Shown in pieces: positions 1 to 64,000 of a DNA stretch of 64,000 bases (within the stretch, counting starts at the first letter, position 1; every line of letters starts with the position of its first letter). The position numbers were made by a program, and so were the translations under genes. The notes beneath the pieces are model-generated. The model had not been told where the DNA came from. It did no database searches and saw only the letters and a list, made by a program, of their open reading frames with translations. The stretch is taken from sequence record MK308676.1; one strand, written 5' to 3'.

Positions 1-288
1 CATACGGCTTAGGATTCGAGTTAGTTCTTCTTCCTGAACTGACATGCGGATAACGCCGTGCAGAACATCGTGTGCTTCTTTGTAACATTGCCAGAGAATA
101 TCTAGCTTTTCTTCGGGTAGAGTCGCTAACAGTTCATTCGTCGGACCGAATACTTCTTCAGTCGGAACTGTATTTAGCTTGCCCCAGACACTATAGCCCC
201 AAGTCAACTCTTCGCCTTTGTACGATGTACCTAAGCGCTTAGCTGTCTTTAAGGTTGTTATCTTAAGGACCGGTTTGTTTCCAGACAT
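1..288 (-). CDS. nvRNAP promoter-specificity subunit (phiKZ gp68-like), N-terminal part, runs off the window
   Basis: Hand-translated open frame MSGNKPVLKIT...LSRM (96 codons), GGAGA RBS at 295-299; synteny after the gp65-67-like genes; motif GEELTW...EEVF..NELL..LPEEK. Confidence 0.65.
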   Translation of the reverse strand, partial: MSGNKPVLKITTLKTAKRLGTSYKGEELTWGYSVWGKLNTVPTEEVFGPTNELLATLPEEKLDILWQCYKEAHDVLHGVIRMSVQEEELTRILSRM

Positions 289-327
289 TGGGTTTCTCCA
301 TTTCAATTATGAGGTGGATGCCTATAG

Positions 328-338
328 GTAATATAGGT
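328..338 (-). promoter_or_regulatory. phiKZ-type early promoter ACCTATATTAC
   Basis: Contains the TATATTAC early consensus; recurrent motif upstream of minus-strand operons. Confidence 0.65.
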
Positions 339-407
339 GACAGATTATTTTGAATAGTCTTCCACTCCAGACTATACGGGCCCTCCGTAAATTTGAGCAA
401 TAAAGTT

Positions 408-432
408 AGATGCAGGAACAAGCCCTGCATCT
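408..432 (-). terminator. Intrinsic terminator-like hairpin
   Basis: AGATGCAGG/CCTGCATCT 9-bp stem just after the 440..1123 stop. Confidence 0.55.
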
Positions 433-439
433 TTATTTA

Positions 440-1123
440 TTACCAGCCAGTACTAGAGCCTGAAACTTCAGATTCGCTTTGCGGTTTAGACGCATACTTA
501 TCTTTGTTTCCGCCGTTACGTCCCTTAGGCTTAAAGTCAGGGTCGTAGTCGTGATAGAATACTTTCGAATATACATCCAGTACGCTATCTAAGAAGCCAC
601 GAGCAATTAAGTCAGATTGGTGAGCGATGTGTGTGGTCGTCTCGTCATCGTTAACTACGTTGTGCCAGCTATCGTCTTTAAATAGGAACGGTAATACCGG
701 ACGCTCTTTGTTTCGAATCTCGATAAACAAGTAACCTTCTGGGTTACGCCCATAGACAATGCGTGCCTGCTTGGCTCGCTTACCAGGGACCGTGTTTCCG
801 TCTTCATCTTTAAGGACGGTCAACGTCTCTAGGATGCGCGTGGTAGGCTCATGCTTACCTACTAAGCTCAACAGGTCATAGAAGATAGAACGCAGTCGAG
901 GATAACTCGTAGACGCTTTAATAGGCGTCTTATGTAAAGGTTTACCTGTAACCTTGTTTACCTTACCTTCTTCAGCTGGGTGCTCTGACCATACTACGAA
1001 CTGAGGATTACCAGCGTAGATGTCAAACTTCAGGGTAGGACCTTTCCAATCATCCGCAGTATATGGTTCACCGCGCAATACAAGTTTGTTGTGGTCCAGT
1101 GGGGTCTTTTTATATTCAGCCAT
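440..1123 (-). CDS. Conserved jumbo-phage protein (phiKZ gp67-like)
   Basis: 227-aa ORF with RBS, in the core-block position. Confidence 0.55.
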   Translation of the reverse strand: MAEYKKTPLDHNKLVLRGEPYTADDWKGPTLKFDIYAGNPQFVVWSEHPAEEGKVNKVTGKPLHKTPIKASTSYPRLRSIFYDLLSLVGKHEPTTRILETLTVLKDEDGNTVPGKRAKQARIVYGRNPEGYLFIEIRNKERPVLPFLFKDDSWHNVVNDDETTTHIAHQSDLIARGFLDSVLDVYSKVFYHDYDPDFKPKGRNGGNKDKYASKPQSESEVSGSSTGW

Positions 1124-1132
1124 TGTATTTTC

Positions 1133-1927
1133 CTACCATTGAGCCCGGGCCAGTTTAAGACAAAGTTCTCTGACATCTGCATCTACCAACTCACCTAGAT
1201 GCTCGCGCATTCGGGTTTGGGTAGTCGACGTATGCCACTTCTTCTCTAGTCCCAGGTCGATGACTCTGTTCTTCGCTTTCTGACTAGGGCACTTAAAGTG
1301 GTTAGACCCATCGCCGAAGAGCTGTAGTGTGAAGAGGTTAAACGGGAAGTGTTGTAAATCTTCTCGTTTGTTTAATTTACTAAACCATTTGGCCTGAGGT
1401 TTTATTTTGCCTGTGTGGCTTTCCAGTAACTCTAGTTTAGAGAACTTGAATCGGTTAAGTAAATCAAACGGAAACGACGTTATCATCCACGCAGTAGTCC
1501 CTACCGACGGCAGTTCTATATCTGACGTAATGAGCTTGTCGCCTAGCTGTTTAAAGACCACTTCCATCATTATCCGCTCTGCTGTTTCATATGCCTTAGC
1601 GTTCTCTGATTTGGCTTCGACTAGTGCAGCGTGAGGGTAGCGATTAGGTAGTGAGCGATAGGACAAATGGTAGAACTTAGGCGCGATGCCTTGGTTCGTA
1701 CATAGTCCCTCTATGTTCTCCAACTCTTCGAGGAAGTCTTTGAACATATGGACCACCGGAGGGCGGTCCGCGTTTTTCCAGCTGCCCCAGAAGTTTCGGA
1801 ATAACGTACGCACGTTCATCCAAAGGTCCTGGGGTTTGGGTCCGTCTCCAACAATGTGCATCTCGAAAGGTTGCGCTGTTGGTACTGAGAGCGGTAGCTG
1901 GTCGCCCAAGGAGCGCTTAACTATCAT
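1133..1927 (-). CDS. Conserved jumbo-phage protein (phiKZ gp66-like, possibly nuclease-fold)
   Basis: 264 aa, coupled to the SbcD-like gene; LWMNVRTLFRN motif. Confidence 0.55.
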   Translation of the reverse strand: MIVKRSLGDQLPLSVPTAQPFEMHIVGDGPKPQDLWMNVRTLFRNFWGSWKNADRPPVVHMFKDFLEELENIEGLCTNQGIAPKFYHLSYRSLPNRYPHAALVEAKSENAKAYETAERIMMEVVFKQLGDKLITSDIELPSVGTTAWMITSFPFDLLNRFKFSKLELLESHTGKIKPQAKWFSKLNKREDLQHFPFNLFTLQLFGDGSNHFKCPSQKAKNRVIDLGLEKKWHTSTTQTRMREHLGELVDADVRELCLKLARAQW

Positions 1928-3078
1928 TATGCTGCCTCCAAGATTTCGTCAAGATAGACTAGGGTTACTTCAATCTCTTCTTCCGATATCCCTTGCATTC
2001 TCATCTCTTCCGCCAAGAGCTCATCTGCGTTGTCCTTAGTCATGGTGACCTGGTTGGTGGACATTGCAAAAGACTCCATGACACTAGCACGAGGAACGTC
2101 ATCACGCTCTACTTGCTTGTCCCAGACGATGTTAGGATACTTGTCGGAGAAATATTGCATTACTCCTTCGGAATACAGAGACTCCGATATAAGAAGACGA
2201 ATGAATCGGCGTTCTTCAGGATGACAATGTTCTTCCACAACTTCCATTGTGCGTTCGAAGGTATGTTGGGTTACATCCAGTGTTACCATGTAAGTCGCTT
2301 CTTCGTTCTCGTAGAAATGAACCTTGTCATGTTCTATACCGAGCGGAGAGACTTCAATGACGAAAAGACCTTTCTGTTCTTCTTCGCCTTGCTTTAATCT
2401 ATCCCAAGAGCCGTTCGTTATGAAGCGCTTCTTATAAATAGACTTGGTATGGATGTGTCCGTTGTTTACATAACGGTCGACTATACTTAAGTACGCATCA
2501 GGGTCATGGGCAGTAATGTCTAGACCTTGCTTTACATGGTGCTTGTACATTCCATGAGTTACGGCAAAGTCTACAGACTCTAAGCCTTCCTGAGCGAGAC
2601 GTTCTCTCACCATTTCCCAAACAGAATCAGGGTCACTGATTTCATCCGGTACATAGAGCCATGTGGAGCCGTCTTCTTCAGTGATGATGTCGATAGTTTC
2701 TACATAGCGTAGGTCCGTACGTTTATCTGCAACCATGTGATTGTTTAGTGTAACGAACTGAGAGGACTGCTTACGGTCATGTGATGGCGTGCCCTCCAAT
2801 ACTCGCAATTTAACATTGTTTTCTTGGCAGAAAGTAAGTAACATGCTGATAAACAATTGGGCATCGCCTACGTCTGCTTCCGGCAGTAACTGCGCCGCAT
2901 CAAAGAGGTCACCCGCGATAACTAAGTAGTCAAGCTCATGTACCTTAATGAGTTTGAAAAGCTTACGCAGGAGACGGCTTGAGATGTCTGCGGTCTTTAC
3001 TCGACGATGTAACAAATGGATGTCGGATACAAAGAGTATCTTAAGGCCAGTCGTCGTCCACAAATGTTTCGTGCCCAT
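1927..3078 (-). CDS. sbcD: SbcD/Mre11-like metallophosphoesterase nuclease
   Basis: Motifs SDIH, AGDLFD, LEGTPSHD, THG, GHIH; likely start MGTKHL at 3078. Confidence 0.88.
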   Translation of the reverse strand: MGTKHLWTTTGLKILFVSDIHLLHRRVKTADISSRLLRKLFKLIKVHELDYLVIAGDLFDAAQLLPEADVGDAQLFISMLLTFCQENNVKLRVLEGTPSHDRKQSSQFVTLNNHMVADKRTDLRYVETIDIITEEDGSTWLYVPDEISDPDSVWEMVRERLAQEGLESVDFAVTHGMYKHHVKQGLDITAHDPDAYLSIVDRYVNNGHIHTKSIYKKRFITNGSWDRLKQGEEEQKGLFVIEVSPLGIEHDKVHFYENEEATYMVTLDVTQHTFERTMEVVEEHCHPEERRFIRLLISESLYSEGVMQYFSDKYPNIVWDKQVERDDVPRASVMESFAMSTNQVTMTKDNADELLAEEMRMQGISEEEIEVTLVYLDEILEAA

Positions 3079-3532
3079 TTTGTTGCCCTTGAGTTTCTTG
3101 TTTCTGTTCTTCACCGTCAACGCGGTCATAACCGTAACGCTGGGCAATCTCTGCCCACGCTTCTAAGTCTGCATCGCTCTCGTCCACCTGTTCAAAACGA
3201 CCACCCAGCTCTTGCTGAATGTAGTTCATGGTGGTCTTAGGCGGATAAGCCTTAGAGACTCGGTCAATGTTTGCGAAGACTGCGTTAAAGTTTCCACCTA
3301 CTTGGGTTTCGGCAGAACGACGTAAAGCCGGTACGCGGAACAACTCGATGGTCTCATCTTCATCGTCTACGACACGAACCTGACTAAAAGGGTTTACTGC
3401 GATTTGGTCTATCCATCTCTGGCAGACTGCTTCGTCTCCTTCCACAAACCCAGGAAGGAAGATATCACGGAATGCCGTTTCGCGAATCCAAGGGAGGGCT
3501 TCAGCAGGCACTCGAAAGACAGAATCTGTCAT
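3041..3532 (-). CDS. Conserved jumbo-phage hypothetical protein
   Basis: 163-aa ORF overlapping its neighbours in the core block. Confidence 0.6.
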   Translation of the reverse strand: MTDSVFRVPAEALPWIRETAFRDIFLPGFVEGDEAVCQRWIDQIAVNPFSQVRVVDDEDETIELFRVPALRRSAETQVGGNFNAVFANIDRVSKAYPPKTTMNYIQQELGGRFEQVDESDADLEAWAEIAQRYGYDRVDGEEQKQETQGQQNGHETFVDDDWP

Positions 3533-3927
3533 CGGTTAATCTCCTCTATAAGGGCAACAGCCGTTGAGGTCGGGTCTACTGAAAGAACGCGACCTAGGCT
3601 ATAGATGTTGTTACCTGACCAGGCACGGACATCTATATTGATGTTGTAAGTAGCGGCATCAACGTCTTCAGAAGTAATGCTAACTTCAGCACGGTCAAAG
3701 ACTCTCTCTATATAAGAGGTCAGTGCTTGAGCGAGTTCGGAGACGAGAACTGTAGGGTTCTTTTGATTTACCGCAACTATCTTTTGAATCGACACGATGT
3801 ATTCCGGGAACAGATTACTGTCGTTGTGGCGAATTTCAAAAGCATTAGCGAACATAAGAGAAAGCATCTCTTTTGGTTCAGTAACATATCCTCCGCCGCC
3901 GAGGTGAGGAATACACTTCTTGGTCAT
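3529..3927 (-). CDS. Conserved jumbo-phage protein (possible gp25-like wedge fold)
   Basis: 132 aa, GGAG RBS, IPHLGGGGYV N-terminus. Confidence 0.5.
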   Translation of the reverse strand: MTKKCIPHLGGGGYVTEPKEMLSLMFANAFEIRHNDSNLFPEYIVSIQKIVAVNQKNPTVLVSELAQALTSYIERVFDRAEVSITSEDVDAATYNINIDVRAWSGNNIYSLGRVLSVDPTSTAVALIEEINR

Positions 3928-4006
3928 CTTAGACTCCTAAAAAGAAAAAAGCGTTAAGTTTGATAAAAGGAACCCAGGCCAGGTTCCTTCTATCTGATTT
4001 CTCGCC

Positions 4007-4636
4007 TTAGCCGATTAGCTCATTATACTGCGACGTTGGGTCGAGTAGTGAATCTTTAAGGAAGTGAGTGACAGTGTTGTAGGTATGGGCTACCGCTATC
4101 TTGTCGTTAAACGTAGGAGCGTAATCCATTTCCGCTGCTTCTACTGTGGTACGAGAAACAAGAATTTCGTTATCATCCTCATCGTACTCTTCCATCAGAA
4201 TACCGTTGGTGATTGTACGGTACTCGAAGCTACGGCCGAATGCTAGCGTTGGGGATGGGTTCACGTAAGCACCATCATAACCGTCAATGCGACCTTCGCG
4301 ATAAAGCTTGTTCAGCGCAGGATGTGCCATTACATAATGACGCATGCCTTCCGGACAGTGCTGTAGGTCTTCCATTGTTTCTAAGCGACAGATATCTGCC
4401 TCTTGCTTAAAGTGTTGGTTAACCATACCGCGAACTTGGTTAATGCGACGAGCGAACTCACCTGTTGTGAATTCTTGGTAACGCTGCTGTACTCGCTCTG
4501 CGATAGAAGCAGCATAACCTTGCGTCGATTGCACGAAGTTATGTACGTTCTCACGGATTTTATTTTGGAGTGCTTGCGATGGTCTGCCGAACAGACTTTG
4601 CATAGCTACGTCAGTATCCGCATAAATAGTTTGCAT
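4007..4636 (-). CDS. Conserved jumbo-phage hypothetical protein
   Basis: 209 aa, GGGAG RBS, ends DPTSQYNELIG. Confidence 0.6.
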   Translation of the reverse strand: MQTIYADTDVAMQSLFGRPSQALQNKIRENVHNFVQSTQGYAASIAERVQQRYQEFTTGEFARRINQVRGMVNQHFKQEADICRLETMEDLQHCPEGMRHYVMAHPALNKLYREGRIDGYDGAYVNPSPTLAFGRSFEYRTITNGILMEEYDEDDNEILVSRTTVEAAEMDYAPTFNDKIAVAHTYNTVTHFLKDSLLDPTSQYNELIG

Positions 4637-4724
4637 TGTATTTTCTCCCGTCTTACTCAGACTATAAGGTGGTTCAGTTAAAAGCCACCCTTTAGTAAGG
4701 CGACGTATGTTAAAGTTCGCAAAG

Positions 4725-4755
4725 GTTATATAGGTCAGACTTTCGCCTGACCTAT
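4725..4755 (-). promoter_or_regulatory. GAAA-tetraloop hairpin overlapping an early-promoter-like ACCTATATAAC
   Basis: Minus strand AUAGGUCAGGC-GAAA-GUCUGACCUAU (11 bp). Confidence 0.55.
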
Positions 4756-4759
4756 GTGC

Positions 4760-5935
4760 TTACTTTTTCTTTTTCTTAGACTTTGGAGCAGGGTGGTAAC
4801 TATCGACTATCTTCCGGAACTGGCTTATCTGGGCGTCACTCACCACATAGACGGGATGAATGCCTTTTACAGGTACGCGCATTTTCTTGAGATAGTCTAA
4901 GTCTTCCAGGAGTTCATCTGCGACGCCAATGTCATTACTTAGCTCATAGATGGCCTGGGAGAAAGCAGGTAGGTCTAAGTCCACCTCCAATTCTTCCACT
5001 AGGTCATGAATGGATTCGCAGTATTCCGGCTTAAGCGGGCGACCGTCCTCATCTGTGGTCACATAATGGTAAGGTCCCGTGGCGAAGCCTCCGACAAAAG
5101 TCTCGCCGCGCCAGACACAGATGCGGCCATCCGAAATGGTTTCGGTAAGGTCATCGTTGCCTAAACTTAGTTCCAACAAAGGGGACTGTATTAGCTTCTT
5201 AGATGCAGGGGCACCTATACCTTCGAACATCTTATTGATGAGGCTTTCCATATGGTTAACCTTTTCTAAGATTGCCGAATTGTCGTAGACTGTCTGTAGC
5301 TTAGGCCGGTGTAAGTCAGGCCTCTCCACATCTTCGTCCTTTTTAAAGGCGAAGTCACAAAGATTCCAATCGCCTCTAGGAGCCGATAGTTCTAACCTAC
5401 GATAGTCGCGCTGTTCTTCATAAGGTTTAGAGCGAGCAATGAGTTCCTGCACATTTACCGTATGCAACTCATGTGTTGGCACATGATAGTGAACCCCTGC
5501 CAATTGCCCATCTTCACTGACGAAGATAAGTTCTCGAGACTGGACGTCATAAACTCGACCCGTGTTGGCGCTTACGGCTAGGTTAGGGTACCCTGCAACA
5601 GCAACCGACTGAATCTCTTTATTCTTGTCGAACGGGTCAGGGAAAGATAAACCAGGTAGCTCCACGAAGTCCCTGTAGATGAACGACACATTGCCGGCAT
5701 CCACCGGGACGAAGTCTAGCTGTTGTGGCCGGATAATGAAACGACCGTAGTTATCAAAGTAGAAAACCTTTAGCCACTCTGGCGTGATGGTAATCTTCAA
5801 TGGGGCCACAGTGTAGCCTTTGATTTCCAGTTCAAATGGTAACGGTACTGATTTACCATGGAGACAATCATAGAGCTCGTATTCGTCGGCCGAATAGCGA
5901 TTGTCCGTAAACGGAATAACTTTAGGCAGGCACAT
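4760..5935 (-). CDS. Hypothetical protein with a degenerate NUMOD4-like segment
   Basis: GYPNLAVSANTGRVYD resembles NUMOD4; no intact HNH seen. Confidence 0.45.
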   Translation of the reverse strand: MCLPKVIPFTDNRYSADEYELYDCLHGKSVPLPFELEIKGYTVAPLKITITPEWLKVFYFDNYGRFIIRPQQLDFVPVDAGNVSFIYRDFVELPGLSFPDPFDKNKEIQSVAVAGYPNLAVSANTGRVYDVQSRELIFVSEDGQLAGVHYHVPTHELHTVNVQELIARSKPYEEQRDYRRLELSAPRGDWNLCDFAFKKDEDVERPDLHRPKLQTVYDNSAILEKVNHMESLINKMFEGIGAPASKKLIQSPLLELSLGNDDLTETISDGRICVWRGETFVGGFATGPYHYVTTDEDGRPLKPEYCESIHDLVEELEVDLDLPAFSQAIYELSNDIGVADELLEDLDYLKKMRVPVKGIHPVYVVSDAQISQFRKIVDSYHPAPKSKKKKK

Positions 5936-6389
5936 CTTTATACCTCTTAAAACTGTTGTGAAAGTAAATGTTATCAGGGACCTCTATAAAAGAAGTAAAG
6001 CCCTTCCATAACTCCAAAGGGGAATAACCATTGAGTCCATGACCGTCCGCTTTCTGGACGACAATGAACATTTTATCCGGATGTTCTCTAGCGCACTCGT
6101 AGAGCTCGACTATGTTCTCGCGGATTTGGTCCAAGCCCACTGAGCAAGGACCTTCTGTGGGATAGCGTATCTCTCTACCATCCGGTAGCTTCTCTACGAA
6201 GCCAGCTTTGAGGTTCTTGGTTACCAAGGCGTAGGTCTGACCCATAAGTCCCCGGCCTACTCCGTACTTGGCTCCATACCTTAAGGCTAACTTCGCAGCT
6301 CCCAAGCCATGGCGCCCCTCGGGGTTTGAACCGTAGACGAAGACCATGTTCGGTTTCAGTTTGGTAATGGTACCGTTCCACCATTTCAT
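5922..6389 (-). CDS. Macro-like phage protein (FVxGSNxxGxHGxGAA family)
   Basis: VFVYGSNPEGRHGLGAAKLA...GLMGQTYALVTK. Confidence 0.7.
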   Translation of the reverse strand: MKWWNGTITKLKPNMVFVYGSNPEGRHGLGAAKLALRYGAKYGVGRGLMGQTYALVTKNLKAGFVEKLPDGREIRYPTEGPCSVGLDQIRENIVELYECAREHPDKMFIVVQKADGHGLNGYSPLELWKGFTSFIEVPDNIYFHNSFKRYKDVPA

Positions 6390-6398
6390 GGACCCTCC

Positions 6399-6932
6399 TT
6401 ATTTGCGCTTAATGAGACCTTTCTCTTCTAACACCTTAAAGAACTTCTTCTGGTTATCGTTGGCTTCGCGGTTAGGGGAAGTGCCGATATAGCTATAGTA
6501 AGGATGCGGACATACCGTGCGTCCTGTACTGAAGAAGCGGCGCATCTCTTTTTCAATCTCCTGGTGGTTATTGTTCTTGACATGCATCATTGTTCCGCGA
6601 TAACCGGCGAGTTTAAGATGGCGATTAAACAAAGTCCACGCTACGTAAGTCGGAGCTCCATTGGCCATTTGGTTAAGGGTTTTACGGTTGACCGGCGTCT
6701 TATAGTCAACCATGTTGCGCATGCGTACTTGAAGAGGCTTACCTGTGGTCATGTGTAAAATAAGGCCTTTCAAAATCTTATCTTGGAGTTCTTCACTATA
6801 ATGTTGGCGCTTGACTAGCTCAATCATTCGATGATAGTATGCGACGTCCTTATTGTAGATATAATCTGCATAAGGGGTTGGGTTTACTTTATCGTGGTTT
6901 GACTTAGGCATTGTTCTGTCCTCTATGTTCAA
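6399..6932 (-). CDS. Basic hypothetical protein
   Basis: 177-aa ORF, in-operon. Confidence 0.6.
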   Translation of the reverse strand: MNIEDRTMPKSNHDKVNPTPYADYIYNKDVAYYHRMIELVKRQHYSEELQDKILKGLILHMTTGKPLQVRMRNMVDYKTPVNRKTLNQMANGAPTYVAWTLFNRHLKLAGYRGTMMHVKNNNHQEIEKEMRRFFSTGRTVCPHPYYSYIGTSPNREANDNQKKFFKVLEEKGLIKRK

Positions 6933-6982
6933 AAAATAAAAAATATGGTTTAGTGGAGAGTAGCCCTCGAAAGGGCTAACTC

Positions 6983-7336
6983 TTATTTTGCAAAGTATTC
7001 AAATTCGATTGTCTTAACGCCAGAGTGGCCTTCAATGCCACGCTCGAACTTCCATGGTTGGCTGTGTTCCTCTTCAATATGAGGCTCAGAGATGCGGATA
7101 TAGAAGCGACCTTTGGCGTCACGCGCTTCAAGCATTGCTTCCATATAAGCGATTGCGGTACGCTTAGTCTCAGGCTCAATCAGAATGATTGGAGTACCAA
7201 TAGGTAGTTGACGATGTTCCATAGTTAAGCGGTACTTTTCAGCAACACGCAGGATGATTGTTTCGTCGAACGAACGCTTACCTACTTCGTCTGCTTGAAC
7301 TTGCGGAATGCGAATAACTAGACCTGTTACTTTCAT
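6983..7336 (-). CDS. Hypothetical protein
   Basis: 117 aa, GAGGA RBS. Confidence 0.6.
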   Translation of the reverse strand: MKVTGLVIRIPQVQADEVGKRSFDETIILRVAEKYRLTMEHRQLPIGTPIILIEPETKRTAIAYMEAMLEARDAKGRFYIRISEPHIEEEHSQPWKFERGIEGHSGVKTIEFEYFAK

Positions 7337-7385
7337 GGGTAAATCCTCATTTTAGTTGAGTACATTATTGTACAATTGCATTAAG

Positions 7386-7405
7386 ACAATATAGGTTTTA
7401 CTTTT
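7386..7405 (-). promoter_or_regulatory. Early-promoter-like AAAAGTAAAACCTATATTGT
   Basis: Matches the recurrent motif. Confidence 0.6.
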
Positions 7406-7411
7406 GACTGG

Positions 7412-8002
7412 TTATTCTTCTTCCACAATGTCCCAAAAGAACTTTCTGTCTAAGAACGGTGTAAGAAAAACACTTACGACCGGATAACGGTAGTTCTCAA
7501 TTAGTTTAGTTTCTGGATGCTCTAGGTCGTCAAAGTCATAGTTCATGACTCTAGACCGTACGTTTAGTCCTCGCCATATATGGAGGACAAAGAAGAAGAA
7601 GAACGCATAGGTGCCCCAGATGCTGTTGTCGGCATTTGGCGGTGCGGCCGTCCCAGCCGTGCCATAGAAGCCTAGTCCCATTAAGTACGGCGTAGTGAAA
7701 TCTCTCACTTCGCCTATTTGGTAATAGTGGTACCCGGTGCGACCTACCGATACTGATTGTACGCCGAATCGAGTCTCTACTATCACATAATAATGGCAGC
7801 TACGACGAGTACACTCCTGGCCCTTATATGTAATTTTGCCGTACGTAGGGACACGAGATACCTGATAGGCATCGACCTGGACGGAGACATAAAACGCAAA
7901 GAGACACCACGCAATAACCCAGGTAACCGGGCGGTGCCAAAGAAAGCGTTTCTCTTTATTATAGATTCTAGTCTTCATCTTCATCGTCCTCAAAGTAGTC
8001 AC
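7412..8002 (-). CDS. Membrane protein (2 predicted TM segments)
   Basis: Hydrophobic stretches VTWVIAWCLFAFYV and YAFFFFFVLHIW. Confidence 0.6.
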   Translation of the reverse strand: MTTLRTMKMKTRIYNKEKRFLWHRPVTWVIAWCLFAFYVSVQVDAYQVSRVPTYGKITYKGQECTRRSCHYYVIVETRFGVQSVSVGRTGYHYYQIGEVRDFTTPYLMGLGFYGTAGTAAPPNADNSIWGTYAFFFFFVLHIWRGLNVRSRVMNYDFDDLEHPETKLIENYRYPVVSVFLTPFLDRKFFWDIVEEE

Positions 8003-8162
8003 TATACGGAACGACGTCTAAAGAAAAGCCAGGGAGCGACTGAGGAACATGGACCTCTAGTCCTTTACACCATCCTTTCATGAGGTCGGTGACCGGAGTA
8101 GAGTTTACCGGCTCAGTAATCTGGATACTCATATGTAACCTCGGTAGGTAGTATGCCGTCAC
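7968..8162 (-). CDS. Small hypothetical protein with acidic tail
   Basis: 64-aa ORF overlapping both neighbours. Confidence 0.45.
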   Translation of the reverse strand: MTAYYLPRLHMSIQITEPVNSTPVTDLMKGWCKGLEVHVPQSLPGFSLDVVPYSDYFEDDEDED

Positions 8163-8379
8163 GCATGCGTGAGGCGGTTATTAAAAGAAGAGTCGTATTG
8201 AGACCAATCATGTCTCCGGAGATTTTAGCCCATAGTGGGTTGTTCGTTTGAACGTCCCACTTGAGCATGTTAAGATGCATCTCCCAAAGTTCCATTTCTT
8301 TCTCTGTGACTCTCGTTGTTAAAGCAGTGCGGCGAATCGACCGGTACTTTAAAGGCGGTACGTTAAAGAGATGCTTCAT
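8113..8379 (-). CDS. Hypothetical protein
   Basis: 88-aa ORF, in-operon. Confidence 0.55.
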   Translation of the reverse strand: MKHLFNVPPLKYRSIRRTALTTRVTEKEMELWEMHLNMLKWDVQTNNPLWAKISGDMIGLNTTLLLITASRMRDGILPTEVTYEYPDY

Positions 8380-8445
8380 AGTTTCGTCTCGCTAAAAATA
8401 CAATAAGGAAAGGCAAAGGACCGAGCGGTCCTTTGCTTATAACGT

Positions 8446-9000
8446 CTACGGGCGTTTGTTCGGGTCGTACATGTGGTAGTCTAGGTCGTACGCCTTAGGC
8501 ATAGTCTCGATTTGTTCACCGTCTAGCTTCACAACTAGGTCTTCCATGTGCACTACGATGTTGCCTTCAATCTCAGAGAAAACACCGCGGAGCTTAAAGC
8601 TTGCAGTGACAGCTTTACCTTCGACGATTGCTTCCGAAGATAGACTATGTTTCGCTTCCAGCGAATGGCAGCGCGGTGCCTCAGAGGAAGGGGAGAACTT
8701 GAAGTTTAACTCTTTTGGTAATTGAAAGCCGATTGAGTCGAACCCGGGCAGGTTCGCTTCAAAGTAAACGCCTGTCACAAAGATGTCAGGAGAAACATAG
8801 CCCATATCGAAACTTGGTTGGCCTCGGTCTGAAAGACTCAAAAGGTCTAAGCGTCGACCGAACAGGATGGGCGCCGTTTGGAACTGCTCTTCGTCGCTAA
8901 CCTTTACGGTTTTAAGGCAAGAGGCGAATAGGTGGTCTTTATTGCGGTCGTTTAAAACGGGATACAGTTGCATTTCTTTGTCCTCAAAGTCGATTAACAT
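8446..9000 (-). CDS. Stand-alone domain resembling the internal domain of the phiKZ-type major capsid protein
   Basis: TAPILFGRRLDLLSLS ... AYDLDYHMYDPNKR resembles recalled MCP motifs. Confidence 0.5.
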   Translation of the reverse strand: MLIDFEDKEMQLYPVLNDRNKDHLFASCLKTVKVSDEEQFQTAPILFGRRLDLLSLSDRGQPSFDMGYVSPDIFVTGVYFEANLPGFDSIGFQLPKELNFKFSPSSEAPRCHSLEAKHSLSSEAIVEGKAVTASFKLRGVFSEIEGNIVVHMEDLVVKLDGEQIETMPKAYDLDYHMYDPNKRP

Positions 9001-9191
9001 TAGATTGTGATGGGGGTTTATTTTTTACCAGCGGGAGGCAGGAGTTTCTTAGATGGACTGTAGGAGTCAGCTACAAAACTTACTTTCTCACGGGAACGCT
9101 TAGGGGCGAAAGTAAGATAAGGCTGTCCTTCGACGGTTTTAATCGAAAGAATGCCGTCCGGAGCGCCTTACAGTTATGGTAAAAACCTTTA
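9001..9191. ncRNA. Candidate structured RNA or leader
   Basis: Several nested helices (see findings); no ORF. Confidence 0.35.
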
Positions 9192-10079
9192 CTATTTATC
9201 TTCGTCCACCATCCGGTCATGGACACTCTGAAGCCAATCGATGAGCTCTTTAACTTCTTTCTTATCTAGGTCTTCAGAGAAGTGGTTATCGCAATCTTCC
9301 TGAATTTCCAATAGCTCCGGCTTAGCAGGGTCGAAAGAAAAGCTTACGATTGAAGAATAATCGCGATGGTTTCTACCGTATTCCTCTTCTCTCTTTTTGA
9401 TAAATCGGACCGTTTGATACGCAACGGTATAGCCGATTACTTCAGCTTCCAGCGGAGAGTCCAAATAGAACTCCGTAGTAAAGTAAGGCGTGAAGACGGA
9501 GCTCTTGGTTTCTAGAGTCGCCTGAATTCCGAGACGTATAGACATAGAAGCAGTCATGCCGTCTTCTGGTCGTATGCAGCCAAAGACGTCAGGTAGAGGC
9601 CTGCCGTCAGATGTGACATATCGGAACTTGAGAGGTAGACCAACCGACATTTCGAGGTGGTTTAAGTTCGATTCTTCTCTAATCGACACAGTGCGGCCGT
9701 TGGTGACCGAAACCGCTAAAAACGCTTCCGTTTGTTTGTTGGGGTCGCGTAGCTTAACAAGGTAAGACGTGATGTGGAATTGTTCTACATCCACTTCGTC
9801 GGTTTCCTCGAGGAGGTCTAGACTGCCCTTACCGTTTCTGCCTAAAGCGATGAGGTCCACAGGGGCGCCAGCCTTAATATAGTCGGTATCACTGACGAAC
9901 AGTTCTGCCATCTCTTCAGAGCGACGAACGATTACGTGGTCCGGGCGGAGCTGTTCAATGTGTGCTCTAAAAGCCGATTCGCTCTTAACGCCCAGAGGGT
10001 TGTTAATATGGAGATGATTTGACATTTCGTAATCCTCTTTTGAAAATGAGATAAAAAGTGGAGACCCGAAGGCCTCCAC
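9192..10079 (-). CDS. Second stand-alone MCP-domain-like protein
   Basis: KAGAPVDLIAL..LEETDEVD and AEVIGYTV resemble recalled MCP motifs; likely start at 10025. Confidence 0.5.
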   Translation of the reverse strand: MEAFGSPLFISFSKEDYEMSNHLHINNPLGVKSESAFRAHIEQLRPDHVIVRRSEEMAELFVSDTDYIKAGAPVDLIALGRNGKGSLDLLEETDEVDVEQFHITSYLVKLRDPNKQTEAFLAVSVTNGRTVSIREESNLNHLEMSVGLPLKFRYVTSDGRPLPDVFGCIRPEDGMTASMSIRLGIQATLETKSSVFTPYFTTEFYLDSPLEAEVIGYTVAYQTVRFIKKREEEYGRNHRDYSSIVSFSFDPAKPELLEIQEDCDNHFSEDLDKKEVKELIDWLQSVHDRMVDEDK

Positions 10080-10080
10080 T
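10053..10080 (-). terminator. Intrinsic terminator after beta' exon 2
   Basis: AGUGGAGGCC-UUCG-GGUCUCCACU followed by UUUUAU. Confidence 0.75.
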
Positions 10081-10085
10081 CGACT

Positions 10086-10274
10086 TTATTGCAGTGTAAC
10101 TTGCTCTGCCGCACACCAAGCATATTGGTTTGCAACTGTAACAGCAGGCATCTTGATGTTGTTCTTAATAGAACCAGGGTTTTGCGTAGAGTGAATATCG
10201 TACTGAGGCTCCAACATACTGAAGCGCTCTGCCATGTATTCGTCTAGTGCTAACGACCCCGTCATCATATCTCC
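10086..10274 (-). CDS. rpoC: nvRNAP beta' N-subunit, exon 2 (GDMMTG..., 62 aa)
   Basis: GGA GAT ATG ATG completes NADFD+GD in frame, directly after the terminal G of the intron. Confidence 0.85.
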   Translation of the reverse strand, partial: GDMMTGSLALDEYMAERFSMLEPQYDIHSTQNPGSIKNNIKMPAVTVANQYAWCAAEQVTLQ

Positions 10275-12096
10275 CGTACCTTCAGCCAGTTCGTTAGACT
10301 GACCCGCAGCATGACCTGCTAAGCTCTAGGGTTTCCCACTAGACGACTCACCTTCGTGAGAAGGGCATTTGACTGCCGTCGAGACTATATCATCGGTTCC
10401 TCTCAAGGACACCGCCTCATGCTTCGCCCGCACTTGCTGGGCTAGCGCTAACTTATTCCGCTATTAGGATAGCATCTGTTAGCATTAGTCGTTGAACCTG
10501 CCACAGTTTAAAGTAGCTCGGCTGCTGATTACCAATTCCATGTTCCCTTAGGAGTGTCATCGCGACAGGTCCATAGGACATCTCTTATGTTCTTTCTGTT
10601 TTCACAGCCTTTCCATCTGAACTTTCGTTCTCTGTTTCGGCCATAAGAGCTTTACGGATTTCCAGCAATTCAAAAGGTTTTACTTCGACTTAGATTTCCA
10701 GCTTCTCAATCTTTTTATGTTAATGTTAAAGCGCCCAAGCAAAGGGACGTTTTTCTTTTCAGCGTTTCTTATTGTAGACTCAGCTATGCCTATTTGCTTA
10801 GCAACTTGCTGTATGGAAGTGCCTACGTAGATTTCTTTAGTTAAGGGGTCCTCTACAGTAACGATGGCCGAAATGCGACTAGCGTCCTTCAGGATAGCGC
10901 CTTCCGCTTCTGTAAAGTCTGGCCATTCAGGTTTGTCCAAAACGGGACGAACCACGTAGCCTCGGCACGGGACATCGTCGAAGGTACTCTTCATCCTGGA
11001 AACATTCGACTCCACTGTCCCTATGTATCTGGCAGCTGCTCCGGAACTTTCAAAGATTTTTACTTCTCCGAAACTTTCCGGGCGATAGCTTTTTACCATA
11101 CAGGACGCGCACATACCAGAGCGACCAACCTGTTTTTCTAGCTCCGACGCCACCGGTACCGGCAATCCGCTGTCTTCATAGGAAAAAGCATATGTGCCCT
11201 TTTCATTTAGCTGATAGACGGCTTCTTCTGCGGCTCTTCTAGAAAGGCGGTCCACGCTATTGAAGTGCATGCCTGTGGCTTTAGCGGCCACCGTAGAGGA
11301 ACTATATATTTCCTGAGTGTTTTCTCTAACGTCAAAAACACAAACTCTTCTACCCTTCCCTTTTCTTGAGATGTTCTTTTCTTTCCCGGCGTTCTTGCTC
11401 TGAGTAAGCCATTGAAGGTTACTGAGCCCATCATTAAAGCCATCAGTATCCTTATGGTCACACTCTAAAACATCCACGTTAGCCGGATAGTCTTTAAAAG
11501 CCAGTAGTTTCGCTCTGCCTCTCCCAAGTAACAGATGTCGCCCCAAGTCGTCTAAAATACTGGCCTTCATATAACGACCATGTATGCTAAATGAATGGGT
11601 CTTTCCGGTTGCTCCATTCAGCAATAGACCTTCTTTAGACAGTCCGTATTTCGTACAGCCTGGAATCCTAAAGTAATTTGGATTTTTTCTAAGCGGCAGG
11701 GGTTTGGTAAACCCATACGTTAGATTACCTGGATGTAGATTATTACGGTCACCGTCTATGAACAATGGGCGTATTTTTCTTACTTCTTCCAGAGAAAAAG
11801 CGAAGAGTTTCTTCCATGCCCAGACCATAACTTTAGCGATGGCCACTTCCACACGGCCATTATCGCTTTTTAAGAATACGCTTTTGTTTCTTCCATTGAC
11901 TTTGCGGACACATTTTGCTTCCGTTCCGTCACTAGAATAAACATTACCCTTTTTGTCTAGCCAGAGACCATAGTTTGGAATCTCGACTCGACTAACATTA
12001 ACATAACCACTTAAACGTTCTCTTTTCATAGCTTATCTCCTCTATGATATCCGTTTTTATGGTTTATTTTGATTTAAAAAACTTACCCTTCTTTTA
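10275..12096 (-). mobile_element. Group I intron (1822 nt) with homing endonuclease
   Basis: Exon ends in U and intron ends in G; P AAUUGCUGGAAA (~10659-10670), Q AAUCAGCAG (~10522-10530), R UUCAACGACUA (~10486-10496), S GAUAUAGUC (~10383-10391); IGS GUCGAAGU 10682-10689. Confidence 0.9.
10680..12029 (-). CDS. Intron-encoded HNH homing endonuclease
   Basis: CDHKDTDGFNDGLSNLQW HNH motif; degenerate upstream copy FIDGDRNNLHPGNL; NUMOD4-like and NUMOD1-like HTH repeats; GAGGAG RBS. Confidence 0.85.
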   Translation of the reverse strand: MKRERLSGYVNVSRVEIPNYGLWLDKKGNVYSSDGTEAKCVRKVNGRNKSVFLKSDNGRVEVAIAKVMVWAWKKLFAFSLEEVRKIRPLFIDGDRNNLHPGNLTYGFTKPLPLRKNPNYFRIPGCTKYGLSKEGLLLNGATGKTHSFSIHGRYMKASILDDLGRHLLLGRGRAKLLAFKDYPANVDVLECDHKDTDGFNDGLSNLQWLTQSKNAGKEKNISRKGKGRRVCVFDVRENTQEIYSSSTVAAKATGMHFNSVDRLSRRAAEEAVYQLNEKGTYAFSYEDSGLPVPVASELEKQVGRSGMCASCMVKSYRPESFGEVKIFESSGAAARYIGTVESNVSRMKSTFDDVPCRGYVVRPVLDKPEWPDFTEAEGAILKDASRISAIVTVEDPLTKEIYVGTSIQQVAKQIGIAESTIRNAEKKNVPLLGRFNINIKRLRSWKSKSK

Positions 12097-13434
12097 ATCG
12101 AAATCTGCGTTAGGTCCCACCAGTGCAAGGACCGAGAGTGCTATCTCGCATTCGCTTAGGCCCACGATTCTTAATCCTTGCGTGCTAGACCTTGCAAGAC
12201 TAGGATAACGAGTCAGAGCACACTTAATGCCGCCGCCCTTACGCTTACGTGTACGCAACGTAGAAGGCAGTTCTTTAAGTGTAGGGTTACCAGCCGCATC
12301 TTTTACTACGATGGTCTGAGCAACGCTCTCAGGAGTCGGAGGAGTATCATCGATAAGTTCTTCCAGGACATCTACAAGTAGAGGGTCCCAATCCGTAGCA
12401 TGTTGTAGTACGTAGGCTTGGGCCTGAGCGTGACTAAACTTATGTTTCCGGATGAGCTTAGCGATGACTAATGGTTCCAGACAAGTTAACATCTGATGGT
12501 ACGGTACGAGAATAGTATCGTACTCATGAGGACGATGATAAGACGTGATGATGTTACGGAACGAGTAGTTCATGCGCGTACCGAAGTTCACACGGCGTAA
12601 CCAACCAGACTTAGACGATAAGTTGTTTTCGATAACGTCTTTATAGTAGTTGGTTAAGTCTACCATGATGTTAGTAAAGCGAGTCTCTAATCGCTTCACG
12701 TTTATCATGCCCATTGTGCCGGCTGCGGCAAAGATAGCTTCCATTGCAGAAGCCATTGTCTTATCGTAGTAGTTACCGTAAGCTGTTGACTCGATGGCAA
12801 ATGCTACTTTAGACGGGATTGGAATGTGCTTAACGAATAGATGCTCACGGTACTCTTCCACAAACTCTTTCAGTTCTTGGCGTTTCTGCACGGAGGCAGT
12901 CTGGCGTAAAGCAACTTCTAGAATCTTGTCGAACTCTTCTTTTACATTAGAGAGGCCACGTTTAAGACCTAGCTTCTTGAAGTGCTCTACAATAGAGGTA
13001 CCTTTCTTCTTAGACTCATCTGGGTCAGGCAGCTTAGGGTCCATTGCCCACTGCAAGCCATCGAAGCCACGGTTATCCTTTAAGCGTTCGCTTAGGAAAA
13101 TCCAAGGCAGTGGTGCTAAGAAGTAATCGATGCCGCGAGGAACAGAAATCCAGATTTCCGATTCGATTGCTTGGTTGTGGTGAGATACCACTTTGGTGTT
13201 ACAGTGTTCACAGATAACACCGAGGTTAACTGCTTCTTTTGTCTTACGACAACCACACTGAGGCACAGTAGCTAAAACATCCGAAGACTCATACTTAGTC
13301 ACCGTCAATGACTCAAGTAGCTTTCGGTCTTCTTCGGTTTCAAGTTTCAGTTCGTTTACGATGACCGGAGGGTTTTCCATTGAAGATAAACGCCAGTCCA
13401 AGTTACCGAATTTTAGAACCTGTGTTCCTAACAT
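12097..13434 (-). CDS. rpoC: nvRNAP beta' N-subunit (phiKZ gp55-like), exon 1
   Basis: Zn-finger CGC..CEHC, KSGWLRR..FGTR, TRYPSL, ends GPNADFD. Confidence 0.9.
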
Positions 13435-13462
13435 AGGGTCGTGCTCCTTTGTTATGTTTAAC

Positions 13463-14233
13463 TTACTGTTCGTACTTAGTGTTTTGGCTTACGTCGCCAA
13501 CTTCACTCTTAGGGGGAATATAGGACAAACCGTTCTTTGAAACGTACTCCGTAATCTCCTCAAGAGTGTCGAACTTCTTACCACCCAGGTGCTTAGGGAT
13601 AATCTCCATAAACTCCACTAGGGCTCTTTGGTCCGCTACGGCAGCACCTACGTCATCTAACGCGAAATGTGTTGACTGGGTGCGACTGAGGCGGTTAGGT
13701 AGGATTTTAGAAGGATACATCATCGTACGAGTAGACGAGGTATCCGCTACCTGGTGGCCTAGGATTAAACCTAAGCGAGGCATCTGCGCATTGATGAAAG
13801 ACTTATCGAAGTTCACGGACTTCCCGTGGACGATAATGACGTACTTCGCTTTGGCGTCATAAGCCGGTAGTTTACCGTCAACTAGGAACTCTCGATGGTT
13901 CGCAGTAAAGTAGCTAGTTAAGATAAAAATGATGCGGTCTTCTACTTCGTGAAGAGGTAGCCGCTCGCGTGTCTCCCATTCTACGTCAAAGCCGTTTTCA
14001 ATATGGAACTGCACAGTGCCTTCGTCAGAACGCGCCATTTCTTCAGCTGTAGGCTGAACCATATAGTCGAAGCTGACCTGTTCTTCTAAGTCTTCCGATA
14101 GAATTGTTCCTGCCACTTGGACTAGTGGGTAATGATTACAGCCAGCAACATAAGTGCCGTCCTCTAGCTTAACTGGGTAGTTGAAACCCATTGTCTCTGA
14201 ATCCAGGGACAGATATACGATGGTCTTTGCCAT
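13463..14233 (-). CDS. Oligoribonuclease-like DEDDh 3'-5' exonuclease
   Basis: LDSETMG, HGKSVNFDKSFI, DTSS, THFALDDV motifs. Confidence 0.75.
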   Translation of the reverse strand: MAKTIVYLSLDSETMGFNYPVKLEDGTYVAGCNHYPLVQVAGTILSEDLEEQVSFDYMVQPTAEEMARSDEGTVQFHIENGFDVEWETRERLPLHEVEDRIIFILTSYFTANHREFLVDGKLPAYDAKAKYVIIVHGKSVNFDKSFINAQMPRLGLILGHQVADTSSTRTMMYPSKILPNRLSRTQSTHFALDDVGAAVADQRALVEFMEIIPKHLGGKKFDTLEEITEYVSKNGLSYIPPKSEVGDVSQNTKYEQ

Positions 14234-14270
14234 ACTAACCTCTTATAAAGGAAAAAGAAAATATAAGTAA

Positions 14271-14302
14271 ACTGAGGCTACGGCGTGAACCGTAGCCTCA
14301 GC
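14271..14302 (-). terminator. Terminator after chimallin
   Basis: CTGAGGCTACGG/CCGTAGCCTCAG 12-bp stem followed by a U-rich tail on the minus strand. Confidence 0.75.
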
Positions 14303-14332
14303 TAATTACTTACTTACGTTTTTTAATGCAAC

Positions 14333-16237
14333 TTAAGAAGTCACACCGTAACGGTATTGAGAACGACCTGCTTGGTATGCACCTTCACCGTATACACCAC
14401 GTTGTGATGTTGCAGTTTGGAATGCTTGACCAGGCTGGAACGCTTGACCAGCGTTGAAGCCGTGTACGCCTTGAGTGTTGTCGTAGTCAGTGTCAACCAG
14501 ACCTTCAGTGTTTAGAACCATGCCGCTGTTGATAACTGCTTGCATGAACGCTGGAAGGAAATCTGGAGAGTAGAAGAAACGGTCGTAGATACCGTCAATG
14601 TCTGCATTAACTACTTGCTTAAGGATTTCACGACGAGTGTGGATGTTCACAAGACCTTGTGGACCATTACAGCCGCCAGGTACTAGAGACTGCTGGAACT
14701 CACGCATGCGAGTGCCTGCTTCTGCACCGAACAGTTGTAGCATCTGTAGCTGACCACATTCACGTAGGTCGTGAGTGTTACCTTCTTTATCTGTGTAAGT
14801 ACCAGCATGAACAGCAACAGCTTGAGGCTGTAGTACTGGACGTGCTTCGTTACCCCAGATTGGAAGGAAGTGTCCGCCTAGGAATTGGTCTACTAGAGCT
14901 ACGAATTCTGCGTTTGCTTGTAGACGGTCTTGGTCATCACCTAGAACCGATGCAACTAGAAGTTCGTAAATCCATGCAGTACGACCACCACGCAGTACGT
15001 CGAATGCCACAGTGATTGTGTCATGTACGTTACGTGCAATGTACTGGTCAAGTGATACGCGGCCAGTTGTGTCCATACCCATAGATACAGATTTGTCTAG
15101 CTCAATTTCACATGGTGCCCAATCTTCAGCGCCAGTCATACGACCGTCCCACTGATAGTTAAGAACGCCTAGTGAAGGTTTGCCACCAAAGTTACGACGG
15201 AAGACCTGCTTGTAGTTCTGGCCAGACGCTTGCTGTGCAAGTGCTAGTAGGCTGAACAGTACAGTTTCTTCAGACTCGTATGCTTTAGCAGTGTGTGGGT
15301 CAATACCTTGAGCCACTGATTGAACTAGTAGAGGGTGGTACGCACGACGTACGAATTCACCGTTTTCTAGACGCACTGCATCGTTAGATGGAGCGAATAC
15401 GAAATCTACGTAAGTTTCAGCTTGGGCTAGAGTGATACGACGCTCACGGTTGTTACGAGAACGTTTAGCGTTACCGCGACGAGTACGTGCTTCACCAACA
15501 GTTACTGTAGAAGTAATGTCAGTGTAAGTTGGGTTACCTTCTACGTCAGATGTAGTTGAACCTGGGTTCACTTCATGACCGATTTCGATAGTAAGACCAC
15601 GGCTCACGATGTCTGGTGCGCTTACGGTAATGTTGCTGTTTAGAGACATTAGGTTACGTTCAGCTGTTGCGTATAGACAGCCTAGGTAAGCTTCATTCGT
15701 TAGGTCCATTGATGCACGAGCAGTCATGAAGCCGTTTTGAATGTAGTCTACAGTAGCACCGGTACGACGTACAACTTCGTCTGTGATAGCGTTAACAAGA
15801 ACGGCATCCCAGAACTCTGAAGTATCTGCGTCAAGAAGGATTGGTTGGTTTTCAACGATGATTTCTTCGCCTTTAACCGCGCCTTCATATGCACCTTCTT
15901 CGATTAGGATGGTGTAGAAACCTTTAGTCTCACCTACAGTGTTGTAGGCTACGATTGCAGGTACACCTACCTTCATGTCATCGTCGATTGCGATGAACTG
16001 AAGACCTAGTGCGTTGCGAGAAGCTTTCTTCTCAGTAGCAGCACGCTCATTAAGGAACGCTATGCCAGCTGTGATAGCTTCGTTGGTGCGACCAGTGAAG
16101 TCAGAAGCAGAGCCTAGAACTTGGTCTAGGAAGTTGCCGCCCATCGGTGCAGACTGTTGTGCAGCTGCGCCTTGCTCAGGTGCGTTAGTTTCAGTTTGTG
16201 CTTCTTTCTTAGCTTTGTTACCTTTAGGGTCGAACAT
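14333..16237 (-). CDS. chmA: Chimallin, phage nuclear shell protein
   Basis: 634 aa, disordered N/C termini, strong codon bias, canonical position between DNA pol/gp52-like and beta'; ends RYG; early promoter upstream. Confidence 0.8.
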   Translation of the reverse strand: MFDPKGNKAKKEAQTETNAPEQGAAAQQSAPMGGNFLDQVLGSASDFTGRTNEAITAGIAFLNERAATEKKASRNALGLQFIAIDDDMKVGVPAIVAYNTVGETKGFYTILIEEGAYEGAVKGEEIIVENQPILLDADTSEFWDAVLVNAITDEVVRRTGATVDYIQNGFMTARASMDLTNEAYLGCLYATAERNLMSLNSNITVSAPDIVSRGLTIEIGHEVNPGSTTSDVEGNPTYTDITSTVTVGEARTRRGNAKRSRNNRERRITLAQAETYVDFVFAPSNDAVRLENGEFVRRAYHPLLVQSVAQGIDPHTAKAYESEETVLFSLLALAQQASGQNYKQVFRRNFGGKPSLGVLNYQWDGRMTGAEDWAPCEIELDKSVSMGMDTTGRVSLDQYIARNVHDTITVAFDVLRGGRTAWIYELLVASVLGDDQDRLQANAEFVALVDQFLGGHFLPIWGNEARPVLQPQAVAVHAGTYTDKEGNTHDLRECGQLQMLQLFGAEAGTRMREFQQSLVPGGCNGPQGLVNIHTRREILKQVVNADIDGIYDRFFYSPDFLPAFMQAVINSGMVLNTEGLVDTDYDNTQGVHGFNAGQAFQPGQAFQTATSQRGVYGEGAYQAGRSQYRYGVTS

Positions 16238-16341
16238 GGTTGTATCTCCTGGTTGGGATTATAGTCAAAATAGGCAAAGAAAAAACAATATTGTTCTTTC
16301 TAAGCTGTACTTGCAGCGTTAAGTTGCCCAAGTACACAATG

Positions 16342-16352
16342 ACAATATGGGT
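16342..16352 (-). promoter_or_regulatory. Early-promoter-like ACCCATATTGT upstream of chimallin
   Basis: Variant of the recurrent motif. Confidence 0.55.
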
Positions 16353-16569
16353 GATAGATTTTCTTCAAAATCACTTTTGCAATGTGAACTGCGGTACTAG
16401 GTGCTAGCAATGCACCTTACGGTACATTCACTAACATACTATTAGTAGTAAAACCGTTATGAATTTTACTAAAGGGTTTTATGACAGTTATGTCGAAAGC
16501 TCTAAATGGCTCTCGTCACATCTTATAGGGCAATGCTGTTTATTTTAAATTCGATACAGGTAACTTATT

Positions 16570-17649
16570 ATGCTAAAGCTATTTTCTACCTTTACTGGAC
16601 TAGATAGAGGAGAGACTATAGAGGCAGGTCTAAATCGAGTCTTGCAGCTACAGGCTAAGAATATAGCTGTAGCTGAGACCTACTATCAGAACCAATACGT
16701 TCCGACGGATATGACCAACCCACTCATACGTCTCTGCTATCGTTTCAATTGGGAGTTGACAACCGAACCTGTTAACTACTATAATAGAGCTAAAGAAGAA
16801 ATGCAAGAACTATGTCTTAACACAGGCATCACTTCTTCTGCTAATGAAGGCGATATCTTCGAAGGGCTCTTTTACGGCGAGAACGTAAAGACTGTGATGG
16901 TCGCGGAAGCAGACGCCGCTCGGCGTAACCGCATCCTGAGTCAACCTCGATGGAAAGACATCCGTCCTGTTAGGGTACTCACCCGACCAGGTGTAAAAGG
17001 CTCATATGTTCGCCCCGACCTAATTGAGTACAACGAAGGTCACTGCGTCATCTCGGTAGATATCCCCGCGTTAGCTTACATGTTCCGAGGATGGATTGAG
17101 GATAACCTCAAACTTCCTGTGGAGCAACAGAAGCAACCTTTCCACTTTGTTTGCCATTATGTCTTACCTTCAATGATGTGGTCTCAGCAAGACGCTACGC
17201 TTATCAATAGCCTAGTGATTGGTGCAGACGCATGGAAGGAAGACGCTGGTGAGTTCTCAACCTTCTTAGCTATTAACAACATGACCGACTCTTTACTACG
17301 GACTACCTATGGCCTAGTTAAAGAAGTCGGGACTCAAACTGCGACGTGGGAAAAGCTACTTAGCCACATACCTTCTTTTATAGGGGAAGACATGTCAACT
17401 GCCCTCCCTCAGTTCTTTGACCGTAAGACGATTAAGAACGAGTGGGTCGAGCTAATAGCCATGTTACCCATTGCGACGGTCTGTGCTAAATACGCTAAGA
17501 ACAATCCAGAGTCTACTATGGTGGACAACCTCTGGAAAGAGTATTCTCGCTATCTTAAGAACCAACGCATCATCTCTAAGATACCGGACAAGAAACTCAT
17601 TGCTCAGGTAGATGAAGCCTTTGCTCAATTCGTAATTGAATATAGTTAA
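16570..17649 (+). CDS. Conserved core protein (phiKZ gp52-like, probably virion)
   Basis: 359 aa, divergent from chimallin as in phiKZ-like synteny. Confidence 0.55.
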   Translation: MLKLFSTFTGLDRGETIEAGLNRVLQLQAKNIAVAETYYQNQYVPTDMTNPLIRLCYRFNWELTTEPVNYYNRAKEEMQELCLNTGITSSANEGDIFEGLFYGENVKTVMVAEADAARRNRILSQPRWKDIRPVRVLTRPGVKGSYVRPDLIEYNEGHCVISVDIPALAYMFRGWIEDNLKLPVEQQKQPFHFVCHYVLPSMMWSQQDATLINSLVIGADAWKEDAGEFSTFLAINNMTDSLLRTTYGLVKEVGTQTATWEKLLSHIPSFIGEDMSTALPQFFDRKTIKNEWVELIAMLPIATVCAKYAKNNPESTMVDNLWKEYSRYLKNQRIISKIPDKKLIAQVDEAFAQFVIEYS

Positions 17650-17658
17650 AAAAAAAAT

Positions 17659-17693
17659 AAGCTCCTTAGGCCATAAGGCCTAAGGAGTACTTA
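17659..17693. terminator. Bidirectional terminator
   Basis: CTCCTTAGGCC/GGCCTAAGGAG between convergent genes. Confidence 0.75.
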
Positions 17694-18815
17694 TTAACGC
17701 TTTATGACGGCGACCGGTTCTCTTTGCAATATAGAAGATACGTACTTAACATGTTCTTCTAACGTTGTTCCTTCCGGCATTATTCTGGTCTCCGTATAAC
17801 CGACACCAAAGCTTTCTTTAGAAAGAGTAGGATACGGCATAGAATCTAGAACTAGTTTCTCTTCACTGGGGTCTTTTGTCGACCACACGTATGCTTTGTT
17901 TAGGCCGAGATGGCCCATTCGGCTTTTTAATGAGGATGTAAATCCCAACTTGAATGCACCCGCACCATCGATTGGCATCAGGTAGACGACAGCGATACCT
18001 TCGGCCTTACAGCATTCCGGGATTACCCGCAAATAGAGGTCTCTTCCGCTATAAGTGTTTTCACCATGACACGAACACGTTAACTTGACCGTTCCTTTAT
18101 CTTTAACGAAGCTATAGGTGTGACCAGTAATGGCCGTCGATTGGGTCAGGCGAAACTTAAGGGCAGATTCTGTTATTTCTAGATGCAGTCCCCTATTCGC
18201 GTTACCGCACGTTTGACAACCAGTACCATGGTGGACTAGGTTACTGATTATCGGGTCCCATTCTCTACCGCAGGCCTTACACTTACAATGGATGGTATCC
18301 GTGTTCTTCTTGCCGTCTAGCGAAGAATGCTCGATGCCATCCTCTTTTAGTCTGGCCTTTAGGTCATCGTATTTACCGTCTTGGTAAAAGCGCTTCTCTG
18401 CCATCTTCTTGTAGCCACATTCAGGACAGCCTGTCTTGCGCATAACCGATTCAGCTTGAACCCACCACTCGTGCTTACATGTCTTACAGACGGCCCAACC
18501 GTGCTCCTTGAGACCTTTGTACTCGAACTTACTTAGGTCGATGTTAGGGTCTCGTTTCTTAGTCTCGGTAATGAACTGCTTTTCCGTAATCTTGCGGCTC
18601 TCGTTCTGGTTACGGTACTTACACTCCTTACAGCCTCGTCCCTGCATTAAGTTGCTAGGGCGAATTTCCCATTCGTAGCCACAGCCTTCTACACCGCAGT
18701 AAACTGTAGAGGCTACCTTGTCTCCGAGATACTCGAACTTGTCGAGCATAATAGTGGAGTCCGGATGTCGAGCTCGGAACTTCTCGACAAACTTCTCCGT
18801 TGACATTCTTGCCAT
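17694..18815 (-). CDS. Free-standing putative homing endonuclease (zinc-ribbon repeats plus GIY-YIG-like C-terminal domain)
   Basis: Repeated C..C-HEW-x-GC..C units; VVYLM...FKLGFT...RM; likely start MARMS at 18815. Confidence 0.7.
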   Translation of the reverse strand: MARMSTEKFVEKFRARHPDSTIMLDKFEYLGDKVASTVYCGVEGCGYEWEIRPSNLMQGRGCKECKYRNQNESRKITEKQFITETKKRDPNIDLSKFEYKGLKEHGWAVCKTCKHEWWVQAESVMRKTGCPECGYKKMAEKRFYQDGKYDDLKARLKEDGIEHSSLDGKKNTDTIHCKCKACGREWDPIISNLVHHGTGCQTCGNANRGLHLEITESALKFRLTQSTAITGHTYSFVKDKGTVKLTCSCHGENTYSGRDLYLRVIPECCKAEGIAVVYLMPIDGAGAFKLGFTSSLKSRMGHLGLNKAYVWSTKDPSEEKLVLDSMPYPTLSKESFGVGYTETRIMPEGTTLEEHVKYVSSILQREPVAVIKR

Positions 18816-18843
18816 TGTGTTTTCCTTATAAGGATAAAAGATT

Positions 18844-18900
18844 GTTAGAGACAGACTTTCGCCTGTCTCTAACGGTTGCATGCACAATGGCTATATAGGT
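18844..18900 (-). promoter_or_regulatory. Early-promoter-like ACCTATATAGC followed by a 13-bp GAAA hairpin
   Basis: GUUAGAGACAGGC-GAAA-GUCUGUCUCUAAC. Confidence 0.55.
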
Positions 18901-18911
18901 TTTACTTTAGT

Positions 18912-21080
18912 TTAAATGTCTACGGATAGAGTTGAATCCTCCAACCATCTGTCTGCTTCCTCCTCGGAAATGTCGTCACTGAAGAAATGAGTGAATTTAG
19001 TATTTGCAATGTTCATGTAAATGCCGTTACATGCCAGATAGAAAGGCTGCATTAGAGACATTAGGATTTTGCGCTCATCCATTACGGCGATGATTTCTTT
19101 CGGTATCTTTCCGCCTTGAAGCTGGTCAACCGGAGCCAGTAACTGAGTCATGGCTTTCTTATCGCGACTATACATGAATTCTTTCAATTCACTCGTAACG
19201 TTCCCATCAAGCGATTCCGCCCACTCATTAAAGTCTTTCTCTTTGCCTAACGTCACGTTGACCTTTAATGCGTCCGCTGGAGTTTGTTCAACTCTACCGT
19301 ACTTAGACCCCAAGACGATATTCCATAAGTCTTTACAGACTATCTGAGTTGCTCTGTCTTCAGCGGCGTACGTTTGAGGAGTCTTAATCTGTTCCGTTTT
19401 AAAGTACGTCGCATCACCGTCTCTCAAACGACCAAGAATACGGTGTTCTAATTTGGCCAAATAGGCGGCAGGCTCCATGGGACTAATCCCGCCCTCAATC
19501 GACGGAGCATTAAGAAGATACCAGTAGAACTTTTCTGTTTCTCTTCTCACTGGGCTCGGCAACTTGGAGCTCTTTAACTGCACTCCTTTCACTTCTAGTT
19601 CGGATTCAGGATATACATTCCCTTCACATGCCGATATATCCATGATGTAGTGTTTTGTGACCGTTGTATTAACCTGAGCCTTAGAGTAGAACTCTGACTT
19701 CATAGAAAGTCGGAACAGTTGGTCTTTATGAACGCCCATCTGACCGGACATGAGAGCTAAGGTATGTACGATAAGCTGAGACGTTAGGTATGATGTGATT
19801 GCGCCTGCTTGTACAGCACGGTGAGAGAAATCAATCTTACCAGTAAACCACTTAACCTGACGTTGAGTAGAGAAGATAGATGAGTCGGTATCTGAACCCA
19901 CAACCACACGACGTTTGATTGTAGGTAGAGAATGGATTGACCCTGGCATAATCTTAGTTGAGATGAACGCATCGATAAATACTTGGTACTGGTCGAACGT
20001 TTCCACAACTTGTTTGATGTAGCCAGTCCAGATAGCATACTCGTCTGGAGTTAAGTCCTTCGCTTTCTTACCTGCCATGAAGTCCGCAGATAACAGAGAC
20101 GCTAGTGCCACATCATCGTCTGACGCACCGCCTGCATATTTCTTTTGTTCTTCTGGGTCAGTAAGAGGAGTAGGGCGACGACAAAGGATATCGTACAGTT
20201 GACGAATAGCTTTATCGTTCGTTTCATGAAGTGCGTTTAAATCACCAATGAAACTAAATGCTGCACGCTCAATAGGTGTCATGTTCTCTACCATTCTGTG
20301 AATGAGAGTTTCAGCATGCTCATCTTTCCAATATAGGCGAGATGAACTTAGGATTTGTTCGTAGACATATTCAACCGATGGCGGAGTGATGTCGAACAAC
20401 ATTACGGCTTCTTCTACCTTAACAAGGTCTGCCTGCGACGTCACATAAACCATGTTCTCCATCGTCACCTCTGGGCTGAAGTAATGACGGTTAGAAGCCA
20501 TGAATTTCTCGTTACATGCGTTAGCGTATGAAGTGATAGCACGACATACAGAAGTTAATGACGTGTGAGATGAAGCGTAGTAAAGTGGGTTGTATGGCGA
20601 ACTCAGTGCACCTGAGATAGAGTTGTTACGGATTTTAAAGTTAGCCTGTAACAGGTTACAGAACGTAGCATGTTCATGGTTACCATCCATGAAAGCTGAC
20701 TGGCCTTCTTTCTTAACTGCTTTACGCATCGAAAGGTTATTTGAAATGAAGCCAGATAGGAATGAATCTTCTACGTCTGGGTTACAGTAAGCGATTAAGT
20801 TAGGCGCTAGGATATGGTTCTTAGCAATTACCCAATCTAGGTAAGAAAGTAAATCAACCTTACGCTTAGTACGGTCTCCGCGTGGGGCGCGCATGAGAGA
20901 GTGTAAGTCAGGTGATTTAGGACGCCAATCGGTTAGCATCTTTTCATCGACATAGCCTGTCGTCTTTTCTAGGTCGTCGCCTGTACCTAGGTGAAGTGCC
21001 ATAGACATGGACTTCTTATAATTACCAACGATATCGTAATCACGACCGTAGTAATCTAAATCTTTTACAAAAGCGGACAT
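18912..21080 (-). CDS. Family-B DNA polymerase, polymerase subunit (phiKZ gp50-like)
   Basis: KIRNNSISGA and VGSDTDS motifs, LEVKGVQLKSS; start MSAFV after AGGAG. Confidence 0.85.
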   Translation of the reverse strand: MSAFVKDLDYYGRDYDIVGNYKKSMSMALHLGTGDDLEKTTGYVDEKMLTDWRPKSPDLHSLMRAPRGDRTKRKVDLLSYLDWVIAKNHILAPNLIAYCNPDVEDSFLSGFISNNLSMRKAVKKEGQSAFMDGNHEHATFCNLLQANFKIRNNSISGALSSPYNPLYYASSHTSLTSVCRAITSYANACNEKFMASNRHYFSPEVTMENMVYVTSQADLVKVEEAVMLFDITPPSVEYVYEQILSSSRLYWKDEHAETLIHRMVENMTPIERAAFSFIGDLNALHETNDKAIRQLYDILCRRPTPLTDPEEQKKYAGGASDDDVALASLLSADFMAGKKAKDLTPDEYAIWTGYIKQVVETFDQYQVFIDAFISTKIMPGSIHSLPTIKRRVVVGSDTDSSIFSTQRQVKWFTGKIDFSHRAVQAGAITSYLTSQLIVHTLALMSGQMGVHKDQLFRLSMKSEFYSKAQVNTTVTKHYIMDISACEGNVYPESELEVKGVQLKSSKLPSPVRRETEKFYWYLLNAPSIEGGISPMEPAAYLAKLEHRILGRLRDGDATYFKTEQIKTPQTYAAEDRATQIVCKDLWNIVLGSKYGRVEQTPADALKVNVTLGKEKDFNEWAESLDGNVTSELKEFMYSRDKKAMTQLLAPVDQLQGGKIPKEIIAVMDERKILMSLMQPFYLACNGIYMNIANTKFTHFFSDDISEEEADRWLEDSTLSVDI

Positions 21081-21120
21081 TGTAGTTCTCCTTTTATCTA
21101 ACAGATTGACCGAGCCTGTA

Positions 21121-21160
21121 AAAAAGAAAAAACACTCCACTGACCCGAAGGCCAGTGGAG
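21121..21160 (-). terminator. Intrinsic terminator upstream of the DNA polymerase gene
   Basis: CUCCACUGGCC-UUCG-GGUCAGUGGAG followed by a U tract. Confidence 0.75.
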
Positions 21161-21290
21161 GTCATCGGACAGTTGTCCAGATAAGGATTGCCTATAAAGG
21201 CCTACAATGCCTGACTCGTTCCCACCGCGACCCGAACTGTTCCCCAACAATCCGACAGAGTCCTCGCTAGATAATAACTACTATCCGTTT

Positions 21291-21707
21291 TTAATTACGG
21301 ACGATAGCCATCGATGAGATTTCCCAACCACCTTGGTTAACCCATAGGCGGAACTTATCGTAGTCCCCTTCATCGAAGTTCTTTATCTGTACGTCTAGGC
21401 GGGTGTCACCTAAAGACTCGATAGTGTTATCGATAATCCAAGGCAGGCCAATGTAAACCATACTACCATCAGCTAGAGCCAACTGTACGTAGTCGTACGA
21501 AGCGTAGTCATCTAAGAAACGCGCTTTACGGTCTTCCGAAAGAGTTGGATAGATGTTGATATGGTTTGTATCAGCGTTAGAAGTCTGAGGTACAAACTGG
21601 CCACCGATGATAGCGGCAATCGTTCCTTCAAACTGTTTACGGCCACTGATAGAACCGTAGATAGTAAAGCGGTGTTGGCCGCCAGTTACTAAGTCATTGA
21701 TAGTCAT
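21291..21707 (-). CDS. Conserved small beta-barrel-like phage protein
   Basis: 138 aa, AGGAG RBS. Confidence 0.6.
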   Translation of the reverse strand: MTINDLVTGGQHRFTIYGSISGRKQFEGTIAAIIGGQFVPQTSNADTNHINIYPTLSEDRKARFLDDYASYDYVQLALADGSMVYIGLPWIIDNTIESLGDTRLDVQIKNFDEGDYDKFRLWVNQGGWEISSMAIVRN

Positions 21708-21734
21708 GACGGTCTCCTTATAGTCTATATGATT

Positions 21735-22094
21735 CTAGCGGTAAGTCACCGCTAGCTCATACGGACCACCTGCAAACTCAATGTTGCATGGGGCCAAATC
21801 TTTGTTCTGTAATTCGGGAACGGAATCTAAACTTTCGTAGAGCGAAGAATACAGCTCTCTAAAAGATAACAGAACGTCTTTACTTAAATGTCGATTGAAG
21901 ACATCGCACGTATATCCATAAGGCGCTAGATGGGCGAACATCTCTTCTGCTTTCTCATGGTACGCCATTAGGGCTTCGATGTCGTCATCGATTGGAGCAT
22001 CCATAAAGGAAGAGGCTTTAGCAACCTCCATGGCAAACTTATGCACCAGAGGAGTACGCACCATCACCACTACTGCTCGTATAGGACTGAACAT
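21735..22094 (-). CDS. Paralog-array member 9
   Basis: N-terminal VVVMVR strand and C-terminal hairpin. Confidence 0.55.
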   Translation of the reverse strand: MFSPIRAVVVMVRTPLVHKFAMEVAKASSFMDAPIDDDIEALMAYHEKAEEMFAHLAPYGYTCDVFNRHLSKDVLLSFRELYSSLYESLDSVPELQNKDLAPCNIEFAGGPYELAVTYR

Positions 22095-22533
22095 GTTGTT
22101 CCTCCGGTTGCACTAGAATTGAATCAGGGTCTATTACAATTACGCTAAAGTCTGAAAAAGAACAAGCCTCAGTCGAGTTTAGTAGAACGTTGCGTAAGTC
22201 TGAGTTGATGTTAAAAAGACGAACCATAGCTTCTATAAAGCCGCAGGCCATCGCATCTATCTGGATAGAATCCTCGCAGTCTCTACAGCCTGAGATTCTA
22301 CCACCACAATGACAATGGTCTATGAGTAATCCCTCGCAGGTATCTTCATAGAGTTGGTCTTTGATATCGCTAACGTCTGTTATGTCTTGCATCAGACATT
22401 TCAAAATGGGCTTAAGCATAATATCGAACCCGGGAGGGTAGCGATTAACTACCTCCCGAATTCCCGCAGTGCGCATTATTACAAAAGCCGGTTCGTTAAC
22501 GTACTGGACGTTGAACATGGGCGGCACCCTCAT
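22039..22533 (-). CDS. Paralog-array member 8 (Cys cluster)
   Basis: FVIMR ... VIVIDPDSILVQ; CHCGGRISGCRDC. Confidence 0.6.
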   Translation of the reverse strand: MRVPPMFNVQYVNEPAFVIMRTAGIREVVNRYPPGFDIMLKPILKCLMQDITDVSDIKDQLYEDTCEGLLIDHCHCGGRISGCRDCEDSIQIDAMACGFIEAMVRLFNINSDLRNVLLNSTEACSFSDFSVIVIDPDSILVQPEEQHVQSYTSSSGDGAYSSGA

Positions 22534-22861
22534 TGTAAGTAACCAAGAAAATTAAATCGCGAGCAGCAAGCTCTTCCCGATATACTACCTGCCAATCGTT
22601 TCCGTAAGGGAAGCTTTCCGCAATCTCAGATACAATGTTCCAGCGCAATTCATCTAAATGAGTGAGAGACTTACCTGAAGGTAGGAGTATCTCGTTCATC
22701 GTGAACTGGTTACCGTTATGTTTGTATCCAAAGGCTAATGCATTGCGGATTATCTCTTCTCGGTCCGATTCAGCAGAACTATCCATGATGACTTCGCGCA
22801 TTAACTTATCCACGAACTGATGTCCGCGAACAATTACAGTGTGCACAACATTACTCATCAA
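22496..22861 (-). CDS. Paralog-array member 7
   Basis: TVIVR ... EELAARDLIFL. Confidence 0.6.
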   Translation of the reverse strand: MMSNVVHTVIVRGHQFVDKLMREVIMDSSAESDREEIIRNALAFGYKHNGNQFTMNEILLPSGKSLTHLDELRWNIVSEIAESFPYGNDWQVVYREELAARDLIFLVTYNEGAAHVQRPVR

Positions 22862-23247
22862 TCTATCCCCGATACAGTTATCAATAACGTGTGGTCATCC
22901 AGAGAAGTTGCAAAGTAGAAGATACCTGTCATGAGACAGAGCTTATTCTCCACTTCGGTCAACTTCGCTTTCAGCTCAGCCAAATGTCTTTCATCTAATT
23001 CAGACATTAAATACGTTATATCTTCCGAGAACTTCTCGTACTCGTCATCCGTACCATGGAAGGCTTTGAGCACATCATCGAATGCATCGTCAGGGTCCAT
23101 GCCCATAATGCGGTGGCGTACCCACAGGCCAAACGCATGTCTGGCCTCATGGGTGGCCTCAGGCAATATCGTTCCCGCTAGTCTATGTCGGATAAGGATA
23201 TTGTAATCACTCATAATAAAGCACCATACTATCGTTATCGATAACAT
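22858..23247 (-). CDS. Paralog-array member 6
   Basis: NILIR ... TSLDDHTLLIT. Confidence 0.6.
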   Translation of the reverse strand: MLSITIVWCFIMSDYNILIRHRLAGTILPEATHEARHAFGLWVRHRIMGMDPDDAFDDVLKAFHGTDDEYEKFSEDITYLMSELDERHLAELKAKLTEVENKLCLMTGIFYFATSLDDHTLLITVSGID

Positions 23248-23593
23248 CTACTTTAAATTCGCAGTTACCATCCCCAGTAAAACGCTCCGTTAAAAGGCCG
23301 CGTTCCGATTCAGACTTAGGCAGTTGGTTGAAGACCGTGTTTAGAATCTCTTCTTTTATTTCCGTGAAGTACTGCTGCCAACCTTTAGAACCATCGTTAA
23401 AGGCTGGAGCATATTCTTCTAGGTCCGACGAGATTGTTTCACGGTCCACGCCCCACATGTGCATTTCAATTGCTGCCAGAGTCATTTCTCTCAGTTCATC
23501 TTGCGCCGACAAGATATGGGCGTTGGCCTGAGGAAACCGGACTATTACTTTGTCTTGCATTAGGGCCTCCTGATTGGTAACGAGAGAAGACAT
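23207..23593 (-). CDS. Paralog-array member 5
   Basis: KVIVR ... DVIDNDSMVLY. Confidence 0.6.
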   Translation of the reverse strand: MSSLVTNQEALMQDKVIVRFPQANAHILSAQDELREMTLAAIEMHMWGVDRETISSDLEEYAPAFNDGSKGWQQYFTEIKEEILNTVFNQLPKSESERGLLTERFTGDGNCEFKVDVIDNDSMVLYYE

Positions 23594-24086
23594 TAGTTAC
23601 AGGGCGAAGTCTAGGCGTAGGACGAACATCCATGATGCCCTGAGACGTATACGGCATGTTAGCGGCATAAACCACAACGGTTTCGCCATCAATGATAGCT
23701 GTGCCGAAGTGGTCAGTATTCATAACGACATTACACGCTTCAGGGTCATAGCGGAAGCCATCTAGCATATGAACCATCAAGTTTAAGAACTCGTCTTCCA
23801 GAGCTTCATTCTCTTGACAGCCGCCGCAAACGTTCTGCTGATTGTAACAAGTGCATGGTTGTTTTTCCAGACACAATAGTGTGTCCTGCTCAATCATCCA
23901 AAGTTCTAGGTTAGCACAAAGGACGTTATAAGCGTAGTTAAGGTCGATAGTTTGACCAGAAGCTAACGTGGCTTCTTTAAGTTTGGCATAAGCGAGATGA
24001 TAGAACTCTCTGACTGCAAGCGCAGTCAGAGAAGGGTTTGCTCTTGCGAAATCGCTTATCCCAGTATGACGTACTAGGATTTGCAT
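23496..24086 (-). CDS. Paralog-array member 4 (Cys cluster)
   Basis: QILVR ... AIIDGETVVVY; PCTC..VCGGC. Confidence 0.6.
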   Translation of the reverse strand: MQILVRHTGISDFARANPSLTALAVREFYHLAYAKLKEATLASGQTIDLNYAYNVLCANLELWMIEQDTLLCLEKQPCTCYNQQNVCGGCQENEALEDEFLNLMVHMLDGFRYDPEACNVVMNTDHFGTAIIDGETVVVYAANMPYTSQGIMDVRPTPRLRPVTNVFSRYQSGGPNARQSNSPVSSGQRPYLVGAR

Positions 24087-24496
24087 TACAGTATGTCTCC
24101 AAAGTTTAACGCAGGCGCCTCTTCTTGAACTGCCTGCTCTAGTCTATGTAGATAGAACGAGTTCATGTCGATACGCTCGCATTGAAAGTGGTAATACTCT
24201 CGGTCGTGTTCACTAGTGTGCGCATCGACAAGCTGTTGGACTCTTGTTCTTACAGCACCAAATATCGCATTCACGGTATTCGTAGGCACGAAGTTAGTTT
24301 CAAAGTATTCCTGTAAATCGGTCTTTACAAATGCTTGAAACTGAGGTCCCCAAAAGAACCACTGGAATTCACTCCAGGCCATTTCGTTAAAGTCTAAGTG
24401 CGGAGCATAGAACCCATACATCTCGAACTGGTATTCTATCTCAGCGGCGACTTTATCGAAACTAATTAATTCTGGGCTTCGCATTGTATACTCCAT
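24086..24496 (-). CDS. Paralog-array member 3
   Basis: ERIDMNSFYLH. Confidence 0.6.
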   Translation of the reverse strand: MEYTMRSPELISFDKVAAEIEYQFEMYGFYAPHLDFNEMAWSEFQWFFWGPQFQAFVKTDLQEYFETNFVPTNTVNAIFGAVRTRVQQLVDAHTSEHDREYYHFQCERIDMNSFYLHRLEQAVQEEAPALNFGDIL

Positions 24497-24965
24497 CTAC
24501 GAAATGTTCTTGTTCCCATTGCAGGATACGGAAGTCACCAATATAGTCAACGAAGAGTTCTCCAGCTTCAGAGAATCGAGGCGACCAGATATCGAATGAG
24601 TGTGTACCTAATAGCTGCGTGAGTTGATTATGTAAGGTTAGTCCTGAATTTTCCATATAGAAACGACGAAGGTCTTCCATTTGCTTCTTATCGAAAAACC
24701 CGATGGCTTTCATAATGTACGCATCTAAGGGATTGAGTTGTTCTTCGAAAACGAACTCATGGGGTTCGCGACAGAAGTCCAGCATGCTTAGGTTTAGGAC
24801 ATGTCGTGCGTGTGCTTCCACCATACCTCTGAAGAACTCAAAGGAATGCGGCGTATGGAATGGCCAAGGCTGGCTTTCCAGTTTGTTGTATTCAACTACG
24901 TTTACGAGGCGGTACACATATAGGTTACCGTCCAACACATAGCCTTTTAAATGCTCGTCTTGCAT
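24462..24965 (-). CDS. Paralog-array member 2 (conserved jumbo-phage protein)
   Basis: YVYR ... LFVDYIGDFRIL. Confidence 0.6.
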   Translation of the reverse strand: MQDEHLKGYVLDGNLYVYRLVNVVEYNKLESQPWPFHTPHSFEFFRGMVEAHARHVLNLSMLDFCREPHEFVFEEQLNPLDAYIMKAIGFFDKKQMEDLRRFYMENSGLTLHNQLTQLLGTHSFDIWSPRFSEAGELFVDYIGDFRILQWEQEHFVDGVYNAKPRIN

Positions 24966-25327
24966 CTGCGTCGTACTCCTTCCTCGTAGACTATAAAGCT
25001 CAGGTCGTCTATCATTTCTACTTGGAACGTGACTTGCCAGAGGTTTATCGGTTGTAGGGCCTCAGATATCTCATCCATTAAGAAAGGACGCCACTTATCT
25101 AAGAACCGCAATAAGCCTTCTGAGTCAATTGGGTTTACGGGACTGAACTTAGCTCCCCACTTTCGTTGCAATATTAAACCGACTATGGTCTCAACAGTTG
25201 CATCTCTAAGTCTTTTAGTTTCTTCTCGAGGGATTCTCTCAAAAAGAAAAGTCTCGACATCGTAAGCCACCAAACCTAGTTTAGAAACTAAGTCTGGGGC
25301 AAGCTGTCCTATATAACAAATGTCCAT
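24947..25327 (-). CDS. Paralog-array member 1
   Basis: EMIDDLSFIVY. Confidence 0.6.
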   Translation of the reverse strand: MDICYIGQLAPDLVSKLGLVAYDVETFLFERIPREETKRLRDATVETIVGLILQRKWGAKFSPVNPIDSEGLLRFLDKWRPFLMDEISEALQPINLWQVTFQVEMIDDLSFIVYEEGVRRRCKTSI

Positions 25328-25365
25328 AGCTGGAAACCTTTTTATTTATGATGATAACTATGGGA

Positions 25366-25376
25366 GTAATATAGGT
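25366..25376 (-). promoter_or_regulatory. Early promoter ACCTATATTAC heading the paralog array
   Basis: Exact TATATTAC. Confidence 0.65.
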
Positions 25377-25515
25377 ATAAAAATATCTAGAAATCAGGCT
25401 AAATCCAATAGGGTGACGAAGCCTTTATTTATAAGGGTCTTCAAAATCCTATTTTCGCTCAGGCCTTTATTCTATTGGATTCAGGCTGCATGTTAAAGAA
25501 TACAAAGGGACCGCT

Positions 25516-26298
25516 ATGAACAATCTCATTGATTTCTGTATTAAAGGTCATATCCGTAATCGTATTCCGCAAGTGATACTACAGCGTGCCTTTAAACCAG
25601 ACCCTCTGTTCGGACGCCACAATGTTCAGAACCTAGACTGGCTTATTGAGCAAGACGTGCTTATGAACAAGGTTCTACCCGACCTCAATACCATAGGCGG
25701 TGAGCAAATCACCATTGAGTTAACTGAGTTAAATCCTGTCCCTGTTGAAGGGGCATACATCTATGAAATCCCATTGTCTAAGACACAAGGCCGTAATATA
25801 AGCCGAGTGATGTCAGTAGACTATTCCATGGGCCGTCGTGGCGTAACAGACTCACGTGACCCTCTAATGGGAGCTGCTCGTAAGATGTTAATGGCATCTA
25901 CACCTTATGAGTCCACAGGCAATGCTCAGGTTCGTTTAGTCGGACCTAACACTATTGCCGTTCATGAGACTCTATCGGGCGTAGCTCACTTACGTTGTGT
26001 CTTAGGCTATGACGACGAACTCTCCACAGTAGACCAGTCTTACTGGCTAGACTACGCTAACCTGGCTGTCGTAGCAGCAGAGATGATTATCTATAATCGC
26101 ATCTCTATTGAGTTGGGTTCCGGTTCTAGTACAGGTGGTTCTCCGAACGACCGTCTAGTGCAACGTGTAGAAGAAATGTCAGACGCATGGGAACGATATC
26201 AGGAACTGCTTGATTCGACCATGGGTAAACTCTCTGTCCTTTCTAGCTACGATGCGAACTTAGAACACTTGCAGTTACAATTAGGTCCGCTGCCTTAA
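25516..26298 (+). CDS. Conserved core protein (phiKZ gp49-like)
   Basis: 260 aa, sole plus-strand gene here; VRLVGPNTI motif. Confidence 0.55.
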   Translation: MNNLIDFCIKGHIRNRIPQVILQRAFKPDPLFGRHNVQNLDWLIEQDVLMNKVLPDLNTIGGEQITIELTELNPVPVEGAYIYEIPLSKTQGRNISRVMSVDYSMGRRGVTDSRDPLMGAARKMLMASTPYESTGNAQVRLVGPNTIAVHETLSGVAHLRCVLGYDDELSTVDQSYWLDYANLAVVAAEMIIYNRISIELGSGSSTGGSPNDRLVQRVEEMSDAWERYQELLDSTMGKLSVLSSYDANLEHLQLQLGPLP

Positions 26299-26317
26299 AC
26301 AGCAAAAAAGAATAATA

Positions 26318-26347
26318 CCTAGGACTCCCGAATAGAGGAGTCCTAGG
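26318..26347. terminator. Bidirectional terminator
   Basis: CCTAGGACTCC/GGAGTCCTAGG. Confidence 0.7.
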
Positions 26348-26464
26348 ATTATCAGTATTTTATCGTCCGCTTCCAGACCTTTCAAGCGTCATCGCTAGCG
26401 TACCTATGGGCCGCCGTTCTCAAGTGCTTTTGATTGTTTGTGTTTTAAACTCGTCCTAGTTAAC

Positions 26465-26770
26465 CTAACCCGGTTCCCAAGGCACAGCAAAGTTACGAGT
26501 CTTCTCACTAGTCCTAATTGTCACTGCTGGGCCAGCCGTCCAATGATTCCTGCGTGCTTCGAAGAAGGCGCACTCAATAGACATAATCCCAGATAACAAT
26601 ATTCGCTCGGAGGCCGGTATCGCATGGTTAAACGAAATACAAGACTCGACCGAACTATCACATACTATTGGGGCTTCCAGTAGTAGATGATTCGGATGTG
26701 ACAATATGAACGGAGAGAAGAACAATGCTAGAATAAGGAGGATTCCGTATCTCAACATAGGACGTCTCAT
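26465..26770 (-). CDS. Small exported or membrane protein
   Basis: N-terminal hydrophobic LLILALFF; three Cys. Confidence 0.5.
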   Translation of the reverse strand: MRRPMLRYGILLILALFFSPFILSHPNHLLLEAPIVCDSSVESCISFNHAIPASERILLSGIMSIECAFFEARRNHWTAGPAVTIRTSEKTRNFAVPWEPG

Positions 26771-26823
26771 GCAGTTCTACACATATCATTATATAATGCG
26801 GTAAATAAAGAAGGGGTGAGGCG

Positions 26824-27192
26824 TTAAGCCTCTACCCCATTATTATAATCTTTACGAGCGTGTGATTTGACAGCTTTAAAAAAGCCTGGGAAAAGCTTAG
26901 GACTATGACCCAACAACTTGGCATTGTCAGTATAGAAGCGAGACGCTCTACGAACATGTTTCGCAGATACTCCCTTGCCCTCTTCTAGTGCGAACTCTCT
27001 AGCCAACTTTGCGCAATAGATGATAGTCTGTACTTTTTCTATCTTTTGTTTCTTTTTCTTAGACTTTACTAATAGCTCCATCTCCGCCTCTCTCTTCTTT
27101 CGACGAAAAGTGACGAAAGCAAAGATGATGCCGAGTATTGTTAGTAGTATGCCTAAAGCCTGGATTATTAATTCCGGCATAGTGCTCCCCAC
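26824..27192 (-). CDS. Single-pass membrane protein with basic cytoplasmic domain
   Basis: ALGILLTILGIIFAFVTF-RRKKR. Confidence 0.65.
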   Translation of the reverse strand: MGSTMPELIIQALGILLTILGIIFAFVTFRRKKREAEMELLVKSKKKKQKIEKVQTIIYCAKLAREFALEEGKGVSAKHVRRASRFYTDNAKLLGHSPKLFPGFFKAVKSHARKDYNNGVEA

Positions 27193-27235
27193 GGGTAATA
27201 ATGAAATCGCCCTCGTGGAGTGTCATAGAAGAAGA

Positions 27236-27622
27236 TTAAGCTCTAGTTATTTCTAACGCCTTGTCGACGACGTCTTGGAAATCACTCTCTTTTAACAAAT
27301 CTCCTGCAACACTGGAGCAGGCAGTTTTACGATAACGGGTTTTAATCCACCTGATAGGGTCAGGTAGGTTAGGACAGTATACTAATTTCGACTTCAAAAG
27401 AACGACGAGTTTAGCCTTTTCTCTTTTCCGAATACGGTCAATCTGCGCTTGTTCCACGGAGGACTTGGTCAACACGCTTCCAATAGCAAAAAATGCAAAC
27501 ATTGCGAAGGCGAAGGTAAGGCTATGTAGCCACGCTCCGTCTAGCACAAAATTACAATCCGCCATAAGAACTCCTAGGGCAGTGCCCTTCTTTTGGTTAA
27601 ACATACGGAGTGTGAACTCCAT
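27236..27622 (-). CDS. Membrane protein (1-2 TM segments)
   Basis: LTFAFAMFAFFAIGSVL. Confidence 0.6.
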   Translation of the reverse strand: MEFTLRMFNQKKGTALGVLMADCNFVLDGAWLHSLTFAFAMFAFFAIGSVLTKSSVEQAQIDRIRKREKAKLVVLLKSKLVYCPNLPDPIRWIKTRYRKTACSSVAGDLLKESDFQDVVDKALEITRA

Positions 27623-27881
27623 ACTATTCCGGGCAGAGGGAGTGAGTTACATCTCGGAGTACCTATCTTGTCTCTTAAGGATGATGAGTCTATAGTCTAT
27701 CTAATCATTATCTATGTACTAGACAGCATAAAGCCTTCCCTGGGGCCGTGGGGGCTGAGGGGCAGTTTACTCTACTACAAGTATAACACGAATGTGTTTA
27801 TTATGACCGACATAAAGAAAAAAGATAGAGAGAACCTCCCTCCTCCCCTTAGGGAGAAGAGAGATTATCTATCGACTTATC

Positions 27882-29087
27882 TTAGTCTCCTACAACTTCA
27901 CGTAGAGAAGTAGACGTTACTTCCAGTTCCTTCTCAGGCATCTTCCAACCACTGTACTCGCAAATCTCAGGGAGTAAGACTTGACTACCACAAAGAATGA
28001 CGTTACCACGACGCTTGATACGCGATAGCAGGCTATGGTTACCAGTCAGAGGGTTAGAGCTGACCTTGAAGACAACGGTACCCGGGAACTCTTCAACTTC
28101 TTTTAGAGTCTGAGACCAATCGTTCACATCTACTACCATAACGCCGCCCTTGAAGAACTTTTCATTCGCCTTAATCACTTCGGAGTTCTGAGCAACATAA
28201 TAAGCGCCTTCTAACTTCACCTTCTGTTCTTCTGGTACGTCCAAAGATAGCTCCACAATAGGGCGCGTGTGCTCTGACGGAATTGTACCGAAAACAGTTC
28301 GTCCAAAAGACCCGAAGAAAGAGTTAGATGCGAGCTTAGCCATGCAGAGCTGCATCGCATGTTCGTTAGATTGCATCAGTTCCGACTGTAGTAACTTGCG
28401 CACCCAGTAAGTAGGTAGCTGAGCGAAGAAGTCGCGGAGCATCTGTGCATCGGGGCCGACTTTCAAAATAGACCCATAGTGGTGGACTAAGGTAGTTAAG
28501 TCCTGCTTGTCGTATTTCCACTGAAGAAGTTCCTCTTTAAGTAGGAGGTTTTCTCGAGTCTGTTTGACGTCATCTAGTTGCTTCTCGGCATAACGCTGCG
28601 CGCGGTCGAATAAGTCATCTCGCGCTGGGCCTACTTCAAAGTAAGTTTCTACTAAGATACGCTGACGAGAGCGTACATGGTTTTGTAAGAAACCTACAAG
28701 GTTAGATGCGGTAGCGCCGTAGTTCACAGCCCCTTCTTTCATCTTCTCTCGCATCTGTGCTAAGAACTTAGGATTTTTAGAAAGAGCTAACAGTTGAGCC
28801 TGCTTTGTTTCAGATTCGATGACCTCGCACCAATCGATGCCTTGGTCAAGCCAGCGTAAGCGCTGTATCTCGCCTAGGAGCATATCTTTAACCTCAAAGG
28901 GCTTACCGCTTACTAGTTCAGAAACCCAGCATTTCTTCATGATGAGCTTAGCAGCGGACTTCAGAGTAATGCCTTTAGGCTTATCCTCGAAGACCTTTAG
29001 AACGGCTTCGTAGAAGTCAGAACATGCGCCACATGGTGGACCTGCTTGAAGTGCTTGCTCGCGAGTGATGTAAATTTTCTTAGCCAT
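27882..29087 (-). CDS. Hypothetical protein with a polB-finger-like KLASNSFFGSFG motif
   Basis: 401 aa, AGGAGG RBS. Confidence 0.6.
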   Translation of the reverse strand: MAKKIYITREQALQAGPPCGACSDFYEAVLKVFEDKPKGITLKSAAKLIMKKCWVSELVSGKPFEVKDMLLGEIQRLRWLDQGIDWCEVIESETKQAQLLALSKNPKFLAQMREKMKEGAVNYGATASNLVGFLQNHVRSRQRILVETYFEVGPARDDLFDRAQRYAEKQLDDVKQTRENLLLKEELLQWKYDKQDLTTLVHHYGSILKVGPDAQMLRDFFAQLPTYWVRKLLQSELMQSNEHAMQLCMAKLASNSFFGSFGRTVFGTIPSEHTRPIVELSLDVPEEQKVKLEGAYYVAQNSEVIKANEKFFKGGVMVVDVNDWSQTLKEVEEFPGTVVFKVSSNPLTGNHSLLSRIKRRGNVILCGSQVLLPEICEYSGWKMPEKELEVTSTSLREVVGD

Positions 29088-29113
29088 AATAGGCCTCCTT
29101 TATTAATGAGTGA

Positions 29114-29737
29114 TTAGTTTGTTGGTTTGAATTGAGAACCATCGTCAAGATGTTCTTGAAGGATTTCGATATATTCAGCAATTGCCTGGCGCGGATGGTC
29201 TTGCATATAAGAATCCATAATAGGGAGTAAGTCTTCTATCTTAAGACGCATACCTTCACGGTGCGCAATCATAGCGGTCCTACGAGGCTCTATAAAGGCC
29301 TTAGTTGAACCATTTGGCATATGTAGTACAATATTAACTACGGGACCGTTCTTGTTCTTAGCGACCCATAGAGGAAGGTCTTTGCCCTTTCTATTGGCAG
29401 GGAAAAGATTTCTATGTTCTGAACGGAATACTACAAAGTCAGATAGGCCGATTGAGCTTTTGCCGAAACGTAGAGCAGTGTTCATGATAACGGTATCGTG
29501 GCCATCTAGCATATGCTCCTGTGCGACGATATGGCGGCGGAAAGCTTTCAGCGATAGAATGTCATCATCTAACTCCCAACCGTTCTCCTGAGCATCAACA
29601 AGCAGCTTGCGCCACTTGTTGAAGTAAGGACAAGATTTTAGTTTACCGTCTTCTTTAAATGAAGTTGGCCAGTCTGCATCGTTAATGCCGATGCCTGCAA
29701 TAATTTTACTTCGCATGTTTGCCCCACTGAGGTTCAT
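29114..29737 (-). CDS. Degenerate phage HNH-family-like protein
   Basis: IAGIGINDADW...CPYFNKW. Confidence 0.55.
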   Translation of the reverse strand: MNLSGANMRSKIIAGIGINDADWPTSFKEDGKLKSCPYFNKWRKLLVDAQENGWELDDDILSLKAFRRHIVAQEHMLDGHDTVIMNTALRFGKSSIGLSDFVVFRSEHRNLFPANRKGKDLPLWVAKNKNGPVVNIVLHMPNGSTKAFIEPRRTAMIAHREGMRLKIEDLLPIMDSYMQDHPRQAIAEYIEILQEHLDDGSQFKPTN

Positions 29738-30359
29738 AACGTCTGTGGCTATGGATATGTTCTTCTAGATGAATCATGAAACGATGGAAAGCCATCTTAG
29801 CATGCCAATGGTGGTCAGAATAGAAATCGGACAACCACTGCGCATTATTGACTTTCGCTTGAGCGGCTGCTACGTGAGCATCTAAAGCATCCGCCATTAT
29901 CTGGCAGAACTTCTTACGAGGACGCTTGTTCTCTTCGGAAGGCATATATTTGACCTGAGCCTGGTAGCCTCCTGCGACGTAGTGCGATGTCCACAGAGGT
30001 AAGGTGCGGTCGTATCTGATTCTAGGGAAGAAGTTACGATGGTGACGATGTAGTACAACAATATTGTCCAAGGAGACATAGTCGAGATTTAGAATCTCAC
30101 TCATCATTACGATGGTTGTTGGTTGGTCACCGAATGCCTTTTCTTGCTGTTCGACGTGTTTCTTGAAGTTCTCGAACTGCGCGAAGTCAGGACGTACTTC
30201 AACCTTAGCAATCTTAGCACGGCGCAGAATACCTGCCCAAGAGGTGTAATAAGGGCAACGAATCTTCTTAACCTTACCGCCTACGTGTTCAGTCCAGGCT
30301 ACCTGAGTTTCTTTAAAGCGGCGGCCTGCGCCGTAGAGTAATTTAGTTTGCTGCATCAT
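29706..30359 (-). CDS. Degenerate HNH-family-like paralog
   Basis: LLYGAG...CPYYTSWAGILRR. Confidence 0.55.
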   Translation of the reverse strand: MMQQTKLLYGAGRRFKETQVAWTEHVGGKVKKIRCPYYTSWAGILRRAKIAKVEVRPDFAQFENFKKHVEQQEKAFGDQPTTIVMMSEILNLDYVSLDNIVVLHRHHRNFFPRIRYDRTLPLWTSHYVAGGYQAQVKYMPSEENKRPRKKFCQIMADALDAHVAAAQAKVNNAQWLSDFYSDHHWHAKMAFHRFMIHLEEHIHSHRRYEPQWGKHAK

Positions 30360-30837
30360 AGCGCTCCTTAGATACTTTGAATGAATGTTCAGAACGTTCA
30401 GTCAATAACCATTCTTCCGTAAGTTCTCTTAGGTAGTACAACTCATCGGAACGGTTAGTGATTTTAGGATGGTTCTCTTCTTTATAGAACTCGATTAGTA
30501 AAAGAAGCTCATCTGTAAGGAAGTTAGCTGAGTCCGCCACATGAATGCGAGAACTGAGCAGTTTAGGCTCCGGCTTCTTCTCGCCGCCGAAACGGAACAG
30601 GTTAGTCTTTATACTATCCAGTGTGGTTATCACCTCACCATTGACGTCCAGTAAGAACTCCTTACTAGGACATAGAGGCAGAGTGTTAAATAAAGGAGTG
30701 CCGGTATGTAGGATTGCTTTCACCTGACCTTTAAAGGACTTACCTATCCACTTCATACTAACAGTTTCCAGAGACACGTGTACATTTGAAGTAGAACAGA
30801 ATTTAGTGATGGCGCCAATAGTTTTTACGATTTCCAT
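30343..30837 (-). CDS. Hypothetical protein
   Basis: 164 aa, GAGGA RBS. Confidence 0.6.
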   Translation of the reverse strand: MEIVKTIGAITKFCSTSNVHVSLETVSMKWIGKSFKGQVKAILHTGTPLFNTLPLCPSKEFLLDVNGEVITTLDSIKTNLFRFGGEKKPEPKLLSSRIHVADSANFLTDELLLLIEFYKEENHPKITNRSDELYYLRELTEEWLLTERSEHSFKVSKERYDAAN

Positions 30838-30857
30838 TTGAATATCCTCGTTTATAA

Positions 30858-30905
30858 GTTAATATCATAAAGGCCTCTCTTAACGAGAAGCCTTGAGTTA
30901 TTAAC
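30858..30905 (-). promoter_or_regulatory. T7-like RNase III-style hairpin A
   Basis: 7-bp stem, ACUC/UAUGA loop, 10-bp stem. Confidence 0.55.
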
Positions 30906-31458
30906 TAAATGGTTTCTGGGTAGTTGTATGCTCTTCTAAGAGCTCGCAGAGTTTAAGCATTGAATCCTTCGTAGGAGAACCTTTAGGGTACTCTCCGGCA
31001 ATTCTACGCACGTTACGGTTAGTTAACTCTAGACAGGCGAAGTGAAGTTCTCGCTCGTCCCAATGAACTGCATAACGCGGCTTGACCTCACCGTAAACCT
31101 TAAAGGCACATGTAAAGCTTTCTTGAAACTCGTCCTTACCTGGGTGCGTCCATTTAAGAGTCGTTCCTTTCCTTTCATTTAAGAAACGGAAGTATCCTGC
31201 GTGGAGTTTATCCACAGATACCAAAGAGGCTAATGGGTTCTTAGGGTCGAAACTAACCTTAGAGAAGTCCAGTAACATCTGGGTAGCTGGGTTGTGACGG
31301 ATGTAGATTAAGTGGTCTAGGTATTCCTTAACGCCAGGATAGACCATACCTTCCACATTGGCCGACTTTAGTTTATTGCGTAGGACTTGCACGCGGTTAT
31401 AAACCGTATGCGCATCCATCTGAACCAAGTCGCCAGTTAAGCTAGTCCAATGGTACAT
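30901..31458 (-). CDS. Hypothetical protein
   Basis: 185 aa, GAGGAG RBS. Confidence 0.65.
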   Translation of the reverse strand: MYHWTSLTGDLVQMDAHTVYNRVQVLRNKLKSANVEGMVYPGVKEYLDHLIYIRHNPATQMLLDFSKVSFDPKNPLASLVSVDKLHAGYFRFLNERKGTTLKWTHPGKDEFQESFTCAFKVYGEVKPRYAVHWDERELHFACLELTNRNVRRIAGEYPKGSPTKDSMLKLCELLEEHTTTQKPFS

Positions 31459-31467
31459 GTTTACTCC

Positions 31468-32310
31468 TCAAAGTAGTTTGCCCGCGAACAGTCCAATCAT
31501 GAACGTAGCGAAACAGATAATGCTCCACTCACCATGGCCTAAGCGGAACATGCCAGGCTTAAAGTGTTCTGGTTCCTTAGTAGAAACAAAAGACTCGCCT
31601 AAGGCTTCGTCCATCATCGCTTTTTCTTGATACTCTGTAATGAAAGTAATGTGTGCGCCTAGGCTCACGTCGGCAGCGAAAGAGCGCAGAGGGAAAGACC
31701 CTACATATTCCGTGCCCGCATACATGTCTAGACCAACATAGTCCGTACCAAAACGAACTACGCGGAAGCCAAAGCCGCTTTCTAGGTTATGGAACCATTC
31801 CCCGTTATTATCCACAGTAAGCCCATCGAAGTATTCGCGAGACATTGCGCCAATAAGCTTTACGTCGTCTGCGAAAGGAGTCCCTTCGAATTCTTGATAC
31901 TTGCGACCCAGGTAGTAATCGGCCATATGTTTCGCGCGCGCTTGTTGCTCTTTACACAACTTCTCAAATTCTTCGATAGTCATAGCGCTACTATCAAACC
32001 ACTCACTAATTGCGGCATGTAATAGTGGGAACTCGGCGACGTGTACATATGAGGACGGCTCGCCGCTGTTCGCGCCGGAGATAAGAAATGCTTCGCCATC
32101 ACAGCTTATACAAAGACCTGCGCGGGTAATCCATTTGTTTTCGTCTACCATTTGGTTATCGGTAAAATATTCTTCTTTACCAATAAAGCCAGCCAGTAAA
32201 CCGCCGAGAACATTGAAGTCCTTGCAGAGAGGGCTACGTAAAAATAGACCCACTTCTTGTTCTAGGCCTGAAGGGGCAGCTGTAGTAGTTTGTTGTTTTT
32301 GATTTAACAT
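31468..32310 (-). CDS. Tail-anchored membrane protein
   Basis: C-terminal TM ending AGKLL. Confidence 0.65.
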   Translation of the reverse strand: MLNQKQQTTTAAPSGLEQEVGLFLRSPLCKDFNVLGGLLAGFIGKEEYFTDNQMVDENKWITRAGLCISCDGEAFLISGANSGEPSSYVHVAEFPLLHAAISEWFDSSAMTIEEFEKLCKEQQARAKHMADYYLGRKYQEFEGTPFADDVKLIGAMSREYFDGLTVDNNGEWFHNLESGFGFRVVRFGTDYVGLDMYAGTEYVGSFPLRSFAADVSLGAHITFITEYQEKAMMDEALGESFVSTKEPEHFKPGMFRLGHGEWSIICFATFMIGLFAGKLL

Positions 32311-32333
32311 GATGTTTTTCCTTATTTAAGGTT

Positions 32334-32384
32334 GAGTAAAAATCATAAAGGACCCTCGCTAGAAGGCCCTTGAGTTTATCACTC
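32334..32384 (-). promoter_or_regulatory. T7-like RNase III-style hairpin B
   Basis: Same ACUC/UAUGA loop with a different upper-stem sequence. Confidence 0.55.
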
Positions 32385-32765
32385 TGGTTCAGTGTAGACT
32401 TCGGTCTTGTCGTACCGGATGGTCTGGAAGTAGTTATCTTCGTACTCATCCCGTACTTTCTCAGCCAGCGGCTCCAAGACATGAATTAGATTACGCCAGC
32501 TAATGAACTTCATTCGAGCATTGCCGCAGAAACATAGGCCATCTTTACAGGACGTGTAGTAGATGCCAATGTAGTTGCCTTCCTTGGCCATGATGGCCAA
32601 GTTCTGTTTATCGATAATGTAAGCCGTGAAGTACTCGTTTGGATTGAAGTTATTCATCCAAAGCTTATCGAAGGTAATCTCAGTTTTGAAGGAACTGGCA
32701 CGCTCTAGATTATATTCCTCTAGCTTGCCTTCTTCAATGAGAGCTTTTATTTCATTTACGTTCAA
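32379..32765 (-). CDS. Hypothetical protein
   Basis: 128-aa ORF, in-operon. Confidence 0.6.
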   Translation of the reverse strand: MNVNEIKALIEEGKLEEYNLERASSFKTEITFDKLWMNNFNPNEYFTAYIIDKQNLAIMAKEGNYIGIYYTSCKDGLCFCGNARMKFISWRNLIHVLEPLAEKVRDEYEDNYFQTIRYDKTEVYTEPE

Positions 32766-32768
32766 GGT

Positions 32769-33386
32769 TTAATCCTCGCGACCAATGTGTGGATTTAATA
32801 CGGGCTTCCCGCAAGGCATCGGTTTGAGCACTGCCCTGTCAAGCATGGCGTCGTCGAACTTAGGAGGCTCAGTTCCATTGTACATTCCATCGCCGAAAGC
32901 GGCGTCTGCGTTACAGTCACAGTCGCGGAGGTGCTCCCCGCAATACATGCAGTCCGTTATCATCGAACGGTCCAGTGCAGCTAGGAACTCTTCACGATGT
33001 TGTAGGCGTAAAGCTAACTTCACGTGGTATTCCAGCTGACCACTCGAGATGGTTTCTTCGGCCTGTTTCTTCTTACGGAAAAGTAGGAGGAAAGGGCGGT
33101 CGCGGGCGAAAGGCTCTTCGCCATCCAAACCCATCGCTCTCGTGGTCGCACTATAAACGTGGTTCATGACGCGTGGTAATGCGGGAGTTATCGGTTCACC
33201 GCTCTTCTCACCTATCCACACGTTAGTCTTACCGATAGTTGCCACCATGGCACGGGTAGACCAGAATTCACACTTAACAGTTTCTGCTTTCAACTCGCCA
33301 TCGGTAGAAATTAAACCGAGAATGGCCCAGAGATGCTCATCGTTAGAGCTTACTTCAGAAAGCTTCTTAATGCGATGCTTTAACAT
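32769..33386 (-). CDS. Hypothetical protein with a CxxCx6CxC Zn motif
   Basis: DCMYCGEHLRDCDC. Confidence 0.6.
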   Translation of the reverse strand: MLKHRIKKLSEVSSNDEHLWAILGLISTDGELKAETVKCEFWSTRAMVATIGKTNVWIGEKSGEPITPALPRVMNHVYSATTRAMGLDGEEPFARDRPFLLLFRKKKQAEETISSGQLEYHVKLALRLQHREEFLAALDRSMITDCMYCGEHLRDCDCNADAAFGDGMYNGTEPPKFDDAMLDRAVLKPMPCGKPVLNPHIGRED

Positions 33387-33919
33387 TAGTACTCTCCTTT
33401 TTGGATGCGTTTAACGAAGTCCGCATATTCGCGCTTAGGCCACCAGAACATATCGTTCTCGTCGAAGTCTTCACAGGTGTCCACGAAATGCATGTCCATG
33501 TTCAATACATAGCCAGGCAGTTTGTTCTCGTTCTGTTCGCGAATATCTTTCCAAGTAACCGCTTCCAGCGCAGGGTCTAGAATCTCAGGAATGTCCTTAT
33601 GCTCTAGCCAACGACCTTCTTCAGTTACTTCGTTAGTGACCTGAGTCAAGCCACGCGCATTATAAAGACGGTCACCGATAATAGGAATTAAAACTCGGTC
33701 ATCGTCATTGGCCACGCTCAGGATGAGTCGGCCTTTACAATAGACGTAGATGTTATGGTCGCGGTCATACCCGTTCTCGCCAATAGTTGCTAGCACCCAC
33801 AGGGCCATGTGCAGGGTATTGTAGCTACCACGGAAGTCCTGAACGCCACCGCGAGGGTAGTACTCTCCGAATTCCTCGACCACAATCGGTTTAGAGAAGT
33901 CTGGTAATTTACGTTCCAT
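33386..33919 (-). CDS. Hypothetical protein (phage YYPxGGxxDF motif)
   Basis: YYPRGGVQDFRGSY; AGGAG RBS. Confidence 0.6.
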   Translation of the reverse strand: MERKLPDFSKPIVVEEFGEYYPRGGVQDFRGSYNTLHMALWVLATIGENGYDRDHNIYVYCKGRLILSVANDDDRVLIPIIGDRLYNARGLTQVTNEVTEEGRWLEHKDIPEILDPALEAVTWKDIREQNENKLPGYVLNMDMHFVDTCEDFDENDMFWWPKREYADFVKRIQKGEY

Positions 33920-33956
33920 TGGGAACTCCTTAGTTTAAGGGTTTAAAATCAATTAG

Positions 33957-33967
33957 GCTATATAGGT
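33957..33967 (-). promoter_or_regulatory. Early-promoter-like ACCTATATAGC
   Basis: Recurrent motif. Confidence 0.55.
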
Positions 33968-33977
33968 TATAGTTTAA

Positions 33978-35078
33978 TTAAAACCAGCCAAACAGTTTAC
34001 CTGCAAGTGCTAGCGTAGCAGCGGCAAAGAACGAATACTCCAACACTGTAACCCAAGTAGCTTGTTCGGTTGCCTTAGGGCGGCACTGTATTGGAGCAGG
34101 GATTGGAGCAATCTTGTCCTCTTCTTCTTTAACGGGGAACACGCGCTTGTTTAGACTGTCGCGTATGTCCATGGCAGCATTGATTCTGTGTTCGGGAACA
34201 GGACTCAATTCTTTAACTGCCTCCAAACGAGCAGGGACGTCGTCTTCCTTTTTAGCCATGAGTACGTCCCTTAGACCAGTTAAGGCCGCATCGTTATTGA
34301 GGCGCTCTATGTCCCGAGCTGTTCTTTCCTTGGGATAAGAAGCCAAGAAACGGTCTCTAGCTTTAATCGCAGAACAGTCGCTCTCTAAACCTACCTTAAA
34401 TAGGTAATTACAAAGCACGTTAGCGAATGCTTGTTGGGCGCGCGACCAGACAATGAAGCTGCTCACGATTTGGTCCTCTAGAGTAACGTGTGCGATAATG
34501 ACATCGGTAGGAGAAACCAGTTTAATACCTAGCCCTTTAAACGGGCCTTCTACGCAAAGGAAGCGCCCGTGGATTTTACCCCCGTTGTCAGGTTCTGCCT
34601 GACGAAGGTAGAAATCTGGACGAGTAAAGAAGTCACGGATGAATTCTCGTGTTTCTTCCTGAACGCGTTCCTTTTGTTGTGAACGATGACGTTCCTTTTC
34701 GCAAGCGGACATACCGAAGAACTCTTGAGTGTAGAACTGAACATAAGACTCACCAAAGTGATTAAGTCCCGCAGCCAGCAAAGAATAGATAACCGGATAG
34801 TGACTCTTGGAGACAACCGCTTCTACCTCGCGGTTCTGAACCGTGATGAAGTTTTCAGTTTGTATGACGTCTGTGCCCTCAAGCTTCCAGTGCCCCGAGG
34901 CAACAGATTCGAAGCGCTTTTGACAAAAAGAAGCAAATGCACAGAATATAAGTAAGCCAGCTTTTTCACCATAGCTTTCAGTAAAAGCATCTAGTTCTTT
35001 CCTAGCAGGTTTTTCTTCATTGTGAATTTCGCCCATAAGGTAAGATGCGATTTTTAAGGACTCTTCATAATGTGACAT
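33978..35078 (-). CDS. Tail-anchored membrane protein, paralog of 31468..32310
   Basis: C-terminal TM ending AGKLFGWF. Confidence 0.65.
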   Translation of the reverse strand: MSHYEESLKIASYLMGEIHNEEKPARKELDAFTESYGEKAGLLIFCAFASFCQKRFESVASGHWKLEGTDVIQTENFITVQNREVEAVVSKSHYPVIYSLLAAGLNHFGESYVQFYTQEFFGMSACEKERHRSQQKERVQEETREFIRDFFTRPDFYLRQAEPDNGGKIHGRFLCVEGPFKGLGIKLVSPTDVIIAHVTLEDQIVSSFIVWSRAQQAFANVLCNYLFKVGLESDCSAIKARDRFLASYPKERTARDIERLNNDAALTGLRDVLMAKKEDDVPARLEAVKELSPVPEHRINAAMDIRDSLNKRVFPVKEEEDKIAPIPAPIQCRPKATEQATWVTVLEYSFFAAATLALAGKLFGWF

Positions 35079-35095
35079 GTTTTTATTCTCCGAAA

Positions 35096-35317
35096 TTAAA
35101 AAGGGGTATAGAGGGAAGCCACTTTAGAGAGTGACCAACCGAGTACGCATAGGGCCATCCCTACTACGCTAATAATCATTAGTTCAGGCACCACGACGCC
35201 TATAGAGAACAGGAACGACCCAAACAGGGTCACTCCTAGGGAAAGTAAGGATAGGATAATAAACGCCATCCACGTCCATACAGTTACGTTTTTCTTAATC
35301 ATCCGAATATGTCCCAA
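35096..35317 (-). CDS. Small 2-TM membrane protein
   Basis: Two long hydrophobic stretches. Confidence 0.55.
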   Translation of the reverse strand: MGHIRMIKKNVTVWTWMAFIILSLLSLGVTLFGSFLFSIGVVVPELMIISVVGMALCVLGWSLSKVASLYTPF

Positions 35318-35964
35318 TCGTCGCTACTGTCCGTAGACCAATCCGTCATAAACAAGGCAAAGCCATAGACAAAGAAGCCAAATATCTGACACAGCAGCCA
35401 TATTTTAGGGCCCATGTCCATTGGTCCGCCTAGGGCGTGTATAAAGATACCTAACACAGGAGATAACAAGGCAGTAATGAATAACTGACCAATCCAGAAT
35501 ATCCATAGGTTAGCCGGCCTCTTAAAGATGAGACGGAACGGGTTATGACTAACTGACTCTGTAATGCCAGGTTCCACAAACTTCTCTACATCGCCTACCT
35601 TAGGACGAGGACTAAGAGGACTACTCTCTTCTAGAGTCTCTTCGATGCCTAGTCGTCCTTTCTCCACGATACCAGTACGCACCGTTAGCTTACGGATAAT
35701 GATAGGGTCAGGGTCAACGATGTTGAGAGTAATACCCAACCCTGCCGCATCTAACATAACGACTAAGTCCCCGTTATCGACATACATGCGGTTCCATCCG
35801 CATACAGAGGTAATCTCACACTTACCTTCAGTAACGACACTGTCTTCGCGTACCAACAAACGCTCAACCGCTTCTGAGAAAGATGTGAGCTGGTCATCAG
35901 TATAGGAGGCTTGGTAACCGTGCTTACAGAACCACACCTGCATCAAACTTTTAATTCTTAACAT
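35299..35964 (-). CDS. Membrane protein with 2 C-terminal TM segments
   Basis: 221 aa, AAGGA RBS. Confidence 0.6.
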   Translation of the reverse strand: MLRIKSLMQVWFCKHGYQASYTDDQLTSFSEAVERLLVREDSVVTEGKCEITSVCGWNRMYVDNGDLVVMLDAAGLGITLNIVDPDPIIIRKLTVRTGIVEKGRLGIEETLEESSPLSPRPKVGDVEKFVEPGITESVSHNPFRLIFKRPANLWIFWIGQLFITALLSPVLGIFIHALGGPMDMGPKIWLLCQIFGFFVYGFALFMTDWSTDSSDDWDIFG

Positions 35965-36272
35965 TTTTAATATCCTTTTCTAGAAATAGGGCAATAATGC
36001 ACGGCCAGGCCATAAAGGCCCGCCGCGCGCGATTCTTACGTAATTGACATAACAGCTGTTAGATAGACCTATTACCTCAGGGCAATGAGAACTATCTAAC
36101 CGCAGTCATGAACTATCTCGTCTCTATAGAGGGATAGATAAAGAAGACTATCTACTCCCTCTATATAGGCATAATACTAATAGACAGTATAAAGGCATGT
36201 CTCTGGGAGGATGACCCCCCTCCTGCTCCGCTAGGTTCCCCCCGTCAACATGCCTAAATGATTAGGTGAATA

Positions 36273-37403
36273 TCAGCCAGTACAAATAGCACTACCTACA
36301 GCAGCTAGACCTATCGTACCTACAGCCAAGAACCCTAGTGCAACGACACCTGGATTGAGAATACAGAATGCCTTAAACTTAGACCATAGAGACATCTTAC
36401 GTTCCTCTATTGTGAAGGAAGGCTTAACTAGTCTCTCTAGACTTTCCTTAGTTTCAGATAGACGACTAGCCTCTTCCTGAGCACGCTTTAGCCAAGGACG
36501 TTCAGGGTCATTAGGGTCAGAGCGCTCTATCTCTTCACGCACACGTCTAGCGGTCTCTACCTCTTCCATTATTCTTCCAAAGCGAGGAGTCATAGGTGGC
36601 TGAGGAGCGAAAGCTTTTTGTAGCCTTTCCAACTGAGCATACATACGCTCACTTTTAAGCATAGCATCTGTAGGTACCAAGCCGAAAGCGTTATAGGCTC
36701 GCAACCAGTGCTCTGATGGGTCTATCGGTTTAGTATGGATGCCGCCGCCTGTACAGCCCACGATAGCGTCTAGTGTATCGAAGAGCTCTTTATAAGCTTC
36801 AGTAAACTTCTCAAGTTTAATGACCTGTCGCGTCATAGAGAACTCTGTCTTGGTGACTACGACAGCCCACTTATGGACATCCGACTTAACGATGCGAATG
36901 TAAAAGTCTCGCTTCGTCTTCCCTGTTAATGCCATGGTAGTAGGTATGATTTGAAATAGGTCGCCTTCTCGCGTAACTCGGCAAGTCGCCGGTGCGTTAA
37001 AGATGGCATTAAAGAGATTACGAATGTCTCCGTCCAAACCTAGTCTGTCATGTCCGACGGACTTTAGCCACTCACTAGCGTAGTCGGGTAACTGCTTAGC
37101 TCCCTCCATAAACTTCTCGATGAAGTAAGAACGCCATTCGTGGGGCAGGTCGGTGATAAGAATAGAGCGGTCTTTGACGGGTTGGATTTTGTAGATGCCG
37201 CCCACTTCGATAAGCATGCCGCCTTTATGGTCGACGAGCATACGCTGGTCTTTACATTCAGCAACATCCATGACACCTTTAGTATAAAAGCGCATGAGTT
37301 GGAAGCATGCCTCATTGGTGAGAGATTCGTTATGACGTTTTTCGTCTTGTAGGGCTGCCCACATTTTTTTACGCGATAGCATAGTGCTTTCCTTCTTTAC
37401 CAA
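36273..37403 (-). CDS. Tail-anchored membrane protein
   Basis: Coiled region followed by a C-terminal TM. Confidence 0.65.
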   Translation of the reverse strand: MVKKESTMLSRKKMWAALQDEKRHNESLTNEACFQLMRFYTKGVMDVAECKDQRMLVDHKGGMLIEVGGIYKIQPVKDRSILITDLPHEWRSYFIEKFMEGAKQLPDYASEWLKSVGHDRLGLDGDIRNLFNAIFNAPATCRVTREGDLFQIIPTTMALTGKTKRDFYIRIVKSDVHKWAVVVTKTEFSMTRQVIKLEKFTEAYKELFDTLDAIVGCTGGGIHTKPIDPSEHWLRAYNAFGLVPTDAMLKSERMYAQLERLQKAFAPQPPMTPRFGRIMEEVETARRVREEIERSDPNDPERPWLKRAQEEASRLSETKESLERLVKPSFTIEERKMSLWSKFKAFCILNPGVVALGFLAVGTIGLAAVGSAICTG

Positions 37404-37453
37404 AAATGAAATAGTGAAATAGAGGTAGGTTGTAGCCTACCTCTTATTATGTT

Positions 37454-37774
37454 TTAAATGTCTTCGTTCCAGCGGTTTTCTAACCACAAGTCAAAAGAGT
37501 TAAAGCGATTGATGAAGCCAGACTTCTTGTAAGCTACGTCCTGTGACATATAAAGATACACGCGACTGCGAGCCTCTTTAAAGTCTAGGCCTTCCATCTT
37601 AGCTTTACGTAGAACGTCCAGAACGTCGCTGCGTAGTTCGTTGAGGGTTTTCTCAACTAGAAGTTTGTAACGGTCTCTGGCTTTCATAGCGCCAAGTCGT
37701 AGACGGTAAAGACCGATGGAGATAGCGCAAGCGGCTAGCACGAAGTACCAGTATTCGATAAAGTACTCAATCAT
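37454..37774 (-). CDS. Single-pass membrane protein
   Basis: N-terminal TM YWYFVLAACAISIGLY. Confidence 0.6.
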   Translation of the reverse strand: MIEYFIEYWYFVLAACAISIGLYRLRLGAMKARDRYKLLVEKTLNELRSDVLDVLRKAKMEGLDFKEARSRVYLYMSQDVAYKKSGFINRFNSFDLWLENRWNEDI

Positions 37775-37940
37775 TGTTTTTCTCCGCAGAGTGTTGTAGG
37801 TGGTAGATGGTAAACTCGGAATGACAGCGACCGCAAACGGCCATGCTTATGTCCCCTGAGTCAACTTGTTCAAGACAACCTGAGTTGTTACATTCAGGAC
37901 AGATGCCTTGTATTAGCTTTTCGTAGGTTTGATTGGACAT
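37767..37940 (-). CDS. 57-aa zinc-ribbon protein (not in ORF track)
   Basis: MSNQTYEKLIQGICPECNNSGCLEQVDSGDISMAVCGRCHSEF...; GGAG RBS; overlaps both neighbours. Confidence 0.7.
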   Translation of the reverse strand: MSNQTYEKLIQGICPECNNSGCLEQVDSGDISMAVCGRCHSEFTIYHLQHSAEKNND

Positions 37941-38758
37941 GCTTCTAAAACTCCAGCAAAGTCGATGTTACATTTCTTACAGATGCTGCCGTACACTTCG
38001 ACTAGGCTGATATTCATAACCGACGGGATACAGCTGACATCGCCGCTACGACTACCTAATACGTGCCAGGTCGTCCAAGGGAACCAATGTGACGATGGTA
38101 CGGTTGGTTCTTCCAAAGGGTCGATTAGCGAAACTACGCCGGAGTTTAACGTTTCTAGTTCGGACAGTAAGAAATCGCCATTGGCCACATGAAGAGCTTC
38201 GTATATTTCCTTAGCGGTGTGGGTTCCAACCGTACGGTAGTGATTCTGTGCCTCGACCGCAGTTACGTCAGAGTCAAGAACCCATTGAATGCGGTTCTTT
38301 TTCACATAAAGATGAACCGACTCTGCGCCAAACATTCCAGTCACATAATAGAAGTCTTCTTCTAGGTCTAGATGTACCGCCTCTAGGCCGATAGGCACTA
38401 GGTTGTTATCGTCAGACAATCGGTAGACCGGGTTACCTGTAAGGTACCAAACGCGAAGTAAGGCAAGGGCACCTAGTGTTTTGGGTACCTCTTCGTAATT
38501 AGAAAGAGGATTAGTATTTTCATCCTCATGAATCGTAATGGCGATTTTCAATTCATCCCAGTTATCGAGCAGTCCGATGTCAAATGGAATCCCTTCGATT
38601 CCGCAGTCACCTTTCTGCCAGATTTCATTAGCGCCTTTAGCGTAGATAAAAGGAACTTCTACGCCATACTTAGCAAAGCGAACAGTAATCACGGAACTTT
38701 CATCTACAATATCTAAGACGGCTTTGAAGTCGTCCTTAGTAAGTATTTCTTTTTGCAT
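37913..38758 (-). CDS. Hypothetical protein
   Basis: 281 aa, AAGGA RBS. Confidence 0.65.
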   Translation of the reverse strand: MQKEILTKDDFKAVLDIVDESSVITVRFAKYGVEVPFIYAKGANEIWQKGDCGIEGIPFDIGLLDNWDELKIAITIHEDENTNPLSNYEEVPKTLGALALLRVWYLTGNPVYRLSDDNNLVPIGLEAVHLDLEEDFYYVTGMFGAESVHLYVKKNRIQWVLDSDVTAVEAQNHYRTVGTHTAKEIYEALHVANGDFLLSELETLNSGVVSLIDPLEEPTVPSSHWFPWTTWHVLGSRSGDVSCIPSVMNISLVEVYGSICKKCNIDFAGVLEACPIKPTKS

Positions 38759-38767
38759 GTTATTTCC

Positions 38768-39103
38768 TTAGTGCTTTATAGTCGCACAGTCCAAGTCATT
38801 GATGCGAAATGCCAGGGCAGGCATGTCGTGTGTTTCTAGAACATAACTGCTATCGATTTCAGTAAGAATAGATAAAACAATATCCATCATCGTAGCTCTA
38901 ATAAGGTCCTGTACTTCAGGCTTTAGAGGAGACTGCTTTAGACCTTCTAAGTAGCCGACCATATATTCATGCACTCCGATGTTGCCATGTTGTCTCCAGA
39001 ACCCAACGATTCGACTGAGGGACAACTGTAAAGCTCTCTCGGCGAATTGACGGTCTTCCTTACTGAGTTCGCCGCGGCTATATTCTCCCACTAATGTTGT
39101 CAT
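38768..39103 (-). CDS. Hypothetical protein
   Basis: 111-aa ORF. Confidence 0.6.
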   Translation of the reverse strand: MTTLVGEYSRGELSKEDRQFAERALQLSLSRIVGFWRQHGNIGVHEYMVGYLEGLKQSPLKPEVQDLIRATMMDIVLSILTEIDSSYVLETHDMPALAFRINDLDCATIKH

Positions 39104-39159
39104 AATTTATCCAAATTTAAAGTTAGTGGAAAGGAGCCCCGCAGGACTCCTTTATAAGG

Positions 39160-39891
39160 TTAGCAAGTAATAGCTTTCTCAACGCTGTGCCAAACAGACT
39201 GACCGATATCTTGTACGGTCTTGCTGCTAGTCTTAAGAGGCTGAATCTGAGAACGAGGATAGTCCTCGTACGTTACGATACCGCCTTCAGTCAGTATACC
39301 TACTCGACACATCGCATATGCCTTAGACGTCGGTGCGTCAGCATGTACGAATACGCCAACTCGTGAGTTAGGATTACTCGGCGTAGGCAAGATGCGAACG
39401 CGACGTCCTTCGTTAATAGGCGGGAAGTCCTTCTTAACGATTTCCAGAATGCGTTCGGTTTCCGAGATAGCCTTATTGCCGTAGTAAGTCTTGCCGATGT
39501 GGCGTAACTCTTTAGCCGGGATAACTAGGAACTCGTTTTGCATCACGTACTTGTGACTCTCTAGGATTTTCTCCATGAGGCCTGGCTGTGATTGTAAGCG
39601 AGTCATCTCGATGGAGAGAAGCTTCACGTAACCACTAGCGCCTAATGTTAGTAGGGCATTAGTATAGTTCGTGAAAACATTCATCATCCATGCGGCTTGG
39701 ATAACTGCGTTACCGTCGTTATCTGAGGCAGGTGGAATTGCGGGAGCGAACTCCGACAACCCTTGAAGTGCATTTGATAACTCACGTGTGCGTTCAGAAA
39801 CGTATGAACCCGGGACTTCTGTAGATTCTTTAAAGATTGCTACGGTGCCGTCGAGTAGAGTGATTTCGTAATCCATGTGGTTAATCTCCAA
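39160..39891 (-). CDS. Hypothetical protein
   Basis: 243-aa ORF, GGAG RBS before MDYE. Confidence 0.6.
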   Translation of the reverse strand: MEINHMDYEITLLDGTVAIFKESTEVPGSYVSERTRELSNALQGLSEFAPAIPPASDNDGNAVIQAAWMMNVFTNYTNALLTLGASGYVKLLSIEMTRLQSQPGLMEKILESHKYVMQNEFLVIPAKELRHIGKTYYGNKAISETERILEIVKKDFPPINEGRRVRILPTPSNPNSRVGVFVHADAPTSKAYAMCRVGILTEGGIVTYEDYPRSQIQPLKTSSKTVQDIGQSVWHSVEKAITC

Positions 39892-40270
39892 TTACGGTTT
39901 GAATGTAAGCCTCCGCCACAATCTCACGAATCTTAAGTTCGATGTGTGCTGGGCAAGAGGCCGATACAGAGAGAACTGCTCCGTTCTCCCAACAGTTTGA
40001 CATATGGTAGATAGGTTCGATAATGTCAAGGCTAGCGTAGGTGCCGATACTAATTGCGGTTACAGAACCGCAAGGAGTACGACGCTCAACGTTAAGTTCG
40101 GCAACCAGAATAGGTTGCTCTAGAATAAGTTTAAGAAACAGATGAACAACTTCTTCGTTCTTTTTATAGCTGTTCGTAGAAAGAACGCGCTGATGCGGCC
40201 AACACTCTTTAGCGTGAGAGTTGTAGTTGCTAGGCAGGTTCTTAGTTAGTGCATTGATGCGTGCAGACAT
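39881..40270 (-). CDS. Hypothetical protein
   Basis: 129 aa, first gene after an early promoter. Confidence 0.6.
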   Translation of the reverse strand: MSARINALTKNLPSNYNSHAKECWPHQRVLSTNSYKKNEEVVHLFLKLILEQPILVAELNVERRTPCGSVTAISIGTYASLDIIEPIYHMSNCWENGAVLSVSASCPAHIELKIREIVAEAYIQTVIGD

Positions 40271-40310
40271 GATATGTTATCCTTTATTTTAATGATAGAA
40301 ATTCATAAGG

Positions 40311-40321
40311 GTAATATAGGT
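40311..40321 (-). promoter_or_regulatory. Early promoter ACCTATATTAC
   Basis: Exact TATATTAC. Confidence 0.65.
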
Positions 40322-40475
40322 TATACTTTTACTTGAATAATATTATAGAGGGAATCATGCCTCACGCGCGGGGCATCCAATCTTTAGCCTACCTGTCTCC
40401 GGACGGGTAGGTTCCTCTACCCTATAAACAAAAAAGAATATTAACCTGCCCTCCATAAAAGGAGAGCAGGCTATT

Positions 40476-40922
40476 TTAAAACTCTATAAAGAGTACTTCG
40501 GTATCGTCGGGGAAGATGTCGCAGATGGCTGCCTCTAAGACGCCTCTGTCTTCCGTCTTAGCGCAATACTCTCTCCATGGTACGATTACCCTCCTTCCTT
40601 GATGTAAAGCTTCAGCTGCCTTTAGAGAGCCGATTAGAGCCGATTCCCTTAGTGCGTCTCCGTCTCTCTTATTCTCTATAAAGCAGTAGAGATTATAGAC
40701 GTAGAATCCAGCAGACTCTTTAGCCCAAGTGAGCATACCTAGTTTGTCCGTACTTCCTCTATGGGTGCCCTTATCAGCGATATAGGCCTTAAAGAACTTG
40801 TTACGGAATGCGGACTGGAGTATGGTGTCCCAGTTACAACCGATGTTGCAGAAGTTCAGTAAGATATCGCCGGTCTTCAAAGAGCCCATAATGGACTCGT
40901 CGCTTTCTACTATTTTAGCCAT
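40476..40922 (-). CDS. Divergent macrodomain (Poa1p-like) protein
   Basis: LLNFCN...AFRNKF..AY...LG...VYNLY...VIVPW pattern; start MAKIV. Confidence 0.55.
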   Translation of the reverse strand: MAKIVESDESIMGSLKTGDILLNFCNIGCNWDTILQSAFRNKFFKAYIADKGTHRGSTDKLGMLTWAKESAGFYVYNLYCFIENKRDGDALRESALIGSLKAAEALHQGRRVIVPWREYCAKTEDRGVLEAAICDIFPDDTEVLFIEF

Positions 40923-41032
40923 GCGAAGAATTCCGTTACTAAAGTGTAGTGATAAGAAGTAACCCAGGATGCCCATCCGGCTAACCAGATAAGCAATAGA
41001 ACGGCTAGCGCTAAGCCTCGAATCTTATTCAT
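40910..41032 (-). CDS. 40-aa single-pass membrane peptide (not in ORF track)
   Basis: MNKIRGLALAVLLLIWLAGWASWVTSYHYTLVTEFFAWLK; AGGAGA RBS. Confidence 0.65.
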   Translation of the reverse strand: MNKIRGLALAVLLLIWLAGWASWVTSYHYTLVTEFFAWLK

Positions 41033-41464
41033 GTCGTGTCTCCTAATAATATAGTTAACAACTCGTCACTGTTAACTTACCGTCCACAGAAAGTCGTGCT
41101 TCTGTGTATGGGTTTCTCCAAAAATGGAATGCTCACCTTTCTTCGGGAAGGTGGGCAAACCTATTTATCCTTAACCCTTTTCTCTAATACTATAGTTTAG
41201 GGCTGTGCTTTTTCACGCCGCCCCTTGAGCGTGACCCAAACGAGCCTACAATCAATGCAATAATCCCGTGCATGACTGTAATCCTAAACTGTGTGGTTTT
41301 TCCGACTAAGTTGGTTGGAATATAGACTTGGGTCTCTTATAGATAGGATAATCTGTTCGAGACCATTTTTTCTATACCTCAAAATTATTGAGGTGTCGGT
41401 GGGCTTCTGGTTGGGTGCCGACATCTCTCCCTTCGGGGAACATTAATGACAGCCAATAAAGTAA

Positions 41465-41492
41465 ATCTCCTCAGGACGTGTCCTGAGGAGAT
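41465..41492 (-). terminator. Terminator-like hairpin
   Basis: ATCTCCTCAGGA/TCCTGAGGAGAT. Confidence 0.65.
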
Positions 41493-41509
41493 AAACTATT
41501 TACCGCTTA

Positions 41510-42460
41510 TTACCAGCTTTCGTCGAACGATACTTCTTCATCAGAAGATGCAGGTTCTTCGTAAGTAGGTTCAGCCGTTGGGTTTGGTGATTCACTCACT
41601 GCACCGCCAGCTTCAGGTAGTTCAGGCATGTCTGCTTCAGCAGCTGACTTAACTTGCCATGGACCTTCGCTCACCATATCTTCTAATGGTTTACGCTGAT
41701 GCTTAGCTAGACGTTTCTGTGTATCGTCGCCGAACTTGTACTCAACAGCACAGACTAGGAACTCAGGGAAGTTGTTGTATAACTTCTGCTGACCTGTTTC
41801 ACTGTTACGTACTTTAACTGCTTCACGTGGGACCCAAGTGATAGTACCAGTCTCTTTATCGAACTTAAGCTCATGTGAGAAGATGCCGCCACCGAAGTCA
41901 ATGAAGTTCTCAGGAAGAGGACCCCAAGCTAGTGCCTGTAGCATTTCTTTCTTAGCCCACCAAGGAGCGTTAGCAAACGCCGGACCGTCAGCTACAAGTT
42001 TGTACATTGTGTCGCTCTCAGGCGTTACAGGCATCTTGTTGTACGCATTAAGTACACGGCCATAGCGGTCGATAACGTAACGAGTATAACCAGGAATGTA
42101 GCGGAAGTTCTCGTCGTGTTCCCAAGGGATAGGGCTAGCGAATACGAAGTAGTAATCCGAAGCTTGATATTCAGAGTTGAACTTCTTAATCATTGGGTAG
42201 TGCGGATGCGATACCGGAATACCTGCCTGACGAAGAATCATAGAAGCTTTAGGAATGTCAATGCTCTTACGTTCAGTATCGCCATCGAAAAGAATCGTGT
42301 CGTTAGAAGGCTGTTCGCCTGGGTAACGGAAGTTCTTCGGAATGTTGCGGTCCATTTTTAGAATCGATTCAAAGCGCGGATTAAGTTCGTGCTCCGGGCC
42401 GTGATGTTCACGAGGTTTAGGTTGACGCTTTTGGCCACCCCAGCCACCACCATAATTCAT
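41510..42460 (-). CDS. Hypothetical protein with a NUMOD4-like segment and acidic tail
   Basis: FRYIPGYTRYVIDRYGRVLN; AGGAG RBS. Confidence 0.6.
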   Translation of the reverse strand: MNYGGGWGGQKRQPKPREHHGPEHELNPRFESILKMDRNIPKNFRYPGEQPSNDTILFDGDTERKSIDIPKASMILRQAGIPVSHPHYPMIKKFNSEYQASDYYFVFASPIPWEHDENFRYIPGYTRYVIDRYGRVLNAYNKMPVTPESDTMYKLVADGPAFANAPWWAKKEMLQALAWGPLPENFIDFGGGIFSHELKFDKETGTITWVPREAVKVRNSETGQQKLYNNFPEFLVCAVEYKFGDDTQKRLAKHQRKPLEDMVSEGPWQVKSAAEADMPELPEAGGAVSESPNPTAEPTYEEPASSDEEVSFDESW

Positions 42461-42545
42461 GGGGTTCTCCTTACAAAAGAAAAAAGATTTGTTGTTTGTT
42501 AATATAGGACGGCCATAAATCCCATCCTATATTATTAATATACGG

Positions 42546-42917
42546 CTAAGCTCTAGCCCAATTGTTCTCGCAGTCTCGTTCGATTGCAATTGGATTAGAG
42601 TCAGCTATAATGCCTTTAGTGAACTGTGCTCGACTTTTAACCGTAGGGTCATCATCGGAACTAAGCTCTTCTAGTTGCTCCATATTGCGAACAACTAATA
42701 GTCTTACGTTCGGGTCAGGATGTTTAGCTAGCTCAGCGAAGTCTTCTTGAGTATTCTCAGAGAAAGCTTCATCAAGCCATTGCTGGTTCTCCTGACCCGC
42801 ATATGCCGTTTTAAGGCGACAGCCTTGTGTATCGTTGAGAGCAAAGAATTGTCCCACGACAATAAGTTGGTCTCCGTTAATATTCGCCTGTTTCATATTC
42901 GAAATAACTTTGTACAT
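42546..42917 (-). CDS. Hypothetical protein with a HEAT/LRV-like repeat
   Basis: ELAKHPDPNVRLLV; SSDDDPTVKSRA. Confidence 0.55.
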   Translation of the reverse strand: MYKVISNMKQANINGDQLIVVGQFFALNDTQGCRLKTAYAGQENQQWLDEAFSENTQEDFAELAKHPDPNVRLLVVRNMEQLEELSSDDDPTVKSRAQFTKGIIADSNPIAIERDCENNWARA

Positions 42918-43662
42918 CGGGTACGCAATTACCTAACACAATGTTAGCCTGGTGTTCTTTAGTGAACCCATCGTTTACGATATCCAAATACAGAAGCTCC
43001 CCTTTTAATGTTAAACTTTCAGGTACGTTAAATTGATACGGACCATGAATGATGATTTTACCTTCTATGGTATACATCTCTGCATTTTTATTATACAAAG
43101 TTTGAACGTTAGGGGTTTTCTCACAATATGTTACAAGGTCTAATTTAGGGACCTGTTCAAATACCTCCATGAACATGCGTTCGAGAGTTTTAACTTTATC
43201 CGTGTTCTGGATAATCTTACACATTCCGTTTTCAGTCACACGAGAGTTTCTTCTATCTTCTAAGTAAGAGTTCCAGCTAGAAGGGTCGAAGACACGGATG
43301 CCTTTTACACGACCTGTGCGAGCTTTGTCTTGACTCTCAACAGAATCAGCACGTACGCGAGAACGTACTTCCGAGTTAACGAAATATAAGTCTTTCATGA
43401 ACGTCACGTTATGTGCGCCTGCTAACTTACAATCGGCTAACCAAACATCTTCGTGGAAGATTGTTCCTTTCGGAATAAGTAAAGCTTGTTTACGATTGAA
43501 ACCTAGAAAGATAATCTTTCTAAATGTTTCCCCAAGTTGATAGCCCATCTCCTTTAAAATCATGGGAGTGATTATCATGGGCGAATCTTTATCGACTCGA
43601 TACGCACGGCGTATCTCCTCGAACAAGGCCTCTTTGGCCCAAGTAAAATTTTCCTTTCTCAT
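42877..43662 (-). CDS. Hypothetical protein
   Basis: 261 aa, AGGAG RBS. Confidence 0.6.
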   Translation of the reverse strand: MRKENFTWAKEALFEEIRRAYRVDKDSPMIITPMILKEMGYQLGETFRKIIFLGFNRKQALLIPKGTIFHEDVWLADCKLAGAHNVTFMKDLYFVNSEVRSRVRADSVESQDKARTGRVKGIRVFDPSSWNSYLEDRRNSRVTENGMCKIIQNTDKVKTLERMFMEVFEQVPKLDLVTYCEKTPNVQTLYNKNAEMYTIEGKIIIHGPYQFNVPESLTLKGELLYLDIVNDGFTKEHQANIVLGNCVPDVQSYFEYETGEY

Positions 43663-43707
43663 TAAGAGCTCCTAAGATTGTAACAATCCGAATATAAAAT
43701 CATGAAG

Positions 43708-43718
43708 GTAATATAGGT
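43708..43718 (-). promoter_or_regulatory. Early promoter ACCTATATTAC
   Basis: Exact TATATTAC. Confidence 0.65.
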
Positions 43719-43789
43719 TTCAAGACTTGATGAAACGAATCATCTAGAACCCCTTCATTTTTAACCGTTTAATCTTAAAGGTTTAACTC

Positions 43790-44995
43790 ATGAGTTTTGC
43801 TAGTGTTAAGGACTTGATGGAGGAACATACTGACTTTAAAGTGGACCGAAAGTTCATTAACAAAGTCTTAATGTTTGTCCAAACATTCCAAAATAAAAAC
43901 GATGAACATACAAACTTCTTCGGCGGGCACCTCATGGGTGTTTACCGACCTGTGTGGGGCGACCAATACGAAAGCATGTATTGGCTCCAAGAAATCTGCG
44001 GTATCTTCGATATCGAGCAAGCACAGGATGACGTGTATGAATTAAAGGACGTTGACCGTAACTGGCGCGTTGCTTCTAACTTAACAAACATCTCGTTCTT
44101 GTACGTAGCCCACCGTATATACAATTCCGGACTGCCACAGAAAGAGAAAGAGATAGGTATCATTTATACTATCATCGCTGCGCACATGAAACACCTAACA
44201 TCAGGTATGCGCAAGCGTTTCCGTTTCCGCGCTAATGAATCGATTGCTATGGCACACTTCGAAAGCTTAGACTACCGCAGTGACTTAAAGAAAGCCGGCA
44301 GCTGGTTCGATTTACTGCGTATGCGCGGTGAGCAAGTGATTGGTCCTAAGTTCCTATGGCAAAAGCAACTAGCTACTTTCCAAGGCACGTACGACATTGT
44401 TAAATGGACGAACGACTTACAGGACCGTCTGACTGACGTACTCAATACTCTTACGGAATCATTCCACAAGATAAAAGACCAAGAAGCTAAGATTAGTTCT
44501 TTCTCTCGCATTGGTGAATACGAAGGCATTAAAGAGGTTGGTTCTTATCGCAACATGCAGCGAGAGATTATCGAAGACCTCAAGAACAAGATGACTCGAA
44601 GAGACGACTTCATTAAAGAAGCACTCATTGCGGATACGGACAGTGTTCTTAGTACTCTGGATGCGCGTTACCTAAGGCAGACGTTAGACTACTTAGTAGA
44701 GAACAACCGCGTACTCCGTACTGACTTAGATAAGCTAGCCGAGTCGATTACCGTACTCATCTTCGAGATTGCTAAGACTGAGAGCATTCCGCTCACACAA
44801 CCTTCTCTTTTATATGGGAAGCTGCGTGACTTGTTCCGTTCTGCTCGTACTAAGCGAGAAGACATCATCGGCATTAAATATCTCTGTAAGACCTTAGTGG
44901 AAGAAGCAATTCCTCGTGCTCGCATGCCCATCCAGACATCGACAGCTATCGGTCTATATACGTACATCATTTTACGCATCTTCACAATACGCTAA
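43790..44995 (+). CDS. Conserved virion structural protein (phiKZ-like core)
   Basis: NDEHTNFFGGHLMGV motif; convergent with terminase. Confidence 0.55.
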   Translation: MSFASVKDLMEEHTDFKVDRKFINKVLMFVQTFQNKNDEHTNFFGGHLMGVYRPVWGDQYESMYWLQEICGIFDIEQAQDDVYELKDVDRNWRVASNLTNISFLYVAHRIYNSGLPQKEKEIGIIYTIIAAHMKHLTSGMRKRFRFRANESIAMAHFESLDYRSDLKKAGSWFDLLRMRGEQVIGPKFLWQKQLATFQGTYDIVKWTNDLQDRLTDVLNTLTESFHKIKDQEAKISSFSRIGEYEGIKEVGSYRNMQREIIEDLKNKMTRRDDFIKEALIADTDSVLSTLDARYLRQTLDYLVENNRVLRTDLDKLAESITVLIFEIAKTESIPLTQPSLLYGKLRDLFRSARTKREDIIGIKYLCKTLVEEAIPRARMPIQTSTAIGLYTYIILRIFTIR

Positions 44996-45001
44996 TATAA
45001 G

Positions 45002-45027
45002 CTCTCCTATCCCGAGGGATAGGAGAG
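45002..45027. terminator. Bidirectional terminator
   Basis: CTCTCCTATCCC/GGGATAGGAGAG. Confidence 0.75.
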
Positions 45028-45033
45028 TACTTA

Positions 45034-47184
45034 TTATGCTGCTAAACCGTGTCGCTCGATAGCTTCAGAAAGACTACGCGCGCCCTTAACCTTCTCGACT
45101 GTAGATGCCTTAAGGTCTGCTAGTACGCGTGTCTCAAACTCCATGTCACCTAACTCTTTAGCCAGAACTTTTATCTGCTGAGTCATTGTGGCTGCCATGA
45201 GGTCGTCGTTACAGTTCATCAAACGTTCTTTTAGTTCCGTGATACGCTTAATCAAACGCTCGCGGTAGATGCGTTCTTGAATCTCTTCTTCACTTAGTTC
45301 CGCACCCATGTCATTTACTAGAGACTGAACAGTACCTGGCTTAATGCCGTACCAGCTCAAGTTAGTGGCGAACGTGGAGAACCAGTGAGCCAGCAACCAT
45401 GCGATAACCATATCGTCATGCTCACCTGCCGGGTGGTCAATGCGGCCGTTAGATTTACGCACAAGCCCGCGTATCTGTTCGGATAACATCTTATTATTGA
45501 TGAGATGAGCGGTGGACTGAGCTGCTTTCTGAAGAACCATGTTATATAGAACAGGGCGAGATTGTCCCGTTGTTTTAAAGCCAAAGTACTTCTTGTATTT
45601 CTCATACAAAGCAGGGTCTAACATATCGGAACCTTGCTGCACTTCTAGCCAAGCTGTAGACATCTGTTGAGGTTTATCAACGACCTGGTTAAAGATACGT
45701 CGGAACGGGTTCTCACCTGCCTGATACAGGTACTCGGCAACAATGTCAAGTAGTGCCTGTCCGGAGGCAGCGTTCTCTAATACCAAAGTCATGTTATGAA
45801 AGCTAGTCAATTGCTTAGCAATCCAACGACCTAGGACAGGGATAGAGGTTGTGGTAATGTTAGTGCCGGCTACGACTTCCATATTGCGAAGGTCCACAAT
45901 AAGAATGCCGTTACCATCTTCACCAACAGATTGAGAAGGGTCGACACAAAGCGCTAGTTCAGTAGAAGTAAGACGCTTCTGTATTTCGTGTGGCGGTATG
46001 TACCAATCCAGCACGTACTTCTCTTTGAACTTCTGACAGTAAGTAGGTTCTCTGACCGCCTGAGCCACTACTCGGTTGAGAGTAACAGATAGAGGAGAAC
46101 TTTCACTACCTGAGGTCCACATGTTTAGATAGTCGCGTTCAGCACCATCTTTATCCGCAGCAGATTCTGAAATCTTACGGCGTAGCCATTCATCGTCCTT
46201 ACCGATTTGACGGTGAGAGAATGTACCGTTAACTAGACGACGGTCTGGGTTAGCTGCATGGACTTTAATCATTTCCCATGCTTCTTCGCGTGAGCCTGCA
46301 TCTAAAAGGATTTCAGACCAGTACATGCCGGAGTGGATAAGCTCGTACATGAACTTACCTTCTTTAGTATCTTTCTTACCTGCCGTTGTAGTGAACAAGT
46401 TTCCGTAGAAGGTCTGGTTCTCTTCGGCGATATCACGTGCCGTACCCGCACCCGCTAGGGCTACTGGGAGAGAGATGTGTACGTTAACGCAGTAAGGGGC
46501 CTCATCGAGCTGGATGATAGGACAGGTTAATCCTCGGCCTACGTTATCCGCAGCACCCTTATCTTTTTGAGCAACCGCTGTAACGTATTCGTTACCCAGC
46601 AAGTTACAAGTAAGTTTCTCAGTGTTGTTCGCGTCTTTGCCTGGCTGATAGAAGCTGAGGTAGGGAGGGAGAAGGTCCCGTATCTCTTTAAGACGCTTGA
46701 TGTTCTTAACGCGTAGGTCATCACCGCGCGTTAGAAGCTGAATAGAAAGCTTTTTACCAGCTACGTGCATTAGCCAGTTGTTGAGAATATCGGCCCCTAC
46801 TGACTTACCACACTGACGCGGCATGATGTTAGCGAAATCGATATTGTTAAGGAAGCACCAGTTAAGTGCCATGTTTGCACGGTTAGCCAAATACTTAGAT
46901 GGCTCAGGTGTACCTGCTTGTGGTACTCTAGCTACTTCACGAAGGAAGTACCAATAGTTGTAGTTTGATTCGATAGCGATGGCTGCTACTTGCTCGGTAG
47001 TCAGGTCGGGACTGAATGGGTCGACACCTTGCAACGCCGGATTCATCAATGCCAAAGGCCATGCGTGGTTAGCACATCCTAACGACTTAAGAGTTTTTGC
47101 ATAATGAAGAAAACTTGCGTTTGTTGTCGAGGTGTCCGCTATTGCGTCTGGGTATCTGGCCCAGTCACTGGCATGTCTAATCAT
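45034..47184 (-). CDS. terL: Terminase large subunit (phiKZ gp25-like)
   Basis: Walker A MPRQCGKS, Walker B IIQLDE, nuclease VDPS and HDDMVIAW. Confidence 0.9.
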   Translation of the reverse strand: MIRHASDWARYPDAIADTSTTNASFLHYAKTLKSLGCANHAWPLALMNPALQGVDPFSPDLTTEQVAAIAIESNYNYWYFLREVARVPQAGTPEPSKYLANRANMALNWCFLNNIDFANIMPRQCGKSVGADILNNWLMHVAGKKLSIQLLTRGDDLRVKNIKRLKEIRDLLPPYLSFYQPGKDANNTEKLTCNLLGNEYVTAVAQKDKGAADNVGRGLTCPIIQLDEAPYCVNVHISLPVALAGAGTARDIAEENQTFYGNLFTTTAGKKDTKEGKFMYELIHSGMYWSEILLDAGSREEAWEMIKVHAANPDRRLVNGTFSHRQIGKDDEWLRRKISESAADKDGAERDYLNMWTSGSESSPLSVTLNRVVAQAVREPTYCQKFKEKYVLDWYIPPHEIQKRLTSTELALCVDPSQSVGEDGNGILIVDLRNMEVVAGTNITTTSIPVLGRWIAKQLTSFHNMTLVLENAASGQALLDIVAEYLYQAGENPFRRIFNQVVDKPQQMSTAWLEVQQGSDMLDPALYEKYKKYFGFKTTGQSRPVLYNMVLQKAAQSTAHLINNKMLSEQIRGLVRKSNGRIDHPAGEHDDMVIAWLLAHWFSTFATNLSWYGIKPGTVQSLVNDMGAELSEEEIQERIYRERLIKRITELKERLMNCNDDLMAATMTQQIKVLAKELGDMEFETRVLADLKASTVEKVKGARSLSEAIERHGLAA

Positions 47185-47251
47185 GAGTGTTTGCCTCGTT
47201 AGTTTTATAAATAGGGACCGCCTTACGGCGAGTCCCTCTATATAATTGCCT

Positions 47252-48910
47252 TTACGTCAAGTCTGGATTGATGTACAGCGGAGATAGAGCTAGCGTCTTA
47301 TCGCCTCCTGGAGTCTCCAGAATGAAGCGAACGAGTGCAGTCTTACCATCGGCCCAGTTGGTCATGCCGCCTGGGAGAGCGATGTTAGAGAAGTAATCGT
47401 TGACACTAATCTTAGCTGTCTCAGCACCATCATACATCACAGTGAAGTGTGTAGGAGTTGGTGCCTCAGTTAGTACCGCTGGGTCGTATAGTGGCTCAGC
47501 AGAACGGTAGAGCTTAGTCAACCATGTTGCTTGAACTGCTTCACCTAAACCTACGTTAAGTTCAGTACCGCCCAAGTTAGTTGAAGCCGCAAGGTCCTGA
47601 CCGTAGACGTTAGAACCATCGCCGACGTAGTCGAGTAACCATTTCTGTCCACTGATTGCGCCAGGCTGGTCAACTGTAATCTTGAAGGTCTGGGTATGAA
47701 CATAGCCTGCATAAACAGAAGGCGAAACCGTTTCCATATCCAACGATAGAGAAATCTCTTGTTCGTTAGTGAAGTCGGTACCAGCAATAGGCTGGCCATC
47801 TGAGTTACGTACAGCTGTAACATCCGAGGTCACTTCAGTTAACAAGTCGCCATCTAGATTGATAACCCAGTAGCGGAAGTTGTAACGAGTATTCGCAGAA
47901 TCCCACTCAGGAACAATGAAGACTTTAAGTGCGAAGCTGTCACCGCGTACGACGTTAGCCAAGCGATAGATAGCGGACACTACTGGGGTCACACCAATCG
48001 AACCATTGATGAACGGTTCGTTTGCGCCAGGGTAGTATTTCAACACAACGTTACGTGGGCGACCCGCATAAGAAGTATCGAAACCTACAACGCCGTCTAG
48101 TACCATCTTAGTACCATCGATGTTCATCTCTACGGAGTCACCATTGTTGTAATGGAGAACACCTTTGAATAGAGCCGAACTAATCGGAGTACCGATGGTG
48201 TTAAGAATGAGGTCAGTCTCGGAAGAAGAAATCAAATCACTCTTAAGCGATACGCGGTCGATGTACTTAGTGGTTGCATCTTGAGGACGGAAGCCTGCTG
48301 ATTCAAATGCAAGGAAAGTTTGCTCAGAGTAACGTTGTCCAGTACCAGTAAAACTAACGCCCGTGATTACCTCACCAGCATCTAGTTCTTTCGTGGTCTT
48401 GAACTGTACAGGTCGCTTCTGTGTACCCGCAGCGTTCAGGTCGGTAAGAGGAATCTCGATGCCTGTTAGAACACCGCTGCCGTTGTAGACTTCGGAGATA
48501 ACTTCGCCATCAGCTGATGTGTCAGTACCACGGAAGAATACCATCTTAACCGGACCACTACCAAACAGAGTATATTTACCGTCCACTTCAACAGTGTAAG
48601 GTGCTCCGTTTGACTTGTCGATAAAGATTTTGTTTGCAGCGTTTGGCTGGTAGCTAGAAACGCCAGTGATAAGAGAAGTCGAGTCGATGTTAAAGCGACT
48701 GTCTTGAGAGAACGGCGAAACGAACTCTAGCGTAGGTCGGTTATCCGTTACGCTAACAACGCGATACATGCCGCGACTCCAGTCAACAACCATGTCGTCG
48801 ACGTTAGGTACCCAATAGGCGCGGTCATCCGGTGAGCCTTCTAGGTACATCTGCGAGATGAGCCACTGGTTAAAAGTGTCTGCATCTGGATGAAGAAATT
48901 TTAATGACAT
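47252..48910 (-). CDS. Virion structural protein (phiKZ gp26-like)
   Basis: 552 aa, beta-rich; synteny. Confidence 0.65.
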   Translation of the reverse strand: MSLKFLHPDADTFNQWLISQMYLEGSPDDRAYWVPNVDDMVVDWSRGMYRVVSVTDNRPTLEFVSPFSQDSRFNIDSTSLITGVSSYQPNAANKIFIDKSNGAPYTVEVDGKYTLFGSGPVKMVFFRGTDTSADGEVISEVYNGSGVLTGIEIPLTDLNAAGTQKRPVQFKTTKELDAGEVITGVSFTGTGQRYSEQTFLAFESAGFRPQDATTKYIDRVSLKSDLISSSETDLILNTIGTPISSALFKGVLHYNNGDSVEMNIDGTKMVLDGVVGFDTSYAGRPRNVVLKYYPGANEPFINGSIGVTPVVSAIYRLANVVRGDSFALKVFIVPEWDSANTRYNFRYWVINLDGDLLTEVTSDVTAVRNSDGQPIAGTDFTNEQEISLSLDMETVSPSVYAGYVHTQTFKITVDQPGAISGQKWLLDYVGDGSNVYGQDLAASTNLGGTELNVGLGEAVQATWLTKLYRSAEPLYDPAVLTEAPTPTHFTVMYDGAETAKISVNDYFSNIALPGGMTNWADGKTALVRFILETPGGDKTLALSPLYINPDLT

Positions 48911-48922
48911 TTCTAATCACCT

Positions 48923-51766
48923 TTAGTTGATGAAGAAGTCACGAGCGACATTCACTCGGCTTGCAAAGAAATATTCGTTTAGTCTACGAATAAGCGAGTA
49001 CTGTTCCGAACTTAGACCGATAGGGTCTTTCTCAGCATGACCATAACAAGCAATGAAGTCATAGTCATAAGACGGCTGTCCGCAAGGGTCACCATCCAAC
49101 AGGTATTGGTAGTCACGCGTCAAGAAGTCGATTGCTGCATCGCTCAGGTCTGTCCCGTTAGGGATGATAATATTAGCTTTAAGTGCGCGAGTCACTTCAG
49201 ACAAGAACGAGCTAACCACCTGAATCTGGCGAGGGATGTTAATTACGCCGACTTCCACTTGAGGTAGAACGGTATTCAGGTAAGCTGCTAATGTAGCAGT
49301 CTTAGTGGCAGCTTCTTCACGGCTATCGGAGAACTTCTCAATCGTGAAACGACTTACGGAGTTACTCTTACCAGAGAAGTGATAAAGCTTAGCATTGTCC
49401 GGCGTAACCAGAGGTAAGCCTTTCTTCGCTACGTACTTCGTACTTAGGTCGACATCGGAGGTAACGTCAGTGTTAACTTCAGCGCCGTCTTTATATACGA
49501 CCTTCTGCATTAGCTTATTGCCGTAGACAAAGAGAACAACGTGAGTATCTGTAGTACCATCCAAGAAGTAAGGAATGCTAGTCCAGATTCTTCCCCAGTC
49601 GGCTTCTTCAAATACCGCAGACGCTTTTACCTCTACTGAAGTAAAGTAGGCAACTTCTCCATAGCGAACCATGGAACCGGCAGGATAAGTGGTGCCCTCT
49701 AGCCACTGTGGTAGTTCCAGAACAGTCGGAGTGAACTCATACTCACCGCGATACGCTTCAGCTAAGTAAACGTCTTCTAGTGACTTCAGCTGACCTTCTA
49801 TAAAAAGACGGAAGTTGCGGTTACGAACCAAATCGACATCAGTGTCGTGGTTAACCATTCCATCTACCATAAAGCCGAACTGGCCATCTTCAACATCGTT
49901 AGGCAAAGCGTGCGCAATAAGAACCACTTCCACTTCCTGAGCAGGGTCGACGTAATCGAGATGTTCTAAGGTATGCAGATAGAGTTTAAAGTCTTTATGT
50001 GTGTACTCCATGCCCGCTGCGAGTTTACGGCCGTTAAACCAAACGTCAACGCGACCGAAGTCAAACTTCGTAGCAGGTATACTGCCGCCACTGAAGATGT
50101 TGATGGGTTTAGTTAAGTCACTGAAAGGAACAGTAACAGTTCTCAGCGAGAGATACTTAGACGAACGTTTCATCTTGTCAGCAGAGAAGAGCGGAGCTGA
50201 CCACTCTACGCGGCCTGATAGGGCATTGTAGGTATAGTCGGTACCATATGTCGCCTTTACCCAAGTCAAAGCGCCGGAGAGCTTATAGAAGCGTTCCTCG
50301 TCCATTTCTCCTGGGATGTCATTGTCGCCGTTAACCGTAGTGTCCATAGCCGATGCGTCAGCAATGTCCTCACCGCAATAAACGATAATGTCTTTAACGT
50401 CTGTCGGTACTGCGTGAGTATTGCCTGGGTTAGCACCATTAGCATAATGCTGATAGCTATGTAAAGAACCATCGGCATCTAAGTTAATAACTACGCAACC
50501 TTCTCGAGCAGCTTCTGGTAATGTCCAGAGAGTGTCCGATTGCTTGACTGGATAATGAAGTGCTTTAACAACACCGTAGTAGTTGTAGACATTCTTCATG
50601 CCCGCTTCATTAAGTTCATGTCCTGGGGTATTAAGCCACTTCATGAAAGCACTAGCTTCTAGATTGGAAGCGCGCCAAGGTTCAAAGGTACCGGCACCAC
50701 CACTTAGGATAGCGTGGCGGATACCATAATCCAGAGAATAAAAGTCGTCCAGATACTGACCATCTCCCACATTTACATCACCGTTAGTTGTCTTACGCAA
50801 GAATACACGAACGAAAGCACCACCTAAAGGAATCTCTCCGCCATGTTGAATGACGAGTTCATTTAGGCGCTGAGTGTTAAATGCCCAGTCTCGGTGTGTA
50901 ATCTGCGTTAACTGCGTGTTCTCTTGTCGGTCGTGATAACAGCCAATGGTGCGGCCGTTTAAATCGGTGCCGCAAACGAAGAACTCAACGTCGTCGTAGA
51001 AGAGGAAGTCCTCGTCCACAAACCCAGGTGTGATAACAGTACCTTTGGCCATGTTATCGCGCGCACTCATAAATGAAACGAAATCCGTAAAAGGAATGTC
51101 GAACATCTCAGTGCCGGATGGGTCATGTACCCACTGAAGAGTATCGCCCACATCTATTTCCACAACCGTCGGCCTTTCGATAAAGTAACCGTTACGGAAC
51201 CAGAACGTGTGGCCTTCAGTGAAACCACGCGCTAAGTAATCCGCGATGGTATCAGCAATATCCTGCTCGACTTCACAGAGTTTAGAAACAGCACTGATTG
51301 GAGCGGGTGCCCCAGGTTGGTTAAACCAGCTGTTACTATAAAAGCGGATATAAAGGTCGTCGGTAATATCGAACAGGGCTTTGTTCTTGTCGATAGAGAC
51401 AGCAAACAAAACATTGTTATCGTTGATGCGCATTACTTTCACACTGTCGAACTGACACATGCGTTGGTTAAGCATAGGGAACATGACTAGGTTCTCACCT
51501 TCCATGATTTCCACAGCATCACGCCAGACTAGGTTTGTCTTCTCTAGACCGATGAGTTTAGGGTTAAGGCTACCATACTCATAGATAGCCCAGCGCTCCG
51601 TTACGTTCGGAGCAGGGTACGTCTGGAAAGGAGTACGGTGTGAGCCACGTACGCCGTATGACGGTGTAACCAACATAGGCTTGATGAGTAGCTGACGGTC
51701 CTGTTCTGGATTCGCCCAAGCATTCTCGATGGCGTGTCTCAGAAGAGCACCTGAAAAATCAAACAT
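48923..51766 (-). CDS. Virion structural protein (phiKZ gp27-like)
   Basis: 947 aa; synteny; N-terminal AWANPEQD. Confidence 0.65.
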   Translation of the reverse strand: MFDFSGALLRHAIENAWANPEQDRQLLIKPMLVTPSYGVRGSHRTPFQTYPAPNVTERWAIYEYGSLNPKLIGLEKTNLVWRDAVEIMEGENLVMFPMLNQRMCQFDSVKVMRINDNNVLFAVSIDKNKALFDITDDLYIRFYSNSWFNQPGAPAPISAVSKLCEVEQDIADTIADYLARGFTEGHTFWFRNGYFIERPTVVEIDVGDTLQWVHDPSGTEMFDIPFTDFVSFMSARDNMAKGTVITPGFVDEDFLFYDDVEFFVCGTDLNGRTIGCYHDRQENTQLTQITHRDWAFNTQRLNELVIQHGGEIPLGGAFVRVFLRKTTNGDVNVGDGQYLDDFYSLDYGIRHAILSGGAGTFEPWRASNLEASAFMKWLNTPGHELNEAGMKNVYNYYGVVKALHYPVKQSDTLWTLPEAAREGCVVINLDADGSLHSYQHYANGANPGNTHAVPTDVKDIIVYCGEDIADASAMDTTVNGDNDIPGEMDEERFYKLSGALTWVKATYGTDYTYNALSGRVEWSAPLFSADKMKRSSKYLSLRTVTVPFSDLTKPINIFSGGSIPATKFDFGRVDVWFNGRKLAAGMEYTHKDFKLYLHTLEHLDYVDPAQEVEVVLIAHALPNDVEDGQFGFMVDGMVNHDTDVDLVRNRNFRLFIEGQLKSLEDVYLAEAYRGEYEFTPTVLELPQWLEGTTYPAGSMVRYGEVAYFTSVEVKASAVFEEADWGRIWTSIPYFLDGTTDTHVVLFVYGNKLMQKVVYKDGAEVNTDVTSDVDLSTKYVAKKGLPLVTPDNAKLYHFSGKSNSVSRFTIEKFSDSREEAATKTATLAAYLNTVLPQVEVGVINIPRQIQVVSSFLSEVTRALKANIIIPNGTDLSDAAIDFLTRDYQYLLDGDPCGQPSYDYDFIACYGHAEKDPIGLSSEQYSLIRRLNEYFFASRVNVARDFFIN

Positions 51767-51775
51767 GGTAACTCC

Positions 51776-52720
51776 TTATGCGCTAGTTGTCGCTAGGCTC
51801 CAGTCGCGTAAGTGGTCCGATACTTGCTCTACACGGACACGTGAGCGCTTCATTGCCGCAACTGCCTGACCTACTTTAGTACGGCTAAAGGTACCGATAG
51901 ATAACGACATGTCAATCATGTACGCCAACATAGGTGGGTGCTCAGTAGCAACACCGACGATGTCTTGTGCAGCAGCGCCCATCCAGCTAGAGCGAATAAC
52001 TAACTGTAGTAGAGCACCAGCATCTAGACGAATAGCCGGAGTATCCAAATAAAGGTTAAGCTGGGTCAACCAAGTATTCAAATCGTTTTTACCGTTAGCT
52101 GCAACTTCAGAGATAGCTTGTTTGAACTGAGGGCTGCCCATAATAGAGCGCAATAGTTCAGACTGTAGGTTGAATGTGCGAGTAACGAAACGGTAAAGAA
52201 CCTCTTCGATATCTTTCTCGTCCAAGCGCTCAGTCAGGTCACTACCTGAGTAAAGAGTCAGTCGGTAATAAGCACCTAAGAAGATGCGGATGATTTCTTG
52301 CTGTAGTACAGTTGTAGAGAAACGTAGGCGGATTGCTTGAACCATCCATTCCGCATACACTGAACAAAGCTCACCAGCAATTCCTTCATAGCCGCCTTCA
52401 GTCAACCAGTTGTATTCAATGCTGGCACGGCGGATAGCATTGTTCATTTCAGGAGCCTGACGGATTTTACCTAGAGAGTCTTCGAATTGGCGTAAGTCTA
52501 CGATAACGTAAACTTCATCGCGATACTCAACGCCTACAGGTAGACGGAAAGGTTTTACTTCACTAGTGGAAATCTCAGGGTTGATTTTATACACCCCTTC
52601 GCGAATCTTGACTACACCGTCGTCACGACGAAGAATAGACTTGATTGCGAACTCACGCACTTCATTGATAACGTTAGCAGATAGACGGCCAAACGTTGTT
52701 TCGTAAGCACTCTGTTCCAT
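51776..52720 (-). CDS. Conserved structural-module protein (phiKZ gp28-like)
   Basis: 314 aa, divergent from the sheath gene. Confidence 0.55.
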   Translation of the reverse strand: MEQSAYETTFGRLSANVINEVREFAIKSILRRDDGVVKIREGVYKINPEISTSEVKPFRLPVGVEYRDEVYVIVDLRQFEDSLGKIRQAPEMNNAIRRASIEYNWLTEGGYEGIAGELCSVYAEWMVQAIRLRFSTTVLQQEIIRIFLGAYYRLTLYSGSDLTERLDEKDIEEVLYRFVTRTFNLQSELLRSIMGSPQFKQAISEVAANGKNDLNTWLTQLNLYLDTPAIRLDAGALLQLVIRSSWMGAAAQDIVGVATEHPPMLAYMIDMSLSIGTFSRTKVGQAVAAMKRSRVRVEQVSDHLRDWSLATTSA

Positions 52721-52948
52721 AATACTAATTCCAGTTTTGTTGAAAAGTTAAAGTTATTAAGCAAGCCTGTTAATTAAAAAGCACAAATCAAATAGAGTTT
52801 ACCTCACGTTTTGAGGAAACACTATTCGGTCTGATAAAAAGGCAATGCTTTGGCGACATTGCGCCTAACGGAGATTTGTCTCCTATGGGATTTAGCCTAC
52901 CTAACGTTAGAGAAAATAAGTTTATAAACTGTCTTGAGGAAAATGTAG

Positions 52949-54985
52949 ATGTCTATTAACAAACCTACACCAAGAGCGGTATTCCGAGGCTGGCAAGATT
53001 TGTCTACTCGTGCGTTGCCTGTAGTGCGCGACGAGTTGCCTATCCACCTTCCTCGTTTCTTCCTTCGTACACAGAAAGGTCCTCTAGAGGACATGTTTGT
53101 TAGTGGAAGCGAATTCCTTAACATGTACGGAGCAGATTCAGCTGACGAGCTGAAGCAATACTTCTCGCACCAAACGGTTGCCGCAGTTACTGCCATCGGC
53201 AATGCAAACGCAGTCTACATCAAGCGTATCACGGGCACAGGCGCAGCTAAGTCTCGCTTAGTCCTAACGGCTGAAGTAGTCACTGCTGAGTTTGAAGAAT
53301 ATCAACGTAGCGGTGACGGTAGCCTAGTTACCGACTTGAATGGCGACCCGCTAACCAACTCAGGTGTTACGTTTGATGGTACTCTTATCCGTTGGGCTGT
53401 ACGTCCAGTAACGGAACTGGAAGCTGGTGCAATCGCGAACCAAACTCCAGGTACTCTAGTTGGTAAAGTTGGCGAGCAATCAACAATTTACCCAATCCTA
53501 GAGTTTGAAGCTTCTCACATCGGTGAGTATGGTAACAACATCGGTTTCCGTATGTCTGTGCCGCACTCTAAGTCTGCTGAACCAGCAGATGCGTTTGTGG
53601 TAGAAGACCAGAAAACAATGATGTACCGTTTCGAACTTCTACAACGTGCTGCGGCTGACCGCACTGCTGTAGTTGTTCCGTCTCAGCTAGCTGAACGTTC
53701 TATCGACGTAAGCTTTAAGTCTGGTGTTACTAATACTAACACAGCGGTAACATTTGAAATTGACCGTCTAGTTGAAAACTGGAACTTGGATGAAGTAGGT
53801 AGCGTACCTCGCTTTGGTCCTCTAGGTCAAATCTATGTCTACGAAGACAACATCGAAGCTATCCTTACTCAAGCTAAGGCAGCTGAAGACGCAGAGTCTG
53901 GTGTTACTATCGAAGACATCCATCAAGTCAACATCTTTACAGCTATCGGCTGGGATGGTAACAACCATGAGACCGTTCGTATTTCGGACGACTCTATTGA
54001 CTTGAACAGCGTTACTACGCACTACCTACAAGGTGGTAGCGATGGTTCTATGACCGACGCTGACTACGACGAGAAAGTACGTACTGAACTTGAAACAGGC
54101 TGGGAAAATCCAGACAACCCTGTACAAGACGCACTACGTTTCCCATTCTCTTGTATGTACGATACTGGCTTCTCTCTTGATACCAAGAAAGCAATGCTTA
54201 ACTGCCTAGGTGTACGTCCAGACATCCACGTTGGTGTTTGTACACACATTGAGGGTACTAACCCTAATGACCTAGCAGCAGAAAGTTCTGTTGGCCAAGT
54301 TCTACTACAAGCAGCTCGTCTAACTCCTGAGTCTTCTGTATATGGCACCGGCGTATGTCGTGCTACTATTACCCGCTCAGTGGGTACGTGGTCTGACTCT
54401 GTACGTAAGCGCACAGTTCCTCTACTTATCGACCTTATCGATAAACGTTCTAAGTACCTAGGTGCTGGTAACGGTGTAGCGAACGCAACTTACTCGTACG
54501 ACGAGTACCCAGCTAAGCTTGTAGCTAAAGTACTTAACCCTACTAACACTTACACTCCATCGGCTGTTAAAGACAACTTCTGGGACCTAGGTGTGAACGG
54601 CGTTGAATACCTAGGCCGTCAAGAAATCGGCTGGCCAGCAATCCAAACGGTTTACGAGAACAGTACTTCGGTTCTGAACTCTGACATCGTTATGCAGCTA
54701 ATGGTTGACGTGACTAAGCAGGCTCACCTGACTTGGGCACAGACTTCTGGCGGCTCTAAGGATACAGATGCGCAGTACTTCCAGAAAGTACAGGATAGCT
54801 TCAATGCGAAAGTAGAAGGTCGTTACGACAGCCGACTAACTATCCGTGCGACAGCTTACAAGACTCCGGAAGATAAAATCCGTGGGTACAGCTCGTCTAT
54901 GGACATCGAAGTCTACGCCGATGTAATGCGTACAGTTCAACAGTTCAACATCATTGCGCGTCGTCGCTCTGACTTGACAGCATAA
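52949..54985 (+). CDS. Tail sheath protein (phiKZ gp29-like)
   Basis: P.HLP.F, YDTGFSLDTK motifs; 678 aa; precedes the tube gene. Confidence 0.85.
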   Translation: MSINKPTPRAVFRGWQDLSTRALPVVRDELPIHLPRFFLRTQKGPLEDMFVSGSEFLNMYGADSADELKQYFSHQTVAAVTAIGNANAVYIKRITGTGAAKSRLVLTAEVVTAEFEEYQRSGDGSLVTDLNGDPLTNSGVTFDGTLIRWAVRPVTELEAGAIANQTPGTLVGKVGEQSTIYPILEFEASHIGEYGNNIGFRMSVPHSKSAEPADAFVVEDQKTMMYRFELLQRAAADRTAVVVPSQLAERSIDVSFKSGVTNTNTAVTFEIDRLVENWNLDEVGSVPRFGPLGQIYVYEDNIEAILTQAKAAEDAESGVTIEDIHQVNIFTAIGWDGNNHETVRISDDSIDLNSVTTHYLQGGSDGSMTDADYDEKVRTELETGWENPDNPVQDALRFPFSCMYDTGFSLDTKKAMLNCLGVRPDIHVGVCTHIEGTNPNDLAAESSVGQVLLQAARLTPESSVYGTGVCRATITRSVGTWSDSVRKRTVPLLIDLIDKRSKYLGAGNGVANATYSYDEYPAKLVAKVLNPTNTYTPSAVKDNFWDLGVNGVEYLGRQEIGWPAIQTVYENSTSVLNSDIVMQLMVDVTKQAHLTWAQTSGGSKDTDAQYFQKVQDSFNAKVEGRYDSRLTIRATAYKTPEDKIRGYSSSMDIEVYADVMRTVQQFNIIARRRSDLTA

Positions 54986-54996
54986 GGAGGCTGATA

Positions 54997-55857
54997 ATGT
55001 CACAGGTCCTTTTAGGCGCTGACCACAGCCTTAACCGTGGTGCAAACACTGGGGTCGCTGACCCTCGTGTTGGTGCACAGAACGGCTTGGTTCCTGACTT
55101 TGCTAACTGGGCAAACTCAGGCAAGATGGTTAAGCAGCGTTTGATTCCGGTTCTTATCCAAGAACCTTCAGGCATGCAGCTAATGGACGATGGTCCTAGC
55201 CGTATCGAATTCCTGAAAGCAATGGTAGAGCTACTGCCTAAATCTATTACGGGTCTAAACCGTTCTAAAGAAGGTGCGTTCCTAGAAACTGTTGCAACGA
55301 ACTCGGGCGAAGTAATGGAGACGGTTACTCGTGTATCTCGTCAACGTTCTACTCCGACGTACGTTTGGGATGAGCTAGATGGTAAACCAATCACTCGTTC
55401 AATCGAGGACTGGATGGATGAGCTTATGCAAGATAGTATCACTGGTCACCCGGGTATTATCTCTAAGCCAGCCTATGAAGAAGCAGGTTCTCCTGCTATC
55501 TCTCCTGACTTCCAGTCAATGGTAGTGCTATTCATCGAGCCTAACCGCCAGATGAACGGTGTAACATCTGCTTACCTTTGTGCTAACATGATGCCTAAGT
55601 CGTTCACTGACGAGTCTTCTCGTGTTGTAGGTGAAGACCTTGAAGGTATGGAACAAACTGTAGAGTTTACTGCATTCACCATGACTGGTACTGCGGTTAA
55701 CGCTATGGCGCTTGAATACTTGAACTCTGTTCAGAAGACTGGTCTAGCTCCTCGCGGTCTAGCTCCATTCCAAGCGGGCCGTTCAGTTAACGTCGCATCT
55801 GACGCTGCTCCTCTGGGTAACGTTGAAGCGGTTAACGCTGTAGCTGCTACTCTGTAA
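54997..55857 (+). CDS. Tail tube protein (phiKZ gp30-like)
   Basis: 286 aa after sheath; LFIEPN..AYLCANMMPK..EFTA. Confidence 0.8.
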   Translation: MSQVLLGADHSLNRGANTGVADPRVGAQNGLVPDFANWANSGKMVKQRLIPVLIQEPSGMQLMDDGPSRIEFLKAMVELLPKSITGLNRSKEGAFLETVATNSGEVMETVTRVSRQRSTPTYVWDELDGKPITRSIEDWMDELMQDSITGHPGIISKPAYEEAGSPAISPDFQSMVVLFIEPNRQMNGVTSAYLCANMMPKSFTDESSRVVGEDLEGMEQTVEFTAFTMTGTAVNAMALEYLNSVQKTGLAPRGLAPFQAGRSVNVASDAAPLGNVEAVNAVAATL

Positions 55858-55874
55858 GCAAAAAAAATAATGAT

Positions 55875-55905
55875 ATACTCCCCGAGCGAAATGCTCGGGG
55901 AGTAT
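55875..55905. terminator. Bidirectional terminator
   Basis: ATACTCCCCGAGC/GCTCGGGGAGTAT. Confidence 0.75.
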
Positions 55906-55908
55906 TTG

Positions 55909-56046
55909 TTATTCTTCCTCTTCCTCGTCGTCAAGGAAGTCATCGATGTCGGAAGCCACATCCTCAGGATTTACTGGCTCTTCATCTAGGTCCAAATGGA
56001 GACCGAACTCGTCTGCCCAGTCTCCTGAAATAGAGTCTCTAATCAT
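55909..56046 (-). CDS. 45-aa highly acidic peptide (not in ORF track)
   Basis: MIRDSISGDWADEFGLHLDLDEEPVNPEDVASDIDDFLDDEEEEE; start overlaps the upstream stop. Confidence 0.6.
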   Translation of the reverse strand: MIRDSISGDWADEFGLHLDLDEEPVNPEDVASDIDDFLDDEEEEE

Positions 56047-56296
56047 CTTTTAACTCTTCGGTGATTTCTTTACGGAACGCGATAAGTTCCGCTTGGATTT
56101 TCTTAGCTTCGGAGATTTGAAGCGTTAGGGTGGTGTCGGTAGCACGACCTGAGTTAGGCGTAATAGTAGAAAGCTTAGGGCGCTTTTTAGTAAGCTTACT
56201 GATAGCGTCTTTAATTTCCAGGTTAGTAGACGTAATGCGCTGTAGTTCGAGAAGAAGGGAAAGGTTAAAACCTTTTAGGCTTAGAGTGTTTGACAT
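56039..56296 (-). CDS. Hypothetical coiled-coil protein
   Basis: 85 aa, GAGGA RBS. Confidence 0.6.
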   Translation of the reverse strand: MSNTLSLKGFNLSLLLELQRITSTNLEIKDAISKLTKKRPKLSTITPNSGRATDTTLTLQISEAKKIQAELIAFRKEITEELKDD

Positions 56297-56321
56297 GTAG
56301 AGTCCTCTTTATAAGAATGAG

Positions 56322-56627
56322 TTAAACGCCGAAACGCTGTTCAACGTAACGGATGATGTATGGTGCCAAGATTACTTCGTACAGGCTATCGCACTTCTCG
56401 GTGCTGCCGTCGTTGGGTAGGACGCCATCGCGAATTAGCACGTAGTGGCGCTTGATGTCTCGGGGGTCCGTATCGTGTTTTTCCATGACCGCATCGATGA
56501 ACGTCTTAAGTTCATGTACGGTAGGCTGACGCTTTATGAACGCTCGACTTTCGGCAGGCTCTTTATTAGGTGCCTGACCGAACAGGTCCTGAAATACGTG
56601 CGCTTGTGAGCGGAAGTGCTGATGCAT
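56322..56627 (-). CDS. Hypothetical protein
   Basis: 101 aa, GGAGA RBS. Confidence 0.65.
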   Translation of the reverse strand: MHQHFRSQAHVFQDLFGQAPNKEPAESRAFIKRQPTVHELKTFIDAVMEKHDTDPRDIKRHYVLIRDGVLPNDGSTEKCDSLYEVILAPYIIRYVEQRFGV

Positions 56628-56713
56628 GTTTTGTTCTCCAAAAAATAAAATGTGATAGGTGGTTAAAAAGCCAGCACGGATGCTGGCTTTTTATTTCGGT
56701 ATTGCTTTATGCG

Positions 56714-57139
56714 TTACTCTTCTTCAGCTACTGCTTCTTCAGATGTAACTAGTGCAGCTACTTGAGCGTGCACTTGCTTGATTACGCTTTCCGGACCGAA
56801 CGTGTGAGTGATTGCAGAAGTCATGTAGTTATGACGCTCTTCATCTTTAATCGTTGCAGTCTTGTGGTAAGAGTGCTCAATCGCCATGTTTAGTTTAGGT
56901 GCAGTAAATGTACCTTGAACTTCTTCATAGCCAGACTCAATAGCCATTTCGCCAAGAGCAAGTGCAGAACCCGCTGTGAAGTCTTCAACATGCTGCATAG
57001 ACGCGCGGAAGTTTTCTTCAGTCAAACCTTCTGGTAGAGTTTCGATGATTGCTTCGTTATCAGTAACTAGGCCATCTTCAACTTTAGTCGTAGCTTTAAG
57101 AAGGTCACAGATGTTTTGCATTGCAGTTGTATTAGACAT
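56714..57139 (-). CDS. Abundant acidic jumbo-phage protein
   Basis: 141 aa, strong codon bias, AGGAG RBS, own terminator. Confidence 0.65.
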   Translation of the reverse strand: MSNTTAMQNICDLLKATTKVEDGLVTDNEAIIETLPEGLTEENFRASMQHVEDFTAGSALALGEMAIESGYEEVQGTFTAPKLNMAIEHSYHKTATIKDEERHNYMTSAITHTFGPESVIKQVHAQVAALVTSEEAVAEEE

Positions 57140-57188
57140 GATAGTCTCCTGGTTGTTGTATGGGAATTACCCGTTTAAATGCATAAAG

Positions 57189-57199
57189 ACAATATAGGT
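57189..57199 (-). promoter_or_regulatory. Early-promoter-like ACCTATATTGT
   Basis: Recurrent motif. Confidence 0.6.
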
Positions 57200-57205
57200 G
57201 ATAGA

Positions 57206-57646
57206 TTACTTTGAACGATACAAGTATGTAAACTCTCGTGGCGTGAATGTCAATACTCTACGTGATAAGAACGCATTGTAAATATCGACACCAACATCGT
57301 GCTGTTCAAAGTTAACTACTTGACGCACGGCCTCAGGGCGGTTGCGTTGTAGTGGTCGCTCAAAGGAGAAGCCGATGATGTCACCGCGAGGGATTGAAAC
57401 CGTATGGCCTTCGATTGGCTGGAACGTGATAAGGTCGCCGTCTTCTTCAAAGTCATAAGACAGGAAGATGTCCATAGCTTGACGAGGAGAGGATTTTAAC
57501 TCCTTCCCGAATTCGCCATAGGTATTGCAACTTTCTTCACGCACCCATTCTAAGTTCGCAGTATCGAACATCATCGATACGGCCTGATATTGCTTCATGG
57601 TGTTATCCATGCAGCGCAATAGCTCTGCTGTATTACCTAACCACAT
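57206..57646 (-). CDS. Hypothetical protein
   Basis: 146-aa ORF, AGGAG RBS. Confidence 0.55.
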   Translation of the reverse strand: MWLGNTAELLRCMDNTMKQYQAVSMMFDTANLEWVREESCNTYGEFGKELKSSPRQAMDIFLSYDFEEDGDLITFQPIEGHTVSIPRGDIIGFSFERPLQRNRPEAVRQVVNFEQHDVGVDIYNAFLSRRVLTFTPREFTYLYRSK

Positions 57647-57657
57647 AGGGTTACTCC

Positions 57658-57957
57658 TTATAAGTCAAGAATCCAACCAGTATCGTTCTGAAGAGCGACT
57701 TGCTCATCTGCCTTCTTGATTTCGTTTTCGCGATTTCGACATTCTTCCAAGAACTCGATAACTAGTTGTGGTTTACGCTCATGTTTAGCTTGAGCAAGTG
57801 CATCCTCAATGCGTTCTACATTGAGAGAGATATCGTTACGGCGGAGAATGTTCTCCATAGTAAGAGCTAGGGATTTCTCTGTACGGAAGCGTTTTAGAAA
57901 TTCACGGATTTCAGAACGTACAGTAAGAGAACCTGAGATAGTTACGATTGCTTTCAT
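57658..57957 (-). CDS. Hypothetical protein
   Basis: 99 aa, AGGA RBS. Confidence 0.6.
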   Translation of the reverse strand: MKAIVTISGSLTVRSEIREFLKRFRTEKSLALTMENILRRNDISLNVERIEDALAQAKHERKPQLVIEFLEECRNRENEIKKADEQVALQNDTGWILDL

Positions 57958-58066
57958 TTTCTTTTCCTAATGGATTTTAAGAGGTAGTTAATAAAGTTTA
58001 AGTAGATTGTATCAAGATACATCGATAAAAGGCTCTGTGTGCGTTACAGAGCCTTTAGGCAAGTAT

Positions 58067-58861
58067 CTAAGCTAACTTGTTCACGTCGATATTCCATTTG
58101 CGGAAACGCTCAGGGTTATCGGTGTTCCAAGGAATCTCTCCACCTAGTATGCCCCAGATGACTCCGTTGGGTAGTCCGAAGAACGGATGGTCTCTCGGTA
58201 AGTCACAGCGTTTAGCGTCCGGATGGTTGATTGGGCTAGCTTGTTCGTCTTCGTTCGCAACACCGAACAGGAAGTAGCTATCTACCGACCCTTCGAAGTG
58301 ACCGTCTGGATTCTTACCTATTGCTGAAGCTCGAGGTATGTATGCGGACGGTTGAATGTTTACGATGATGGTTGCGTCATCTAAGTGAGTAACCAATAAG
58401 CCGCGTCCGACTTCTAGGTTCTGTCCTTTAGGGATAACGCTGTCCAAATCCCAACGAGTGAACTCTTGGTATGTAGGGTGGCACATCGCTTCTTCTACAC
58501 GGTTACGTGCAGCCATCTTGCGAGCTTGACGCTCAGAACGAGGACGCAGTTGGATAACTGGCGACTCGGATGCTCTCTGAGGTTTAACCTCTCGAACATA
58601 AGGTTTCGTATTAAGGTTAGGGTTAGCGTCGACTTTAGGTTGGTCGTAGCGAGGACGGCTAGGTACTTCTACAACTTTCTCTTGGACAACAACTTTCTCT
58701 ACCTCTACGATTTTAGGTTCTACTGGGTCAACCGCTATTTGTAGCGTCTCGACACGAGCCCACGCAGACGGCTCAAAGAAACCTAAGGAAAGGATTACTA
58801 ACAGTGCAGTTGCAAAGTTAGCAATAGCCTTGCCCAAGCGCGTAAAGATATTACTTAACAT
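58067..58861 (-). CDS. Exported or membrane-anchored protein
   Basis: Signal-like N-terminus, Pro/Val-rich linker. Confidence 0.65.
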   Translation of the reverse strand: MLSNIFTRLGKAIANFATALLVILSLGFFEPSAWARVETLQIAVDPVEPKIVEVEKVVVQEKVVEVPSRPRYDQPKVDANPNLNTKPYVREVKPQRASESPVIQLRPRSERQARKMAARNRVEEAMCHPTYQEFTRWDLDSVIPKGQNLEVGRGLLVTHLDDATIIVNIQPSAYIPRASAIGKNPDGHFEGSVDSYFLFGVANEDEQASPINHPDAKRCDLPRDHPFFGLPNGVIWGILGGEIPWNTDNPERFRKWNIDVNKLA

Positions 58862-58882
58862 AAAAGTATTCCTTATAAGTGG

Positions 58883-58932
58883 GCTAACGCCAGAGGAGTG
58901 CCCTCGTTAGAAGACACTCGAGTTGCGTTAGC
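58883..58932 (-). repeat. 50-nt structured repeat, copy 1 (RNase III-style hairpin C)
   Basis: 49/50 identical to 60237..60286. Confidence 0.8.
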
Positions 58933-59513
58933 TAGGTATGAAGAACGGCGTCTATGTACATTCTGTGTTCTTGGAAATAGGTAAAACCTTGCGTTTCCAG
59001 ACACAGTAGGCCGTCACGTAGGCCGTCAGCGATGAACTTTACAAGCTCGCTATCGCTGTCGCTTACTGAGAAAGTTTCACGTGCAAGAATGTCTTCGGTA
59101 GACTTTAGTAAGTCCTCCGCGGACAGCCGTACTCGGTCAATGGCATCGTTCAGGCGGACCATGTCCTTACGCGACAGTCTTTTAGAAACCCATTCGGTAA
59201 AAGCCAAACGGCCACCTAGATAGCAAAGGCCAAGACCGATGCCGACCACCGCCAGCCATGCGTTCGCGCCGAACGCAGCGCCTTTAAGGAAGGCAGTTAG
59301 CTTGGCAAAACCCGATGCCTTGGCAGCGGATGCGGCGAGACCGCCACTAACGGCACTAGCGCCGGCAAAGCCAGCCAGAAAGGTATCTACAAAGACAATG
59401 TTGTTCTTAAAGCGACATCTCTCAGAGAAGAACTCCATTACGCTGGATTTGGTTTCGGCGGTCTTGATGGCGTACGCTATTTTGTTAAGCGTCAGTATGT
59501 CTTTCTTGTTCAT
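58932..59513 (-). CDS. Hypothetical protein with Gly/Ala-rich hydrophobic (glycine-zipper-like) segments
   Basis: FLAGFAGASAVSGGLAASAA. Confidence 0.6.
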   Translation of the reverse strand: MNKKDILTLNKIAYAIKTAETKSSVMEFFSERCRFKNNIVFVDTFLAGFAGASAVSGGLAASAAKASGFAKLTAFLKGAAFGANAWLAVVGIGLGLCYLGGRLAFTEWVSKRLSRKDMVRLNDAIDRVRLSAEDLLKSTEDILARETFSVSDSDSELVKFIADGLRDGLLCLETQGFTYFQEHRMYIDAVLHT

Positions 59514-59763
59514 TTTTTCTTTCCTTTATAAAGTCAATAATGGTAGATTCTTCGGGCTTGTTCTTATACACCCAAAGTAAGAGCATGTCTAGTTCTTTCC
59601 AAGGTTGGCCGTGTGGCTCCAGCCGACTCACCCCATGTGTTTTATGCCCGCTGATGGTAAGTAAGGTCTCTGCGAGTTTTTGGAAGTTTCTTTTATTTTC
59701 GACCACCACTCCGGCAAGCTTCCCGCCGCCATAGAGCGCTACGAGTATCAGAATCGCTGGCAT
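59485..59763 (-). CDS. Small hypothetical membrane protein
   Basis: 92 aa, hydrophobic N-terminus. Confidence 0.5.
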   Translation of the reverse strand: MPAILILVALYGGGKLAGVVVENKRNFQKLAETLLTISGHKTHGVSRLEPHGQPWKELDMLLLWVYKNKPEESTIIDFIKERKNEQERHTDA

Positions 59764-60215
59764 GGTTTACCTCCGGCACGGACCATATACTCGTGAGCCA
59801 AAGGACTACCTTGGTTCTCTTTAAAAGTAAACGGAACAAAATCGGGCTGAGTAAGCTCTATTTCGCCCGAGTGCTCCTCGATGGTTACCGTGAGCCCATT
59901 CATGGCGGCACGGACAACGCCCATCTCCCACGCGTACCATGCGAAGATAGAAGCATGCTCTAAATTTCTCTTAGTTCCTTCTTTGCCCCAAAGTTCAAAA
60001 TAGCGCTTTAGGTCGTAAGGCTTAGAAAAATCAAACATGAAGTCGATGTCTCGGCGGGTATATCCTTCCTCCAAGGCCTCTAACATGAAAGGACTAATGT
60101 CAAACGAGATAATCGCTTGACGTTCGTATGGTGGAATTCCAAACAGGAAAGAAACGACATAAGCGTAAAGCGTAAAGAACACTTTAACTGCGAAAGATTT
60201 AATATTAGAAAACAT
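59748..60215 (-). CDS. Early membrane-associated protein (MFSNIK)
   Basis: Strong RBS, hydrophobic N-terminus. Confidence 0.6.
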   Translation of the reverse strand: MFSNIKSFAVKVFFTLYAYVVSFLFGIPPYERQAIISFDISPFMLEALEEGYTRRDIDFMFDFSKPYDLKRYFELWGKEGTKRNLEHASIFAWYAWEMGVVRAAMNGLTVTIEEHSGEIELTQPDFVPFTFKENQGSPLAHEYMVRAGGKPCQRF

Positions 60216-60236
60216 AATAGTATTCCTTATTCTGAG

Positions 60237-60286
60237 GCTAACGCCAGAGGAGTGCCCTCGCTAGAAGACACTCGAGTTGCGTTAGC
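60237..60286 (-). repeat. 50-nt structured repeat, copy 2 (hairpin D)
   Basis: Single difference falls in the tetraloop (UAAC vs UAGC). Confidence 0.8.
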
Positions 60287-60333
60287 TAACAATAGAGAAC
60301 TCATCCTAGGCGTCCCCAGGATGAGTTAATGTG

Positions 60334-60633
60334 TTAGGCTTGTGCTTCGTCGCTAGCTTCTACTTGAGCGTTAACGTCGTCAGCTAGGTCGTGTTTCTCA
60401 GCTACAACAGGAGCTTCTACTGTAGACATGTCGTTAGTAGACTCAGTAGCAGGAACAGACTCTTCAATCTGCTCCATGACTTCTTCAGCTTCAGCCGAAC
60501 CGATTTCAGTGAATGTTGCACAAACGAAAGTAACAAGAGCGAATGCCGCAGCAGCCCAAGTCTTAGGTGAAGTTAGGAAAGCCCAAGTTGCTTTAGCAGC
60601 ATTAACGATAGCGTTTTTGATAGTAGTAAACAT
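60334..60633 (-). CDS. Early single-pass protein with acidic tail (MFTTIK)
   Basis: Strong RBS and codon bias. Confidence 0.65.
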   Translation of the reverse strand: MFTTIKNAIVNAAKATWAFLTSPKTWAAAAFALVTFVCATFTEIGSAEAEEVMEQIEESVPATESTNDMSTVEAPVVAEKHDLADDVNAQVEASDEAQA

Positions 60634-60690
60634 AACGATGTTTCCTTATTTAAATGATTTCGAATTAGGTTTTAAGAATAGCGACTTAGA

Positions 60691-60888
60691 TTAAGCTGCC
60701 GCTGAAGCTTCGTCAGACTTACCGAATGGGTTAAGGCCAGACAGTTTCGCACCTAGTGCAGAGAACTTCTCTTTAGCAGAAGCTTTAACAGTTTGGAACT
60801 TAGCTTTAGCTTTAGTAGCTAGAGAAGATACAGCTGTTTTGATTGAAGCGAAACGAGTAGAGATTGAAGTTTTTACATTAGCGAACAT
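60691..60888 (-). CDS. Early Lys/Ala-rich amphipathic protein (MFANVK)
   Basis: AGGAG RBS, codon bias. Confidence 0.65.
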   Translation of the reverse strand: MFANVKTSISTRFASIKTAVSSLATKAKAKFQTVKASAKEKFSALGAKLSGLNPFGKSDEASAAA

Positions 60889-60957
60889 AATAGTTCTCCT
60901 GATTTGATTTAGTTAAATGAAAGATGCAGGAAGAGAGTCCTGCGGCTCGTAATTGAG

Positions 60958-61257
60958 TTAAGCTTTTGGAGTGCCGTCTTCGTTGTACTTGTCGAAGATA
61001 GCTTCTACGAAAGCAATGATGAACCCGTATGCCGCAAGTGTAGAGAATAGCACTACGAAGAATGCAATAGTCGGTAGACCGCCTAGTTCAATAGCAGTTG
61101 CTAGAGCAAGAGCAGCAACCCAGCCAAGCATGGTCAGCAATACGCCAGCGATGAATTTACCGAAGCGTGTTAGATGTGCCCAGAAACCTTCACCTTCAAC
61201 GTCGTTGAAAAGGTGGCCAGAGATATTTGCGAAAGTAAGTTGAATAGTTGCGAACAT
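60958..61257 (-). CDS. Early 2-TM protein (MFATIQ)
   Basis: AGGAG RBS. Confidence 0.65.
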   Translation of the reverse strand: MFATIQLTFANISGHLFNDVEGEGFWAHLTRFGKFIAGVLLTMLGWVAALALATAIELGGLPTIAFFVVLFSTLAAYGFIIAFVEAIFDKYNEDGTPKA

Positions 61258-61336
61258 GATAGTTCTCCTTATGAGATAGAAAGTTATTTTGTGTTAAAAG
61301 CGGATTGACTATGTAGTACTAAGAATTTCTTGAAAG

Positions 61337-61705
61337 TTAAGCAAACGTTTTAGTTGCTACAACTCCAACCTTCTTAGCCTTACGAGCTTCCTCAGCTTTG
61401 TTACCGCCAGCATAGATGCACATGCTGTAGTGCTTAGGATTTTGTGGGTTAGCCGCTGCTTTACACTCGATAACGAATAGAGAGTAAAACACGATAGCTG
61501 ACATTTCAGGTACGCCGACTACTAGACCCAGGATGATAAGACCAACTGCAAGTAGTTCGCAGAGGCCAGCAAAGATAACAAGAATTTGACGACCAGTCTC
61601 AGATTCAGTGAACCATTCGATGATGTCAAGTACAAGAGTAAAGATACCCATTACTTTAGAGCGCACAGAAATGAACGCATTTGAAATTAGTGCTAACATA
61701 GTCAA
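61337..61705 (-). CDS. Early 2-TM protein
   Basis: AAGGA RBS. Confidence 0.65.
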   Translation of the reverse strand: MTMLALISNAFISVRSKVMGIFTLVLDIIEWFTESETGRQILVIFAGLCELLAVGLIILGLVVGVPEMSAIVFYSLFVIECKAAANPQNPKHYSMCIYAGGNKAEEARKAKKVGVVATKTFA

Positions 61706-61738
61706 TGTCCTTAATGATAGAAAGTTAATTACACGAGG

Positions 61739-61749
61739 GCAATATAGGT
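61739..61749 (-). promoter_or_regulatory. Early-promoter-like ACCTATATTGC
   Basis: Recurrent motif. Confidence 0.6.
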
Positions 61750-61757
61750 TTTAATAA

Positions 61758-62027
61758 TTATGCAGCTTTTGCACAATCGTCAAAGAAGTAAATCGGTTTA
61801 GCCATAATGCGTGCTTTAGCGTGAGCTGAAGTGTAAACATCTTTAAGGCGAGCTGGTGCAAAGAAAACTTCTTCCCATAGACGTGGATTGAAGTAAAGCA
61901 CAAGTAAAGCGATTGGTGAAACGACAGAAAGGATTGCCGATAGGAAAGCAAGCACTTCTAGTACAAAGCTGCCAACGTAGTAAAGTGGACGGTTAGCAAG
62001 TACAATGTTTTTAGTTTTAGCGAACAT
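61758..62027 (-). CDS. Early membrane protein (MFAKTK)
   Basis: AGGAG RBS. Confidence 0.65.
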   Translation of the reverse strand: MFAKTKNIVLANRPLYYVGSFVLEVLAFLSAILSVVSPIALLVLYFNPRLWEEVFFAPARLKDVYTSAHAKARIMAKPIYFFDDCAKAA

Positions 62028-62060
62028 AGCAGTTCTCCTTTATGCCAAAAGAAAATTATA

Positions 62061-62098
62061 CATACCCCTATCTGCTCGAGCAGATAGGAGGGGGTATG
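62061..62098. terminator. Long hairpin with a perfect 22-bp palindromic core
   Basis: CCTATCTGCTCGAGCAGATAGG at 62067-62088. Confidence 0.5.
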
Positions 62099-62132
62099 TT
62101 TAAAGGATTAATATAAGAGTGAGAGCATAAAG

Positions 62133-62150
62133 ATAATATGGGTTTTACTT
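62133..62150 (-). promoter_or_regulatory. Early-promoter-like AAGTAAAACCCATATTAT
   Basis: Variant of the recurrent motif. Confidence 0.5.
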
Positions 62151-62209
62151 TTTCTTGAAAACGTGAAATAGGTAAGGATACGAGCCGAAGCCCGTATCCC
62201 TTTTATGCG

Positions 62210-62560
62210 CTAGGCCACAAAGTAGGCAAATACAACAGCCACTATCCCGAGGAATAACTGAAGACCTACAAATGTTGTCTTAACTTCTTCTTTCACCAGA
62301 GCATGTTTCAGGAAACTACCCCGAGGTCGCTTGAAGGTAACTGAGTTACCATTGGCACCGTAGTAGTGTTCGATGTTACATGCGTCGCACATAACCTTAC
62401 GGATAAATGCAACAGGCTTAGGCGCCTTAACGTTAGTGAAGTCAGAAAAAGCTTTTTGTAGTCCCCAGATAAGAAGAGCCGCAAAAGCTAGGATAAGAAT
62501 AGAGTACATGGTAATTGCCTCCGTAGTGTGATTACCAGAATGTTGAACTACGTGGGTCAA
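62210..62560 (-). CDS. Small membrane protein (TM segments at both ends)
   Basis: Likely start MYSIL after GGAGG. Confidence 0.6.
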   Translation of the reverse strand: MTHVVQHSGNHTTEAITMYSILILAFAALLIWGLQKAFSDFTNVKAPKPVAFIRKVMCDACNIEHYYGANGNSVTFKRPRGSFLKHALVKEEVKTTFVGLQLFLGIVAVVFAYFVA

Positions 62561-63338
62561 TCAATTGAACTTTCTCCCAGCCCATGGCAGAGCGAATCAT
62601 AGTTGAAGTAACTAAGTCATCTCCTTCCATGCCGATGCCGTCGAGTAGTTTGGCTTCCTGCTCAGATTTAAATAGAGCAGCCTCACTGATAGCGATAGGT
62701 TCATCTTTGTCAGGTGTCCAGATGCCTTCGTTAGAAGCATCGATACCTTCCATAGATGGCGTATCCCATTTGTTTGCTACAGCAATACCGCCATGGTTCA
62801 CTTGGTCCCACGTAACGATTAGTTTGATACGTTTATTTGGAACGCCGCCTTCATAAGTAGTAGGGTGCGTTAGAGTACGTATCGAGAAGTCGACATTCTC
62901 TTCTGGATTGTCAAACTTCTTCTCTAGTTGAGGACCATATAAGCCAGAGCCCTTAACCCAACCGAACACTTTAATAATGCGATTGCCTTTATCGTCTTTA
63001 CCTTCTTCTAGTCGTACTGACTTGATGTGGTGACCAACGAGTTCATTTGCAACGCGACCTACACGACTAACGAACATGCCGAAAGTCATACCAGGAACAG
63101 GATAAGGGTGTTCAACCTCACCGTGTAGTTTACCGTTAGCGATTTGTTGCATTAGTCGAGAGCTAGGAGAGAACATAGCTTCAAGTTCTTTAGTGAAGCG
63201 GTAGAACTCGCCTTTCTCAGACATGCAGTTAAATGCACCTAAACAGATTTCACGATAACCATTGGCATCAATGGCCATCTTGCCAACTTTGTTGCGTGTC
63301 TGCAACACAGTGCTTTCATATAGAGCGATAGTAGACAT
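62532..63338 (-). CDS. Prohead (head maturation) serine protease, phiKZ gp175-like
   Basis: HGEVEHP (His), DFSIRT (Ser), TWDQVNHGG (Asp); 268 aa. Confidence 0.8.
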   Translation of the reverse strand: MSTIALYESTVLQTRNKVGKMAIDANGYREICLGAFNCMSEKGEFYRFTKELEAMFSPSSRLMQQIANGKLHGEVEHPYPVPGMTFGMFVSRVGRVANELVGHHIKSVRLEEGKDDKGNRIIKVFGWVKGSGLYGPQLEKKFDNPEENVDFSIRTLTHPTTYEGGVPNKRIKLIVTWDQVNHGGIAVANKWDTPSMEGIDASNEGIWTPDKDEPIAISEAALFKSEQEAKLLDGIGMEGDDLVTSTMIRSAMGWEKVQLIDPRSSTFW

Positions 63339-63341
63339 TGT

Positions 63342-63995
63342 TTACAACCTCAACAGCGATTCTATTTCTTCTGTGGTCTCACTTGGGTTCACTAGGGAAG
63401 ATGCGATACCTGTTTTAAGGTACGAGCCCAATAAGCGAGACGCTGTATTATCAGCACCGAACGCGACACTTCGCAGTGGGATAATGTCAACTTCGGCGTT
63501 GTCGTAATCTTCTTGTGTAGCGAAACCTTCGCGTGCCGGAATAGAGCGGTCTGCCGGGTCACGAATACAAGAAGAGGCAAAGATAGATTGTAGGGACTGA
63601 CCACCACCCAAGTCTACACCTGCAAACTTAGGAGCAGAATAAAACAGTTCAGCGCGAGCACGGTGACCGATATACCAAGGCTGTTTGCCTTTAGCAACGA
63701 TTTCATCGTATACTTCGAACACTAATGTCTTCTTCTGTGCCAAACGATAGTTAGGACAGATAACGCTACCTTTAGTCCAGCTAAGAACATAGTAGCTACC
63801 TTCCTTGACTTTCACGACGCCTACTTCTTCAGGAGTAAAAGGCATGATAGCGTGCACGCGACTTAATGCGTAAGAGCCACCAACAATCCAACCTACGAAA
63901 CAGGCGGCATTGTAACGGCCGTCAATAGTGCCTAACTTACCGTTGAAGTAGTGCTCTGGAATGTGAAGTGAGATATCTTCTTTAGCAATCAGCAT
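63342..63995 (-). CDS. Conserved virion or head-module protein adjacent to the protease
   Basis: 217 aa, synteny. Confidence 0.5.
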   Translation of the reverse strand: MLIAKEDISLHIPEHYFNGKLGTIDGRYNAACFVGWIVGGSYALSRVHAIMPFTPEEVGVVKVKEGSYYVLSWTKGSVICPNYRLAQKKTLVFEVYDEIVAKGKQPWYIGHRARAELFYSAPKFAGVDLGGGQSLQSIFASSCIRDPADRSIPAREGFATQEDYDNAEVDIIPLRSVAFGADNTASRLLGSYLKTGIASSLVNPSETTEEIESLLRL

Positions 63996-64000
63996 GTGGT

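What the first reader, a model, noticed from the sequence alone, without database searches (positions are those of the whole stretch)
30858..32384. T7-like RNase III processing signals in a jumbo phage early operon
Hairpin A (30858-30905): GUUAAUA-ACUC-AAGGCUUCUC-GUUAA-GAGAGGCCUU-UAUGA-UAUUAAC. Hairpin B (32334-32384) has different stem sequences but the identical 4x5 internal loop ACUC/UAUGA and AAGG/CCUU. This closely matches my recollection of T7 R1.1 (AACUCAAGG...GCCUUUAUGAU, asymmetric 4/5 loop). Each sits just 5' of the next gene's RBS, so host RNase III could segment early polycistronic mRNA exported from the vesicle or nucleus. A looser candidate lies at 58016-58067. I am not aware of this being described for Chimalliviridae.
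Basis: partly seen in the sequence, partly recalled or inferred. Interest (0 to 1): 0.7.

Follow-up and report, generated by a model that had tools for sequence, protein, structure and literature searches.

The report
T7-type RNase III hairpins in jumbo vibriophage
Two RNA hairpins in a 290-kb Vibrio jumbo phage are near-perfect copies of the RNase III cutting signals of the unrelated small phage T7, but they are the only two in the genome and bracket two orphan genes, so they look like a borrowed processing cassette rather than a general jumbo-phage strategy.

Summary
Both hairpins (minus strand, window 30858-30905 and 32334-32384) carry the bipartite motif ACUCAAGG...CCUUUAUGA, which is identical in T7 R0.3, R0.5 and R1.1. 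A covariance model built only from T7-like phages scores them 60.6 and 48.9 bits. Authentic T7 sites score 43-67 bits. Upper-stem length, loop size, proximal-box and distal-box pairs all equal natural T7 sites. Each hairpin overlaps the upstream stop codon and precedes the next ribosome-binding site.

The window is Vibrio phage vB_VmeM-Yong. It has a chimallin homolog and a ΦKZ-style early-promoter motif 1.6 kb upstream, so "jumbo phage early operon" holds.

The whole 290.5-kb genome has only these two sites. They bracket two strict ORFan genes (280 and 185 aa) in a Yong-specific variable region. The relative BONAISHI has none. All other matches found in phage collections are ~40-kb T7-like podoviruses, and hairpin A's best hits are Vibrio cholerae T7-likes.

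Most likely, host RNase III cuts once in each internal loop and releases a ~1.48-kb bicistronic mRNA ending in a protective hairpin. The elements were probably acquired horizontally. The looser candidate at 58016-58067 is terminator-like. No RNA-end data could be obtained.

The parts
32331..32387 (-). Hairpin B, a T7 R0.5-like RNase III signal. Lower stem AGUGAUAA/UUUUUACU has one U.U mismatch. Internal loop is ACUC/UAUGA. Upper stem is 10 bp, loop is UAGC. Predicted single cut after CCUUUAU, between 32345 and 32344.
   Evidence: Motif. Covariance model 48.9 bits, E 1e-9. Fold. 77-nt BLAST match, E 2e-8, to a T7-like coliphage site plus its leader. Distal-box pairs U.G and U-A equal R1.1.
30853..30910 (-). 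Hairpin A, a T7 R0.3-like RNase III signal. Lower stem AGUUAAUA/UAUUAACU. Internal loop ACUC/UAUGA. Upper stem 10 bp, loop GUUAA. Predicted single cut between 30867 and 30866.
   Evidence: Motif. Covariance model 60.6 bits, E 9e-13. Fold z = -5.65. Best BLAST hits are V. cholerae T7-like phages and records annotated 'RNase III recognition site R0.3'.
31468..32310 (-). 280-aa ORFan gene, first gene of the bracketed unit. It has a hydrophobic C-terminal tail. Its SD (AAGGA) and ATG lie 34 nt downstream of the predicted cut in B.
   Evidence: ORF. No homolog in Pfam, PHROGs, tblastn against phages, the 5.8-billion-protein word search, exhaustive phmmer or the Atlas.
30901..31458 (-). 185-aa ORFan gene, second gene of the bracketed unit. 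Its stop codon TAA lies inside the 5' arm of hairpin A's lower stem.
   Evidence: No homologs.
32379..32765 (-). 128-aa gene upstream of hairpin B. Its stop codon TGA lies in the lower-stem 5' arm (GAG-TGA-TAA), the same register as the T7 gene 0.4 stop in R0.5.
   Evidence: T7 CDS end 1433 against the motif at 1437. Bas103 CDS end.
30343..30837 (-). 164-aa gene downstream of hairpin A. Its SD (GAGGA) and ATG lie about 30 nt downstream of the predicted cut.
33945..33978 (-). Copy of the phage's conserved promoter-like motif (consensus ..AAACCTATATTACC..), the presumed vRNAP early promoter. It is the nearest copy upstream of both hairpins.
   Evidence: PWM score 25.3. About 28 copies genome-wide, nearly all leftward and intergenic. 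Interpretation follows PMC7598289.
25354..25387 (-). Next copy of the promoter-like motif downstream. It marks the start of the following transcription unit.
   Evidence: PWM score 23.7.
29114..30359 (-). Two tandem HNH-endonuclease-like ORFs (217 and 207 aa) just downstream in the same unit. They are the only neighbours with BONAISHI homologs.
   Evidence: phrog_953, E 8e-8 and 1e-8. tblastn to BONAISHI.
58016..58067 (-). It is a terminator-like hairpin (GGCUCUGU / ACAGAGCC followed by UUUUAU), not a T7-type site. A promoter-motif copy follows at 57177-57210.
   Evidence: Absent from covariance-model hits at E<=10. Promoter copy.

Best explanation
Hairpins A and B are genuine T7-class RNase III processing signals sitting in a chimallin-encoding Vibrio jumbo phage.

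Inferred mechanism: the leftward early transcript starts near window 33960 and is read through both hairpins. Host (Vibrio) RNase III is cytoplasmic, so it acts after the RNA leaves the phage compartment. It binds the 10-bp upper stem through its proximal and distal boxes. Because of the asymmetric 4x5 internal loop, it cuts only the 3' strand, after CCUUUAU. This should release a bicistronic mRNA of about 1478 nt (the 280-aa and 185-aa genes). Its 3' end would be hairpin A, which protects against 3' exonucleases. Each downstream message would gain a defined 5'-monophosphate end 30-34 nt ahead of its start codon.

Inferred origin: the elements (hairpin plus leader, perhaps the whole cassette) came by horizontal transfer from a T7-like podovirus. 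They are not a family-wide jumbo-phage device.
For: Shown here:
- The 17-nt motif is identical to T7 R0.3, R0.5 and R1.1.
- A covariance model trained only on T7-like hairpins gives 60.6 and 48.9 bits. T7 sites outside the training set score R6.5 51.3, R4.7 44.5 and R18.5 43.5 bits. The next Yong hit is noise at 13.9 bits.
- The model's hits coincide with T3's curated 'RNase III recognition site' stem-loops.
- Upper stem of 10 bp and loops of 4 and 5 nt are the modal values of the family. Distal-box pairs equal R1.1 (hairpin B) and T7 R0.5 (hairpin A). These are the reactivity determinants defined in PMC1540722.
- Stop-codon-in-lower-stem and SD/ATG spacing are as in T7 and Bas103.
- Upper-stem differences from R0.5 are compensatory or wobble changes.
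- The V. cholerae T7-like phage VP3 has 8 model hits, so Vibrio hosts' phages use this same signal.
- Similarity beyond the fixed motif: hairpin B aligns over 77 nt to T7-like coliphage sites, E 2e-8. Variable positions p<0.001. Leader p about 0.01.
- An early-promoter motif lies upstream.
- No phage-encoded RNase III was detectable.
Against: - There are no RNA-end or cleavage data. No sequencing run was listed.
- Only two sites exist, and only in four near-identical isolates, so there is no within-lineage covariation.
- Hairpin B has a U.U mismatch at a lower-stem position that is paired in all 75 T7-like training sequences. Its upper stem plus the tail UAUGAUUUUU passes a loose terminator scan.
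- V. mediterranei RNase III specificity was not examined.
- Access of RNase III to these transcripts in a nucleus-forming infection is assumed.
- The bracketed genes have no T7-like (or any) homologs and no GC deviation, so transfer of the whole cassette is unproven.
Confidence: 0.7

Rival explanations
1. Hitch-hiking relics. The hairpins arrived with DNA recombined from a T7-like phage and persist without a selected role in Yong. They may or may not be cut.
For: Only two copies exist, in a lineage-specific variable region next to HNH endonuclease-like genes. The flanked genes are ORFans. Hairpin B's lower stem is degraded by a mismatch.
Against: Both copies keep all 17 motif bases, full upper stems with compensatory changes, natural distal and proximal boxes, and exact intercistronic placement with stop codon and SD. 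A and B differ from each other about as much as random T7-like pairs (about 54% at the 28 variable positions, counted by hand from the strings). They are therefore not a recent duplication, yet both are intact.
Confidence: 0.14
2. They act mainly as transcription terminators, attenuators or RNase III-independent 3' stabilisers for the phage RNA polymerases.
For: Hairpin B's upper stem passes the simple terminator scan. In the VP3 record four hairpins of this same class are annotated as predicted rho-independent terminators. Many Yong intergenic hairpins are terminator-like.
Against: The U-rich run is separated from the stem by UAUGA. Hairpin A has no U-tract. A conserved, covarying lower stem enclosing a fixed 4x5 loop is not a terminator feature. 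In T7 and T3 the same elements are curated RNase III sites. From my own knowledge they are read through by E. coli RNA polymerase within the T7 early transcript.
Confidence: 0.08
3. Convergent evolution. The jumbo phage evolved the optimal gamma-proteobacterial RNase III substrate independently, without transfer from T7-like phages. The function is the same as in the best explanation; only the origin differs.
For: Part of the similarity is functionally constrained (proximal box, distal box, stem geometry). The bracketed proteins show no T7-like ancestry.
Against: From my own knowledge (Chelladurai et al. 1991, not checked here), the conserved loop sequence is not needed for accurate cleavage in vitro, so 17/17 identity is not forced by catalysis. 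Similarity extends to the lower stem, to the apical loop (UAGCGAG as in R0.5) and to the leader up to AACAUCAUG. BONAISHI has no such site.
Confidence: 0.08

Closest known systems
Phage T7 early RNase III sites R0.5, R0.3 and R1.1 (and T3 R0.3/R0.5)
   Same: Identical ACUC/UAUGA internal loop and AAGG/CCUU proximal pairs. 10-bp upper stem and 8-bp lower stem. The upstream stop codon lies in the lower stem, and the SD/ATG lies about 30 nt downstream. Covariance-model scores fall in the same range. Hairpin B shares R0.5's apical UAGCGAG and its GAGUGAUA lower arm.
   Different: The host genome is a 290-kb chimallin-encoding myovirus transcribed by phage multisubunit RNAPs, not a 40-kb podovirus. 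There are two sites instead of about ten. Hairpin B has a lower-stem mismatch. No T7 0.7-type kinase context is known. Cleavage has not been demonstrated.
RNase III-type hairpins of Vibrio cholerae T7-like phages (VP3, VP4, ICP3, N4)
   Same: Same motif and architecture in phages of the same host genus. These are the best BLAST relatives of hairpin A (80% over 60 nt).
   Different: VP3 carries at least 7 good copies spread across early, middle and late regions. In that record several are annotated as terminators. No gene content is shared with the Yong cassette.
ΦKZ-type early operons (vRNAP promoters, long polycistronic early transcripts)
   Same: AT-rich conserved promoter motif resembling TATATTAC, leftward multigene early units, and a chimallin plus split-RNAP gene set.
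   Different: I found no RNase III processing signals reported for ΦKZ-like phages in the searched library. BONAISHI lacks them.
Promoter/early stem-loop boundary elements of T4-like phages (cassette-flanking repeats that mediate gene shuffling; from my own knowledge, not checked here)
   Same: Conserved short regulatory elements flank variable ORFan genes, and may double as recombination linkers.
   Different: Those elements are promoters and terminators, not RNase III signals, and they recur many times per genome.

Membership tests
T7-group RNase III processing signal (R0.3/R0.5/R1.1 class) | Two-tier hairpin: about 8-bp lower stem, 9-11-bp upper stem, small apical loop | tested here: met
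   A: 8 + 10 bp, loop 5. B: 8 (one mismatch) + 10 bp, loop 4. These are the modal values among 68 unique T7-like sites.
T7-group RNase III processing signal (R0.3/R0.5/R1.1 class) | Conserved asymmetric internal loop ACUC / UAUGA flanked by AAGG / CCUU | tested here: met
   17/17 bases in both copies. Identical in T7 R0.3, R0.5 and R1.1 read from the T7 record.
T7-group RNase III processing signal (R0.3/R0.5/R1.1 class) | Proximal-box and distal-box base pairs compatible with E. coli-type RNase III, and at least 11 bp between scissile bond and loop (PMC1540722) | tested here: met
   The proximal pairs are identical to T7. The pairs next to the loop are U.G, U-A (B, as in R1.1) and C-G, U-A (A, as in T7 R0.5). 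Helix length equals R1.1. Box positions were inferred from the paper's text, because its figure is not held.
T7-group RNase III processing signal (R0.3/R0.5/R1.1 class) | Scores like authentic sites with a sequence-plus-structure model trained without it | tested here: met
   60.6 and 48.9 bits. T7 sites score 43.5-67.3, T3 curated sites 59-69, VP3 sites 24-67. Nothing else in 290.5 kb scores above 14 bits.
T7-group RNase III processing signal (R0.3/R0.5/R1.1 class) | Intercistronic position within a polycistronic transcript, just 5' of the next RBS | tested here: met
   Stop codons lie inside the lower stems. SD/ATG lies 30-34 nt after the predicted cut. The promoter motif is 1.6 kb upstream, and no other copy occurs until 25.4 kb. 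The operon itself is inferred, not mapped.
T7-group RNase III processing signal (R0.3/R0.5/R1.1 class) | Single-strand cleavage by RNase III in the 3' side of the loop, in vitro and in vivo | not testable with these tools
   No RNA runs were listed. Cut positions are predicted by homology. The T7 positions 890, 1468 and 5887 are recalled from Dunn & Studier 1983, and all three map to the same motif position.
T7-group RNase III processing signal (R0.3/R0.5/R1.1 class) | Resides in a T7-like (Autographiviridae) genome | tested here: not met
   The host genome is a 290.5-kb phage with a chimallin homolog (E 2e-31 to BONAISHI ChmA) and split RNAPs (PMC7765460). All other canonical instances found were in contigs or genomes of about 36-45 kb.
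Intrinsic (rho-independent) terminator | G+C-rich stem immediately followed by a U-tract | tested here: not met
   A is not flagged. B is flagged only by a loose rule, and its U-run begins 6 nt after the stem. The 58016-58067 hairpin does meet this feature.
Chimalliviridae-type (nucleus-forming) jumbo phage, as genomic context | Encodes chimallin (ChmA) and virion/non-virion multisubunit RNAPs | tested here: met
   Window 14333-16237(-) against BONAISHI ORF71: E 2e-31 over 578 aa. Weak Pfam PF25677 and PDB 8fne matches. Synteny beside an RNAP subunit gene. RNAP homologs per PMC7765460. Nucleus formation itself has not been observed for this phage.

The most novel reading that the evidence does not exclude
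Compact RNA-processing modules (RNase III hairpin plus translation leader) may be horizontally mobile between unrelated phage families. In a nucleus-forming phage they would act as export-coupled processing signals that set the stability and translation of a few accessory genes. The two 'class II' hairpins at window 58883-58932 and 60237-60286 have the same two-tier geometry, the ACUC 5' loop and hairpin B's apex, but a different proximal box and 3' loop. They could be a lineage-specific derivative of the same element, which would make RNase III processing broader in this phage than the strict T7 motif shows.
Probability: 0.25. Interest if true: 0.65.

Novelty: new member of a known kind. Interest (0 to 1): 0.5.

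Why it matters
T7-type RNase III signals are a textbook feature of one podovirus family. Finding intact copies in a chimallin-encoding jumbo phage matters for three reasons.

1. It shows that such RNA elements cross family boundaries.
2. It offers a clean, sequence-defined handle for asking whether, where and when host cytoplasmic RNases act on transcripts made inside a phage vesicle or nucleus. The predicted ends are known to the nucleotide and can be tested in wild-type versus rnc hosts.
3. It flags two ORFan early genes as being under special post-transcriptional control.

The finding is limited to one phage lineage and two sites. It is a useful curiosity and experimental handle rather than a new principle.

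Tried and rejected
- Rfam gathering scan of the window found only a group I intron, and no family for the hairpins.
- Relaxed motif scans over the whole genome found no further convincing sites.
- A structure-only two-tier descriptor gave 18 hits against 4-10 in shuffles. Most hits were terminators whose A- and U-tracts pair.
- Function and ancestry of the 280-aa and 185-aa proteins: Pfam, PHROGs, tblastn against 50,697 phages, a 5.8-billion-protein word search, exhaustive phmmer over 1.84 billion representatives, and the ESM Atlas all came back empty or at chance level. I therefore did not spend structure predictions on them (Atlas pLDDT 0.57 and 0.39).
- Phage-encoded RNase III: tblastn and phmmer with E. 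coli Rnc found nothing.
- ΦKZ gp054 as a chimallin probe failed. BONAISHI ChmA succeeded.
- Sequencing runs: two look-ups, none listed.
- Exact-motif hits in large viral contigs (L015, L035, L037, L076, L083) were rejected as non-hairpin chance matches.
- The class II hairpin has no convincing relative outside Yong.
- GC content of the cassette is not deviant, so it gives no compositional evidence for transfer.
- I did not fetch pir03 or full ΦKZ. I did not scan host genomes for rnc.
Full report
IDENTITY AND ORIENTATION

The window is 99-100% identical to the four Vibrio mediterranei jumbo phage isolates vB_VmeM-Yong XC31, XC32, MS31 and MS32, which are about 290.5 kb. Around the finding, window position + 61999 = XC31 record position. 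All genes here are on the minus strand, so the hairpins must be read as reverse complement.

OBSERVATION

The bipartite pattern ACTCAAGG-N(8-36)-CCTTTATGA occurs twice in the window, and none was expected in shuffles. Each half alone is not enriched.

Both sites fold as two-tier hairpins. They remain the dominant structure within 550-nt transcripts. The one caveat is that hairpin B's lower stem is weakened by a U.U mismatch.

COMPARISON WITH REAL T7 SITES

I did not rely on memory for the T7 sequences. I read the T7 record (L002). R0.3, R0.5 and R1.1 carry exactly the same 8+9-nt motif, and R4.7 and R18.5 carry near-variants.

After filtering for a canonical upper and lower stem, every instance lay in a contig of about 38-46 kb, which is T7-like. 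The hits in contigs of 58-240 kb were non-hairpin chance matches.

From 75 distinct canonical instances, with the window excluded, I built covariance model R1. It encodes an 8-bp lower stem, a 4/5 internal loop and a 9-bp upper stem. The training alignment shows strong covariation: 96.5% of cells are paired, and all 8 lower-stem pairs show compensatory changes.

MEMBERSHIP TEST

Bit scores of model R1:

| Target | Hits (bits) |
|---|---|
| Whole Yong genome | Hairpin A 60.6 (E 9e-13); hairpin B 48.9 (E 1e-9); next best 13.9 (E 3.6) |
| T7, sites in training set | R0.5 67.3; R1.1 61.7; R0.3 57.2 |
| T7, sites not in training set | R6.5 51.3; R4.7 44.5; R18.5 43.5; R1.3 21.2 |
| T3 curated 'RNase III recognition site' stem-loops | R0.5 69.4; R0.3 59.3 |
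| VP3 (V. cholerae T7-like) | 8 hits, five above 62 |

Four of the VP3 hits are annotated in that record as predicted terminators.

Feature by feature, the Yong upper stems are 10 bp (the family mode) and the loops are 4 and 5 nt (the modes). The two pairs next to the closing pair are U.G/U-A in B, identical to R1.1. In A they are C-G/U-A, identical to T7 R0.5.

Pertzev & Nicholson (PMC1540722) define the determinants of E. coli RNase III reactivity:
- a distal box beside the tetraloop (canonical UA/UG);
- a 4-bp proximal box beside the scissile bond;
- at least 11 bp between the scissile bond and the loop.

They also state that internal loops restrict cleavage to one phosphodiester, which leaves a 3' hairpin that protects against 3'-5' exonucleases. 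On all these counts the Yong hairpins equal natural T7 substrates.

PLACEMENT

The stop codon of the 128-aa gene is the TGA in hairpin B's lower arm (GAG-TGA-TAA). This is the same register as the T7 gene 0.4 stop in R0.5 and as the equivalent coliphage Bas103 gene. The 185-aa gene's TAA lies in hairpin A's lower arm. Each hairpin is followed by an SD and an ATG.

By homology with T7, the cuts should fall after CCUUUAU. This rests on cleavage positions 890, 1468 and 5887, which I recall from Dunn & Studier 1983. All three map to the same motif position. The predicted cuts are between window 32345 and 32344, and between 30867 and 30866. That would give a bicistronic RNA of about 1478 nt.

TRANSCRIPTION CONTEXT

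An intergenic k-mer survey and a PWM found a conserved motif, consensus aAAa.TaAAACCTATATTACC. It has about 28 copies, and nearly all are leftward and intergenic. It fits the description of vRNAP early promoters in RNAP-encoding jumbo phages, namely an AT-rich conserved motif of about 10 nt upstream of early operons (PMC7598289).

One copy lies at window 33945-33978, which is 1.6 kb upstream of hairpin B. The next is at 25354-25387. Both hairpins are therefore internal to one leftward unit. This is an inference, because no transcription start sites have been mapped.

IS THE PHAGE CHIMALLIVIRIDAE-LIKE?

Yes, at the sequence level. The 634-aa ORF at window 14333-16237(-) sits beside an RNAP subunit gene, as ΦKZ gp054 does. 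It matches BONAISHI ORF71, the ChmA of that phage according to PMC10587174, with E 2e-31 over 578 aa. It also gives weak but collinear matches to Pfam PF25677 and to ΦPA3 PhuN. Yong proteins are the best hits of several pir03 RNAP subunits (PMC7765460).

HOW GENERAL IS THE FEATURE?

It is not general.
- The entire 290.5-kb genome has only these two sites.
- BONAISHI (289 kb) has no motif match. Its single 22-bit model hit lies inside the helicase ORF and lacks the upper stem.
- None of the genes around the hairpins has a BONAISHI homolog, except the two HNH-like ORFs.
- The pir03 paper lists no best hit to this block.
- The two bracketed proteins are strict ORFans in every search.

ORIGIN

BLAST of each hairpin plus leader against 50,697 phage genomes returned 200 and 267 records. 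Apart from the four Yong isolates, every listed record is a T7-like genome of 36-45 kb (plus one partial T7 record), including an evenly spread sample of hairpin B's whole ranking. In several records the matched feature is annotated as an RNase III site, R0.3 or R0.45.

Hairpin A's best hits are V. cholerae T7-like phages. Hairpin B aligns over 77 nt (79.5% identity, E 2e-8) to the R0.5-type site of coliphages Bas103 and EG1. That alignment includes the apical UAGCGAG, the lower arm and the leader up to AACAUCAUG.

Outside the fixed motif:
- Identity at the 28 variable stem positions reaches 0.71 (B) and 0.68 (A), with p<0.001 against shuffles. The Yong sites sit at the divergent edge of the family.
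- Leader-only similarity gives p about 0.01 (B) and 0.03 (A).
- Upper-stem differences from T7 R0.5 are compensatory or wobble changes.
- A and B differ from each other as much as average T7-like pairs do, so they are two distinct site types, not a recent duplication.

I read this as horizontal acquisition from a T7-like phage. Co-infection of vibrios is plausible, and homing-endonuclease-like genes sit next door. Convergence remains a weaker alternative. Transfer of the protein-coding cassette itself is unproven.

RIVAL READINGS

A terminator role is weakly suggested for hairpin B by a loose scan. It is contradicted by three points: the UAUGA spacer, the absence of a U-tract in A, and the covarying lower stem. 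A relic status cannot be excluded without expression data.

THE THIRD CANDIDATE

The 58016-58067 hairpin has a G+C-rich stem followed immediately by UUUUAU, and a promoter-motif copy lies just downstream. The model does not find it at any threshold tried. It is terminator-like.

UNEXPECTED EXTRA

The hairpin survey found two copies of another two-tier hairpin, at window 58883-58932 and 60237-60286 (minus strand). Its layout is lower stem GCUAACGC/GCGUUAGC, internal loop AACUC/CUCUG, 10-bp upper stem. The 13-nt apex CUUCUAGCGAGGG is identical to hairpin B's in the 60237-60286 copy and differs by one base (A for G) in the 58883-58932 copy. Each copy again lies just 5' of an SD and ATG. It has no counterpart in T7-like loci or in other phages. 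It may be a diverged derivative and a second class of processing site. This is untested.

LIMITS

- No cleavage or RNA-end evidence is available.
- Host RNase III specificity is inferred from its ubiquity in gamma-proteobacteria and from the VP3 sites.
'Unique among jumbo phages' is therefore shown only for BONAISHI, a 22-kb piece of ΦKZ, and the sampled collections.

Noticed in passing
window 58883-58932 (-) and 60237-60286 (-): A second two-tier hairpin family ('class II'). Layout: GCUAACGC - AACUC - 10-bp stem - UAAC or UAGC - stem - CUCUG - GCGUUAGC. It shares the ACUC 5' loop with hairpin B; the 13-nt apex is identical to B's in the 60237-60286 copy and differs by one base in the other. 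Each copy lies immediately 5' of an SD and ATG with a conserved leader (AUAAGGAAUACU.UUAUG). It is not detected by the T7-trained model and has no relatives outside Yong.
   Followed up: partly
window 10362-10756 (-), with ORF 10680-12029 (-): Rfam group I intron (RF00028, 53.8 bits). It overlaps or adjoins a 449-aa ORF with NUMOD1 and HNH_3 domains, likely a homing endonuclease. This lies beside the RNAP subunit gene at 12094-13434.
   Followed up: no
window 33945-33978, 25354-25387, 40299-40332, 43696-43729, 57177-57210, 61727-61760, 62121-62154 (all -) and about 20 more genome-wide: Conserved promoter-like motif aAAa.TaAAACCTATATTACCtttAtG, almost exclusively leftward and intergenic. It is presumably the vRNAP early promoter of this phage and resembles ΦKZ's TATATTAC core. 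A second, rarer intergenic motif AATCTTATAG (6 copies) may mark another promoter class.
   Followed up: partly
window 14333-16237 (-): A 634-aa chimallin (ChmA/PhuN) homolog. It is annotated only as a hypothetical protein in the GenBank records.
   Followed up: yes
L008:33078-33134 (-) (XC31 record 283078-283134, outside the window): Another intergenic two-tier hairpin with a 4x5 internal loop (AUCC/UACAA), a 13-bp upper stem and a 9-bp lower stem. It is unrelated in sequence to the T7 motif.
   Followed up: no
window 29114-30359 (-): Two tandem paralogous HNH-endonuclease-like ORFs (217 and 207 aa) directly downstream of the cassette. Their homologs in BONAISHI are at about 214.5-217 kb. They could have promoted recombination in this variable region.
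   Followed up: partly
L131 (Vibrio phage VP3) 8205-8260, 10585-10640, 12976-13033, 17535-17592: Four features annotated in the VP3 record as 'predicted rho-independent transcription terminators' (T2-T5) coincide with T7-type RNase III hairpins scoring 24-67 bits. These are probably misannotated.
   Followed up: partly
window 31468-31530 and 33978-34040 (C-terminal ends of the 280-aa and 366-aa ORFs): Both proteins end in a hydrophobic, tail-anchor-like segment (..IICFATFMIGLFAGKLL and ..FFAAATLALAGKLFGWF).
   Followed up: no
L133:35924-35972 (+) (BONAISHI): A marginal model hit (22.2 bits, E 0.023) inside the helicase ORF. It has lower-stem and loop halves (ACUC..UAUGA) but only 16 nt in between. 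Probably chance.
   Followed up: no
window 1 to about 17600: The window is out of register by 1 nt with the XC31 record over roughly its first 17.6 kb. This points to a single-base indel between isolates, so the window probably derives from another of the four Yong isolates.
   Followed up: no
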